Notes under the pieces: model-generated
What the model was told of the DNA's origin: nothing
The model's input: only the letters and a program-made list of their open reading frames with translations
The model's database searches: none
Origin: Diplonema japonicum
Taxonomy: Eukaryota; Protista; Euglenozoa: Diplonemea
Length of the DNA stretch: 64,000 bases
Direction of reading: 5' to 3'
Assembly: GCA_964019335.1 (NCBI GenBank)
Contig: OZ025664.1
Coordinates: forward strand, 62,001-126,000
Position numbers and translations under genes: made by a program
In this document: positions 1 to 64,000 of the stretch, piece by piece
How positions within the stretch are numbered: the stretch's first letter is position 1
How the letters are laid out: each line of letters starts with the position of its first letter

Positions 1-1294
1 GCACCACAGGGGAGCGTGGTGCACCCCCCCCAAGAGCTCCAAGAATCTGTTCTCCGTTGCGAGGTCCGCCAGTTGCACCCGCTTCTCGTCAGACGTGTCC
101 AGTTGTCGGAAGAGCTTCCGTCGCTTGATCTTGTGTGCAGGTGCATTCGACACAGGGAGGTCCTTTGCGATGTCTGACCACGAGCGAACCTTTGGGATCA
201 GTGTTTCTTCTCCTCCTTGTTCTTGTTGTTGTTCTTGTTGTTCTTGTTGTTGTTGGTGGTACTGTTGTCTCTGGGGAGATGGAGAAAAGGAAGAAGAAGA
301 AGGAGAAGGGGAAGGGGAACGAGAAGGAGAACGAGAAGAAAAGGTCCTTCCAAGGTAACCGCCCGTCTTCGCAAGCATCTCCTCCTCTCTCTCCTTCTGC
401 TCTTCTTCCTCTAGCTTCCTCACCTCTTCCTCGTCTGGAGGTGTGTCCAGGGTAACCGATCCCTTCACGTTTCTCCGCATGAACCCCACCTCTATGAACC
501 GGTTCCCTGCTGCTGCTCCGTACAAAGCCTCTGGAAGGTCCACCACTAGAATCTGCTGCGTGTTCACGTTCTTCACCCACACGAGCTTGTCCCCTAAAGC
601 AAGCCCCGACACCTCTGCTGGCTTCCCTGGTTCGACGCGGGTCACTGTCATGTCTGCTGAAATCCCCAATCCGAGAGATGCGGGGGTCACTGCGGGTTCC
701 CTTTTCTTCTTCTTCTTCTTCTTCCTCTTCCTCTTCTCGTCTTCTTCTTTTCCTCCACCACTGCAGTCGTCCTCATCGTCCCCAGGAGATCCCCGCAGTA
801 CCACAGGAGACGGGGTGAAGAACTCCTCCGCCTCGTCCAACCGCAGCCCCTTGTGGTCCGTCGTCCAACGCTCCTCCTCTGCGTTCCACACAACCCACGA
901 CCCCATCTCGTGCGGGAGCTTCTTGTTCTCGTGGCACTGCGCGCTCATCGCGACCCGCCGCCCCGTGAACGGGCTGTCCACTCCGACGGCGATCGCCCAG
1001 TGGCCCTCCTCGCCCCCTCTCAAAAGGTTGTACACCCGCCGCGTCCCCATCGCCCACACAGGCTTCCCGTTCACACGACGCCTCCCCGCGTACAGCACCT
1101 CGTACGTCCCCTCGATCTGAGGCTTCTCCTCGCACGTCACTGTTATCCGAGGCCACTCCTCTCCCCCGCTTGCTTGCTCCGTCGGCGTCTGTGTGTGGGG
1201 TGGTGTGTGTGGTGTGTTTCCTTTTGTTGATCCTTCATACCGTTGGCATTTCCCCCACACTCCCGCTGTCCTCACGCTCCACCGAGTCTCCCAT
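1..1294 (-). CDS. Hypothetical protein with PDZ-like domain; runs off the window start; intron 1189-1240
   Basis: Manual translation: MGDSVEREDSGSVGEMPT, GTATG..CACAG intron, then an open frame TPTEQ...LGLGISADMTVTRVEPGKPAEVSGLALGDKLVWV (PDZ-like) to position 1. Absent from the ORF track because it has no stop in the window. Confidence 0.65.
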
Positions 1295-2662
1295 TTTCCT
1301 TCCTGTTCTGATGTGCGTCAAAAAGCAATGGTTACTAACAATGAAAGTGGTGGAAACTGACAGGTCAAAGCCCGTATGAGGGAGTAAAAGGATAGATTAG
1401 CACATGGTGTTGTGGCTGCAAACAGCTCTTGTAGAAGGTGCAGAATGTGGGAGGAGGATGAGTAATTCTTGGCGCAACCAAACAGATTGTTGGGGGAGAG
1501 CCATGACGCGTGGTTTTTGGACCGGCATACTCTTCAGATTTGGCCTAAAAGGACGGGGGGGGGGGGGGGGGGGAACTATTTATCTAATTAGAACCAGATA
1601 CTCAGATTTTCACACTATCATGCATAACGAGTGTCGATAGTTCAGCGTGAAACCTGACATCTGATTTAACGTGGATACTATACTTTATTTAATTGGGTAT
1701 CGCACTTAAGGTGAAATGACAGGGGACGCAGCATATAAGGTTGGAACTGAATCCGAATCGTACGTCTCATTGATTACCTTGTATCCCGGATGCCGAAATT
1801 ACCAGGATCTCCAGTAATGCCTTAAGTGAAATGAAATCCCGATTAAATAAAAAAAGATTAAATTGTTTGTTATAAAACAAGAAGGCAGAGGCCAGTATCG
1901 TAGTTAAAGAAACATCGGCTTCGCCTACAGTTGAATGTTGTGTTGTTCAGAGACCGGTACAGGGACTGCAGGAAGATTTCCGCGCAGTCTGGACCTGACC
2001 TCTTGTTCAACACTTCCCCATCATATCCAGCCACGGCAACGGGAAGAGGTGTTGCCATGGATCACGAATGTGAAATACTAAAGGGGGAGTCCTGCATTGT
2101 ATATAGTTGCTTGCTAGCCTAAAAAAACAAATTTCGAAGAAAATAAAGAATGGTATCCCTTCAGGCACTCCTTTGCTTGGGGCGCTCCATGTTTAGGAGA
2201 GAAAAAAAAAGGGAGAAGAAAAAACTGAGCACCTCATGAGGCACTCGTTGCATTGTCATTGACAGGAGGATAGTGATAGAGACACAAAAGAGGGGGGAGA
2301 AAAGGAAATTATGCAGTTCATAGCATTTGGTGCTGGACCATAGTGTTTACACCACAGAGCAACTCGTACCTTCGAGGTACTAAGTTCCTAGATAAAGTGT
2401 TATGCTTATACTATTAGGTTAGCCATAGGTTGTGTTTATGAAATAACATAAAGAAACATTTAAAAGAAAATGTGGACTGAAGCTGCATCACTAGCAGTAC
2501 TGTTGAAGCATTAAAGGCTACCAGGGGTGAGCTATGTGTCACCCACCGGTAGCTTCTCGGAGGGTATGGAGGGGACAGAAGCTGAAACATAACGAAGTGT
2601 TGGCAAGGTGCTAAGGTACTCTAATAATAATTCTAGTTCGCATATTCAAAAGGGTCTCGAGA

Positions 2663-3274
2663 TCAAGGAGAGGGTGGTTCGTTGTCTTCGTTCATTGTAC
2701 CCTCGTGTCTGTTGCTTTCCCCACTGGCGGTAGACATGACATCTGCAACTTCATTATGCACATCAATGACAGTGTCTTGATGAAGGCCTGCGAGAGGGTT
2801 GGCAGGGGGAACAGGAACATCGACAGGATGCCTACAAAGGGGGCAAGTGTTGGACGCTGTCTTGGTGCCTAAGAGCGACGACAGACAAGACGCGTGTAGG
2901 AAGTGACTACAGGGAAGCTTTACCCAAAGGTCTGTGCTGCCATAGGGGCTGGAGACTTCTTCAGCGACGGACTGCAGACAGATGCTGCAGTCGATCTGGG
3001 ATGCCTCCTCCCCTGTCACATTCACACTATACTTCACAATGAGTTCTTGAACCTCACTCTCCAGCACACTCTGATCTTTGACCCCGTTCGTGGCTATCGG
3101 GGCATTGTCCACAACAACCATCCTGCGCAGTCTCTGTCTCGTAGCTTCCAGGCTTTTCTTTTTCTCCTGCTCGAGCCTGCGCAGCCTCTTCACCCTTTTG
3201 CAAACCAGGAGTGCCCCAACGACCAAAATCACAAGGACAGATCCCAGTATCACAGGCAGTAGTATTAAAGACAT
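2663..3274 (-). CDS. Membrane-anchored RING-H2 E3 ubiquitin ligase-like protein
   Basis: N-terminal hydrophobic helix; CSIC...LPCSHFLHASC...CPLCR RING-H2 pattern. Confidence 0.85.
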   Translation of the reverse strand: MSLILLPVILGSVLVILVVGALLVCKRVKRLRRLEQEKKKSLEATRQRLRRMVVVDNAPIATNGVKDQSVLESEVQELIVKYSVNVTGEEASQIDCSICLQSVAEEVSSPYGSTDLWVKLPCSHFLHASCLSSLLGTKTASNTCPLCRHPVDVPVPPANPLAGLHQDTVIDVHNEVADVMSTASGESNRHEGTMNEDNEPPSP

Positions 3275-3331
3275 GTTGAAGCAAAGTGCAAATCTGTGTG
3301 TTTTACTTTAAATGAAGGGAAAGAGTAATTT

Positions 3332-4162
3332 TTACTGAGCGCTGGTTGGACCAGACTCCGAACTTAATATCTCGTCAGAAAGCTCCTGGAGTCTCTCTAC
3401 TTCTCGCATTCGCTTCTGGCACCCAAGCTTGCTCACATCGCTCCTCAGTGCATCAATGACGTCTTCGCTGTCATCGACTGTAGCCACAATGCCTTTGGCA
3501 GGAGAGCCCAGCAAGCACGCCAGAGTTGTCTGGGCTCCGTTGAAAGTGAATGGAATGTGCATGAGGAACTCAGGCACAGCACCAGACAGGTACAGGCCAT
3601 AAAGGTGTTGAAGACCCGGGTTTGGCGTTTGTCCCACAGTCTGGGCACGTTTAGATTGTTCCAACAGTTTCTGTACATTCAAACCCTCATGCAACCGTTT
3701 CCTGAGTTGTCTCTGCAAATTGAGCAGACGGGGGGTCTGATATTTTCTCATCTTCGTAGCTTGCTTTATCGAAACCTTTGGGTATGCTCTCTGTAGCTCC
3801 ACCTCTGCTTCTTTGTATTCTTTCATGACCCCTTTCCGAAGTTTCTCGCACACTTCCTCCAGCATTTCTGTGTCCTCCCACAGTACACGGCCACCTCCTA
3901 TCCCAAGGAACTTCCTCAGCTCGTCTTCCGTTTTCTTGAACAAGCCACCGCATTCCAATGTCTCCCGAAGTGCAACGTCCCCTAAGACAAGCATTGCACG
4001 CACATCCCCTGACCACTGTGCGATCACATTGGTCATCTTGACTGTCATCATCGACTGCAATTCACGGTTGCCCGCCACTGGCCGCGAGAGTAGTCTGCTC
4101 ACAGTCACGGGCGCCTCTTCTTGCAACTCTTTCAACACAAGTTGATAGGCCATGCTGCCCAT
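3332..4162 (-). CDS. Hypothetical protein
   Basis: 276-aa ORF with protein-like composition, on the cluster strand; no motif recognised. Confidence 0.6.
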   Translation of the reverse strand: MGSMAYQLVLKELQEEAPVTVSRLLSRPVAGNRELQSMMTVKMTNVIAQWSGDVRAMLVLGDVALRETLECGGLFKKTEDELRKFLGIGGGRVLWEDTEMLEEVCEKLRKGVMKEYKEAEVELQRAYPKVSIKQATKMRKYQTPRLLNLQRQLRKRLHEGLNVQKLLEQSKRAQTVGQTPNPGLQHLYGLYLSGAVPEFLMHIPFTFNGAQTTLACLLGSPAKGIVATVDDSEDVIDALRSDVSKLGCQKRMREVERLQELSDEILSSESGPTSAQ

Positions 4163-4438
4163 GTTAACCCCAGCACTAGGCCCTGGGCGTTAAATGGACG
4201 ATTTATTCAGAAAGATAAACAGACGGGTTAGCTTGATGCAAACGTAAAATGCAAAAGTAACTCAGTAACTACTATCCAGCTCATAAGCAGCCTGGGTATT
4301 GTTCCGATAGTACTCAGGCTCAGGTTCTTTTCAATTCTGTTCCTTCCGAGGTGCATCAGGCAACGAAGCCAGGGCAACAGAATCACCGGGCTATAAGTTT
4401 TTTGTGACTCAGTTGCATATATGCAACATGCTGTTAGC

Positions 4439-5692
4439 TCAGCCTTCCGCAGTTCTTTTAGCAGGTACACCAGTGTTTTGAGGGTCAAAAACAGCTGTGA
4501 TGTTAGTAAAGAAACTGTGCACCAGGTCGCGTTCCGACTGCGGCCCCCTCATGAGCGGGCCCGGGCATGTCATGCGCGCTTCTTTGATGGTTGCCCAATG
4601 TGCCTTGGCAGCATCCTCGTCACACGTGCTACCCGGCCGCAAAGCAAGACCGTTGCAGATGTGGTTGTACATAACGTCGCCAATCATACGTGTGGCGGGA
4701 CTCGTGTAGTGGTAGCCATCTGTGGTCAGGCCGTGCGCATGGCGTGTGATCTCCGTTACATCCAGGACGCTCACACCAGGTACACAGTCGGCTATCTTCG
4801 CAAGCGCTTTCCTGTAGTAGGACGCTTTCACAGGGTGGTTGCAGAGATATGGCGGCGAGTCAGCGCCGTGTACGAATCTAGTCTTCTTGTGAGACAGCCA
4901 GTACATCGGGAATAGGATCATCTCCGCTCCAGGCTTCATCAATGCTTTAATGTCCTGTACTCTCTTTTTGTGTTTTTCGTAAAATGTCACCAACGGTGTG
5001 ACATGGCTTGACATGTCCCACATGCCGCCTCCCAGAAGCACGTAGTCCGCCTCTCTGACTCTATCCTTAGCGTATGGAAGGTCAAAAGTGCCCTCGCTAG
5101 TTGCATGGTACTGCCACATGAAGTCAAATTTACCTGCTTGCAGGCCGTCCTCAGAGGTGATGTTGTTGTGCATAATGAAGAGGTCAACGTACGTCAGCAT
5201 CCTAGGATTGTGCTGTGGTTTCAAGAATTGTTTTTTCAGAGTCGTCTCTGTTGCGTTCAGAGCGAATGCACCAAAGTCTTGCACCACGTTCCGGCTGAGA
5301 GAATCACCAAACCACGCCACCTTCACCTTAGATAAACATCTGCGTATGTCTGAAGGTGGTATTTCAGCATCTAGCACTGCTGGGAGCTTGCATTGATCGG
5401 GCACCCATTTGATGCGTACGTTTTGGTTCGCAGAAGCGTTACCAATACCCCAGTCAATTCTACCCGGATACAGTGAATCGAGGGTCTTGCATGGGACGTT
5501 GTGGTTGATGTTGCGGGTCGGCTCAGGAGTTGCCTCAAGAGTGGGTATTATATTAGGCTTGGGGAGTGAGATCTCACGCACAAGTGGCATGTTGGGCACT
5601 CGTCGTCGCACTGCACCCTGGGTCATGGTGTTGTACATCATGCAAAGACAGTAGCCGAAGGCGATCAAAGCAACATTCTTGAATTTTGACAT
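4439..5692 (-). CDS. Type II membrane SGNH/PC-esterase-like protein (O-acetyltransferase/esterase family)
   Basis: Signal anchor after MSKFK; WFGDSLSRN (GDS) and DGYHY (DxxH) motifs; CAG acceptor shortly before the ATG. Confidence 0.7.
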   Translation of the reverse strand: MSKFKNVALIAFGYCLCMMYNTMTQGAVRRRVPNMPLVREISLPKPNIIPTLEATPEPTRNINHNVPCKTLDSLYPGRIDWGIGNASANQNVRIKWVPDQCKLPAVLDAEIPPSDIRRCLSKVKVAWFGDSLSRNVVQDFGAFALNATETTLKKQFLKPQHNPRMLTYVDLFIMHNNITSEDGLQAGKFDFMWQYHATSEGTFDLPYAKDRVREADYVLLGGGMWDMSSHVTPLVTFYEKHKKRVQDIKALMKPGAEMILFPMYWLSHKKTRFVHGADSPPYLCNHPVKASYYRKALAKIADCVPGVSVLDVTEITRHAHGLTTDGYHYTSPATRMIGDVMYNHICNGLALRPGSTCDEDAAKAHWATIKEARMTCPGPLMRGPQSERDLVHSFFTNITAVFDPQNTGVPAKRTAEG

Positions 5693-5849
5693 TGATATAA
5701 TGTACTTCTGCAAGTAAATTGGGAGCAAACCAGCAAGTTTGAAGGAATGAAAAAACTGGCGCACAGCCTCAAAGAAACTAAACTCATCTGCCCACCACGT
5801 GCTGTGTAATGCGTTTCTGACCGCAGTCCGTTGATGACATCAGCAACAT

Positions 5850-6213
5850 CTATCCTTTACTGCCAAAGAGCGTCCCAGACACTCTTGCTCCGAGTGCCCA
5901 CTTCACACCGTCGGTCACAGGTGCGAGATGGCCCCAACACCACTGGCCTGACCGCTTCTCTTTTGCACGCACCTTTTGCTCTTGCTCCTGTTTTTGTAAC
6001 TTCCGGTCCTCAATGGCCCTGAGGCGCTCTTGTTCCACCCTGCGGTGTGGTGTTTTGCGTGCGGTATGCATACTTGAACTCGTTGGCATATCTGTCAACC
6101 AGCGAGAACGCACTCTGGTATCTTTTCTTCTCCTCGTTGTCATCGTCATTCCCACCAAACTCTTGTGCATAGTTCAATGACTGTCCCCCGCCCCCTGTCA
6201 GGTTCAGGGACAT
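5850..6213 (-). CDS. Small hypothetical protein with 34-nt intron 6040-6073
   Basis: GTATGC..CCGCAG intron joins ORFs 6010-6213 and 5850-6170 in frame (ANEFK|VEQERLR); 3' end uncertain. Confidence 0.5.
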
Positions 6214-6448
6214 TGGCTCTCGTGTATCCTAAGGTGAGCTGGAGAAGTTGGAGGTGATCCAAGAGGGTGAAAAGAAATAAAAAATGAAATGAAAAGAGTG
6301 ATGGTTGGAAGGGCATTATGTTTCAATATGGTATGAAGAAAAGAAAAATCAAGGCGAAAAAAAAAAAGAAAAGTGACAAAAAAAAAAATCCTTTCTTGTA
6401 TTCTCACTGCCCATCCACACTCCTCATTTATATGGCCCCACACTACAT

Positions 6449-7060
6449 CTATTTCTTGTGCTTCTTCTTGTCGAGCTTCCTGAGGTAGAAGGCGAGCTCA
6501 GCACCCTCGAGGAGGTACCCATCGGCCCTGCCCACCTGACCGGGGCGCGAGGCGATCCTGGCGAGGACCTTACCACCCTTGACCTGGTCCTCAAGAGCCT
6601 TCTCGATCTTCGAGTCACCGATGCGCGAAGCCCACCTCTTCTTCTTGGAGTCGCTGATGGTCTCGGCAACCTTGTCGGTGGCACGCTTCTTACCGAGGAG
6701 GACCCCGTAGCGTTTGTAGTACCACTGCCTGAAAGGGGAAGAGTCGATGGTGAGGACGGCACCCTTTACGATGGCCTTGGTCCTGATCATTTCGTTGCTG
6801 GTGGCGTTGTACACAACATCCAAGATCCTGGACTTCTTGGTGATGGACTGGCTTCCCCACGCGAAGTTACCGTGGTCAAGACGGAGAGCACGGAACTTCT
6901 TGTTTCCACCCCTGCACCTGATAGTGGTCACACGCACGTTGGCCGCGAGCTTGGTGGCGGCAGGGAGACGACCGAGTTCGTACTTCCTCTTCTTCGAGTG
7001 GATCTTGCGCTTCCCACCGGTCACACGACGCTTGTGGAGCCTGCTGCGAGTGATACCCAT
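6449..7060 (-). CDS. RPS8: 40S ribosomal protein S8 (eS8), copy 1
   Basis: MGITRSRLHKRR.TGGK, RGGNKKFRALRLD, SRPGQVGRADGYLLEG.EL.FY signatures. Confidence 0.97.
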   Translation of the reverse strand: MGITRSRLHKRRVTGGKRKIHSKKRKYELGRLPAATKLAANVRVTTIRCRGGNKKFRALRLDHGNFAWGSQSITKKSRILDVVYNATSNEMIRTKAIVKGAVLTIDSSPFRQWYYKRYGVLLGKKRATDKVAETISDSKKKRWASRIGDSKIEKALEDQVKGGKVLARIASRPGQVGRADGYLLEGAELAFYLRKLDKKKHKK

Positions 7061-8327
7061 TTTTGTAGTTAAGCCCTTCCTTCTGCGTAAGTGCTATTAC
7101 AAGAATATAAAAATAATAAATATATGAGATAAAGGAGGCTGGTGTTGGCGGCGCCCTGCACAAGAACTGTCTACTTGATTACAGGGGGTGCAATTTTCAC
7201 CTAGCTGATGAAGTGTCAAAATCAGACACTGGTCATCGGTGTTGGTGTTGCAGGAGAGATGCCGAAGCCGTGGAGTTGTAACAAAGCAGCACCCAGCCCG
7301 GATAGATCAGAGGTGGAGAACAATTTAAGAGTTTTCCCTGGTCGTAAAGATGGAAAGCAAAAACACGTTTTATGCTAAAGGCTTTTCCTTTTTTTTTTTT
7401 TTTTTTTTTCTTCTCCTTTGGTTGCCAGTCCTCGGGATTCTTTTTTTTTCTTTTTTTTTTTTTTTTTTATTTCACTCTTCAGAAACTACTTCACGCACTG
7501 GGGGGCCCATTACTTCACGCTAAATCTCATTACTTCACGGTGAAATAATGGCCTGTTTTCCGTGAAGTAATAGGGGGTTTCCGTTAAATAATATGCCTCG
7601 GTAGGCCAATTTTTGCCTCGGTTCGGTTCCCAGTGGGGCTACTTTTTCCTCTCAGTTTGCTATTTCCCCCCAGGTTCAGCTCAATTGGCCAACTTTTGCC
7701 TCGGCTCAGTTCCAAGTTGGACTACTTTTTCCTCCCAATTTGCCCACTTTTGGCTAGGCCTTGTTCCCAGTTTCTGTGGGTAACTCTTCTGTGGGTAAGG
7801 GTAACTTAGTCAGCTTACCCAAGCACCCCAAAAGACTTCAAAATATCGAAGCAGCAGAAAAAAAGGAGCCAGCAGCCGCGCTAGGTATGGGAAGGCCTGA
7901 TTAGAGATGGTGACAGTGGCAATGCCACTGTAACAACTTGTATTGTAACCTTTGTAACCCCTCTCTTGTTGTACCCCTTGTCACCCTGTTGTGCCCCTCG
8001 TGGTGAAGTAACTTCAGAGTGTCGTGAAATAAAACCACTTACCTACCACCAAGTGCTTTACCGACCTCTCGAGGTAACGGTAAAGTCATTACTTGTTGGC
8101 AGTAAATAGTTATTTTTTTTTTTTATTGATGCACATGGGGGAAGAGGGTTGTTGGGGTTTATGTTATGTTTCTTTCTTTCCTTTTTTTCTTTTTTCTTTC
8201 TATTTGTTTACACTTGATTTGTTTTCTTCCTGCTGCCTTTTGATTAGTTTGCTAGGTAAACGGCTAGTCGGTGGTTTCCTAAAGCTCGCTCATCGACCAC
8301 ATAAGGGGCTTGAGTGCATGTACACGT

Positions 8328-8639
8328 AATAAATATGAGTTAAAGGAGGCCGGTGTTGGTGGCGCCCTGCACAAGGACTAGCTACTTGATTACAGGGGGC
8401 GCACCACTTCTGCGTTCCGCGCCGTGTTCTTAATGCGCGCGGATTACATTTCAACCCCAGCCGGGGTGTCCCGGGTAACCAAGATTTGGCGCTTGTAGTT
8501 TGCTGCCTGTTCGTCACCCTGAGCATCTGCATTATGTTCTTCCACTCAGGCGCTACTGGTGAATCACCGACGTGGAGGTCAACAGCGAACAACACATTTG
8601 ATGTCTTTCTTATATTTTCATGTTATCCCCACCACCTGA
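8328..8639 (+). repeat. Near-complete copy of a ~330-bp dispersed repeat (partial copy at ~7117-7193)
   Basis: AAAGGAGGCCGGTGTTGG..ACTTGATTACAGGGG..GGTAACCAAGATT..GGAGGTCAACAGCGAACAACAC..CCCCACCACCTGA recurs many times in 12.6-24 kb in both orientations. Confidence 0.85.
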
Positions 8640-9291
8640 CATGTAACAAAAACACATGGACAGGATCCGTCCTGCGGCAGCTCTGTCTCGGCTGAGGCGC
8701 TGTTACGGCGAATACCAACCCTCCAAGTCTCAGGTCCCGGTGCAGCACTTCATCCAGTAGGCATTCGTCGGGGGTCGTCAAAATAGACACTCACTATACA
8801 CCAGGGGGGAAAAAAAAGCGCTCTTCATGGATGGTGAAAACGCAAGTGGGAGACACTCGCCCAAAAGGAAACCTCGGCACTTGCAGATTGAATATCTGGT
8901 TGCAGAGACTGCACATGCAACAGAGGAGCATTCGACATCTTTAGACATGGTAAGAGGGAACTTTCTCCGCAAACACCGCCCAGAACACAACATGAGGCAT
9001 CAAAGCACCTGATGGCTTCTGGTCTGTGTCTTGACTCGTCGCCGTTTCAGCCGCATCCGACTTTGTGTCAACGGGCCACTGGGCACCATTTCTTCTTTTT
9101 TTGCCTGTTGTGCTTTTATTTGCTTGTGGTATAAGAATGCTGTCAATGAAAGAAGGAAGAAAGAAAAAAGAAGTTGATGTTTTACCTTATTTTCTAATTC
9201 TTTTCTCTTTTGTTTCAATTTTCAATTTTTTTGATTTTTTTTTAAGGTTTTAAAAGCTAACGCTGTTTGGGTATTCACTCAGCTACTACAT

Positions 9292-9903
9292 CTATTTCTT
9301 GTGCTTCTTCTTGTCGAGCTTCCTGAGGTAGAAGGCGAGCTCAGCACCCTCGAGGAGGTACCCATCGGCCCTGCCCACCTGACCGGGGCGCGAGGCGATC
9401 CTGGCGAGGACCTTACCACCCTTGACCTGGTCCTCAAGAGCCTTCTCGATCTTCGAGTCACCGATGCGCGAAGCCCACCTCTTCTTCTTGGAGTCGCTGA
9501 TGGTCTCGGCAACCTTGTCGGTGGCACGCTTCTTACCGAGGAGGACCCCGTAGCGTTTGTAGTACCACTGCCTGAAAGGGGAAGAGTCGATGGTGAGGAC
9601 GGCACCCTTTACGATGGCCTTGGTCCTGATCATTTCGTTGCTGGTGGCGTTGTACACAACATCCAAGATCCTGGACTTCTTGGTGATGGACTGGCTTCCC
9701 CACGCGAAGTTACCGTGGTCAAGACGGAGAGCACGGAACTTCTTGTTTCCACCCCTGCACCTGATAGTGGTCACACGCACGTTGGCCGCGAGCTTGGTGG
9801 CGGCAGGGAGACGACCGAGTTCGTACTTCCTCTTCTTCGAGTGGATCTTGCGCTTCCCACCGGTCACACGACGCTTGTGGAGCCTGCTGCGAGTGATACC
9901 CAT
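9292..9903 (-). CDS. RPS8: 40S ribosomal protein S8 (eS8), copy 2
   Basis: Same protein as copy 1; CDS appears nucleotide-identical. Confidence 0.97.
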   Translation of the reverse strand: MGITRSRLHKRRVTGGKRKIHSKKRKYELGRLPAATKLAANVRVTTIRCRGGNKKFRALRLDHGNFAWGSQSITKKSRILDVVYNATSNEMIRTKAIVKGAVLTIDSSPFRQWYYKRYGVLLGKKRATDKVAETISDSKKKRWASRIGDSKIEKALEDQVKGGKVLARIASRPGQVGRADGYLLEGAELAFYLRKLDKKKHKK

Positions 9904-10438
9904 TTTGTTTGCTTAATAGATCTGTGATGTGGTGAACGTAATGTTACAAAAAAAGGGGCACGGACAGAAATAAACAAAAGGGGAAAGACAAGGGCGCATA
10001 ATTATTCTTGCGGTCCAAAAAGAAGGAACCAGTTGCTAAGAAGGAAATCGTTTGTTTATGCTCGTGCTTGTGGCTACTTCTCGTGGGGCCTATAGTAGCT
10101 GAAGTCACGTGTTGCAGCATCATATACTGCTTCGGGGAAATCAAAATAAAAAAAAGAAACTCACCATAAGCTGGACACCAGAGGCAAAACAAACATGCTT
10201 TGTCCCTTCTAGTAGTAGCCTGTGCTCTGATGGTAACCAACGTGGGAAGGTGAGAGCGCAGGTCCCTCCCACGGCCGTTCAGAACAGACGCTTCTGGTGA
10301 CCGTCACCGAAATGAGAATGGCGCCACGGGCTGCACACCTTCGGTCACACGGTGTGGCGGTTTTAATTCTGAAAAGTAATTTTACAGCAACAAGAAACCG
10401 GCCCGACATTGTCCCTCCCTGATCTACACTTACCCACC

Positions 10439-11104
10439 CTAGATCCCTTCCGCACCGTACTGAGCCCTGTAGGCCTTCATGGCCTCAAGCGTCTCTTTGG
10501 TGCTCGCATCGGGAGACTCCTCCAGGTACTTGATCAGTGTCTGGAGTGAGATGACGGAGAACACATCGACACCAAAATCTTTCTTTACTTCCTGGATCGC
10601 CGAGGTGGGTGTCTCTTTGCCCCTCTCCTGCCTGTCGAGTGCCACAACCACACCACTGATTTGCCCACCAGACTTGTCGATGAGTGCCTTCGACTCCCTG
10701 ATCGCTGTGCCCGCTGTGATAACATCGTCAATGACGAGGACCTTCTTCCCTTCAAGTGAAGCACCGATCAAGTTGCCGCCCTCTCCGTGGTCTTTAGCTT
10801 CCTTCCTGTTACAGCAGAACGGGGTGTTCACACCCTGGTGGTAGAGGGCGGTCACGGCAGCAGTCCCCAGCGTAATGCCCTTGTATGCAGGCCCAAACAC
10901 AACATCATACTGCACCCCACTGTCGACGATGGCTTTAGCATACACGGCACCAAGCTCCGCCATGGCCTTCCCATCGCTGAATACACCAGCGTTGAAAAAG
11001 TAAGGGCTCTCCCTGCCGCTCTTCAGAGTGAACTTTCCGAACTTCAGGGCACCATAATCGAGGGCAAGCTCGATCATCTTTTTCTGGTGTTCGTTGATAG
11101 ACAT
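10439..11104 (-). CDS. pyrE: Monofunctional orotate phosphoribosyltransferase
   Basis: LKFGKFTLKSGRESPYFFNAG, FGPAYKGI, NRKEAKDHGEGG, VIDDVITAGTAIRES (PRPP-binding), LDRQERG. Confidence 0.96.
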   Translation of the reverse strand: MSINEHQKKMIELALDYGALKFGKFTLKSGRESPYFFNAGVFSDGKAMAELGAVYAKAIVDSGVQYDVVFGPAYKGITLGTAAVTALYHQGVNTPFCCNRKEAKDHGEGGNLIGASLEGKKVLVIDDVITAGTAIRESKALIDKSGGQISGVVVALDRQERGKETPTSAIQEVKKDFGVDVFSVISLQTLIKYLEESPDASTKETLEAMKAYRAQYGAEGI

Positions 11105-11163
11105 GTTGACTGTTCCTGTGATGAGTTGTTTCTTTTCGTGAAGTACAAAACTTAAAGCTAAAA

Positions 11164-11640
11164 CTACAACTTACTCCTTTTAAGATATCTCTCAGCATCG
11201 CTATGAGATAGAGTCCACGGTTTCCACCACACAGGGCGGTGCTTCAGTCTGTGGTATGGTGAGTGGTATGTCCCTGCAAGGAGGTGCAAGTGCAGGTGAT
11301 CCACAGAGTTGAAGGGTGGTACATGAAAAACTGCAAGAGACGTAGAGACAAGAGCAGAAGGGAGAACCTTTGTTCTCACATCAAGAGAGGCGAACAGGGT
11401 GCTTGCATTTTCTTCTCTATGTAAGTGCTTAATATCCTTAACATGCTTGACAGGCACTGCAAGCAAGTGTACAGGGGCACTCTTTGTCCTGCTTTCAAAA
11501 ACTGCAACCACTCCATCATTATACACGCATTGCCGCCCTGTGGGGTCCCTACCATGAACTATCTCACAAAACACACATTTTTCTATTTCCCCACTATCTG
11601 TGTACCTCACAGCCTTGACCATTTTATTCTTTTTTCCCCC
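11164..11640 (-). CDS. HIT-family protein (HINT3-like)
   Basis: CVFC, APVHLLAVPVKHV, HVPPFNSVDHLHLH histidine triad; start may be 11640 or 11622. Confidence 0.85.
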   Translation of the reverse strand, partial: GGKKNKMVKAVRYTDSGEIEKCVFCEIVHGRDPTGRQCVYNDGVVAVFESRTKSAPVHLLAVPVKHVKDIKHLHREENASTLFASLDVRTKVLPSALVSTSLAVFHVPPFNSVDHLHLHLLAGTYHSPYHRLKHRPVWWKPWTLSHSDAERYLKRSKL

Positions 11641-13056
11641 CATCCCCAAAATATCTTTGTAAATTTCTGAGGCATGAAGTCTTCAGCACAGGTGAGGAGT
11701 ACAGATACAGGCATGCTGCACAGCCTAGGTGGCAAAAGGGGTGCCTACTAGGTGTTTTTGTAAGTTGAAAGGACCTGCATAGCAGCCTCCCACAGGGCCA
11801 AAAAGGGTTGCAAAATTTAAAGTAGCTCTGCAGTGTTGTTATATCCTGCCCATCCCACCCTGATGTTTGGGCAGGACCAGGGCAGGATGGTCCCAAGCTC
11901 AGGCCAGGATCCAAAAAAAAGTACCCAAAGAAGATTTTTTTCCTCACAAAAAAAGTGATTTTTTACCTCAGAGAAAAGGCTTTTTTCCCAAGGGTACCTA
12001 TACTTAGCCCTATAAGAGGTTTTTACTGGAAATACTCAACAGCTCAGTTTAGAAAGAACTGTCCAGACCTTGTAACCCTGGATGGCATTTTAACTCTTAC
12101 CTTGTCCATTTTTTATTTATTAATCCAAAAGGGTGAAATCCTGGATTGATTAGGTACATCTCAGTACCCTCCTTGCTGAGAATACAATGAATGTCTGCAA
12201 CTTTCTCACCCACAACTGCTTCAGTCAGTAGCTTCTCCTTCAGGTCCAGCTGCATCCCAAAACCTCCTCCCTTTGCTTTTCAGTGGTCTTCTTCCTTGAA
12301 GACAGCACCACAATGCACAGCTGTCTGCTTCAGCACACCAACCAGGCCAGCCACATCTTCCTTCTACGTTCATAACAAAGTTGTCAATGTTTACCTGTCT
12401 TCTTCTTTCTGCAGTTGGTCTTACCTGCCTCAACAGTAAACCTTAGCCTTTGGGATCTCCCTGTGTCTTCAACAGGGGTGGGTCGTTCCGTTCCCTTCTG
12501 CCAAACTGGAAAGTCGGAACTTGGTGGAACGGCGGAACCGGAACATGGTGGAACTGGCGGAGCAGGGAATTCCTTACCTAATTTTTTTTCCCCCTTTTTT
12601 TTTTCTTTTTCTTTTTCCTCTTTGCATCATCAAGGTTGAAAGTGGTGACTATATCACCACAACATTGTCTACTTGATTACAGGGGGCACACCTTGGCCTA
12701 GCTGTAGCTTCTTCTGCATTCCACGTCATGTCCTTAATGCATGTGGAGTGCAACTCAACCCCAGCCATGATGCCCTGGGTAACCAAGATTCTGCGCTCAT
12801 GCAGTTTACTGCATGTTCGTCACCCTGAGCATCTGCAATTCCACTGGTGATGACCGACCAAGTGGGTGGAATAAGGAAAATATATGAGTTAAAGGAGGCC
12901 GGTGTTGGTGGAGCCCTGCACAAGAACTGTCTACTTGATTACAGGGGGGTGCACCGCAGCCGAGTTGTAGCTTCTTCCGCGTTTCACGTCCTTAATGTGT
13001 GTGGTGTGCAGCTCAACCCCAGCCTGGGTGTCCTGGGCAACCAAGATTTCGGCGCT

Positions 13057-13619
13057 TGACAATCATCTACCTCCACAATGGAAAGAACTATGACTTCAAC
13101 TTCATCCTTGAAGTGCTTGCAAAGCACATGGGAGAAGGACCCCAACAGATCAGTGACAAACATGTGAAGCTGGTGCAGCAGAATGGGGAGAAGACAATGG
13201 AGATAAGCATGGTGATGCCTTTGGGTCGGGCTGTGGGATATAAAGGTAAAGAAGTAGCAGTGCACACCCTTTTCTTCAGAGACTCCAATCATGTTCCCTG
13301 GCTCTCTGAGTAACCTCATGAAGAACATGCCTGTAGAGGATAAGAAGGAGCAGCATCGGTGGCTCACAAGTACGACCTACCCAACAACCTCTTTCACTAT
13401 GCACTAGAGAAAGGACACTTCCCCTACTCCTGGTTCGCCTCCCCTGAGAAGATCCACATGAGTCTTGACGACTTCCTCAACCTCCATGAGAACCATCAGG
13501 GTGTACTGTGGAAGAACAACCTCAGGGATGACACCATGTCAGATGAGGACCACAACACCATCATTAAGCTTGTCAAGCACCTCAGCTCATTTGAGAAGTT
13601 CCACAACCTCTACCTCAGC
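13057..13619 (+). pseudogene. Fragment of protein-primed family B DNA polymerase exonuclease region (Polinton/Maverick/adintovirus-like), frameshifted
   Basis: Ordered motifs across frames: IYLHNGKNYD (ExoII), QQNGEK, LFFRDS, KGHFPYSW, MSDEDH, FHNLYL (start of ExoIII); cut by a TIR at 13620. Confidence 0.8.
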
Positions 13620-15998
13620 CAGTGTTGGTCCAGACCCTTGAGGGACTCAGGGGACTCCAAGGGACAGGACAGGAGTCCCCTGAAATTTTCAGGGGTCTGG
13701 AGCAGTGATGGGTGAATCCTAATTAGGACTAGACCGGACTGGACCGGACCGGACCGGACTGGACCAGACCGAACCAGACCGGACCGGACCGGACTGGACT
13801 GGACTGGACTGAACCGGACCGTACAAGATACAACCACAACACCACATCCCCCCCTTTTTTTTGCTGCAGAGTTCAAACATATAAACAGATGTCTACAAGA
13901 AAAGATGTTACACAGGTACTGAGAGACGACAACAACAACAAAAACAACGAGAAACGAAGAAAAAAAAAAAACTTTTATCTTCTTTTTCAGGTGGTGGGGA
14001 TAACATGAAAATATAAGAAAAACATCAGATGTGTTGTTTGCTGTTGACCTCCTCATCGGTCATCACCGAGCAAACCACACGAGTGCAGAATCTTGGTTAC
14101 CCAGGGCGCCCCGGCTAGGGTTGAGCTGAACCCTGCACATTAAGGACACGACACGGAGCACAGAAGAAGCTACAACTCGGCCGCAGTGATTAAGGACACG
14201 ATGCAGAACGCAGAAGAAGCTACAACCCGGCTGCGGTGCACCCCCTGTAATCAAGTAGACAGTTCTTGTGCAGGGCACTGCCAACACCGGCCTCCTTTAA
14301 CTCTTGTATATTATTCCAAAGGTGGTGGGGATAGCATGAAAAAACATCAGATGTGTTGTTCACTGTTGACCTCCTCATCGGTCATCACCGGTAGCTCCCG
14401 AGTGGAAGAACATAATGCAGATGCTTAGGGTGACAAACAGGCAGCAAACTACACCACACACATTAAAGACATGACACGGAATGCAGAAGAAGCTACAACT
14501 CGGTTGCAGTGCGCCCCTGTAATCAAGCAGACAGTTCTTGTGCAGGGCGCCACCAACACCGGCCTCTTTTAACTCATATATATATCATTCAGGTGGTGGG
14601 GATAACATGGAAATATAAGAAGTACATCAGATGTGTTGTTCGCTGTTGACCTCCATGTTGGTCATCACCAGTAGCGCCCAAGTGGAGAACATAATGCAGA
14701 TGCTCAGGGTGATGAATTGGCAGCAAACTGCATGAGCGCAGAATCTTGGTTACCCCGGGTTGCTATGGCTGGGGTTAAGCTGCACACTGCACACATTAAG
14801 AACACAACACAGAACACAGAAGAAGCTACAACTCAGCTGCAGTGCCCCCCTGTATCAAGTTAACAGTTCTTGTGCAGGCACCGCCAACACGACGAACAGG
14901 CATTTCCTCCATCCACTTGGCCGGTCATCACCTGTAGCACCCTGAGTGGAAGAACAAATTGCAGATGCTCAGGGTGAGTAAACTACGTAGGGCACCAGCT
15001 GGGGTTGAGCTGCACACCGCATGCATTAAGGACACGACACGGAACGCAGAAGCGGCCAAGGTGCACCCCCTGTCACTGGTCTCCTTTACCTCTTTCATGT
15101 TATTTGGTGGTGGGGATCACAGAAATATGGAAATATAAGAAGTATATCAGATGTGTTGTTCGCTGTTGACCTCCATGTTGGTCATCACCGATTGTGCCCA
15201 AGTGGAGGAACGTATTGCAGATGCTCAGGGTGATGAACTGGCAGCAAACTACACAGGCCCAGAATCTTGGTTACCAGGGCCATGGCTGGTGTTGAGCTGC
15301 ACACTGCACACATTAAGGACACGACACGGAATATTGTGCTGTCAGTGTTGTGGTGATATAGTCACCACTTTCAACCTTGATGATGCAAAGAGGAAAAAAA
15401 AAAGGGGGGGGGGAAACTAGTTTGACACTCCATTTGTTTGTGCGCACGAGCGGAATTTTACCTAATAAAATAGCTCATTATGCTGCCATCAACTAGTTTT
15501 TAGTCTCGACAATAATATTGTTAAAACAAAAAAAAAAGTAAGGAATTCCCTGTTCCACCAAGTTCCGGTTCTGCCATTCTGCCAAGTTCCGACTTTCAGT
15601 TTGGTGGAAGGGAATGGAACGACCCAATCCTGCACAAGCAGAATCTTGGTTACCCAGGATGCCCCGGCTGGGGTTGAGCTGAACACCACACACATTAAGG
15701 ACACGACACGGAACGCAGAAGAAGCTACAACTCGGCTGTGGTGTACCCCCTGTAATCAAGTAGTCTTGTGCAGGTCCTTTAACTCATATATCTCTCACCG
15801 CGGCCGGGTTGTAGCTTCTTCTGTGTTCTGCATCGATCACCACAGCCGGGTTGTATTACATCCAAATACAACATTTCCGGACATTTGTACATACCTGCAG
15901 CTGCAGTGCACCAGAGTAGATAGGTGCAAATGGCTTGATGGAGCTGTGCATGTCTGTGGTATGAAGAAGAAAAAGAAAAAAAAAAAAAAAAAAAAGGC

Positions 15999-16029
<31 letters not shown>

Positions 16030-17084
16030 TGTCCAAAAATATTTAAAAAAAAAGTGTTTGCAGGTGTGTCAAAAATTGCAGAAAATTTTTGAGTCTGGTC
16101 AGTCTGGTCAGTCTGGCCGATCTGGTCAGTCCGGTCAGTCCGGTAAAATGGGTACACTGGACCAGACCGGATTCACCCATCACTGTCTGGAGGGGACTCA
16201 GGGGACTGGAGGGACTCAAGGGACTCAGGGGTCTGGAGGGGACTCAGGGGACTCTTGGGACAGTGATTAAGGACACAATGCAGAACACAGAAGAAGCTAC
16301 AACCTGGCCATGGTGGTTATGTATGTAATGACATGGAATGCAAGAAGTTACAACCTGGCTGCAGTGATTAAGGGCATGATGTGGAATGCAGAAGAAGCTA
16401 CATCCTGGCCATGGTGATTAAGGAAACGACGCGGAACGCAGAAGAAGCTACAACTCGGCTGTGGTGCACCCCCTGTAATCAAGTAGACAGTTCTTGTGCA
16501 GGGTGCTGCCAACACCAGCCTCCTTTAACTCATATATTTATCTCCTTTCTATTATTTTCAGGTGGGGGGGGATAACATGAAAATATGTGCAACAAACAGG
16601 CAGTGCAATGCAGGGGTTGAGCTGTACATTGCACATTAGGGGCATGGTGCTGAAAGCAAGGAACCAATCTGTTTACACAGGTTGTATAAACATACCCTCC
16701 TCTTGTACATATTATTTATTATTTCCCCCCTTTTCTATTACATCCAAATACAACATTTGATGTGGAAAGTAGAAACAACAGCTTGGCTTAGGTGTGTGAA
16801 AAAATGTGAGAAGACAAGAAAAAAAGAAGGAAAAAAAAAAGGTAAACACATCATGTATGTCAAAAAGAAAATCAAGGATTTTTTTCTCTTTTTTTTTCCC
16901 CATTTTTTTTTTCTAAAAAAAAAAAAAAAAAAAAAAAGTTGCAAAACTATCAAAAATAATGACAGTGTTGGGGAGAGTCCCATGAGTCCCGTGAGTCCCA
17001 TCAAGTCCCATCCTGTGGAGTCCCATGAGTCCTGTCCAGGCCTGTATTCCATTTTAGGGGATGGGATAGGACTGACCAACACTG
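13620..17084. mobile_element. Rearranged copy of the CAGTGTTGGTC-TIR element family (opposite orientation to 20219-21113), carrying nested insertions
   Basis: Both termini of the 20219-21113 element are present (13620 and 17084) with GGGACT subterminal repeats; flanks do not form a TSD. Confidence 0.55.
13703..16185. mobile_element. Non-autonomous TIR DNA transposon, 17-bp TIR, 7-bp TSD
   Basis: CAGTGATGGGTGAATCC at 13703 and its reverse complement ending at 16185; TCTGGAG on both flanks; ACCGG/ACTGG subterminal repeats at both ends; an uninterrupted target sequence is visible in the copy at ~21020-21113. Confidence 0.85.
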
Positions 17085-18240
17085 CCTGTGGTCCCATAGA
17101 AAGTAAAAGTGGAGAGGTAAAGAAAGCTTGGAGATTGAAATAGGGAGAGGGGCCACAGAAGCAATTAAACACCAACTGGAGAGTTGTGGGAGGCTTGCTT
17201 CACTGGCATGATGCTGTGGGGAGGCTACTTGCCTGACCTGGTGAAGCCACCTCCTTGTTCGATGTAATGGGATAAGGGACTCCATTGAGGGTGATGCTAA
17301 CTGGTGCCATGCGTAGGGTGGGCTCTCCCCCATCCAGGTTTCCCCACGTGTATGGCTTTAGAACAAGAGTTTCCCTTTTGCTTGTATTTCTCCAAACCAC
17401 AATTATCAGGAACCACCACAGGGAGGTTGGAAACATTGGTCCCCTGGATGGGACTCACGGGACTCCACAGGATGGGACTCGATGGGACTCATGGGACTCT
17501 CCCCAACACTGTCATTATTTTTAATAGTTTTGCAACTTTTTTTTTTTCTTTTTTTCCCTTTGGAAAAAAAAAAAAAAAAATGGGGAAAAAAAAAGAGAAA
17601 AAAATCCTTGATTTTGTTTGACATACATGATGTGTTTATCTTTTTTTTTTTTTTTTTTTTTTTCCTTCTTTTTTTCTTGTCTTCTCACATTTTTTCACAC
17701 ACCTAAGCCAAGCTGTTGTTTCTGCTTTCTGCATCAAATGTTGTATTTGGATGTAATAGAAAAGGGGGGAAATAATAAATAATATGTATAAGAGGAGGGT
17801 GTGTATGTTTATACAACCTGTGTAAACAGATTGGTTCCTTGCTTTCAGCACCATGCCCCTAATGCGTGTGATGTACAGCTCAACCCCTGCATTGCACTGC
17901 CTGTTTGTTGCACATATTTTCATGTTGTCCCCCCCCCCCCCCCCCACCTGAAAATAATACATAGGAGATAAATATATGAGTTAAAGGAGGCTGGTGTTGG
18001 CAGCACCCTGCACAAGAACTGTCAACAGGGGGGTGCACTGCAGCTGAGTTGTAGCTTCTTCTGTGTTCTGCATTGTTTCCTTAATCACTGTGGCTGGGAT
18101 GTAGCTTCTTCTGTGTTCCACACCATGCCCTTAATTACTGCAGCCAGGTTGTAACTTCTTGCATTCTGTGTCATTTCCTTAACCACCATAACCAGGTTGT
18201 AGCTTCTTCTGCATTCTGTGTTGTGTCCTTAATCACTGTG
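16261..18240. repeat. Long imperfect inverted repeat; arms ~16261-17040 and ~17443-18240, spacer ~400 bp
   Basis: For example 16501-16545 is the reverse complement of ~17964-18008; the match continues along both arms. Confidence 0.85.
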
Positions 18241-18244
18241 GCCA

Positions 18245-18960
18245 AGATTAGATGGATCCTTTCTAAGACACTGAGAATCCTCCCACCCATGTGGAGCCTT
18301 TCTGTTGCAATGAGGTTGACTGCTAGTTCCACCTTTGAAACTTGCCTGCCTTCCTCACCCCATTTTAGGGTGTTCAGCCAGTTGAGGACAAATGGGATTA
18401 GGCCTGGGAAGTATTTCTTCTGCAGCCCATGTTTGTGGTACCAGGGGAGAGGCTTCAGGGTTAAGAGGCCCAGTTGGAATGGTCTATTCCAGAAATGCTG
18501 GTTCGTGTACCTGACCTGCTTGTCAGCATGCAGGTTCTTGAGCTTGCCTGCCACTTCTGCTAGCATCAGGTGGAGCTCCTTGACTCTCAATAGGCTGATG
18601 TCCAAGTCCGAGGTAATGATGCTGTGTACACGGGTGCAGGTTGGCCAATTAGTGTGTTCTTGCACTAGCCATTCACGCTTGCACTAGCCATTCGGTGTTG
18701 GCCATTCGAAAACCGGTGTGCTGGGCATGCCAAATTGTATGCAGCAGGAGGTTGCTGGTCCCACCTCTAATGTCAAAGGGTGTGTCACACCCAAGGCATT
18801 TCGTTCGCATGCCATCCATGTCACTGTAGGCTCTAGGGTGCAGTGGAAGGATGGCACCAGTAACAGCACAAAGGATTCTCCTCGCTTTCTGTGGGTTGGT
18901 GATCACCACCTTGTTGTGTAGGATGTTTGTCTTCATCTCGTCCACTCCTGTCTTGATTCC
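18245..18960 (-). mobile_element. Probable degenerate non-LTR retrotransposon ORF C-terminal remnant
   Basis: Two adjacent broken ORFs with CLGC...HTIW (degenerate CCHC knuckle), WPTC, WLNTLKW...VSKVELA; interrupted by a short tandem duplication at ~18661-18693. Confidence 0.4.
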
Positions 18961-20218
18961 TTTGAAAGTGTCCTGCTCTTCAGTGAGCTCACCCCACAGT
19001 TAAAAGAAGAAATTTTATTGTTTTTTTTTTTTTTTTTGTATATTGTTCACCAGGAGGTGCACATTGTGACACCTGCTTTTCCCTGTGCAGCATAGTGGTA
19101 TATGTTATAAAACACGTGCTGTGTTGTGCACCCTGTGTTGCATACATCATGTGTGTCGAAAATTTACAGTGTTGGGGTGGTTTGTGGGCCAGACCTCAGA
19201 CCACCAGTCTGGCCAACATTGCCCATCCAACCCTTTTTTACTTTTTTTTTTTTTTTTTTTTACATAGTCACAACAAGGTAGTATGGGCCTACTGGAACTT
19301 GGTGGAACTGGTAGAACATGGCAGAACAGGGAATTCCTTACCTAATTTTTTTTTTCTTTCCCCCTTTTTTTCCTCTTTGCATCATCAAGGTTGAAAGTGG
19401 TGACTATATCACCACAACACTGACCAGTGTTGTTATGAGAGTGGGTTGCCCCCCTGAGATTTTCAGGGGGGGCACAGGGGGGCAAATCCAGGGGGGTGGG
19501 GGCCAAAAAAATTTTTTTTATAGTGTCCAAATAAAATTTTTTTCCACCCAAAAAAGTTGTCAAAAAATTGATTTTTTTTCCAAGTGGCCAAAAACACCCT
19601 TAAATTGATTTTTTCTCAAAAAAAATTTTTTTTTCCCTCATACCTATTCTAGACCTTAATAAGGCTAATAGTGAAAGTGAGATGGTCATGGGTCAAAAAA
19701 AAAGTGCCCAAAGAATTTTTTTCCTCACAAAAAAAATTGTCAAAAACACCTGAATAGTGATATTTTAACTCAGAAAATAAGATTTTTTCACAAAGGGCAC
19801 CTGTACTTGGCCTAGTAATGGTCCATCTGTCATTTTTCTTTCCTTTATAACTTACCTTTCTCATTCTTTGTATTTCCCCCCCCCTGTTTACTGTACTTTA
19901 TTGGCAGGTTGTTTTAAAAAATAACCTAACCCAACAAGACACCCCAATAGAACCAGAAAATCTGTCAGAAAAGACTACCTGATAGCCTACCTTGGGTGGA
20001 ATGGGGACATGGCAATATTAGGGTTGAAAGGTCCCAAGATTGAGGTGAAGAAGGTGCCACCACTGACACACTGCTATTGTTGGCAAAGCACTGGAGGTGA
20101 AGGAGATTGCAGCCAAGAAGAAAGACCAACTGCTATTGCTGGGCAAAGAACCAAAAAAGTGAAATAAATTCCAAGAAAAAGCAAAGTAAGAGGTAAAAGG
20201 TTTGAATACATGGTTAAA

Positions 20219-20497
20219 CAGTGTTGGTCAGTCCCATCCCATCCCCTAAAACAGAATACAGGCCTGGACAGGACTCATGGGACTCCACAGGATGGGACTT
20301 GATGGGACTCATGGGACTCATGGGACTCTCCCCAACACTGTCATTATTTTTAATAGTTTTGCAACTTTTTTTTTTTTTTTTTTCCCTTTGGAAAAAAAAA
20401 AAATGGGGAAAAAAAAAGAGAAAAAAATCCTTGATTTTTTTGACATACATGATGTGTTTACTTTTTTTTTTCCCCCTTCTTTTTTTCTTGGTTGGTA

Positions 20498-20545
<48 letters not shown>

Positions 20546-21113
20546 ACATGCCATGTTGTGCACCCTGTGTTGCATACATCATGTAGAATACTACGATGTT
20601 CAGGTATGCAAAATATGGTGTAAAATATGTCACAACACACCACATGGCATGGTTGAAAATTTGCAGTGTTGGGGTGGTTTGTGGGCCAGACCCCTCAGAC
20701 CACCAGTCTGGCCAACACTGCCCATCCCTTTTTTTTACTTTTTTTTTTTTTCTTTTTTGCATTGTACTTTTCTTGCAAAGGCCTCTTTTTAATATTTTTT
20801 CAAAGCAGGTCTCCAAACCCCCTGACCAATTTTTTTTTTTTTTTTTTTTTTACATAGCCACAACAAGGTAGTGTGAGCCTTGCCTCACATCCCACCCAAA
20901 CCTAGGACCTCTTTTTTTGAACTTTTGAAACCAAAAGTACCAAAAAAATGCAAGCCCCAGCCTAAATTTGGGTCTTTGTGACACAAAAAACACAAAGAAA
21001 TTTTTTGGTCCCAAGAGTCCCCTGAGTCCCCTCCAGACCCCTGAAAATTTCAGGGGACTCCTGTCCTGTCCCTTGGAGTCCCCTGAGTCCCTCAAGGGTC
21101 TGGACCAACACTG
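20219..21113. mobile_element. Non-autonomous TIR DNA transposon (895 bp), 11-bp TIR, 7-bp TSD
   Basis: GGTTAAA|CAGTGTTGGTC ... GACCAACACTG|GGTTAAA; GGGACT/AGTCCC subterminal repeats. Confidence 0.88.
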
Positions 21114-21239
21114 GGTTAAATGGACTATTAAATTCTTTTTTGATTAAGTAACCACAGCTGGGTACTTTAATTTTCAACCCATTTTGGCAACACTGGTACT
21201 AAAAATTCCAAGAACTGTCTACTTGATAACAGGGGGTGC

Positions 21240-21495
21240 ACCACAGCTGGGTTGTAGCTTCTTCTGCATTCTGCATGTGGAATTTTATTAATTACTGCAG
21301 CAGGGTTATAGCTTCTTCTGCATTCTGTGTCGTGTCCTTAATCATTGTGGCCGAGTTGTAGCTTTTTCTGTATTCTGTGTCATTTCCTTGATCACCGTAG
21401 CCAGGTTGTAGCTTCTTCTGCATTCTGCATCATTTCCTTAATCACTGTGGCCAGGTTGTAGCTTCTTCTGTGTTCCATGTTGTGTCCTTAATGTG
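21240..21495. repeat. Tandem array of a 50-bp unit (also at ~14140-14240, 16261-16460, 18040-18240, 22710-22800)
   Basis: GTTGTAGCTTCTTCTG..CCTTAATCACTG recurs at 21305, 21355, 21405 and 21455. Confidence 0.85.
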
Positions 21496-24400
21496 TGTGG
21501 TGTACAGCTCAACACTGCCTGCTTTTCCCTGTGCAGTATAGTGGTACATGTTATAAAACACATGCCACATTGTGCACTGTGTTGTGCACCCTGTGTTGCA
21601 TACATTGTGTGCAATGTCAGGTATGCCATACATGGTGTAAAATAAGTCACAACACACCACCTCGAAAATTCGTGGTGTTGGGGTGGTTTGTGGGGTGGAC
21701 TGGCCAGACCCTTCAGACCAGACTGCCCACCTGATTACAGGGGGTGCCTTGGCCGAGTTGTTGTGTGGTGTTATTGTCTTCTTCTTCTGCGTTTTGCATT
21801 GTGTCCTTAATGCATGTGGTGTGCCAGCTTTGTTGGGGATTTCCCCAAGGTAATATGGGATAGCTATTTCAGTGTGGCATTTTAAGGGGAAGTAAATCAC
21901 TTATTCCCACTTTTAAGGGCTGGAATGGCCTCAGATGGCTAAAAACAGTCAAAATACCCCATCTCTAAAAAAAAATTGAAGGGGTTGGGTACATTTTTGA
22001 CAATGAGACCCATTTTTTCACTTCAACTCTAAAAATCTCATTAATAACTAGTTAAATTGGCAAGCAGCATGACAGGGATTGACTTCTTTTAAGGGTGATT
22101 TTACCCCCCCTTTTTTTTCTAGGTTTTAGGTTCTATGTCAATTTCACCCATAGAATGTTGCAAAAAAATTTTCTGGATTTTTCACACTACAGAATTGGGT
22201 TAAAAAGGTTAAATCTACCTATTTTTCATAGTTTTTGGCCAATTTATTAAGGGGAATTTTTGGGTAAAAAAAACAGCAAAATCAGTGTTGGTAAGGGCTC
22301 TACCAGAGGGGAAAAAATTTTTTTTTCCAAAAAAATAAAAAAATCTCTATTTTGAGGGTGCCCAAGTGCCATGTGGCCTCAGAAAAAAAAATTTTTTTTC
22401 ACCCCCCAAGGAAAAATTTCCCTTTGGAAAAATCCCAAAAAATGGCAAAGTCAGCCTTGGTAAGGGCACTGCTGGGGAAAAAAATTTTTTTCAAAAAAAT
22501 AAAAAAAAAGTCCATTTTGAGGGTGCCTGAGTGCCAGGTGACCCCAAAAAAAAATTTTTTTTTCACCACTGAGGCCATTCCCTCTGTTCCCCCATTCCCT
22601 TTCGTTCCCCCATTCCCCCAAATTCCCTTGAGGGAATTATTCCCTTCCCTCTGTTCCCCCAGATTCCCTCAAATTCCCTCAAGGGAATGACCCAACACTG
22701 ACTGCATGCATTAAGGACATGACACGGAATGCAGAAGAAGCTACAACCCAGCCATGGTGATTAAGGACACGATGCAGAACACAGAAGAAGCTACAACCCC
22801 ACCGGCCTCCTTTAGCTCTTATATATTATTCAGGTGGTGGGGATAACAAAGAAATATAAGAAGTACATCAGATGTGTTGTTCACTGTTGACCTCCTCGTC
22901 AGTCACCATCAGTAGTGCCCAAGTGGGAGAACATAATGCAGATGCTCAGGGTGATGAATTGGCAGCAAACTGCATGAGTGCAGAATGTTGGTTGCCCTGG
23001 GTTGCTCCGGCTGGGGTTAAGCTGCACACTGCACACATTAAGGACACAATGCAGAACACAGAAGCTGCAACTGTGGTGCCCCCCTGTATCAAGTTAACAG
23101 TTCTTGTGTGGGCACCACCAACACGATGAACAGGTATTTTCCTCCATCCACTTGGCCAGTCATCACCTGTAGCACCCTGAGTGGAAGAACAAATTGCAGA
23201 TGCTCAGGGTGAGTAAACTACTTAGGGCACCAGCTGGGGTTGAGCTGCACACTGCATGCATTAAGGACACGATGTGGAATGCAGAAGTGGCTGAGGTGCA
23301 CCCCCTGTCACTGTGTCTCCTTTACCTCTTTCATGTTATTGGGTGGTGGGGATTACACAGAAATATGGAAATATAAGAAGTACATCAGATGTGTTGTTCG
23401 CTGTTGACCTCCACGTCGGTCATCACTGGTAGCGCCCGAGTGGAGGAACGTATTGCAGATGCTCTGGTGTTGAGCTGCACACTGCACACATTAAGGACAC
23501 GACGCGGAACGCAGAAGAAGCTACAACTCGGCTGTGGTGATTAAGGACAATAGGAAAAAAAAAAAAAAAAAAAAAAAAAAGGTAAGGAATTCCCTGTTCC
23601 GCTGGTTCCGCCGTTCCACCAAGCTCCGACTTTTCAGTTTGGCGGAAGGGAACGGAACGACCCACGGTATGTGAAATATGGTGTAAATATGTCACAACAC
23701 ACCATGTGGTGTGGTCGAAAATTTGCGGTGTTGGGGTGGTTTGTGGGCCGGACCCCTCAGACCCCTCAGACCGGTCGTTTTTTTTACCGGGTTCCGGACC
23801 TGTCCGGTCCAGACCCCTCAGGCCCCTACCGGTCTGGCCCAACACTGTCCCGGGTAACCAAGATTCATCACCCTGAGCATCTGCGTTGTGTTCTTTTCCA
23901 CTCGGGCACTACAGGTGATGACTACAAGGAGGTCAACAGCGAACAACACATCTGATGTACTTCTTATATTCATGTTGCCCCACCACCTGAAAATAATATA
24001 TAGGAGATAAAAGATTGTTTACCCTGTTTGGATGTGAATGAATTGCCAATTCAATAGGACAATACTGAAACTTCATTTGTGTGGTAAACAAGGTAGCGGT
24101 GTTCATCGTGTGGTGCACCAGGGGGTGCACGTTGTGACACCCGCTTTTCCCTGTGCAGCATAGTGGTACATGTTATAAAACACGTGCTGTGTTGTGCACC
24201 CTGTGTTGCATACATCGTGTGGAACGTCAGGTATGCCAAACATGGTGTAAAATATGGTGTTGTGGTCGAAAATTCGCAGTGTTGGGTGGTTTGTGGGCCG
24301 GACCGGTCAGACCCCCAGACTGGTCGTTTTTTCTACTGGGTTCCAGACCGGTCCGGCCCAGACCCCTCAGGCCCCGACCGGTCTGGCCCAACGCTGGTCA

Positions 24401-24578
24401 GCTCCTTACCTTCTGTTCACGCAAAAAGTTGTGTTGCATCAACTTGTAGTTGTTAGCTAGCATAGATAGGTTCATTTAGAACATTTGACGACATTTCTCT
24501 TTTTACCTTTTTCCTTCTTGAGTTTCTCTTGCGTTTACCTTCCCTGCAATCACAACACCATCAGCACTCAGGAGCATC

Positions 24579-25461
24579 ATGGCGACTATTGACGAGGATA
24601 AGTTGAATAAAAATGTGAAGCAGTTGCTGAAAAAGTACATCGACCAACAGACAGCCATAACACACACAACAAAGTATGCGACATCCAAGTAGTCAATGCC
24701 ACAGGCAAATGCAACTGCTACAGACAAAGAACGAGAGGATGGAAGCTGAACTTGCCAAACTGAAGAAGGACAAGACGAAGGAGTCCGACATGAAGGACTC
24801 GCTCGATAACCTTGCCAAAGAGCTTAAGAAGAAGAAAGACCAAACGTTTGACGAAGTGAAGCAGCGTGAGGCAGCAGAGGCCGATGCTCGTTCGCAGCTA
24901 ACGAAGAAGTTCCAGAACACCATTGCAGAGATCACTGCAAAGATGGAAAGCGACGCTGAAGAGCAGCTCGAGGCAGTTAATGAGAACAAACGACTGAGGC
25001 ATAGACTGGCAGCGATCGGGCAACAGGTCGATCTTCGTGCTCAACAGTATGAGCAACTTATCAAGACCCGCGAGGTGGAGCTCAAGCTGTCTGAGGCAAA
25101 AACGGAACACCTCCGTGAGATGGCCAAAGGCGACAGGTTTCGCATAGAGTTGCAAGAAAAACAACACGAAGAAGAGAAGAAGACCGAAGCAGACCTCAAA
25201 GAGCAGCTGGAGGTCCTGACCTCAAAGTTCGACGATTTGCAAGGTATTCAGCCATCACCCATATACAACCACAACACAACACAACACACAGCTACCATTT
25301 CGAAGAGCAACAAATTGTTCAAAGAGTACAAATCAGAAATGGATAAAATGACAAAGAAAATCAGGCTGCTTGAAAACGAAAAGAGTGAAATCGCAAAGCG
25401 CTACAGCACAAAGAAGAGACCACATGACACAGTTTACGGTGTGTGCAGGAAAAAGCTGGCA

Positions 25462-25493
<32 letters not shown>

Positions 25494-25690
25494 GATGAGG
25501 TGAACACACAGAATAAAAAATTAGAACAGCTGAAGAAAGCAAATCAAGCTATGTCGGGCGTTACTGAAGTACTGAAGAAGGTATCTTGTTTCATGCGAAT
25601 AAAACAAAAACACAGGAGAGCGAGGACTTCGAGAAGTGGAAGGCAGCCTGCCCGGAAGAATACAAGAAACTTTCGGAGGCTGAAAAATAG
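24579..25690 (+). CDS. Taxilin-family coiled-coil protein; introns 24674-24704, 25244-25291, 25439-25494, 25581-25615
   Basis: KFQNTI, EN.RLR, KFDDLQ|ATISKSNKLFKEYKSEMDKMTKKIRLLENE match the taxilin core; GT..AG introns restore the frame. Confidence 0.75.
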
Positions 25691-25912
25691 GGAGGGCTAA
25701 CTCGTTGCCAATAAAACATTTAACCCTTTAATGGCTGGGGCTCTATTTCTTTTACTGGTTTCCCCTGTCCTTTGGGTGATAGATTAGACAACATTATTAT
25801 TGATCTTTCTTTTTCGTACGGCATAAATATTGACCGTACTTTATTTTTTAAAACCTTTTTGTTTCTTGTGCCACAATATTGCACCTTACACAGAGGGGAC
25901 TTAACTAATAAA

Positions 25913-27721
25913 ATGAGAAGGTGTACCAGAGCGGCGTTGGCATCGAGGAGGGTCGCCCCCATGGCGGCGCCTTCTGCCATGCCTGTGAGCGCTGAGAAGA
26001 TGGCCGCCGTGTCCCAGGTGAGGTGCGCCTCTGCTGCTGCGGGCAAGGGTGGGTTCAAGGCGACCCCCCTTGTGGGACACGTGCACTCCATCGACGGTAC
26101 CATCGCCACCGTGGCCCCTGCCGGTGTGGGTGGCAGCGCGTCCTTCAACAGTGTTGTGAAGATCCAGACCTCGAAGGAGACCGAGAAGGGTGTTGCGCAC
26201 GCCGTCGTCTTCAACTTGAACAAGGACGGCTCCATCGGTGTCATCCTTCTTGACAACACCGACGCTGTCAGGTCCGGCCAGCCCGTCTACGCCACCGAGG
26301 AGCTCCTCAAGATCCCCGTCGGTTTCGGTGTGCTCGGGAAGGTGATCAACCCCCTTGGCCACGAAATCCCCACCAGCGCCCTTCAGAGGTCCCGCCCCCT
26401 CTTCTCCGACGAGATCGGTCAGGTGGACGTGGCCGCCCCCAACATCATCCAGCGTCAGCCTGTCAACTACAACCTGACCACCGGGTTCAAGGTCGTGGAC
26501 ACCATGATCCCCATCGGGCGTGGGCAGCGTGAGCTGATCGTCGGTGACAGGCAGACCGGTAAGACCTCCATCGCCGTGTCGACCATCATCAACCAGGTGA
26601 GGGTGAACCAGCAGACCCTTCGTAAGAACAACGTGGTGTCCGTCTACGTGTCTGTCGGGCAGCGATGCTCCAACGTGGCCCGTATCTTCCGTCTGCTCGG
26701 GTTGTACAACGCCCTGCAGTACTCCGTCATCATGGCCGCCACCGCCGCCGACCCTGCTGGTCTGCAGTACCTTGCGCCCTTCTCCGGTGTCACCATCTGC
26801 GAGAAGTTCCGTGATGCCGGTCGTCACTCTCTGATTATCTACGACGACTTGTCGAAGCAGGCTGTTGCCTACCGTCAGCTGTCGCTTCTGCTGAGGCGTC
26901 CCCCTGGTCGTGAGGCCTACCCTGGTGACGTTTTCTACCTGCACTCCCGTCTGCTGGAGCGTGCGGCCATGATGTCCCCCGGTATGGGTGGTGGGTCCCT
27001 GACGGCCCTCCCCATTGTCGAGACCCTCTCCAACGATGTGACGGCGTACATCGTCACCAACGTGATCTCCATCACCGACGGGCAGATCTACCTTGACGCC
27101 AAGCTCTTCACCGGTGGGCAGAGGCCCGCTGTCAACATCGGTCTGTCCGTGTCGCGTGTCGGTTCCGCGGCCCAGAACAAGGCGATGAAGGAGGTCTCCA
27201 CCGACCTTAAGAAGATCATTGCCGAGTACAGGAAGCTTGCTGCTGACTCCGTGGGTGGGCAGTCTGTCGTGTCCATGGAGATGATCAGGGGTTCCAGGTT
27301 CGTCGCCATGTTCAACCAGAAGGGGCCCTCGTACTTCCTTCACGCCATCGTGGCGCTGTACGCCTGCCTCAACGGGTACATGGACGATGTTAAGCTTAAC
27401 TACGTCAAATTCTACGAGTACCTCCTTGTGCACAAGGACCTGTCCATCCTCTACAACAACGCGCAGAACAAGTTCTTCTACATGTACGTGACTGCCCTGA
27501 ACTACCTCGTCAGGTTCTTCACCCTCAAGTATGTTAAATGGTGTTAACACCCTGCACACACGCACAGGCACGCCCCCCTCAAGGAGGAGCTTGACACCAT
27601 GCTGAAGTCCCACACCTCGATCTTCCTGACGCACTACCAGGCCAGGATGAACCTCATCAAGTCGGACAAAGAGCTCGTCGCTCTTAAGAACTTGTTGTAC
27701 TCCTGCAAGCGTGCTGTCTAA
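25913..27721 (+). CDS. atpA: Mitochondrial F1 ATP synthase subunit alpha, nuclear-encoded; intron 27529-27567
   Basis: GRGQRELIVGDRQTGKT, RRPPGREAYPGDVFYLHSRLLERAA, ISITDGQI; presequence-like N-terminus; spliced C-terminus ALKNLLYSCKRAV as in trypanosomes. Confidence 0.97.
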
Positions 27722-28163
27722 GCACTGGAGGTAGAGATTAATGTTTGCCACAGTCTTCTTTTTATTTCTATTTTTTCTTCTTTATTTTTCTCTTTCTTTG
27801 GGCCAAACTTGTTTTTCGAAACAATCCTCGATTTAAAAAAAAAAAAAAAAAAAAAAACCGAATTAAAAAAACCCCCTATTTTTCTCCCCCCTTTTCTTTT
27901 TTTGCCCACCCTTAACCCCTTTCTGCTTTCACGGGTGGTCATATCAAGGCCTGAACCGACAAGACCTTTTATTTTCTGGGGTTTTGTTCTTTTCGGGATT
28001 TTGCTTTCCCTCCAATTTGGGTTTTCCCCTTTTTTCTTTTTCTTTTGCCCCTTTGTTTCTTTTCTGCTTTATTTTCCCCACCATTGGTATTTTTTTTATC
28101 TTTTCTTTCCACCCCCCTCCTTTTTCTTCATTGGCTCGTGGCATATCAAAAGAACTATTTATC

Positions 28164-28199
<36 letters not shown>

Positions 28200-28317
28200 G
28201 ACGGGTTTTGCTTTTACTTTTCTTTTCTCACCCTTTTTCTTTTCCCCCTTTTTCTTCCTTCCCACAGCATACCTGCGTGATTTTTACAGCACCACAGGCA
28301 CCGCTCTAATAGTATCA

Positions 28318-30254
28318 ATGAGAGCGACTATGCGGGAAGTGATTGAAGAAGAAGAAGAGGCTTCCCAGCCAAAAAGGCAGTATGGGTTGTTGCAATGCTA
28401 CGAGTTGCTGATGGGACTGATCCCCACACTTGTCAACGATGGATTGAAGAAGTTTCTCTTGGAATTCATACAGCTGGTCTTGAGCCTGTTCCTTTTAGTC
28501 GCGTGGCCTGTGTGGAGCATCATCTGGCGTGTTTTTCAACAGCAAAAAGCTTCGCAAGTTCACAAAAACCTCGAAAAACTCGCAAAGATGAAAATGGAAA
28601 GCGCGGAGACTTACGACACTTGGCACAAGCACGCCATCTTTTTGGACAACCTGACAGGGTACACAGAGTGGGCTGCCGAGGAGGACAAAACCTACAACCA
28701 CCGTGTGCTTGAGGAGCGCATCGAGCGCATGCACGACATGGTGCAGGCGGGGGATGTCATGAGTTGTATGACTGAGATCCGCTCTGGTCTGCACCGCCAC
28801 ATGGCAGGCATCACGAACCCTAAGCTTTGCACATACCTGTCAGGCACGAAGCTTCAGATCCGGGAGTACCAGGACACTGTGAAGAAGATATGCGAAGTGT
28901 ATGTTGCATCAGGTGAAACACCACACCACACAACAGGGTCCTCAAATCGGATATTAGTGCAAAAGAGAAATATGCCTGCTTTGATCACGCTGGGCGGTCC
29001 TTCGGCCGCTCAGCTCTCCTGCTGTCAGGTGGCGGTGCTTTGGGTCTATATCACACTGGTGTCTGCAAGGTGTGCTCGCTCATACCTTACTATCTTTAAC
29101 CATAGGCACTTTTCGAAGCCGGGCTAATGCCCCAGGTGGTCTCAGGGTCCAGTGCAGGGTCCATTATCGCCTCCATTTTTTGCACAAAGACTGAAGCAGA
29201 AGTCAATGCACTCCTACAGGAGGAGCTGAACGACGCAACGAATCTGTGCTTCAAGTCCTTCTCACTGAACGCCTTTGACGCTGAGGTATTCAATGGACCG
29301 CAGGGTTTCGTGGAGGCAGTTCAGAGACTGCTGGCGGGTGGTGCTTTCATGTCGAACGACTACCTGATCCGCACACTGCGGGAGAACATTGGCGACCTGA
29401 CCTTCATTGAAGCCTACCAGAAGACAGGGAGGATCCTGAACATCGCTGTGGCGTACGAGACGGGCTCGGACTGCAACCCTTTGCAATGTAACTACATCAC
29501 CTCCCCTCAGGTTGTGGTGTGGAGCGCGGTTGTCGCCAGCTGCTCTGTCCCCGGGTTGTTCACTAAGACTTCGCTACTGTCGAAGGACCATCAGGGCAAC
29601 CTCGTGGACTTCAACGCGGCACACAGCGAGCGGTATTTCGACGGCAGCGTTGCAGGGGACCTCCCTACCAAGAGGCTGCGCGAGCTTTTCAACATCGACT
29701 TCTTCATTGTGTCACAGGTGAACCCGCATGTTGTTCCGTTTGTTCAACGCGACAGGCTCTTCCCTTCCCAGAAGCGGTCCAGATGGAGCAAGATGAGGAA
29801 GACCATCGTATGGGTCGGCAGGTACGCCCTTGCTGAACTCGGCCACCTCATATTGCTGCTGGGACGCATTTTCCCCATGCTTTCAGAGTTCTTCTTGTAC
29901 CGCCTCATGAACCAGTACTACACGGGCGATATTACAATTTGGCCTGGTGTGGGGTGGCTTGACTACCTTGGCCTTGTTCTGAATCCGAGTCAGAAATTCC
30001 TCCGACACTGCCTGACAAGGGGCCAGCGCAAGACGTGGCCGTACCTCAATCACGTGAGACAGTGCACATACATTGAGTCCCTGCTCAGCGAGGCGAAGCA
30101 GATTACGAAACAAGGGCTTGAGGAAGTATGAAATTTTACATTTCAACAAGCACGCACACCACAGGAGTTCCTTTCTACTGTTCGGCCCAGTACTCTGACG
30201 AATGGTAAAATGAATACCTTTGAATCTTCTGACGATGGTCCTGACGGTCCATAG
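28318..30254 (+). CDS. Patatin-like triacylglycerol lipase (SDP1/TGL-like); introns 28899-28936, 29070-29105, 30126-30164
   Basis: After splicing: FGRSALLLSGGGALGLYHTGV, GSSAGS (GxSxG), FDGS, FIVSQVNPHV. Confidence 0.88.
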
Positions 30255-30405
30255 GTGTTGTTCTATACTACATGTCTAACTGCATGTTTTCTGTGCTGTG
30301 CCATGAGGATGTTTTCCCAGGCAGGCTGGCTTGTGTCTTTGCGGGTGATGAGTTGCCATTTTTTTTCTCGACAGCTGCTTCGTTACGTTATCATCTATCA
30401 GACGA

Positions 30406-31553
30406 ATGGAAAATACCGATGAAGAGCTCGATGAGGTGTTCAGCCCGAAATTTAGTTACACGGCACCCGCCGTGGGCTTCATGCCCCCTGGGTATAGCAC
30501 TTGCTGCGACCGCAACATGCGTAAACGGGCTATGTTCCACGTTACAAACGTTTTGCGTTTGCTGTTCTCATGGCAAACACTAACTGCACTCGCGCTCAGC
30601 GAGGGCTGCACTGTACTGTGCATCAAGCTGGATGCTTATGCCAGAATACACCCCAACCTGTTCTTGACCGTGCTCGTCTTCCCGTTGGCCTTTTCCATCA
30701 ATGCAGTGTACCAAAGACGTGAGCGTGCTCTTGATGACCTTGGGGCACTGCGCAGTGCATGCCTCGCGTGGTTTTTCCTACATCAGGAATGGTCTGACAA
30801 GTTGGCTGACCCGTGCGTACTAGGAAGAACCATCCCCGACGAGGACAGAGAGAAGTGGACCAAGCACAACCAGGAGTACGGCAAATGGCACTTAGAACAA
30901 ACATACCTAACACTGCAGACTCTCCTGCAGCATGTAAAAGCTTATCTCATGACACCCGACACGAACTATGGTGAATCTGACAACGAACATTCTTCAAGGA
31001 AGGGCAGAATACGTGGAAGGAACAAGAACCTTGCCAACATCTACAGGTCACTCAAAGAGATCAGCGCCAGCAATGAGCGTCTTCGCATAGCGTCGACAGC
31101 TGCTGCTACTCCACATCTGAAGAACCCTCTCTTTGTGCAGCCACCCATCCTGACACGTCCTATTCACTGGGCCTTCTTCATAATCCAGGCATTCGAAAAG
31201 TTGAAGGGTATTCGGGAGTACCGTTCCCCGACAAGCATTCGGAGCTTCACTAAAGTCTTGACGTGGATCGTACCGATGCTCCTGGCACCTTATTTCTCAT
31301 GGGTAGCAAATGACTATCAAGAATGGGCTGCTTACTTCTCGTGCTTCTTCGTCACGGTATGCACCGCTTTATTAATATAATATAAAAGGTTACGATCAAC
31401 GCCCTACGTGTAGTGCAGGACTTCGGGGAGAACCCCTTCCTGCCTATTGGGGAACACGACATAGACAACCTTAACCTGCACGATCTGGACCTCGAGTGGG
31501 GCTCAGTGATGGAACGCCCCCCCCCGCCACCCCCTTCAGACCCCTTGTCCTAG
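30406..31553 (+). CDS. Bestrophin/UPF0187-like membrane protein; intron 31357-31388
   Basis: VFPLAFSINAVYQRRE, TM helices, ENPF in the spliced last exon. Confidence 0.6.
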
Positions 31554-31614
31554 ATTGTAGTCACTTCATACACCTGATAACTGTTTTCTTATTACCACAT
31601 TGCAGTAATCGAAG

Positions 31615-33453
31615 ATGTCGAATTACGGTACGCTGAAAAGTGAGGATGGGGAACTCATGAAGCCCCCTACAAAGTTCAATGACGAGGATGAACTTTTGTT
31701 GGGAGGTATGCTGTCCGCTCGCTTGACACCACACTGCAGATGATGAGGACGTGCTTCCCTTTAGCGAAAAGCTTGCGTTCGCTGCAGGCGCCCTTGTGAA
31801 CGCGATCAGTACGTCGACCACAGGCTTCTACCTGAACCCGTTCTTGTTGGAGGTATAACATCGAAGACCCGTCATCCAACCCGCCACAGGTCGCAGCGTT
31901 CAGCCCGTCAAGCGTAAGTTTGATGATGTTCCTTGGGCGTGCTTGGGACGCTGTCACTACAGCGTGTGTTGGCGCCCTGGTTGCAAAGTTCCCCAATCTG
32001 CGGATGTGGTTGCTGATTGGCACCATCCCTACATGCGCAGTGTACGTTGCTGTGTGGTTGGTATGCTGTTGTTGTCACATGCAATACTTAACAGGTTCCT
32101 TTCGAAAAAAATGAAAGCGAGGAATTACGTTTTGCTTATTCCTTTGGGATGTATCTGCTCTTCCAGCTGGGTACCTCTGCTTATCACGTGCCGTACACCG
32201 CACTGACTGTGAGGATGCACCACAATGCCAAGCAGCGTGATATCGCTACAACATGGAGGATGTTGGCCGAGATCTTGTCTGTGCTCTTCGGTGCTGGGTT
32301 GCAGGGGATGGTACTTGCCTTCTACAACGCCAATGACGACTGCCGCCCCTGCGACAACTCCAGCAGCAACAACGACGCAGAGAACGCATACATGGTGTCG
32401 GGCATCATCATGGGTAGCGTCATGCTTGTTGGCGGCATTGCCTGCCCGCTGGGTGTGGTGGAGAGGGTCAAGGAGATGCCCTCAGAGAAGGACGAGCTCA
32501 CGCTCAAGGAATCGCTCAAGATGGCTTTCATGAGCAGATCATTCGTGACACTGACTGGTGCCTTCTTCTTCATCTGGCTAACGGTGCAGGGCGTGCAAGG
32601 AAACATTATGTTGTACGCAAAGTACTCTCAGGACAAGTGGAACGACAGCTTCCAGTACTTGCTCGGTGCTCTTGTGTTCTGTGCCACCATCGGGATGCCA
32701 ATCTGGATGATTATCATGAAGCACATCGGCAAGAAGTACGCCTACATCCTCGGTGCCTCCTTGTTGGCACCTATGCTCTTCCTGATGTTTGCCATCCCCA
32801 GCTACACCGAAGTGTGGATTGGTGCCATCATGTGCGTCATGGCAGGGTTCTTCCTTGCCGCTGCCTACCTCTTGCCCTGGGCGATGCTGCCTGCAGTGGT
32901 TGACGAGGCGGAGCTTAAAACAGGGAGGAGAGCGGAGGCTATCTTCTATGCCTTCTTTGTGTTTTTCATGAAGATGGGTGCAGGTGTTGCTCTTGCTGGG
33001 TCGGCACTGGCCCTGCAAGCCGCAGGGTGGGAAGACCCTTGCTGCAAGAATGTGGAAGGGCAAATATGCGACTGCTCCAACCAGAACGCAACTTGCATAT
33101 GTGATGCGAACACGACCAACGACGTGAGCGACGCGCTGAAGTACGTCATTGGGCTTGCGGGACCCGCCCTTATCTGCTTGGGCATCGTCTGCGCCTTCAT
33201 GTTCCCTATCGATGCCAAGCGCGAGCTTGAAATTGCGGAGGAAATGACTGCCATGCGTGCAGTGAACCCTGAGGAGTCCAAGCGCCAGAGCTACGTCAGC
33301 AACCACGTGGGCCTCCGTGCCTCATACCGTGAGGCCTCCCTACGCAACTCAGAGGACGACAATAACCTCACGCGCCGCCACTCGGCACCCGCTACCAAGA
33401 ACCCCCTCACGGCCCTCCAGCAGAGCAGACCCAAGAGCATGAATATTGTGTAA
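31615..33453 (+). CDS. MFS_2 (GPH/MFSD2-like) sugar or lipid:cation symporter with three short 5' introns
   Basis: GRAWDAV, YHVPYTAL, LLPWAMLPAVVD, RAEAIFYAFFVFFMK; ~12 TM; introns at ~31706-31739, 31853-31889, 32061-32094. Confidence 0.85.
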
Positions 33454-34881
33454 ATGCGTGTGGTTGTATGAGTTGTTATGTAAGACGCAGATGCAGGACC
33501 TCCTCGACCAGACCCCTTAGTTCCTCCGTGTGTGAGCATCGTCTCTTTCCTTCGTGTTGTAAACCTTGTTGCATTAGTCTGCGTTGCCGTCTACCCCTTT
33601 CTTCCCATGTTCTTGCTGCTGTAACTTATATGCCGTGTTTGTTTGTATCACGACGTTCAAGCCTTGTTTTCGCTCTCTTTTCGTTTTTCTATCAATAAGG
33701 AGGAGATGTGGTGGCTGGCCTGCCACGTTTTAGCTGTTCCCTTACCTTCACCAGAAATAGTCGGTCTAGCGAGCCGAAGGCCTTTTGTTTTTGGATGGGC
33801 CGTGGCATCAGAAGGTGTCTTTCTGTAGCTTTTATTTTTCCCCCCTCCCCCTGTTTGTAATCAGTTTCGAGCTTTTGGCAGCCGTACATGTGTAGGTTAG
33901 CCGTACATGTGTAGGTTTTCTTTCTCTTTCTTCTTTCAAAGTAGAAATTAGCAATGGCCTTGACCGACAGATGAGACGTGTGATGAAACGTATTGATTCT
34001 GTTCTACTCCCTATGAGTGAGGCAGCCCCGAGCCTCGTGCTACGACAAGATTCGCAAGTACGCTACAGAGAAGGGGGAAATACCTCACGACCTTAGCACA
34101 TTCGACCCAGGGCCAGAATCATAAGGGTTCGGCAAAAAAAAAGAAAAAGAAAAAAAAAAGAAAAAGCTATTTTCTCCTTTTTCTTTTTCTTTTTTGTTAT
34201 TCCAGCAGTGTTTTTTCTCTTCTTCCCCCCCCCCCCCCCCTTCCCACCAATAGCTACGATCAAGAAGAAAAAAAAAGAAAGGCTTTTATTATGTCCTCCG
34301 CTTCTTTCTTTTCTTATTATTCTTGTTAAATGTGTTGACAATCACAAAGAAGTCACTTTGCTTTCTGGTGCTTAGGGAATAATCCTAGCCGGTAAGCGAT
34401 CAGAACGAGCCGCCACTGGGGATGCATATGACCCTCTTTCCCATTCATGGTTGGTCAGGTGGCTCCGTGCGCAGGAGCAATGTGTTACCCCCCTTCATTT
34501 TTTCTTTATTCTTATCGTCCTGTGTTATTAAAACCCTCCTTAGTAGTCACCACCTACCTTGCTTCACTCGTTTAATATTCGGCCTGCCCCTCCCTTTGAT
34601 TTGGTACCTTCAGTTTTTGTTCTTTTAAACCTTTTCTTCCTTATGTGCAGTAGGTCACTTACGAAATGACGCTCACCTCATAGTGAATAAAATCTTTTTC
34701 TTCTCTTTCGGACTTACCCCCCCCCCCCTCTTTTTCATTCTTTTTTTCCGTCTTTTCGGCCACCGGCTTTATTTTCTCAACTTTCTATTTTATTCTCCTT
34801 TTTTTTTTAATACTCATAGTCTGATTTTACTTTTTTCTTTCCTCCGACTCGCGAACAATACAAAGGCGGGTGGGCGGGAGT

Positions 34882-35838
34882 ATGGGCGTCTCAGGACAGC
34901 AGGTCAATGAGAAGAACATGGCGGCCATAACAGGGGTAGGGAAGGGGTACTGGATGGTAGATGGGAGCAAGGAGAGCGGCGTGGAAAGTGGTATTATTCC
35001 TGAAGCGATGAAGGAGCTCCCGGGACCGCCGACAGAGCAAGAAGAGGAGAAACGGAGAGAGGAGCACAGCAAGTGGGCTGTCGAAGGGTGCGGAACAGAG
35101 CCGCCACTCGAGTCCGAGTTCGATGCCACTGACGCCGCATCACAGTGGAGGGGAACAGGCGCCTCGATAGTCATTAACACCAGTGCGGAGGTGTGGGGGG
35201 CTGCTCACGTGGTTGTAGTTATCATCTATCAGGTGAACTTCCTGGTGCTTGCATTGTGGCAGCTCATGGTCTGGCTCATCAACATCGATACGAAGTACGA
35301 AGAAGACTGCACACGGCTCAAAACTTATTACATCACAAGCTCCATAGGCACCATGGTAGTTGCACCCTTTGTCTTCTACATATGCAGTTGCACGCTGCTG
35401 GAGCTCCAAAGCAAGCTTACCCAGAAGCTCCTTGCCGGCTTCCCTTCCATGAGCGACGACAGGCCTAAACCCATCTCAGAGATATGGCTGTCCTGGGGGC
35501 CAGGGAAGATCCTTGTGGCATGTATCGTGTGTGTTTCGGCAGTGTTCCAGTTAAGTTGGTGGCTTGCCGGCATTGCATGGATCGTGCACAGCACCGCTTG
35601 TGGTGACTTCACTGAGCAGGGCGAAAACATGATCCTCTTCTCCAGCATTTTTATTACTTGCTGCGCTACGATCAGTGCCATCGGTGCTGTGGCTGGCCTG
35701 CGTAAATCCCAGAAGCCCCCTGCCTCCATACCGGCATCCTCGCCTGCCCACCGGGTGGCCACCCCCACCAACCGCTCCCCCCACTCGCCCAAGAATACCG
35801 CACGTGTCGCCTTAAAGGCACTTAAGGACAGGGCTTGA
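34882..35838 (+). CDS. Hypothetical 4-TM membrane protein
   Basis: ORF with four hydrophobic segments; start uncertain (34882 or 34918). Confidence 0.6.
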   Translation: MGVSGQQVNEKNMAAITGVGKGYWMVDGSKESGVESGIIPEAMKELPGPPTEQEEEKRREEHSKWAVEGCGTEPPLESEFDATDAASQWRGTGASIVINTSAEVWGAAHVVVVIIYQVNFLVLALWQLMVWLINIDTKYEEDCTRLKTYYITSSIGTMVVAPFVFYICSCTLLELQSKLTQKLLAGFPSMSDDRPKPISEIWLSWGPGKILVACIVCVSAVFQLSWWLAGIAWIVHSTACGDFTEQGENMILFSSIFITCCATISAIGAVAGLRKSQKPPASIPASSPAHRVATPTNRSPHSPKNTARVALKALKDRA

Positions 35839-35972
35839 CCTTGACCGTCTTTTGTATTAGATACAAGGACCTCTTATTGTACCTGTAGTTGATAATGTAC
35901 CATATATTTTTTTGTTTTCTTTTTGTGTGTTCTTCACTTTCTGCAGGAATGGCTTGTTGAGCATAGAGTATA

Positions 35973-38684
35973 ATGCCATTTTCACATGAGAACCAACTCC
36001 CCCAACCCAAGAGCACGATAGTGCTGAAACGTGACACACCGACGAAAGACATGATGAGTCCTAGTGCGGTGCTGCCCCTGATTAGATCACCAAGTGTAGG
36101 GAGTAGGAGTCCCCCCCAACCAGCAGAGGTAAAACTGCGTCAGGAATTGCAAGAGTTAAGGAATGTTGCCGAGATCGATGGTAGGAAGGAACGACGTGCC
36201 GCACCGCACTTTGGCAACACTGAGGCGCTTCTGAAAAAAATTGCGCAGCTCGAGCTCGACAACGCCAAGCTGCGTGCAGCGACACTGCTCCCTCCCTCAC
36301 CGTCACCGTCGGGGAACCGATCGGAATACCCTTCACCTGCGAAAATACTGTTAGAGAATCCTCGTGTTACCACCCCCCCTCCTGACAGGTCACCTTCCAG
36401 GAAGCTGGACATGGGTATTCCTGTCTCGCCCGAGACGCCTGACGTCCATGACTGCCCGCCAGTGCACCCTTCGATGCTGCCCCGCCCACGGACACCTACG
36501 TCTATATCACCTACCAGCCTTGCATCCCTCTCAGCTCCACCGCCTCCACCTTCTCCCCCATTTCCCGTTCCCACACAGCGTGCCACTGTTGATAGGATGG
36601 ATAGGATAATCGACAAGGCCCAGACTGTCCCTCTTGACTCGGAACCTGCACCTGCCCCTTTCAGAACCAGCATGTCGCCCGTAGACACTATCGACCACGA
36701 CACTCACAACGACGAGCCGCCCTCTGAAGAAAGCAAGGCTGCCATTGGAAGCATACTGTCGAAGATGTTTGGAGGTGCGGACATCACCCTGGTTGAGTCG
36801 GGCATCGTGTCATCGCACACCAGCACTGCTGTGTACCCCACGTTGTCACAACCCGTCTTCAGTGAGGAACGCTGGGTGTCGCGGGGTATCTACCCCACCA
36901 TGAAGGAGGGGGACATCGTGCAGCCTGGTGTACCCCCGCCTGCTGTAGATGCTACGCACTTCGAAATCCTTCTTGAAAGTGGGAACATGTTCAAGTACGA
37001 AACAAGAGGTGTGATGGGGTTGTACAACAGCTCACCGAACAAGCAATTCACGTTATCCTTCGTGATACCCAGCCCTGTTGTGCCGATGGGAGACTGTACC
37101 AAAACTGGATCAACTTACGTAATAAAACTTGAGCCTGGAGAAGCAAAACCTTTCGTGAAGGGACCTATCGACGGGTACAAGGTGACAGTGCAGTACACAC
37201 GGCCGGGATCTGCCTTTCTAAAGAGAGAGCTGGTGCCTCACAACCAGATAGTGGACGACTTCATGAAGACGGGCGGGGCGCTGCGTGACTGCATCAATCG
37301 CAATGTACCGTTTGTTGATGCAGCATTCCCCCCCAAGCAAGAGTCCCTGAGTAGGAGCTGGGAGGGTGTTACCACACTGCGTGCTTGGAAGCGTCTCAGT
37401 GATGTGTATACAGACACAGAAGTGGGACTCTTCGTGGTACCCGTGCAACCGAATACCCTCAGGCTCTGTAACCTTGCCGACATCCACAGCCTGTCAGCGT
37501 TCGCAATGCTTGCAGAGGACCCTTCGCTCATTAAGGAGATCTTCGTCAGGGACGCCAATGAAGAGGCCGTGGGCGCCTACAAGCTACGCCTCTTCAACGG
37601 CTCAGTTGAAACAGACATGATCCTTGACGCCTTCCTCCCCTTCCTCGGCTACTGCCCCGCTTTCGCGGCACACCTCACCCACGTAAACGAGCTGTGGATA
37701 CCCCTGCTTCACAAGGCTTATGCTAAATTAAAAGGTTCGTATGTTGCTGCGAGGAAAGGCACTGTGATGGAAGTGATGCGCGCCTTTACCGGCCTCCCTG
37801 CCGAGACGATCGATTTAGGTACTCTGACCAGTAGTTATGAAGACATATATGCGCGGCTTCAGAAGGCACATGACTCGGGCTGTGTATGCGTTGTGACAAC
37901 ACCGAAGGATGCTACTTTAGAGAGGAAGCAGAAGGCTGCGGGCCTCATTGGTGGCTGCGGGTACGCTGTCACTAAAGTTGCAAGAGTAGGGGGCATCATG
38001 TTGGTGCAGGTGAGGAACCCATGGCTCAGTCCACGTTTGTGGTGTGGGAAGTGGGGAAACTCCTCTGTGCTATGGGACGAGCAGCCAGAAGTCGTGAGGC
38101 AACTTGATATGACGTTTGAAGACAACGGTTGCCTGTGGCTGGAGATAAGTGAGGTTTGTGAGTGGTTCACGGAGGTGGGCTTCCTGCACAACAAAGCATG
38201 GTACAGGATGTGCACCAAAATGGAGCTTGCAGATGGCGTCCCGAGCTGTGTGGCACAGGTGACAGTGACGGCCGCAGCAAGGGTGCATATTTCAGCCTTG
38301 ATGCAAACTGACCAGAGGACAAACAGCTGGTGTAATGTGAAAGTGGGTATTCTGCAGAAAGTAGACGAGAAGTGGCAAACATCCCAAGAGTCGTGGCTAG
38401 ACGTCGTGCCCGATTCTACTTATTGGTTTGTGGTGTTGGGCGACACGACAAGCGCAAAGGCAGTTCACTTCACACTGCACTCCACCGCAGCCCCAGGAGA
38501 TGTATCCCTCTTTCGCCCTTCACCTTCGTTGGTCCAGCTCTTACATGTTGACAAGATATCCTTCGCACCGCTTCCAACGGAAGCAAGCCCTGTGCTCCTA
38601 GATCAGCCTGTCACCTGTCATGTCCACACACACAACCCTGACAGCCGTCCTGTCGCTGTCACAACTGCCACATTTAGATTTTAG
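35973..38684 (+). CDS. Calpain-like protein (kinetoplastid-type DUF1935-like domain plus CysPc), catalytically degenerate
   Basis: FVDAAFPP, WKR, ELWIPLLHKAYAKLKGSY, FTG, VRNPW, W.GKW; LEPGEAKPFVKG upstream; expected DCW replaced by DIH. Confidence 0.85.
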   Translation: MPFSHENQLPQPKSTIVLKRDTPTKDMMSPSAVLPLIRSPSVGSRSPPQPAEVKLRQELQELRNVAEIDGRKERRAAPHFGNTEALLKKIAQLELDNAKLRAATLLPPSPSPSGNRSEYPSPAKILLENPRVTTPPPDRSPSRKLDMGIPVSPETPDVHDCPPVHPSMLPRPRTPTSISPTSLASLSAPPPPPSPPFPVPTQRATVDRMDRIIDKAQTVPLDSEPAPAPFRTSMSPVDTIDHDTHNDEPPSEESKAAIGSILSKMFGGADITLVESGIVSSHTSTAVYPTLSQPVFSEERWVSRGIYPTMKEGDIVQPGVPPPAVDATHFEILLESGNMFKYETRGVMGLYNSSPNKQFTLSFVIPSPVVPMGDCTKTGSTYVIKLEPGEAKPFVKGPIDGYKVTVQYTRPGSAFLKRELVPHNQIVDDFMKTGGALRDCINRNVPFVDAAFPPKQESLSRSWEGVTTLRAWKRLSDVYTDTEVGLFVVPVQPNTLRLCNLADIHSLSAFAMLAEDPSLIKEIFVRDANEEAVGAYKLRLFNGSVETDMILDAFLPFLGYCPAFAAHLTHVNELWIPLLHKAYAKLKGSYVAARKGTVMEVMRAFTGLPAETIDLGTLTSSYEDIYARLQKAHDSGCVCVVTTPKDATLERKQKAAGLIGGCGYAVTKVARVGGIMLVQVRNPWLSPRLWCGKWGNSSVLWDEQPEVVRQLDMTFEDNGCLWLEISEVCEWFTEVGFLHNKAWYRMCTKMELADGVPSCVAQVTVTAAARVHISALMQTDQRTNSWCNVKVGILQKVDEKWQTSQESWLDVVPDSTYWFVVLGDTTSAKAVHFTLHSTAAPGDVSLFRPSPSLVQLLHVDKISFAPLPTEASPVLLDQPVTCHVHTHNPDSRPVAVTTATFRF

Positions 38685-38772
38685 TTATTGTTAGATACCT
38701 GCCTTTTGTCAGATTGTTATTAGTAGAGTGGATTCTTTGTTTTTGTATTCCTGAACAGCAACAACAGCAGCT

Positions 38773-40512
38773 ATGGGGTGCTTAGATAAGTTACTGGTTT
38801 GCATTTTCGGCAGCAATGATTTAGATGATATCTTCTGCTACAAGACTCAGCACATGATTGTTATCAAGGACAGGAAGCTGGGCATGCTCAACATCTTCTG
38901 CATGCTAGGCATTGTGGTGTACGTGTTGATCCAGTTGGTGATGAACGGCACGTACCTCGGAGTTGCGCAGATTAAGGGGAGTGGGCGTTTCACCTTACTG
39001 CAGCCGACGCTGAACTGCACTGTTGCACAGAGGGAGAGTGGAGATTTTATCTGCGTCCCATGTGACTCCTCAGACAATGACTGTTATGATAACTACCCCA
39101 GGGTGCAGGATCTGCGATACTGCACACAGTCTGACATCCCTTACAACAAGCACAAGATGATGTGCCGCTTTGAAGAGTCTGCAGCCACAGGCTCTGTTTT
39201 CCAATCCTCGTTGCTCGTTACCACAAAAGGGACCGAACTTTATGAGAACAAGACATGTTCAGCAGACCCCCTTGACCCATTGTATCAAGGTGGCACTTGC
39301 GATCGTATTTACGACATCATAAGGCGGGATGAGTACTACTATGCCTTCGTATCCAACTTCAGCGTCAACGTCTTCCACTCCATCGAGTCCCCGATGACAC
39401 GGACCAACCAAGACCTCACAGGTGCCTTGCATGTTGCTAACAATAACGAACTGTGCAACTTAACCGACAGCGCTATGGCTAGCTTTCCGAACGGCAAGCT
39501 GACGAATCATGCACCGTGCTGGATCACACCCAACAGGTCCAACGAAGGTGCGGACGTCTTCCTTCTCAACACGCTGCTCGCCTCTGCAGACCTCGACCTC
39601 GACGACTGGCTCTACGAGGGATCGAACAACACCATACGCGACTCTGGTTCCACCATCGTTGTCAATATCGAATACACGAACTGGAAGCCGTGGGAAGTCA
39701 TGTTTGCAGAAGCTGAGCCCAGGTACGAGTACAGGCTGTCATCGCTGCACAATAACTCTTTCCAGAGCACGGAAGCCATCTACGATGTGTACCCCACGGT
39801 ACGGACGGTGCTCAACAGGTGGGGTGTGCGCCTCGTGGTGGTGCAGTATGGCACCATGCGTAGCTTTAGTATGCTGCAGCTGCTGGTCACGGCAGCTACA
39901 TCGCTCACCTTGATCACTGTCACTACTGTGATCGTGGACGCAATCTCGAACAGCCTGATGCCTGACTCGGCTCTCTACAAAGATTACAAGTTCAAACATA
40001 CTCCTGACATGAGCGATGTTGTGGCAGGGCGCACCTGTGCCACATGCAGTCACGACTTGCAGTACATGAAGGAAGGCACGTATTGTGCCATATGCGAGTG
40101 TGAGACGACAGGTGGTGTGTACCGTTGTGACTGGTGCAACCATGATAGATGCAAGGGCTGTTTCACAAAATCAACGCTGAACTCTCCACCTGTGGCGGAC
40201 TGCTGCACGCTCGCCTTGAACGTGTTCGATGCCGACAAGAGCGGAACCTTGTCCTACAGCGAGTACTGCAGACTGGAGTCGGGGTACTTAGACTTCTGCA
40301 GAAAGCTATCTTACGTAGCTGACGTTTCTCTTGAAAGGCTGAAGCGTGTGGAGTACGACGGCAACCCGGAGTTCACACTTAAGGAACAGATACACAAACT
40401 AAGCCACGATGACAGAAAGATGTTGAGAAGGTTCCTGCACCAAGAACTCCAGACTGCAAACCCTGATGAAATCAGACATCTCCTTCATCAATCATACCAC
40501 ACACAAATTTAA
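38773..40512 (+). CDS. P2X receptor-like channel with C-terminal Cys-rich region and EF-hand-like motif
   Basis: YKT..I.I.DRKLG before TM1, Cys-rich ectodomain, WGVRLVVVQYG..RSF before TM2, YxxxK (YKDYK) after TM2; DADKSGTLSYSE. Confidence 0.8.
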   Translation: MGCLDKLLVCIFGSNDLDDIFCYKTQHMIVIKDRKLGMLNIFCMLGIVVYVLIQLVMNGTYLGVAQIKGSGRFTLLQPTLNCTVAQRESGDFICVPCDSSDNDCYDNYPRVQDLRYCTQSDIPYNKHKMMCRFEESAATGSVFQSSLLVTTKGTELYENKTCSADPLDPLYQGGTCDRIYDIIRRDEYYYAFVSNFSVNVFHSIESPMTRTNQDLTGALHVANNNELCNLTDSAMASFPNGKLTNHAPCWITPNRSNEGADVFLLNTLLASADLDLDDWLYEGSNNTIRDSGSTIVVNIEYTNWKPWEVMFAEAEPRYEYRLSSLHNNSFQSTEAIYDVYPTVRTVLNRWGVRLVVVQYGTMRSFSMLQLLVTAATSLTLITVTTVIVDAISNSLMPDSALYKDYKFKHTPDMSDVVAGRTCATCSHDLQYMKEGTYCAICECETTGGVYRCDWCNHDRCKGCFTKSTLNSPPVADCCTLALNVFDADKSGTLSYSEYCRLESGYLDFCRKLSYVADVSLERLKRVEYDGNPEFTLKEQIHKLSHDDRKMLRRFLHQELQTANPDEIRHLLHQSYHTQI

Positions 40513-40731
40513 TTGGAGCCCGAGTCCTTTACTTTCAATACTGGCTGTTGTCTCTTCTAAACTTCGTGCCATTTTTAACGAAAACCGTTCGAACCCTTAG
40601 GTAAAAAGAAATTGTATCGCAAACAAAGTGGTTTTACTTTTTCCTCTTTACTTCTTTTCTTTTTTTGTGATAACAATCCCCCCCTCCCCTCCCCAGTTCA
40701 ACAGAATACAACAGGCATCAACACAAGTAAA

Positions 40732-42608
40732 ATGCAGGCGCAAATACAACCGCAGATCATTCTCCTGAGGGATGGTACCGACACCTCGCAGGGTGTGGCC
40801 CAGCTCATTGGAAATATCAACGCGTGCATGACCGTTGTGGACACGGTCAAGACCACCCTTGGGCCCCGTGGGCTGGACAAGCTCATCCAGACCAACAACC
40901 AGACCACCATCTCCAACGACGGCGCCACAGTGATGAAGTGCCTGGAGGTGGCGCACCCTGCTGCTAAGACGCTTGTGGAGATCGCCAAGTCGCAGGACGC
41001 TGAGGTGGGTGACGGTACCACCTCCGTTGTGGTGCTTGCGGGAGAGTTCCTGAGGGAGGCGAAACAGTTCGTGGAGGACGGCGTGCACCCGCAGATCATC
41101 ATCAGATCCTTCAGGCAGGCGTGCTCGTACGCCATGAAGGTGCTGAACAAAATTAGCGTTCCCCTTGGCGAGAAGGAGTCCGAGTATGAGGTGCTGAGAA
41201 AGTGCGCGCAGACGGCGCTTAACTCGAAACTGATCAACCACGAAAAGGGGTTCTTCGCAAAGATGGCTGTTGACGCAGTGCTCGGGCTTGGCGACAACAT
41301 GGACCTGGACATGATCGGCATGAAGAAGGTGCAGGGCGGGTCCATGACCGACTCCCTGCTTGTGGAGGGTGTCGCTTTCAAGAAGACCTTCAGCTACGCC
41401 GGGTTCGAGCAGCAGCCCAAGTCGCTCGAAGCACCGAAGGTCCTGATGCTCAATCTCGAGCTTGAGCTGAAATCCGAGAAGGACAATGCCGAGATCAGGG
41501 TGAAGAGCCCCGACCAGTACCAGGCCATCGTGGACGCGGAGTGGAAGATCATCTACGAGAAGCTCGAGAAGTGCGTAGAGTCGGGTGCCAAGGTGTGTAG
41601 GACATAAAGAGCACAACACAACACCACAGGTGATCCTGTCGAAGCTCCCCATCGGTGACCTTGCGACTCAGTACTTCGCCGACCGTCAGGTCTTCTGCGC
41701 CGGCCGTGTCCCCCAGGACGACCTCAAGCGGTATGCATGCAGTTGACATGACCACAGTAACCACACACAGCGTCGTGAAGTCGTGTGGTGGATGCATCCA
41801 GACCACAGTGCGCAACCTCACCCCTGAGGTGTTGGGCACCTGTGATAGGTTCGAGGAGAAACAGGTTGGTAACGAGAGGTACAACTTCTTCTACGGCGGG
41901 CCTGGCAAGAAGAGCGTGTCTGTGGTGCTCCGTGGCGGTGCCGAGCACTTCATCGACGAAGCAGAGAGGTCGCTGCACGACGCGCTCTGCATTGTGAAGC
42001 GTGCCAAGGCCAACACGACTGTAGTGGTATGCATTGCAAAATAAGCAACATAAAAATAATTCCCTGCAGGCGGGTGGTGGTGCCATCGAGATGGAGCTGA
42101 GCAAGGAGCTGAGGGAGTACGCGCGCAGCATCAAGGGGAAGCCGCAGATTATTGTGAACAGCTTTGCGAGGGCGCTGGAGGTGATCCCCCGTCAGGTATG
42201 AAGGGTGGGCATGCGTATATGTTACAGGTTGCCGACAACGCTGGGCTGGACTCCACAGACATCCTGAACAAGCTGCGCCAGTGCCACTACCAAGGTGGCA
42301 TCCCTGACAGCCACTGGTACGGTGTCGACATCCACAGTGACGACATCACCAACACCTTCGCCGCCAACGTGCTTGAGCCGGCCTCTGTCAAGAAGAACGC
42401 CATTCGCTCCGCCACCGAGGCCGCGTGCCTCATCCTCTCAATTGATGAGACCGTCACTAACCCGGAGTCCGAACAGGCCCAGGCCCAAGGCGGCAGACCC
42501 AGACCTGGTGCTGGCGGTCAGGGCAACATGATGTCCCAGGCAGGCATGAAGGGCATGATGAGCGGGATGAAGGGCCTCAAAACCATGAAGGGTCAGGCAG
42601 GCAAATAA
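40732..42608 (+). CDS. CCT7: T-complex protein 1 subunit eta; introns 41593-41629, 41731-41770, 42027-42069, 42196-42227
   Basis: [52 protein letters not shown]; four GT..AG introns restore the conserved frame. Confidence 0.95.
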
Positions 42609-43271
42609 GCAAACCTAGAGGATGAAAAAAAAAAAAAAAAAAAAAAAATCTTTTTTTAATTTTTTATACCCTTGCCTTTTTTTATGTGCCACCTTTGCTT
42701 CGGTTTCCCTAGGTTTTTTTTTTGTTTGTTTTTGTTTTGTTTTACGAAGCAGGGAGAAAGAGAAAGAACCACGTTGTACAGAGACGGCCGTGATCACTTT
42801 TTTTTAGATTCAGTGGAGAAAAAAAAAAGAAGAAATGAGAGGCTGAACTACACACCCACGCAGCTCAATTTTTACAGTGTTCATTTTTCTTATTTTTCTT
42901 TTTCGTCTTCTGCCGTGCACAGCCTCGGAGCTGCCCCAACCCTGTTGAAGTTTAGTTTTTTTTTTTTTATCATCAGAATATAAAAGTTCTTTTTGCTTTC
43001 CCCCCATCTCTTTTACCACACACACACACACACACACAATGCACTTTTCACTTAGACTTTTACTCGATTACCTTTTTTTTTTTTCTCTTTTTATAGTTTC
43101 ATACCCCCACCCTCTTCTTTTACAGCACTTTCTTTTCCGCCCCCCCCCATACTTTTTTCCCTTTCTTTTATTTTTTTTACTTTGGTTCGCCATCTTTTTA
43201 TTTATGTCTTGATACCGCAAAAAAAAACCCCAAAAAACAGAATCTTTTTTGGTTTTTTTTTATCACCTCAA

Positions 43272-44169
43272 ATGCACGCTGCAACAGGCACCATCAAAGT
43301 GGCTATCGAAGGTGAGCAGCAGCAAGTATGAATCCTAGTAAAGAAAAAAAAAAGGAAAAAAAAAAAAAAAAAAAAAGGTGAGAAGGGTGCTGTGCCCAAA
43401 GACAAACGCTGACTTTCAAAAACAAGTTGCAAAATGGCTTGGGGAAGCAGGGACGGGGAAGTGCACTGTGAAGTACATCGACAACGAAGATGACGAGGTC
43501 ACAATGGGAAGTTCGGAGAAGGAGTGGGAAGAAGCCCTTGGGGTCTTCGGGATAATGGGCAGCACACCTAAGTTCAGCGTCGTCCCGTACGAAAAAGAAA
43601 GCTGCAACAACCTCCAGCACAGGGTACACATGTTGGAGGCAGAGGTGAGGGCTTTGAAGGAACTGCTCACATCGAACCTGTTCGACGACAAGATACCATG
43701 GGAGGCCATCCAGGCTAAGGTGGGGCCGAAACACATAAGTCTCATGAAGTACTTAATGCAATGTGAGGGCCCCCCACCGTTGAACCCGCCCCGTCCGTAT
43801 GCTACCCGCGAGCAGTTCGAAGCGTTCACACAGTACTTCCCCCTAGCCACGCTCTCTGAGGACCTTGATTTCCTCGTTGACAATAAGCTAGTTATTCCTG
43901 GTCTGTCGACGGAGCTTGCGGAGACACGGTTGCAGACAGCACCCGTCGGCAGCTTTGTGGTCCGGCCCTCCAGGAGGATGCCGCGGTCCATGGTAGTTAC
44001 CATCAAAGTAGATACTTATGTTTCGCACAGGATCGTCCATCTCAAAGAGTTTTTCGCCTCAGTCGCAAGCACCACCGCCCACCCCCATACTATGCGCGGA
44101 CTTGCAGAACACCTCCTCAGCACCGCCACCTTAGACGGTACCAACCTTGCAGCCATCGGTTATAAGTAA
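43272..44169 (+). CDS. PB1 plus SH2 domain protein; intron 43326-43377
   Basis: IKV..RR and KYIDNEDDEVT (PB1 acidic motif); LSTELAETRLQTAPVGSFVVRPS...VSH (SH2 alphaA/betaB FLVR-like). Confidence 0.7.
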
Positions 44170-44695
44170 TACCCCCCCCCCCCCCCCATCAGTTCAGTTA
44201 CTCTTGCTTCTTTTTTCGAATGAAGGCTGTCTCCCTAACCGTCTCCCGTGCCACTTGTTGCTGGCATGTTGTTCACTTATAGTGGCAGTCCTTCTTTTTC
44301 TCCGCCCCTCCGCCCCGCTTTTTCTTTCTTTTTTTTCCCTCCTTTGTCTTCTGTCTTGCTTACCCTTTTAATTCTCCCATGTTTTACTTAAGTGGGTGCA
44401 TCGCTTTTGCCCCAACAGCTGGCATATCTGTAGTGATGTCTGATAAACTGAGCCAGTGGCCTGTGTTTGTTCAGCCCAATGGCTTTCGCAACAGTGGTCT
44501 GCGACTGGCTCAGTAGTTCGAAAGCAGGAAGCTGCATGAGGCTGCCGTCATAAGAGGGTACCTTGCTGCCTCTGTAAAGGTCAACATAGTGCTCAAGCTT
44601 CTGTTGCTCAGTTTTATGTCACCTGCACAGAGTGCCTTCCTCATAATTGCTTTTTCTATTTACTCAGTAACGCAGCTGCTAACCCTCACAGGATA

Positions 44696-45856
44696 ATGTC
44701 TCATGACCCGAAGACGTTTCTCAAGATCCTGCAGGCTGTTGTGTTCGTGGATCTCTTCAGTGTAGCACTGGTGGTCCCCTTGTTCTATCAGTATGCAACG
44801 AACGTAGGTGCCGATGCGAAGTCTTTCGGCATGCTAGGCAGTGTTTTCAGTGCTGCGCAGCTTGTGGGTTCCCCGTTCATGGGGTACGTGAGCGATAAGT
44901 ACGGAAGGAAGACAGCTCTACTTGTGAACTTCATAGGAGCCAGCGGTTCATATCTTGTAGTGCCTTTTGCCCAGTCATTCTGGGTGCTAGCACTGGCCAG
45001 GATCCCCGTCGGCATTGTGAAGCAGACAATGATGATAAGCTCGGCTTACGCAGCACAGCTTACCGAAGTCGGCACACGCTCGAAGGCAATAGCGGAGATG
45101 AAGAGCATGGTTGCCATGGCCTTTGTGATCGGCCCTACTGTGGGTGGTTACCTTGCTGCATATGACTTGAAGCTGCCTGCCATCATCGCCTCAGCACTGC
45201 TTGCCGCAGACTTCATGGTTGTAAAAATATTCCTCCCCGACATGGACAACACACTGCACGCTCCCAAAAGGGAAAAGAAGCCGTTTACGCGGCCTAGTGG
45301 CGTGCTCATCGGCGTGATTGCTACTGCCATCCTCCTCGAGATGGGGGAACGGTTGAACAGAAACTCCCTCCCCATCATCTTGAGGGACAACCTGCAGCTG
45401 GACACGAAGGCCATGGGGATGGTGTGGAGCTTCTCAGCAGCCATCAGTACATTGATGGGGCAGTACGGCGTGTCCTTCATCACCAGACGTCTGGGCGACC
45501 ATGCCACAGTGAAGTGGTGCATCCCTGTCGCCGCAGTGGCCGTCGGGGCTTGGTCGATGTTCCCTTCCCTGACCACGCTAGTGCTTGCATATGGAGTCTA
45601 TTTAGCTGCCAACTTTAGTAGTGAGACATGTCTTGTGTCCATCCTCACCCACGAGGTGGAAGAAGACCAGGTGGGCGCCACCCTTGGCATGCAGGACTCC
45701 TTGAATTCAGGCATTGGTGTCCTGGCTCCCATAACGGCCGCATACCTTACAACTTGGGACCCTTCCTACCCTGCTGCATTTGCCTGCCTGTTCTGCATGG
45801 CCGCAGTATTCCCTGCATATTTAAAACTACCCACGAGACACTTTAAAAAAGACTAG
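44696..45856 (+). CDS. MFS_1 transporter (TetA/MFSD9/SLC22A18-like)
   Basis: GYVSDKYGRK motif A, ARIPVG, FVIGPTVGG motif C. Confidence 0.88.
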   Translation: MSHDPKTFLKILQAVVFVDLFSVALVVPLFYQYATNVGADAKSFGMLGSVFSAAQLVGSPFMGYVSDKYGRKTALLVNFIGASGSYLVVPFAQSFWVLALARIPVGIVKQTMMISSAYAAQLTEVGTRSKAIAEMKSMVAMAFVIGPTVGGYLAAYDLKLPAIIASALLAADFMVVKIFLPDMDNTLHAPKREKKPFTRPSGVLIGVIATAILLEMGERLNRNSLPIILRDNLQLDTKAMGMVWSFSAAISTLMGQYGVSFITRRLGDHATVKWCIPVAAVAVGAWSMFPSLTTLVLAYGVYLAANFSSETCLVSILTHEVEEDQVGATLGMQDSLNSGIGVLAPITAAYLTTWDPSYPAAFACLFCMAAVFPAYLKLPTRHFKKD

Positions 45857-45936
45857 GTGATAGTCGGACATAACTATACCTTCAGTCATTGATAACAGTA
45901 GTGAAGGACACGATTACAACCCTCATCACAGGCAAT

Positions 45937-47258
45937 ATGGACCTGCCATTGGACATCAGCTATGGGAATGATGTGTTCAATAATCAAGCAGTACTAGGTG
46001 CACTGAGCAGTTTGCAGCAGAAGATAAAGAGACTTGAGCAGGAGCGTGACTACTACATGGACTCCGCAGAGAAGGCACGGCAGCACATCGAGTCCTTCAA
46101 GGCGGAGACGGAGCACCTTAGGGACCAGGAACGCAGTCAGCAAGCGGAGAAAGAAAGGCTACGAGAGGAAGACATGAGAAGATTGAAAGAGGACAGGCCC
46201 AGGATAGAGATGGAACTGCACCACGTGCATGACAAGGTGCTGCACACTGAGAGACTCCTCGAGGCAGAGAGAACAGAATTCACAAGCAAGTTTAGTGAAG
46301 TCACGAAAGCGAAGGAGAGGCTGCAAGAAGAAAACATCAAACTAACAACACGCCTCCAGCAGTTCGAGTTGCAGATTGCATCTGAGTCGAAGCTGCGACA
46401 GGAGACCTATGAAGAGAGGGAGAAAGCTCAGGGTAATATCGCCGATCTAATCAGCTTAAACGAATGCCTGTTTCAAAGGCTGCAAGAGGCGGAGAAGCCT
46501 GTGAGTGCAAACACAAAGAAGACAAAGCCTCAGAAAACCACCATGAGCAGGAGGTGCAGATCTAGCTCTGTCGGTATGCGTGCTTATTTAATGAGTACAT
46601 GAATAACAGGACATGACCGCCACACCATGAACAGCTCGAGGAGGGCAAAAGTGAGCCCAAAGAGAGGCCAGTCACCACAAAATTTCTCGCTTAACATCCA
46701 TGACAAGTTGAAGAAGATCAACCAGGGGGAGATCCCGTTTGTGCCTGCAGGCAAGGCAGTGTGGGGTGAAAGCTTTAACCAGATGGCACGAATCCAGAAC
46801 GGCCTAGACCTGAACCAAAAGGTATGCTAGTGTTGCGCTTCCAAACAAGCACAGGACCCACGCCGTACTACACCACCAAGGAGGATGGTCAAGGTGGAAC
46901 CCAGCCCTGCTGTGGAAGAGGTGTACACCAGGTTCGCACGGGAGTACGACTCTATCAACAAAAGATACGCAGAAGAGCTGGACAAGATGAGGACGATAGG
47001 GGAAGTTGACACCAGAGCCGTTGAGAGGATGAAGACCCTGGCAGAAGAGCTCCAATGCAAGGGCGAAGACATGAAGACCCTGTATGACCATGAGTGCAAG
47101 GTACAGGAGCAGCTCTCAGAAATCCACAGACCCCACATTAGGGGGCTGGACAAACGCACAAAGACTCTGGAGCTGTTTGAAGAGGTATGCCACGGGTGTT
47201 CAAATGTACAACACCACCAACACAGATGAAAAGGATACACGCCAGGGCCTCCTCTTAG
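45937..47258 (+). CDS. CEP57/translokin-like coiled-coil protein; introns ~46574-46609, 46822-46854, 47185-47225
   Basis: AVLGALSSLQQKIKRLEQER resembles the Cep57 N-terminal motif; three GTATG..ACAG introns join the ORFs. Confidence 0.6.
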
Positions 47259-47443
47259 ACTTAGATAGATAGTTACTTGTTAAGAGCGCATGATGCTTAC
47301 TCGTCGTAGGCACTTCGGCTCCCTATGCACATGTACTGCTACCTCCCATTAGACACCTGTCAGCAGGTGGTGTGATTATTTGTAAGTATATTATTAACGA
47401 GCGCTTTTTCTGTGCTACCATTACTGCCCAGAATACACAACAC

Positions 47444-47668
47444 ATGCCCAAGGTAAGCTCCAGACCCCCTGGCTCCACAGAGAGTTATTTTCAGGTCGGA
47501 AACAAGTCATACTACGCACCTCAGGAATGCACACAACTTGAGCTCTACCAGGATGATGTCTCTTACTACGTAAGCAGTAAGGGGTACAAGAAGGGGGCAT
47601 GTGCGGAACATGGCTTTGGGAGAAATACTGGTGGGCCTAATGCGCAGAAGACGCACTGGCTGCAATAA
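47444..47668 (+). CDS. Possible small hypothetical protein
   Basis: 74-aa ORF on the cluster strand after a CAG acceptor; no motif. Confidence 0.35.
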   Translation: MPKVSSRPPGSTESYFQVGNKSYYAPQECTQLELYQDDVSYYVSSKGYKKGACAEHGFGRNTGGPNAQKTHWLQ

Positions 47669-47721
47669 TGCTTACACGTAGTAGTAGTTAGTGATGGCTG
47701 CACACCAAAACACCACACAGG

Positions 47722-49735
47722 ATGGCGTACCGGCAATATGATCCGAGAGTGCAAGACGCCACGGGCATGGGTGCGGGCATGCACATGCAGATGTATATGG
47801 AGCAGGACCCTGGTATAGGATACAGTAGTCTGGACCTAAGATCGCGTTCTGAAATGGACACTGCTGTGCGGTCTAGTTCGTACTCATATGAAGAGAAGCG
47901 CATGTCGAGCTGCTTTACGGAACTTCTCAGTAAAGAAAACGTAATCAGAACTGGAATCACTTCGCTCGAATCCAAGTACAGAAACAGGCTATGGGTGCGG
48001 TCTTTGGCCGCTCCAGGACCCCGACGAAGGAAGTCCTCATCACCTCCAAGGAGGAGCCGGTCGCAGGGACACGACTCGTCGCAGCGCCAGCGCGAGAGGT
48101 CATCGTCAAGGACACGGAGCTACTCGGTAGGCGGGGAGGACGCACACCGCTCGTTACAGATGATTGTTGAGAAAAAGCAAGCACAGGAAAAGTACCTCCT
48201 CTCAAGATCGGAGAGACACGTGAGGGAATCAATCCTGCAGCACGAAATGGTGGAGAGGCAGACTTTTTCACACAAGCTGTCCGGCGAGCGGAGGAGGCTG
48301 AAGTCACAACGAAAAGCGCAGTCCAACACTGATCTACGCACAGGGCTGCCTGCCGCTGCAACCTCTGTGTACACTGGGCAGATAAACCCCAATGCTGTGG
48401 TCGACAGACTGCACAACACCCCCGTCGGAAATATCAGATCGCGCAAGGGTGACGACCGTAGGTCTGAACAGAGCATCAAGCATGAACTTGATAGGGTGAA
48501 GACAGTTGTAGTGAAACCTCCAGTAACACCCCAAGAGCAAGTGTATAGCCAGCCCTGGCAGACGCCTCTTAGTGAGACTCACGTACCTGAGCCGGAGAAG
48601 GACAGGATGGGAATGCCTGTGTTTGCAACCCAGCAACGGGGCGAAAGGTTGACTTATGGACAGCACATCAGCCCCAGCAGGTTTCCCGGCGTGGCAGCAT
48701 CCGGTGTTGCTGATAGGCACCCGCCACTGGTGTCACCTCTGCCAGCTGACCCTGTTCAAGAAAGGAACTGGGCGCACACACAAAGGGAGCAGGCACAACA
48801 GGATGCCATACTCCAGGATGCGATGGTGCAGCGACATAGGGACGCTGAGAGGTTACGACAAGAGCGTGAAGAAACCAGCGCATACAGAAACGTTGAAAGC
48901 GAAATGGAGCAGATGGAAAAAGAACACGCACAGAAGCAAGCTGCCTTGAAGATGGCAGAGCAGGTGAGAAGAGAAAGCCAAGAACGACATGAAAGGGCGG
49001 AACAAGAACGAAAACCCGCTGTTGAAAAAAGGACTTTAAATAGTTGGGCAGGCTTGAGTCAGCGAGAAGTGGAACGCAGCTTTGAGAGATTAAAGGAGTA
49101 CGAGATGGAAGAGGAGAGGAAACAGCAGAAGCAAGATTATTTTGAACGAGAAAAGGAAGAAGAGCGTAAAAGGTCAGAAGCAAAAGAACTTGAGCGAGCA
49201 CAAGAGCGAGAGAGGGAACTGGCAAGGGTAATGGAGATAAGCAACTGCAGTGGCCATGTGAGTACACGGAGAGGGGTGCACGAGGTGAGCCCCACAAGGA
49301 TCACTGACAGTCAGGCAGTCACACCTGGTAGGTCGCCCAGCTTAGCTTTGAGTGATGCTGCAGAAGAGCTGATGCAATTGCGAAACCAGTTCGAGCAGGA
49401 CAGGCTTGCCATGCAGCAAACTATGGACGACCTCAAGCTAGAGCGGGAGATCCTACGTGACAGGGAATGTACCAGGATGCAGGTTGTCCACATGCAAGGC
49501 CTGCAACTCTGCGAGAACGCTGAACAAGAGGTATGCCATGTGCAACGACACAGAACACCGACAGATGCGTGCCATGGTGCAGCAAACAGAGGCCATGTAC
49601 CGCAATCTCATATCGCCCCCCATGCTGGCAAGGCCGACAAGACCTGCCTCTTCACCCTTGCTTACACGCATGCTTCTTGCCGCGTGGTTCGTAGCAGTGC
49701 TCGCTGTGCTGATTGCATGCTACACTTCCCAATAG
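47722..49735 (+). CDS. Coiled-coil protein with C-terminal TM (tail-anchored); intron 49531-49564
   Basis: GTATGC..GACAG intron shifts into ...MLLAAWFVAVLAVLIACYTSQ*. Confidence 0.65.
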
Positions 49736-49797
49736 AATGTTGTACAACTTCCATCTGCTGCCTTTGTCGTGTTGACTCAGTTATCACACAGGTGAAC

Positions 49798-51264
49798 ATG
49801 GATCCCGAAGGTGCCCTGGAAGTGGAAGTGGAGGTGGAGGTGGAGGAGGTTGTTGGAGACAGCTTCGTGTCTGTGGAAGCGGAGGTAGCATCGGTGCCTG
49901 AAGCCAGCCGACCTGGCGAGGAGAGTGACGAGGATGGAGAGAAGAAAGCAGAGTGGAACAGCAGAGCAACACCTACGTGCTACAAGTGGCACCAACTTGA
50001 CCCTGGGGAAGGGCCCGCCACACGGGGGCGGCACACGGTGGGCATCGATACCGTGAGAGGTGTGCTTGTGATGTTCGGGGGACAGAATTATGATTTAAGA
50101 AGGAAATACAACGACATTGCGAAGTTCGACCTCAACACCGACAGATGGCACTCCGTGAGCGAGCACGATGCAGAGAACAACGTGCCCTGCCCCCGTTCCT
50201 CCCACGCCAGCATTGCAACTAAAGATGCTCTCTACATCTTCGGTGGTGCAACAGGCAAGTCCTTCATGGCATCCCCTGGGTGTTGTAAAGATGCTTCCAC
50301 CTGGCGCTACTCTTTTACCGACGGATCATGGCAGAAGGTTGAGGCCAAGGGTCTGGACGCCGTGTCATCGAGGTACGGCCACACGACAGTGCTCACCCCA
50401 GGTGATGTGGTGTATTTATTCGGCGGGATGACCGACTCGGGGTGTGACTGGAACACCTTCAGGATCGATCTTGTGAACAAGACCGTTGAGCGTCTGGAAT
50501 GCTCCTTCGTGGGCTCTGCGGGTGACGTATGCGGGCCCTTCCCTAACTCCGCGTCCCTGTGCAGCGACACGTGGACACACCCGGTTCTGGATGACGGCAA
50601 GAAGAGAAGCGCACAACAAGTACGGGATTGCGTACGGGGGTTCGGACACACTGCAATATACAACCCCTTCACTGACTCCATGTACGTGCTGGGAGGGACT
50701 GTAGATGGGAGAAACTATCATTCAACTTTCCTAAGGCTGGACCTGAAAACCCGCCGCTGGATGTTAGAGGAGTCCCTGAACAAGCCGCCTGAAGGGCGCT
50801 ATGTGCACTGCGCGTCTTTCGACGAAAACAGAAACGCGATGTACGTCTTCGGGGGGTACTGCGGGACGTACAGAAACGACGTTCATGAGTACGATTTCAA
50901 CACAAAGAAATGGGCGGAGATCAAGCCACACCCATCGTCCCCAGAAGGCCCGTGCCTGAGGTCTGGAGCCTGCTCTGTTGTGTGGAAAGACCATGTGTAC
51001 ATCTTCGGGGGGTGTGATGACAACAGGTATTTTTTTTCTTTTTTTTTTTGTTGCTTGTCCTAACGGAACCAATGCCTCAGGTATTACAACGATGTGTGGA
51101 AGCTACGGTTGTGGAATGACACGATAAGCTTGAAAGAGACGATGCTCGACTGGGTGGCCTGGCAGCAGGCAAAAGGTGACATGGATGTGATCGAAGCCTC
51201 ATCCCCCCTTGGGATCACTGACAGCTTGCGAAGAAGGAAGGAAGAGTTTGGGGTATGCCTGTGA
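49798..51264 (+). CDS. Kelch-repeat protein; intron 51028-51080
   Basis: Repeated R.GH / FGG / W motifs; own CACACAG acceptor before the ATG; spliced ..NRYYNDVW. Confidence 0.85.
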
Positions 51265-52704
51265 CATGGGAGAGAGAAAAAAAAAAGAAAAAAAAAAACA
51301 GCTTATTGTCGAAAGGGTTCCACGCTCGAGTAAACGAGAAGCACGAATGTAGGAAATAAAGGGAAGGAAAAAAAAAAGTAAATAACGCGAATCGTCGTGG
51401 CAAAAAAAAGAGAAGAAAAAAAAGGGGTAAAGAAGAAAAGAAGAAAGTTGGGGGATTTTTTGAGTCTATAATAAATCCTACACACACGGAAAAAAAGAGA
51501 GAAAAAAAAAAGAAGAAACACAATCGATTGAGGGCTATCTCATGGCAAGCAAACCCCCTCTCCCCCCTACGCATCTATTGTTCTTTTCCCCCTTCCTCTT
51601 TTTCTTCGCCCCCCCGAACTGCAGCCACTGCCCCCCCCCAGTTTTTTATTGTCTTGAATTGTATGTACCCCTTTTTATTTTTATTTTTAGAGGCTGTCCT
51701 CGAGTGGGATTGTCTTTTACTATGAGTTATTTTTATTTTTTTACTTTCTCTCCTTCCCCGTTCCGTCATTGGGCAAAGGCGGGTGGGGGAGGGGGGAGGG
51801 GCGGAGAGAAAAAAAAAAACCTGATCTTTCTATTTCTTTTGTTATGTTTCTTCCCCCTCCCATTCCCTTGTAGTGCTATCTGAGGTGCTTTGGTACGTGT
51901 GCATCTTGCAGTTATTTTTGAGTCGTATTTGTTTACATAAAGAGGACGCACTCTAGAAGCAACAGCACAACACCACTTGGAGTCAATCTGAACAGACGAA
52001 GTAGGAAGGGCATACGATTGCACCCCTTTTTTTTCTTGTTCCACCTTGCCTGGACTATCCTTTGAATGGAAAAAACAAAAAAAAGAAAAGAAAAAAAAAA
52101 CGTAGCGACATTCCCTTTCCCATTTGATAGTCACTACAAATGTATCATACAGTCAGAGGCTGAGAAAAAAAAAGTGAGAGAAAAAAGAAAAAAAAAAAAA
52201 AAACATGCATAAGTTCTGGCTACGTAAAATACAAGCTTAGGAAGAGCTTTTGCTTCTCTTCCTCCCCCCCCCCCCCCCCCACCGCACATGTAATACAAAG
52301 AAGAAAAGAAAAAAGAAGAACCTATACCGACATTATTTAAAGATCCCTTCGCGCTTCTTTTCATGTTTTTTTTTTGTGCCTCATTTTCGCCTATCTTACT
52401 TTTCTTCTTTTTTGCGAGAGAAAGGGGGGGGGGGGATTTTGCGGAAAAGCAAAAAAAAAAGAGAGGATTTTTAAAAAGGATTTTCCAGGTCAGTTGTCTC
52501 TCCCCCCCCCCCCCCCCGCCCTTCCTCCCCGTTTCCACTGTTTTAAGGGACTGGCCCTTGTTTGGTTCAAAAAGAAGCTCTTTGGGTGACCCCATTATAG
52601 CGGAGCTTCCATGTATTGTACTTCTCCTTCATTCTCTTATTATTATCTCGGTTTTGTCTAAATGCAAAGAGAAAAAAAAAGAGAATTATTTCACAGGCCA
52701 CACA

Positions 52705-55248
52705 ATGGAAGTGGGTGGGATGCAATTAGTACCCAGCTGGAAGAGCGGAGTGCTGAAGAAGTTAGGAGGAATGGGCGGGAAGGCGATGCAGTCCAGGTGG
52801 TTTGAACTACGTGGGAATGAGATGGTGTACTACACGGAGCAGCCTAAGGGGACCATCGACCTGGGGCGGCCTGTCACAATCACAGAAGATGACGACAACC
52901 AGACGTGGACTATACACGGGCAGCACCTTGCTCACTCCTACACCCTTAGTGCCCCCGACCCCGCCACACGTGCTGCGTGGCTTAAACAAATAAGAAGGTC
53001 CATGACCGGCCCCCGTCGTGGTGAAACCGAGCAGAGGATCCACACGCTGGAGTGCGAACGCGAGGCCCTTATCGCTACCTCAGAGCAGCTCGGCCACGAG
53101 GTGCACAGCAGAGAGGAGACCATCAAGCAGCTCACCGATACCAACTCCAACCTCTTCCGGTCCACAGAAGACCTTTCCGAAAAGCTAGAAAACGAGAAGC
53201 ACGAACACCGCACCACAAACACCTCGCTGAACGACAAGACAGCTGCAGTGGCCGCCCTGACGAACACCGTTGACGCACAAAAAGCACAAATATCAAAAAT
53301 GCAGGCTGCCCTCCAGACAGCAAAAACAAAAAGCGACACAATGGCCGCTAAGGCTGCCAAGTTCGACGCTTCGTATGCAACACTGCAAGAGCAGCTGGAA
53401 GCGCTCACTAATAGCATGCAGGAAGACAACGACAGGGCAGCAGCGAGACTGAGGACCTCCGAGGCGGAAGCTGCCTCGCAGCTCGAAACAGAGCAAGAGC
53501 GATTTTTTGCGGAGCTGCAAGCAGCAAAGGCACTGGCGGCGACGAAAGATAAGGAAACGATGCGTTTGGTGCAAGAGGTAAAAGACCAGAACACAACCCT
53601 CAGTGCGCTGGAAGGAGAGGTCAGACGGAAAGCTGATCATATCAACACCTTGGAGGCACAACTAGATCACCAGAAGGAATCTGCGAGTAAAGCCATTAAA
53701 TCAATCGAAGAGGAGGCTAGGGCTAAAGCGCGTCAGTCGTGCCTGCAACAGCCACTGGTCCTTGCCGTCAAGGAGGAGGAACCGGTGGGTGCCCTGTACA
53801 GCGTCCTCGCAGAAGAAGGCGTCGCAGTTCTCGGTGCAAATGGTGAGTGCGTGGCACGACTTCCTAGAGACACCGCCGCTGAGGGCACTGCGAAGGGTGG
53901 TGTTTTGAGCATCACTGCACCTTGCACGGGACACATTCGAGAATTCGAAGGTCTCGTGGAGAAGGCAGCGAAGTGGGACCCCCTACCCGCAGCGGACATG
54001 GAGGAGGGCCAATCTGCATCCATTGCTGTGGTTAAGCATGACCACATCGCAGGCTGGGTCGAAGGTCGGGTGCTCAGCCTCAGCGACACAGGGTACACGG
54101 CCTACGTCAACAACAACAGGGTGGCCTCTGTGTTCGGGTTGGCACGGTGTAAGGTGTCCGTACGAAAGACCGAGCTGAGGGAGAGAGCTCCTAAGTGGGC
54201 ACTGTACGATGCACCCGACAGTTCAAGAACTGCCTCGAGTAGTGCGTACGACCACGGGCCTGGTTTCGGGTGCCACCGAGGTAGACTGGACAGCACTTTT
54301 GCTTGGGTAGCTGCTGAGGAGGACACCGAGCCGTGGTATCAGATCGACACTGGCGTTCGGCAGGCTGTGGGAGGTGTCGTGGTGGGTGGCTACTGGGACC
54401 TTTTCGAGGCGTACCTTACGCAGCTGGAAGTACACATCAGCAAAGACAACAACAAGTGGGCAGCACACAGCCTGCACGACGTGGACCTCTCAGAAGGGAA
54501 GGTTGACACCATCAAGTTCGACGAGTACGTTGTTTCGAGGTACATAAGAGTGGTTCCGAAGGTGTGGTACGGCGCAGCGCCTGCTATGAAAATGGGCGTG
54601 TTGGTGGACAACAGCGAGAAGCAGGAGGAGTTTGGTGGTGAGGCTTATGCACACCTGAAGCACAATAAATGGATGCGAGACGCTAAAACGGACTTAGCAC
54701 TGCTGGAGATCGAGGAGCGCCAGAAGGAACTGGTTGCCATGCACGCCGAGCTGGACAAAGGACGCAGCGGGCTTGACGCGGACATGAATGACTTCATGCG
54801 AACAAAGGCAAAACTCGCAGAGGCCAATGCAGATCTGACGCGAAACATATACACGCTGAAGGAGAAAGGCACGATGACCGTACGGCGCACAGTGCTCTTG
54901 GACCCCGAGGAGCTGTTGGAAGGCGTGGAATTAGCTGGGATAGAAGTGGCATCTGCAGTAAGCGGCCCTCTTGAGGTGGACATGAAGATTGTCAGCGTAA
55001 AGGGAACTGACGTGTTCACGGAAAACGAAGTCCGCAGCATCGTAGCTGACGAGGCACGCACCACACCGAACCAACCGGTGCCGCTTATAGTTACTTACGA
55101 GAACGAGACTGCCTTTGTGCAGAACCTCAAGGAGGAGATTAGCCTCCTCAGAGATGAGATAAAGAGGCAACATACATCCATCAACCACCTAGAAGGCAAG
55201 GCAAAGAGGGCCCTCGCTTCACAACACTCCGACGAAGTGGTGTTCTAA
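52705..55248 (+). CDS. PH domain, coiled coil, F5/8 type C (discoidin) and degenerate PDZ-like protein
   Basis: KSGVLKK..QSRWFELRG...AAWLKQIR (PH); GRLDSTFAW..EPWYQID..SRYIRVVPKVW..MKMGV (discoidin). Confidence 0.8.
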   Translation: MEVGGMQLVPSWKSGVLKKLGGMGGKAMQSRWFELRGNEMVYYTEQPKGTIDLGRPVTITEDDDNQTWTIHGQHLAHSYTLSAPDPATRAAWLKQIRRSMTGPRRGETEQRIHTLECEREALIATSEQLGHEVHSREETIKQLTDTNSNLFRSTEDLSEKLENEKHEHRTTNTSLNDKTAAVAALTNTVDAQKAQISKMQAALQTAKTKSDTMAAKAAKFDASYATLQEQLEALTNSMQEDNDRAAARLRTSEAEAASQLETEQERFFAELQAAKALAATKDKETMRLVQEVKDQNTTLSALEGEVRRKADHINTLEAQLDHQKESASKAIKSIEEEARAKARQSCLQQPLVLAVKEEEPVGALYSVLAEEGVAVLGANGECVARLPRDTAAEGTAKGGVLSITAPCTGHIREFEGLVEKAAKWDPLPAADMEEGQSASIAVVKHDHIAGWVEGRVLSLSDTGYTAYVNNNRVASVFGLARCKVSVRKTELRERAPKWALYDAPDSSRTASSSAYDHGPGFGCHRGRLDSTFAWVAAEEDTEPWYQIDTGVRQAVGGVVVGGYWDLFEAYLTQLEVHISKDNNKWAAHSLHDVDLSEGKVDTIKFDEYVVSRYIRVVPKVWYGAAPAMKMGVLVDNSEKQEEFGGEAYAHLKHNKWMRDAKTDLALLEIEERQKELVAMHAELDKGRSGLDADMNDFMRTKAKLAEANADLTRNIYTLKEKGTMTVRRTVLLDPEELLEGVELAGIEVASAVSGPLEVDMKIVSVKGTDVFTENEVRSIVADEARTTPNQPVPLIVTYENETAFVQNLKEEISLLRDEIKRQHTSINHLEGKAKRALASQHSDEVVF

Positions 55249-55403
55249 ATGCTTTGCTTGTTTCGCTTGACTGTCATCTTTCCTATCTGTGCCGACCGCG
55301 GTCTGGCCCTTGCATTTCTTTCTGTAGTTACGTTGTTGTATAATGTTTTTCTTTTTCTTCTATTTTCCTTATTTAAGGACGCCCTCCCCCACAGCCCCCT
55401 CGT

Positions 55404-55490
55404 GTGATGAGAAATTCCGTTTAATAGTCTTCTTTCCAATGAAAATCATTTCCTGATTCCAACAACAGATAGCTGACAGTTTCATTCTGA
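55404..55490 (+). ncRNA. Box C/D snoRNA family A, copy 1 (others 55691-55777, 56271-56357, 57247-57333, 57844-57931)
   Basis: GTGATGA box C, CTGA box D, ATGA D' preceded by GTCTTCTTTCC, complementary to conserved LSU rRNA GGAAAGAAGAC. Confidence 0.85.
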
Positions 55491-55533
55491 AGACGTTTTC
55501 TTTTGCATCCCTGGTATTTCCATCTTTGATTCT

Positions 55534-55630
55534 CTGATTAAAACACTTTACTTGACATTACTACCTGTCTTAGGTGAGGGGAGGCGAAGCCCCCCTTCTC
55601 CCTGTGCTGATCACTTACCCGCGCTTATGA
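55534..55630 (+). ncRNA. Box C/D snoRNA family C, copy 1 (others 55870-55966, 56135-56232, 57426-57522, 57710-57807)
   Basis: CTGATTA box C variant; ATGA box D preceded by TTACCCGCGCTT, complementary to LSU AAGCGCGGGUAA; TTGACATT complementary to the neighbouring LSU AAUGUCAA. Confidence 0.85.
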
Positions 55631-55998
55631 GAAGCCGTCTTGTGGGCAGGAACCGCTCATGCATGCACAATGTGGATGATGTCGTGTCCAGTGATGAAAA
55701 ATTCCGTTTAATAGTCTTCTTTCCAATGAAAATCATTTCCTGATTCCAACAACAGATAGCTGACAGTTTCATTCTGAAGACAGACAAAGCCGCACCTTCC
55801 ATCCCCCGATTGCCGTCTTTCCAAAAACCCAAGTTCCACGTTGTGCTTTCCCGCCCTTTCACGTGTTCTCTGATTAAAACACTTTACTTGACATTACTAC
55901 CTGTCTTAGGTGAGGGGAGGCGAAGCCCCCCTTCTCCCTGTGCCGATCACTTACCCGCGCTTATGAGAAGCAGCCTTGCGAGCAGGAACCGCTCCGAA

Positions 55999-56097
55999 GT
56001 GATGACATTGAATACACCGCAACGGTCTGAGTCCTGTCACGAGGATTAGAAACGTATTGACGTCTGGGAGGCCTCTTTTGGTCTCTTGGGCAGCTGA
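55999..56097 (+). ncRNA. Box C/D snoRNA family B, copy 1 (copy 2 at 57555-57653); target not identified
   Basis: GTGATGA, internal CTGA, terminal CTGA, terminal stem TCCGA/TCGGA. Confidence 0.7.
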
Positions 56098-56468
56098 TCG
56101 GAATAATTTTCTTTTTGCTTTTTTTTTCTTGCCACTGATTAAAACACTTTACTTGACATTACTACCTGTCTTAGGTGAAGGGGTCAACAAGGCCTCCTTC
56201 TCCCAATGCCGATCACTTACCCGCGCTTATGAGGCACTCTCTATGTCGGGGGGGGGGGGGCACGTGTCCAGTGATGAGAAATTCCGTTTAATAGTCTTCT
56301 TTCCAATGAAAATCATTTCCTGATTCCAACAACAGATAGCTGACAGTTTCATTCTGAGAACCGATTTATGGGAAAAGGGAAAGCAAAGAATGAAAGAAGA
56401 ATTTTGACAATCAGCACCAAAACCCGCTTCAGGTCTTTGTCGAAAAACAAAAAAGAGAAGGGAAAAAG

Positions 56469-56527
<59 letters not shown>

Positions 56528-56556
56528 ACACAAGAAACCATGCTCCAGTTTGCTGT

Positions 56557-57015
56557 TGTCCTTCCTCACTGCTTGCGATGAGCAAGTGGAGGCGGGGAGT
56601 GGGTCGTGCTCTGGGGGGAAAGTACCCTGCCTCCGACTCGTGCCGTTTTCGACGCTGCAAGGAAGAGGATGTGAAGGCCTGGCCCGCGCCGAAGGGACGA
56701 GCTGCAGCGACGGGGACTCGCGCACTCACTGAGACAGGTGCTGCGAGACATCCTCTTCTGCTCCCACTCTCTGTCCCTCCGCTGCTCCGATCGCATGCAA
56801 GCCGTGAAGGTCGCCTGAAAACTCGTATCGAAAAGCGTCGTGTGCGAGGCAGGTTCTGTGGTGCCCAATGCGAGGCGGCAGGTATTCGAACTGGTGCAGT
56901 CGTGCCCATTCAGGTGGAGGCCTGGAGAGGTTGTGGTGGTCACGGCGGTGGCATGAACGGGTGGAAGGTCAAGTCTGTGCGGCGAAGGACACCCTGTGAG
57001 GTACTAGATCCCCGC
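56557..57015 (+). ncRNA. Candidate large structured RNA (RNase MRP/P-like)
   Basis: GGAAAGTACC motif and several nested long-range helices; lies inside the snoRNA cluster. Confidence 0.45.
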
Positions 57016-58028
57016 TTTGCGTTGTCCACACCAGACACAAGGCCCTTCCTCCTCTTTAACACATATTAAATTACAAACATCGGAAGCTTTTTTCCAAACG
57101 CCGATGTTGTGTACCCACCCGGTTGCGGCGCAATCTTATCTAATCTGGACGAAAACTTGGGAGTCTCACCATCTCGTTTACTCTTCTTTTTCTTATTGAT
57201 ATTTATTCTTTTTCTGCAGTTCTGTCGAGAATGCTTGCTGTGTCCAGTGATGAGAAATTCCGTTTAATAGTCTTCTTTCCAATGAAAATCATTTCCTGAT
57301 TCCAACAACAGATAGCTGACAGTTTCATTCTGAAGACAGACAAAGCCGCACCTTCCATCCCCCGATTGCCGTCTTTCCAAAAACCCAAGTTCCACGTTGT
57401 GCTTTCCCGCCCTTTCACGTGTTCTCTGATTAAAACACTTTACTTGACATTACTACCTGTCTTAGGTGAGGGGAGGCGAAGCCCCCCTTCTCCCTGTGCT
57501 GATCACTTACCCGCGCTTATGAGAAGCAGCCTTGCGGGCAGGAACCGCTCCGAAGTGATGACATTGAATACACCGCAACGGTCTGAGTCCTGTCACGAGG
57601 ATTAGAAACGTATTGACGTCTGGGAGGCCTCTTTTGGTCTCTTGGGCAGCTGATTGGAATCATATTTTTGTTTCTGTTTTTTGCTTTCTTTGCTTTTTTT
57701 TTCTTGCCACTGATTAAAACACTTTACTTGACATTACTACCTGTCTTAGGTGAAGGGGTCAACAAGGCCTCCTTCTCCCAATGCCGATCACTTACCCGCG
57801 CTTATGAGGCACTCTCTATGTCGGGGGGGGTGCCACGTGTCCAGTGATGAGAAATTCCGTTTAATAGTCTTCTTTCCAATGAAAATCATTTTCGTGATTC
57901 CAACAACAGATAGCTGACAGTTTCATTCTGAGAACATTCTTAATAATCCGATTTGCTTTGTGATAGTTCACTCTGCCACTTTGCTGAATAGCCACAGCCA
58001 ACAGGCATCACGATGACATGAACATGGA

Positions 58029-60119
58029 ATGAACGTTTCAGCAGCGAATGTGAAGCAACAGCCTGCAAACCCTTCAAATGTGAAGCAGGCACCTGCATCC
58101 CCGCATTCACTTTCCGAGCGCTCTGCAGTTGACATCAGCGGTCCTGTGGTGTCGCTTCCACGCAGCCTAGGGGCGTCAAAAAAGAGCTTGGGATCCAAAA
58201 ATATTAAGAGTTCGGCAGCTGCTGGTATTACACCTGCGTCAAGCCCCTCGCACGCGAGCAAGGTAAGTGCGGTGAGCAAGACAGCACCCATTAAGGCTGC
58301 TGTGGGTGTGAAGAGTTTGCCCCGACCGGGTGTGAAGAGCATGCCTATCAAGGGGGTCACATCCCCTTCTTTGTTACAAACGTCAGAACACCAGCTCAAA
58401 CGAGATGCCATCAAACTCATGGCTGTGCAGCAAGGTCGGCGGATGAGCGCCCACCGCCAGAGCAGCAACTCCACCACATCACGTACGGACCCTGTGCCAC
58501 GGTACCTCTCGATGTCAGGTCCGTCGCCCTTGGCTCTGCCCACATCACAGGGCAGCGTGCCTGCACCCTCTCCCTCCTACGAGGTAGCGAAGGACACGGT
58601 CCGCAAGGTGCGCGAGGCCATCGTATCCAAACACGGCACTCTGGCTGCATGGAGCAGTGACCTCAACATCGATGTACGGTCCAATGACCACGTTCTTCCC
58701 AAGCAAACTTTCCGTAATTCCCTCATCGGCCTTGGGGTTGGCGATGCTGTGGCCGACGGCATGGTGCGTGCAGTGGCCATCGATGAGAAGGATGTTTCGG
58801 TGTCGAAGTTCTTCAAGATAGCCACAGAAGGCTTCCATGAATCGGTGGTGAAGGTAAAACACGTGACAGTACAGGCCTGCAGTGGTGTGCGGGCCATAGT
58901 TGCTATATCGCCGAGCGACGGCGAAGAGAAAACCCTCATGGCTACTGCATCCCGTCTAGGTGTACGGAACCCTTATAGCGTGCAAGTGGTCAACGGCAGT
59001 GGCGGCAGGGTGTCCCTCACTTACCACACTGTGACGGACGGCGAGGTTTACTTCTTTAAAAACGTCAAGCAGGATACTGAAGCCGTAGAGGCCAGCACAT
59101 CGACTGCAACGCTCCCCGCACCGAAAGAAACACTGTACGCGGACTGCGCGACGAGCACAGCATCTCTGAAGCCACAGCTGTTTGAGACAGGCGCGGCATC
59201 ACCCCCTCAGAAGCGCCAGGTGCAAACTCCAGTGGAGCAGACGAAAGTAGATCTCGCGCAAGTGCACACACAAACCGATGTGCCAAGCAGCGACAAGCAG
59301 ACAGTCGCAGCAAGCGACGAGGAGCGCGGCGTGCATCTTGGGTACGATTCGTCTTCGAACAGCACGGAGCCAACTATACAAGTTGCGAGGCCACCACTGA
59401 CTAAAAAGAGTCTGCTCACAAGTCAGGTGCCAACTTACAAAGAAGAGAGGCTTATTCGTGCAGAGAGAGAGGTGAGCAATGTGCCCCCCACTCCCGCCAT
59501 GACAAAACCGAGGTTTGCAATGCCGACAAGAGAGGAACCAGTGATGCTACCACAGCCGATGCCCATGCTTCGTACTCCGCGTGCAGGTGACTTGTCGCTG
59601 CCTTTCGATCATGTGGTGCACCAATCTACGTCCCCCGGTGTTTCGGACCACTTCGGTGCTGCCTTCGGCGAGCAGCTGCGTTCAGAGAGGCTTCGTAGAG
59701 GGCTTCCTTTTGAGGAGTCTAATAGTTTGTTTTCGGGTAGGTTACTAGCCCCAGCTGCCCCAGCAATCGCTACACCAGCACCTCACGTGGCGTGGTCACC
59801 TCAAAGGGTTGTCCCTTATGCTTCAAAGGCGCCGCTCATCACTGCATCGTACCAAACGTACGAGATACGCGTTACACGTGTGAACCTCTCTTTACCTGTA
59901 GGCATCCATGTCGTGGGTGTGGTCGTTGAAGGCGTCGCCAGTCGCAGCCCTGCTGAGCTGGCGGGCATCAAGCCTGGTATGATGCTGCATGCCATCGATG
60001 GCCATCCCGTTGCCTCCTATGACTCAATCCAGGTATGTGACAGGCGAAAGGGTCGAATAAAACAGGAACGTCTCAAAGCAGCCTCCGCTAGCATCATCTT
60101 CTTGATTTCAGTCCCGTAG
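58029..60119 (+). CDS. Low-complexity protein with C-terminal PDZ domain; in-frame intron 60033-60065
   Basis: PVGIHV..VVEGVASRSPAELAGIKPGM.LHAIDGHPV. Confidence 0.75.
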   Translation: MNVSAANVKQQPANPSNVKQAPASPHSLSERSAVDISGPVVSLPRSLGASKKSLGSKNIKSSAAAGITPASSPSHASKVSAVSKTAPIKAAVGVKSLPRPGVKSMPIKGVTSPSLLQTSEHQLKRDAIKLMAVQQGRRMSAHRQSSNSTTSRTDPVPRYLSMSGPSPLALPTSQGSVPAPSPSYEVAKDTVRKVREAIVSKHGTLAAWSSDLNIDVRSNDHVLPKQTFRNSLIGLGVGDAVADGMVRAVAIDEKDVSVSKFFKIATEGFHESVVKVKHVTVQACSGVRAIVAISPSDGEEKTLMATASRLGVRNPYSVQVVNGSGGRVSLTYHTVTDGEVYFFKNVKQDTEAVEASTSTATLPAPKETLYADCATSTASLKPQLFETGAASPPQKRQVQTPVEQTKVDLAQVHTQTDVPSSDKQTVAASDEERGVHLGYDSSSNSTEPTIQVARPPLTKKSLLTSQVPTYKEERLIRAEREVSNVPPTPAMTKPRFAMPTREEPVMLPQPMPMLRTPRAGDLSLPFDHVVHQSTSPGVSDHFGAAFGEQLRSERLRRGLPFEESNSLFSGRLLAPAAPAIATPAPHVAWSPQRVVPYASKAPLITASYQTYEIRVTRVNLSLPVGIHVVGVVVEGVASRSPAELAGIKPGMMLHAIDGHPVASYDSIQVCDRRKGRIKQERLKAASASIIFLISVP

Positions 60120-60202
60120 TCTGTAGTTTTAGTAATAGACTTTGTATTATGTATCCACTTTAGTAGCGTACAGACGTGCCCAACCTCACGCAGGTCTGCA
60201 AA

Positions 60203-61992
60203 ATGTCCGAGTCAACAGGAATGGGAAACTTGGGCCCCGGGTACGGGGCAGTGGACACACCCAACAACAACAGGGACAGCGTGTCGAACTTGTCAGCTCG
60301 CTCGGGGGAGGAGGACGTAAGGGGCAGCAGGAGAAGCTTGAACCCTCTCAGGAACAGTGTTCGGAACAGCATGAATCCAAGAGGGAGCAGAATGGTGGAC
60401 CCCCTCCGAGCGAGCAGGAAGAGTTGGGCACCTGGGAACATAGCTTCGCGCATGTCAGTCACGATGCCCAACGCCATCCCTGTGCATGCTGACGAGCCCG
60501 ACACCCCCTTTCAGCTCATAAAACGGGAGTGTCACCTGATCATCGGTGCAGGTACATCGATCTTCTTCCTCATTTGGGGCGACCACCACACGCTGGAGAC
60601 TCTTGACGCTGGGCTCTTCGCTGTTATGTTCACATGGATCTTCTGTGTGATCTTGTGGCATGCTTTTGCTGTTGTTCGTCACGCGGACTGTCTTGCTGTG
60701 AGGCTCGGTGAACCGTATGGCACACTCATCCTGACTATCTCTGTGATCAGCATTGAAGTCATCATGATGGTGGCCCTCATGTTCAGTGCTGACAACCCGA
60801 CCAATGCGCGTGACACGATGTTCAGTGTCATCATGATCGTACTGAACGGCATGCTCGGTGTGACCCTCATCCTCGGTGGGGTGCGGCACTCTGAGCAGGA
60901 GTACAACTTCCAAAGCTCCCAGTCTTTCCTCAACGTTGTTACACCCCTGGGCGTTCTGAGCCTCATAATACCATCTTACACAAAGCACACTGGTGGATAC
61001 GGCGGGCAGGTCAGCAACTTCCATGCTGTCTTCCTGATCTTTACTTCGATTGCGTTGTATGGAACTTTCTTGTTGGTGCAGACCATCAAGCACCCTGAGT
61101 TCTTCATGTACTCCAACAAGTTCGGCGATGCTAGTGTTCACCAGGAAGACAGCTTCGACTTCGACTTTGACCTGGAAGCGTCACAGAATGGGAACAGCGA
61201 TAACAGTGGGAACATCATGGAAGAGGTGCAGAAGTTGAAGAGCGACCAGGGCAAGCTTGCGCAGTCTGTTTCAATCCTAACAAAGCAGCTGTGCACAGCT
61301 GGTGGGTCGCCCTACTCGGGTCCTGATAGCACGCCGCGTGCTTCGTTCGAGGGTGGCCCCTTCGAGGAGAGCGAGGACGAGCACGCAGGGCTTGTCATCC
61401 GCTCCACGAGGTACCACGCAGCGCTCCTGCTGCTGAGCATGGTGCCTGTTTCACTGCTTGCCGAAAAGCTTGCTGTGCTTGTTGAGAAACTGATTGATGA
61501 CTTGAATGCCCCGCACGCCATGGCAGGCTTCTTGATCGCTGTCCTTGTTCTGTCACCAGAAGCCATGGGGGCAGCAAAGGCAGCCCTTGCCAACAAGATC
61601 CAACGAACGGTGAACATTGCCCTTGGTATGCACAGAAAGAAGAAGAAGAACAACAACAACAACAACAACAACAACACAGGATCTGCATTGTCGACCATCG
61701 GGCTGACTGTGCCTGCTGTGCTGACGGTGAGCCTTGTTGCAGACAAAGAGGTGGAACTGGGTTTGAGCAGCATAAGCGTTGTGGTGTTCGTGTTGACCTT
61801 GTTGGTGTGCCAGACCACCTTTGGTGGTGGGAAGACGGGTATACTGCAGGTATGTGTGCACGCAAGGCATCACCACCACCACCACCACAGGGCGCTGTGC
61901 ACCTTGTCATCTTTGTCTCTTACGTAGCGCTGCTGTTTGAGATGCCCGACCAAGTGCTGGACACCCCTACTGTGAACGCTACATTGTTGTGA
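60203..61992 (+). CDS. chaA: ChaA-type Ca2+/H+ antiporter (CaCA family), copy 1; introns ~61626-61679, 61850-61890
   Basis: HADCLAVRLGEPYGTLILTISVISIEV, ARDT, VLSPE, VNIALGSALSTIGLTVPAV, LQGAVHL. Confidence 0.88.
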
Positions 61993-63183
61993 TTGTGATT
62001 TATTCCGTGTGAATTGTGTCCAGGTTGCTTGCTTGCTTGCTGCATGCAGACGTGTGTCTATTGAAGGAGGAGTTGTTTCCCCCGCCTCTCACCTATCATA
62101 GTCCCCGTGTGTGCGGAGTCTGAGTCTGAGAGGTGTTGTAAGTAATCTGGGAAATGAAAAGTGAAAAGCAAAAGAGAAGAAAAAAAAGGGGGTGAATGCC
62201 CTGACGTCCGATAGCTTGTATTTTTTTTTTTTTTTTTTTTTTTTTAACCAAAAAAAAAAACCTCTGGAAAAAAGACCTGGTGTCGCAAAAAAAAAAAAGA
62301 AGGGAAAAAAAATCTAAACTGAATGGACTGTAGCAGTCTCAGCTTCACGTGGCTTTTTCACGTACGTCCCTTGCACGGTGCATGGTGTCAAATTGCTTAT
62401 TATCTTGGTTAGTCCTCTTATTTTTGTTTTTGTTTGTGTTATTAATCTGCGTTGATGCAATTTCTATTCATTTTTCCACTTTCTGCTCCTTACTCCCTGT
62501 GCACTAGTTAGAAAAAAAAAATAAACAAGAAAAATAATGGACCAAGTCAAGAAGGAGAGGAAGGGGGAAGGCACGTCTACTTTTTTTTTTAATTATTATT
62601 TACTCCTACCTTTAACCTTTGACGTTATGTATTTTGTATTTTGTCAGCGTGCAGTTCCCATTTATAGTTCAGGGTTCTTTTTTTTCTTGTTTTTTTTAAA
62701 ATTTATTTTTGAATCGGTACTCTTGTCACCTTACCACCTTTCTCTTTCCACCCTTCGGCACTTTTCTTAAAGCTATCCCCACCCCCCTATTCTCGGTTTC
62801 TCGAAATTTAAGCACTAAGAGAAGGAAAATGAGATAGTTAGAAAGAGAAAAAGAAACGCCATCCTGTGTGTCGCGGGACTTCCCCTTCAACGTTTTCGGG
62901 GGGGTTTTTTTTTCTCTTTTCTTCTTTTGAGATTCGTCCGGGTGTTGGAGTGTTACCTTGAGTTGTCAGTTCTAACTATGGATTGATGAACTCTGGATTG
63001 AATAGAAAGGGGGGGGGAAAAAAAACCCCCTTAGTAGCTACTAAACGTAAGAAATGTGAGATGCCCCCTCCCCTCCTCTTATTGTTCGAACCTCTCTACG
63101 TGTTTTGTTGTAGCAGTCCATCTGATCTCCCACTGGATTGTGGAAGAAACTTTTGTGGTGACTTCTTGTTTTTTTGCAAGTAT

Positions 63184-63215
<32 letters not shown>

Positions 63216-63269
63216 CCTTCCTTCTCAATGTCATTGAAACCCTGAGTTTCCTACCAAACCACAGGCAAC

Positions 63270-64000
63270 ATGTCCGAATCAACAGGAATGGGAAACCTGG
63301 GCCCCGGGTACGGAGCAGTGGACACACCCAACAACAACAGGGACAGCGTGTCGAACTTGTCAGCTCGCTCGGGGGAGGAGGACGTAAGGAGCACAAGGAA
63401 CCCTCTCAGGAACAGTGTTCGGAACAGCATGAATCCAAGAGGGAGCAGAATGGTGGACCCCCTCCGAGCGAGCAGGAAGAGTTGGGCACCTGGGAACATA
63501 GCTTCGCGCATGTCAGTCACGATGCCCAACGCCATCCCTGTGCATGCTGACGAGCCCGACACCCCCTTTCAGCTCATAAAACGGGAGTGTCACCTGATCA
63601 TCGGTGCAGGTACATCGATCTTCTTCCTCATTTGGGGCGACCACCACACGCTGGAGACTCTTGACGCTGGGCTCTTCGCTGTTATGTTCACATGGATCTT
63701 CTGTGTGATCTTGTGGCATGCTTTTGCTGTTGTTCGTCACGCGGACTGTCTTGCTGTGAGGCTCGGTGAACCGTATGGCACACTCATCCTGACTATCTCT
63801 GTGATCAGCATTGAAGTCATCATGATGGTGGCCCTCATGTTCAGTGCAGATAAGCCGACCAATGCGCGTGACACGATGTTCAGTGTCATCATGATCGTGA
63901 TAAACGGCATGCTCGGTGTGACCCTCATCCTCGGTGGGGTGCGGCACTCTGAGCAGGAGTACAACTTCCAAAGCTCCCAGTCTTTCCTCAACGTTATTAC
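63270..64000 (+). CDS. chaA: ChaA-type antiporter, tandem copy 2 (truncated by window end)
   Basis: Near-identical to the 5' part of copy 1, with a 12-nt in-frame deletion. Confidence 0.88.
   Translation, partial: MSESTGMGNLGPGYGAVDTPNNNRDSVSNLSARSGEEDVRSTRNPLRNSVRNSMNPRGSRMVDPLRASRKSWAPGNIASRMSVTMPNAIPVHADEPDTPFQLIKRECHLIIGAGTSIFFLIWGDHHTLETLDAGLFAVMFTWIFCVILWHAFAVVRHADCLAVRLGEPYGTLILTISVISIEVIMMVALMFSADKPTNARDTMFSVIMIVINGMLGVTLILGGVRHSEQEYNFQSSQSFLNVI

What the first reader, a model, noticed from the sequence alone, without database searches (positions are those of the whole stretch)
56557..57015. Large structured RNA candidate (RNase MRP/P-like) embedded in a snoRNA cluster
Seen: a single-copy GC-rich island between two duplicated snoRNA blocks with nested complementary pairs: GCGGGGA 56592-98 / TCCCCGC 57009-15; AGTACC 56621-26 / GGTACT 57000-05; CTGCCTC 56627-33 / GAGGCAG 56846-52; TTTTCGA 56646-52 / TCGAAAA 56828-34; and a perfect 11-bp GAAGAGGATGT 56662-72 / ACATCCTCTTC 56748-58. 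A crossing pair GAGTGGGT 56597-604 / GCCCATTC 56904-11 would give the P2/P4 pseudoknot order. Known: GGAAAGTACC resembles CR-I (GGAAAGUCC) of RNase P/MRP RNAs, and T. brucei MRP RNA is encoded in a snoRNA cluster. Inference: a divergent MRP/P RNA or a new nucleolar RNA. Atypical points: little room for P3, the normally bulged P4 U would be paired, and CR-V is non-canonical.
Basis: partly seen in the sequence, partly recalled or inferred. Interest (0 to 1): 0.8.

Follow-up and report, generated by a model that had tools for sequence, protein, structure and literature searches.

The report
Divergent diplonemid RNase MRP-like RNA gene
A 450-base GC-rich stretch inside a cluster of small nucleolar RNA genes of a marine protist (a diplonemid) is likely the gene for its RNase MRP RNA, a ribosomal-RNA-cutting ribozyme already reported in its trypanosome relatives, here with an oddly altered predicted catalytic helix and a second, diverged copy elsewhere in the genome.

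Summary
The window is from a diplonemid; the island lies on the sense strand of a real multi-copy box C/D snoRNA cluster. The best evidence is comparative. The 520-nt T. brucei RNA TB10Cs1C2, labelled MRP in a published supplement, shares in the same order: AAAGU-N5-GCC (CR-I, P4, P5), a 15-nt motif (13 of 15 identical; 19 of 5000 position-matched shuffles), a hairpin, and the P4 3' strand. Like the candidate, it has little room for P3. Public contigs from three studies show a second, diverged copy whose similarity stops at the P1 3' strand. Verdict: probably the diplonemid MRP RNA homologue (about 0.77), probably still working as MRP (0.62); a variant of a known kind.

The parts
56575..57035 (+). 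Predicted RNA gene, MRP-like (core 56589-57020; both ends inferred)
   Evidence: GC 0.62 island; motif order shared with T. brucei TB10Cs1C2 (by eye); similarity to second copy ends at 57020
56589..56598 (+). P1 5' strand (pairs 57009-57018)
   Evidence: 10-bp duplex, -18.6 kcal/mol, 2 of 1000 shuffles of the upstream region do as well
56617..56631 (+). CR-I / P4 5' strand (56617-28) followed directly by the 3-nt P5 5' strand (56629-31)
   Evidence: AAAGT-N5-GCC occurs once on both strands of the window; same arrangement in the T. brucei RNA (by eye)
56632..56945 (+). Expanded, variable specificity-domain region, including the 11-bp helix 56662-72/56748-58 and the hairpin 56717-47
   Evidence: predicted helices; organism B contig covers 56672-56853 with 5 substitutions and 31 gap letters, 28 of them one insertion behind 56741; fold not resolved
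56946..56960 (+). P5 3' strand plus CR-IV-like motif CGGTGGYATGAAYGG
   Evidence: only match in the window even with 2 mismatches; 13 of 15 identical to T. brucei (by eye); 19 of 5000 position-matched shuffles, 107 of 300 unconstrained; inside the piece shared with the second copy
56973..56990 (+). P19-like hairpin (4-bp base, variable loop)
   Evidence: all 8 gap letters and 3 of the 6 substitutions of the second copy fall in 56978-56991; by eye the base stem is kept, with one U-G to U-A change
56991..57008 (+). CR-V / P4 3' strand, non-canonical
   Evidence: 6 contiguous WC pairs 56621-26/57000-05 with U56623 opposite A57003; the bulged-U register gives two mismatches
57009..57020 (+). P1 3' strand, where similarity to the second copy stops
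55404..55490 (+). Box C/D snoRNA A (further copies 55691-55777, 56271-56357, 57247-57333, 57844-57931)
   Evidence: 5 copies, 95% mean column identity, RTGATGA and CTGA boxes
55534..55630 (+). Box C/D-like snoRNA B (further copies 55870-55966, 56135-56232, 57426-57522, 57710-57807), variant boxes TGATTA / ATGA
   Evidence: 5 copies in two subtypes; weak, non-significant Rfam snoU36a match E = 6.5
55999..56097 (+). Box C/D snoRNA C (second copy 57555-57653)
   Evidence: C box and CTGA boxes; weak, non-significant SNORD31 match E = 8.7
55346..55377 (+). Polypyrimidine tract + AG, likely trans-splice acceptor opening the unit that holds the candidate (next one at 57188-57219)
   Evidence: the only two such sites between the flanking ORFs

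Best explanation
The island is likely the gene for the RNA subunit of a diplonemid RNase MRP, homologous to the trypanosome RNA TB10Cs1C2, and it is predicted to be co-transcribed with its snoRNA neighbours, cut out as a roughly 450-nt nucleolar RNA and folded into a P1/P4/P5 pseudoknot core that would cleave pre-rRNA in ITS1. Shown: position on the sense strand of a C/D snoRNA cluster between two acceptor-like sites; CR-I, the CR-IV-like motif, a hairpin and the P4 3' strand in the same order as in the T. brucei RNA; complementarity of P1, P4 and P5; a second diverged copy. Inferred: transcription and RNA ends, the pseudoknotted fold (it would need proteins to win over a more stable alternative fold), nucleolar location, catalysis, and the ITS1 substrate (from yeast and human MRP).
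For: Host is a diplonemid (rpS8 79% identical to Diplonema papillatum, 87% to its best unnamed hit), sister group of kinetoplastids. The T. brucei RNA labelled MRP (520 nt) sits in snoRNA cluster TB10Cs1. By eye it has AAAGU + 5 nt + GCC, then 180 nt on (327 here) the motif CGGUGGYAUGAAYGG, a hairpin and, 47 nt on (38 here), the P4 3' strand; GCC pairs with the motif's GGU in both, giving the 3-bp P5 next to CR-I that names as MRP-specific. A 13-of-15 match near the 3' anchor arises in 19 of 5000 shuffle pairs. Only 18 nt separate P2-5' from CR-I in T. brucei, so a shrunken P3 is shared. P1 beats 998 of 1000 shuffles. The second copy keeps 56946-57020 with indels confined to the P19 loop and diverges right after P1.
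Against: No Rfam RNase MRP or RNase P hit at E <= 10 in three scans. Global fold no better than shuffles. MRP-like folds score -145 to -151 kcal/mol before P4, against -188 for a two-domain fold that uses both P1 strands otherwise. No convincing P2: the strand after the motif pairs at only -5.0 kcal/mol next to CR-I, and its best partner 56557-71 is chance-level (161 of 1000) and would cross P1. P4 is non-canonical and the best duplex of its 3' strand is weaker than 883 of 1000 shuffles. No AnAGUnA CR-IV and no GARAR-capped P8 after CR-I. The 15-mer match was found by eye and is unremarkable without the positional constraint (107 of 300). One organism-B change (G56745A) breaks a predicted pair (by eye). 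A 2025 paper states that trypanosomal orthologues of RNase MRP could not be identified.
Confidence: 0.62

Rival explanations
1. MRP-derived but catalytically disarmed: this copy descends from MRP RNA, yet the A opposite the conserved P4 uridine removes the bulge that binds catalytic metal (role recalled from RNase P work, not from a call), so it is a decaying paralogue or a non-catalytic scaffold or guide, with the other copy possibly the active one.
For: P4 departs from the T. brucei pattern at three places: A57003 opposite U56623, a C-A mismatch, CUAG for CUnA. P2, P3 and P8 are weak or missing. A second copy exists. The window's P4 letters are not an assembly slip: contigs in 3 of the 4 runs laid (the three of organism A) match 56540-57179 with no difference.
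Against: CR-I, P5 and the CR-IV-like motif are intact; the second copy has no indel in the P4 3' strand (all 8 gap letters lie in 56978-91), although 3 of its 6 substitutions are not located by the tool.
Confidence: 0.15
2. A different large nucleolar RNA (for example a long C/D-like processing snoRNA) that folds into the two-domain minimum-energy structure, the MRP-like motifs being partly chance.
For: Helix 56570-603/56763-99 (-54 kcal/mol, 2 of 100 shuffles) and helix 56866-78/57012-24 dominate the predicted ensemble. A one-mismatch C-like box lies at 56575.
Against: It does not explain three motifs in the T. brucei order and spacing. No perfect C/D pair: no CTGA between 56815 and 57296.
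Confidence: 0.12
3. No RNA gene: a GC-rich spacer carried along with cluster duplications.
For: MFE z = 0.27; no Rfam hit; organism B is about 97% identical in a snoRNA-plus-spacer piece too (5 of 165), so its similarity shows little selection.
Against: In the second copy a 75-nt block is kept while both neighbours are replaced, ending exactly at the P1 strand; motif chain shared with a distant kinetoplastid RNA.
Confidence: 0.07
4. A nuclear RNase P RNA rather than MRP.
For: The segment between P5-3' and the P2-3' position reads as eight nucleotides with G2 and A7, the RNase P length, and GARAR is not found on a P8.
Against: The T. brucei RNA labelled MRP has the same segment; P5 adjacent to CR-I is an MRP trait; T. 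brucei nuclear RNase P is a single protein (PMC3807811, listing and abstract start only); no Rfam RNase P hit.
Confidence: 0.04

Closest known systems
T. brucei TB10Cs1C2 'MRP' RNA, 520 nt (PMC3273796, supplementary file 2)
   Same: Lies inside a C/D-rich snoRNA cluster; AAAGU-N5-GCC; 15-nt motif before the P2-3' position; hairpin, then GAGG..CU.A; 3-bp P5; very short P2-to-CR-I interval; similar overall length.
   Different: T. brucei has a clean P4 with a bulged U and a 10-bp P2, and perfect C and D boxes at its ends (by eye); here P4 has an A opposite the U, P2 is weak, the CR-I-to-motif distance is 327 against 180 nt, and the boxes are at best one-mismatch.
Canonical eukaryotic RNase MRP RNA (Rfam RNase_MRP; human RMRP, yeast NME1; features from PMC13184271, PMC1796607, PMC7351766)
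   Same: P1, CR-I, P4 strand pair at both ends, P5 adjacent to CR-I, P19-like hairpin, long variable S-domain.
   Different: No model hit; no two-helix P3; no GARAR P8; no six-nucleotide AnAGUnA CR-IV; likely polycistronic rather than a stand-alone Pol III gene.
Euglenozoan MRP RNAs of Alm Rosenblad, Lopez and Samuelsson 2021 (PMC8677039; title seen in reference lists only; content recalled)
   Same: As recalled, that paper reports MRP RNAs across Euglenozoa, Diplonema included, found by non-standard searches.
   Different: Could not be compared: the text is not held, so whether this P4 form or the duplication is already described is open.
Nuclear RNase P RNA
   Same: Shared C-domain motifs; eight-nucleotide-like CR-IV.
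   Different: P5 next to CR-I; no Rfam hit; CR-II/III not recognised (not tested formally).

Membership tests
RNase MRP RNA | Match to the Rfam covariance model | tested here: not met
   No hit at gathering threshold in the window, none at E <= 10 in 55200-58100 or 56535-57065; filters were on
RNase MRP RNA | P1 joining the 5' and 3' ends | tested here: met
   56589-98/57009-18, 2 of 1000 shuffles; competing helices exist
RNase MRP RNA | CR-I followed by a P4 pseudoknot with CR-V | tested here: inconclusive
   GGAAAGU present and 6 WC pairs possible, but duplex strength is chance-level and the crossing P2 is not established
RNase MRP RNA | Bulged U in P4 and CUnA end of CR-V (feature recalled; seen in the T. 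brucei print) | tested here: not met
   U56623 faces A57003; the bulged register gives two mismatches; CUAG instead of CUnA
RNase MRP RNA | P2 closed by the strand after CR-IV | tested here: inconclusive
   -5.0 kcal/mol next to CR-I; -14.7 with 56557-71 but 161 of 1000 shuffles and crossing P1
RNase MRP RNA | P3 with two helices and an internal loop | tested here: not met
   Only 18 nt between P1-5' and CR-I; T. brucei has 18 nt between P2-5' and CR-I (by eye)
RNase MRP RNA | 3-bp P5 immediately adjacent to CR-I | tested here: met
   56629-31/56947-49, same letters in T. brucei; three pairs only, no covariation
RNase MRP RNA | P8 with GARAR loop | tested here: not met
   GARA(R) strings at 56618, 56731, 56745, 56817, 56830, 56925; none caps a hairpin just after P5. 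Several lineages lack it
RNase MRP RNA | Six-nucleotide CR-IV, AnAGUnA | tested here: not met
   No AnAGnnA or AGTnA in 56540-57030; replaced by the motif shared with T. brucei
RNase MRP RNA | P19 hairpin between P2-3' and CR-V | tested here: met
   56973-90; stem base kept and loop length changed in the second copy (by eye)
RNase MRP RNA | Binds Pop1 and shared P/MRP proteins; cleaves ITS1 | not testable with these tools
Homologue of T. brucei TB10Cs1C2 | Same motifs in the same order with compatible spacing, in a snoRNA cluster | tested here: met
   the comparison itself was by eye, not an alignment
Box C/D snoRNA | Terminal RUGAUGA and CUGA boxes | tested here: not met
   One-mismatch C-like box at 56575; no CTGA near the 3' end
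Telomerase RNA | Template for TTAGGG repeats | tested here: not met
   No CCCTAA or TTAGGG in 56340-57240; the host's telomere repeat is assumed
Nuclear RNase P RNA | Rfam model match; P7 in place of P5 | tested here: not met
   P5 adjacent to CR-I

The most novel reading that the evidence does not exclude
Diplonemids keep two diverged MRP-derived RNAs in snoRNA clusters in which the catalytic P4 bulge is paired off and P3 and P8 are lost while a euglenozoan-specific, RNase-P-length CR-IV motif is kept: an RNase P/MRP-family ribozyme turned into a non-catalytic or differently catalytic rRNA-processing RNA.
Probability: 0.13. Interest if true: 0.8.

Novelty: new variant of a known kind. Interest (0 to 1): 0.45.

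Why it matters
How euglenozoans cut ITS1 is unsettled: no P/MRP protein subunits were found in trypanosomatids and a 2025 paper still lists RNase MRP as unidentified there, while an RNA labelled MRP is abundant in T. brucei. A homologue in the sister lineage pins down which elements are kept across Euglenozoa (CR-I, P5, the 15-nt motif) and which are dispensable (P3, GARAR), gives a seed for a lineage-specific model that Rfam lacks, and, with an altered P4 and two copies, offers a direct test of whether the euglenozoan RNA is still a ribozyme.

Tried and rejected
Rfam scans, three, no MRP/P hit. Pattern scan of metagenome contigs with the shared motif plus P4-3': 64 loci, 0 of 64 judged homologous; most read as protein-coding matches; 9 were rescanned with Rfam without a relevant hit and 3 (L133, L134, L141) were read and rejected. 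The same pattern gave 0 in viral contigs, a looser one saturated at 80 chance loci; a stricter one gave 0 in prokaryote genomes. So no alignment for covariation could be built. Sequencing runs: no RNA holder listed; uneven or missing cover in some runs was not used. Overlapping ORFs 56368-57069 (+) and 56349-56909 (-): only sub-threshold Pfam matches on the poly-lysine stretch from the A-run, or none; rejected as genes. tRNA/tmRNA: none. Telomerase template: none. snoRNA neighbours could not be matched to TB10Cs1 members (2 of 4 probes absent, the others uninformative). Three look-ups of earlier findings returned nothing. Literature searches for a diplonemid MRP RNA found no held paper describing one; the key 2021 paper and Piccinelli 2005 are not held.

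Full report
Setting. The window is eukaryotic, with long same-strand gene runs. Its ribosomal protein S8 is 79% identical to that of Diplonema papillatum and about 55-60% to non-euglenozoan hits, so the host is a diplonemid. No whole genome is held. The finding lies between a PH/discoidin-domain ORF ending at 55248 and a PDZ-domain ORF starting at 58029, both on +. Between them are three kinds of box C/D-type snoRNA in 5, 5 and 2 copies and two polypyrimidine-AG sites, at 55376 and 57218. The island (GC 0.62 against 0.42-0.46) thus sits inside one likely trans-spliced unit with snoRNAs, after a long A-run.

Observation. The six helices are there. As a set they are not unusual for a sequence this GC-rich: MFE z = 0.27, 59 of 100 shuffles as stable; count of helices of 7 or more WC pairs 39 of 300; nested set 34 of 300; the 11-bp helix 11 of 300. 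P1 is the exception: the last 12 nt pair with 56589-98 better than 998 of 1000 shuffles of the upstream region. Rfam gives nothing for MRP or RNase P at any threshold tried.

Comparison with T. brucei. Supplementary file 2 of PMC3273796 prints TB10Cs1C2, labelled MRP, 520 nt, in snoRNA cluster TB10Cs1 (file 1 could not be searched). I compared it by eye. It has AAAGU, five P4 nucleotides and GCC; 180 nt later the motif CGGUGGYAUGAAYGG, whose GGU pairs with that GCC and which is followed at once by the 3' strand of a 10-bp P2; then a hairpin; then the P4 3' strand, 47 nt after the motif. The window has the same chain: AAAGT-N5-GCC at 56619 (the only one on either strand of the window), the motif at 56946-60 (the only match even with two mismatches), a hairpin at 56973-90 and the P4 3' strand 38 nt after the motif. 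GCC/GGU is the 3-bp P5 adjacent to CR-I that PMC13184271 names as MRP-specific (passages).

Other copies. Eleven of 12 listed runs hold the stretch or part of it; none is on record as RNA. In organism A, contigs from three studies match 56540-57179 without a difference, and a separate 698-800-nt contig matches 56946-57020 with 6 substitutions and 8 gap letters, then 57065-57110 and 57150-57179, the pieces between being replaced. This is a second, diverged locus. All its gap letters and 3 of its 6 substitutions fall in 56978-91; by eye the 4-bp stem base is kept (one U-G becomes U-A) and the loop is longer. The other 3 substitutions are not located by the tool, so its P4 3' letters are not known exactly. 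Similarity ends at 57020, the end of the P1 strand. Its 30-nt loose end resembles 56927-47 with indels; its 5' half was not returned. Organism B has one low-depth 213-nt contig over 56672-56853 with 5 substitutions and a 28-nt insertion in the hairpin 56717-47. By eye C56761T keeps a pair as G-U, G56745A breaks one, two listed changes are at unpaired sites. B is equally close in a snoRNA-plus-spacer piece (5 of 165), so this carries little weight.

What does not fit. P4 forms six contiguous pairs only if the conserved U56623 pairs with A57003; with the U bulged, two mismatches follow, and CR-V ends CUAG. That the bulged U serves catalysis is recalled, not read here. The strand after the motif has no good partner next to CR-I (-5.0 kcal/mol); its best partner, 56557-71, is chance-level (161 of 1000) and would cross P1. 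There is no AnAGUnA and no GARAR-capped P8 (features from PMC1796607 section 7, which also lists lineages lacking them). The secondary structure is therefore not settled. A search for distant homologues failed: 0 of 64 metagenome loci were homologous, 0 hits in prokaryote genomes, so covariation could not be tested.

Mechanism. Most likely the cluster is transcribed as one unit, the RNA is trimmed out like its neighbours, and a P1/P4/P5 core with CR-I, the CR-IV-like motif and CR-V forms the RNase P/MRP-type centre (described for yeast in PMC7351766, passages) that cuts ITS1 (PMC6411936, passage). Only the gene context, the motifs and the complementarities are shown; transcription, fold, partners and catalysis are inferred. 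I put homology to the trypanosome RNA at about 0.77, of which 0.62 still working as MRP and 0.15 disarmed or decaying; 0.12 another nucleolar RNA, 0.07 spacer, 0.04 RNase P.

What is known. T. brucei is credited with an MRP homologue (PMC6411936, PMC6562600, PMC3091756, PMC3273796; passages), while no P/MRP proteins were found in trypanosomatids (PMC1636426, passages) and PMC12702573 lists RNase MRP as unidentified (passage). Alm Rosenblad et al. 2021 (PMC8677039) was seen only as a title; I recall that it reports MRP RNAs throughout Euglenozoa including Diplonema, so the gene class is probably in print. Eight searches found no held paper describing a diplonemid MRP RNA. The main supplementary PDF of PMC13184271, with MRP alignments, was too large to read and may bear on which features excavate MRP RNAs keep; its 8 readable files name no euglenozoan. 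PMC9181182, PMC9849065, PMC10747355, PMC12699882 and the Eukan preprint were seen as passages and added nothing.

Verdict. It works like, and probably descends from, RNase MRP RNA, but fails several canonical membership tests, so I file it as a new variant of a known kind. Interest 0.45: useful for an open question in euglenozoan rRNA processing, with a small chance of a disarmed ribozyme.

Noticed in passing
window 57065-57110: A hairpin (z = -2.06, 7 of 200 shuffles) is kept in the second copy with 2 differences in 46 nt while both neighbours are replaced; possibly another small RNA or a processing signal.
   Followed up: partly
window 55534-55630 and four further copies: snoRNA B has variant terminal boxes (TGATTA, ATGA) and two subtypes that differ only in the central hairpin.
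   Followed up: partly
window 55684 and 57833: Contigs with other upstream sequence join snoRNA A here (loose ends), so further clusters with this snoRNA exist in the genome.
   Followed up: no
window 56575-56581 and 57032-57035: One-mismatch C-like and D-like boxes flank the candidate; the T. brucei RNA has perfect boxes and was named as a C/D RNA. Could hint at snoRNP-protected ends; unproven.
   Followed up: partly
window 56583-56595 and 56866-56878: Short internal repeat gives the 3' end two alternative partners, a possible conformational switch or chance.
   Followed up: partly
window 6449-7060 and 9292-9903 (-): Two tandem rpS8 genes encoding identical 203-aa proteins.
   Followed up: no
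window 56467-56527: A run of about 60 A directly upstream of the candidate; public contigs tend to break there.
   Followed up: no
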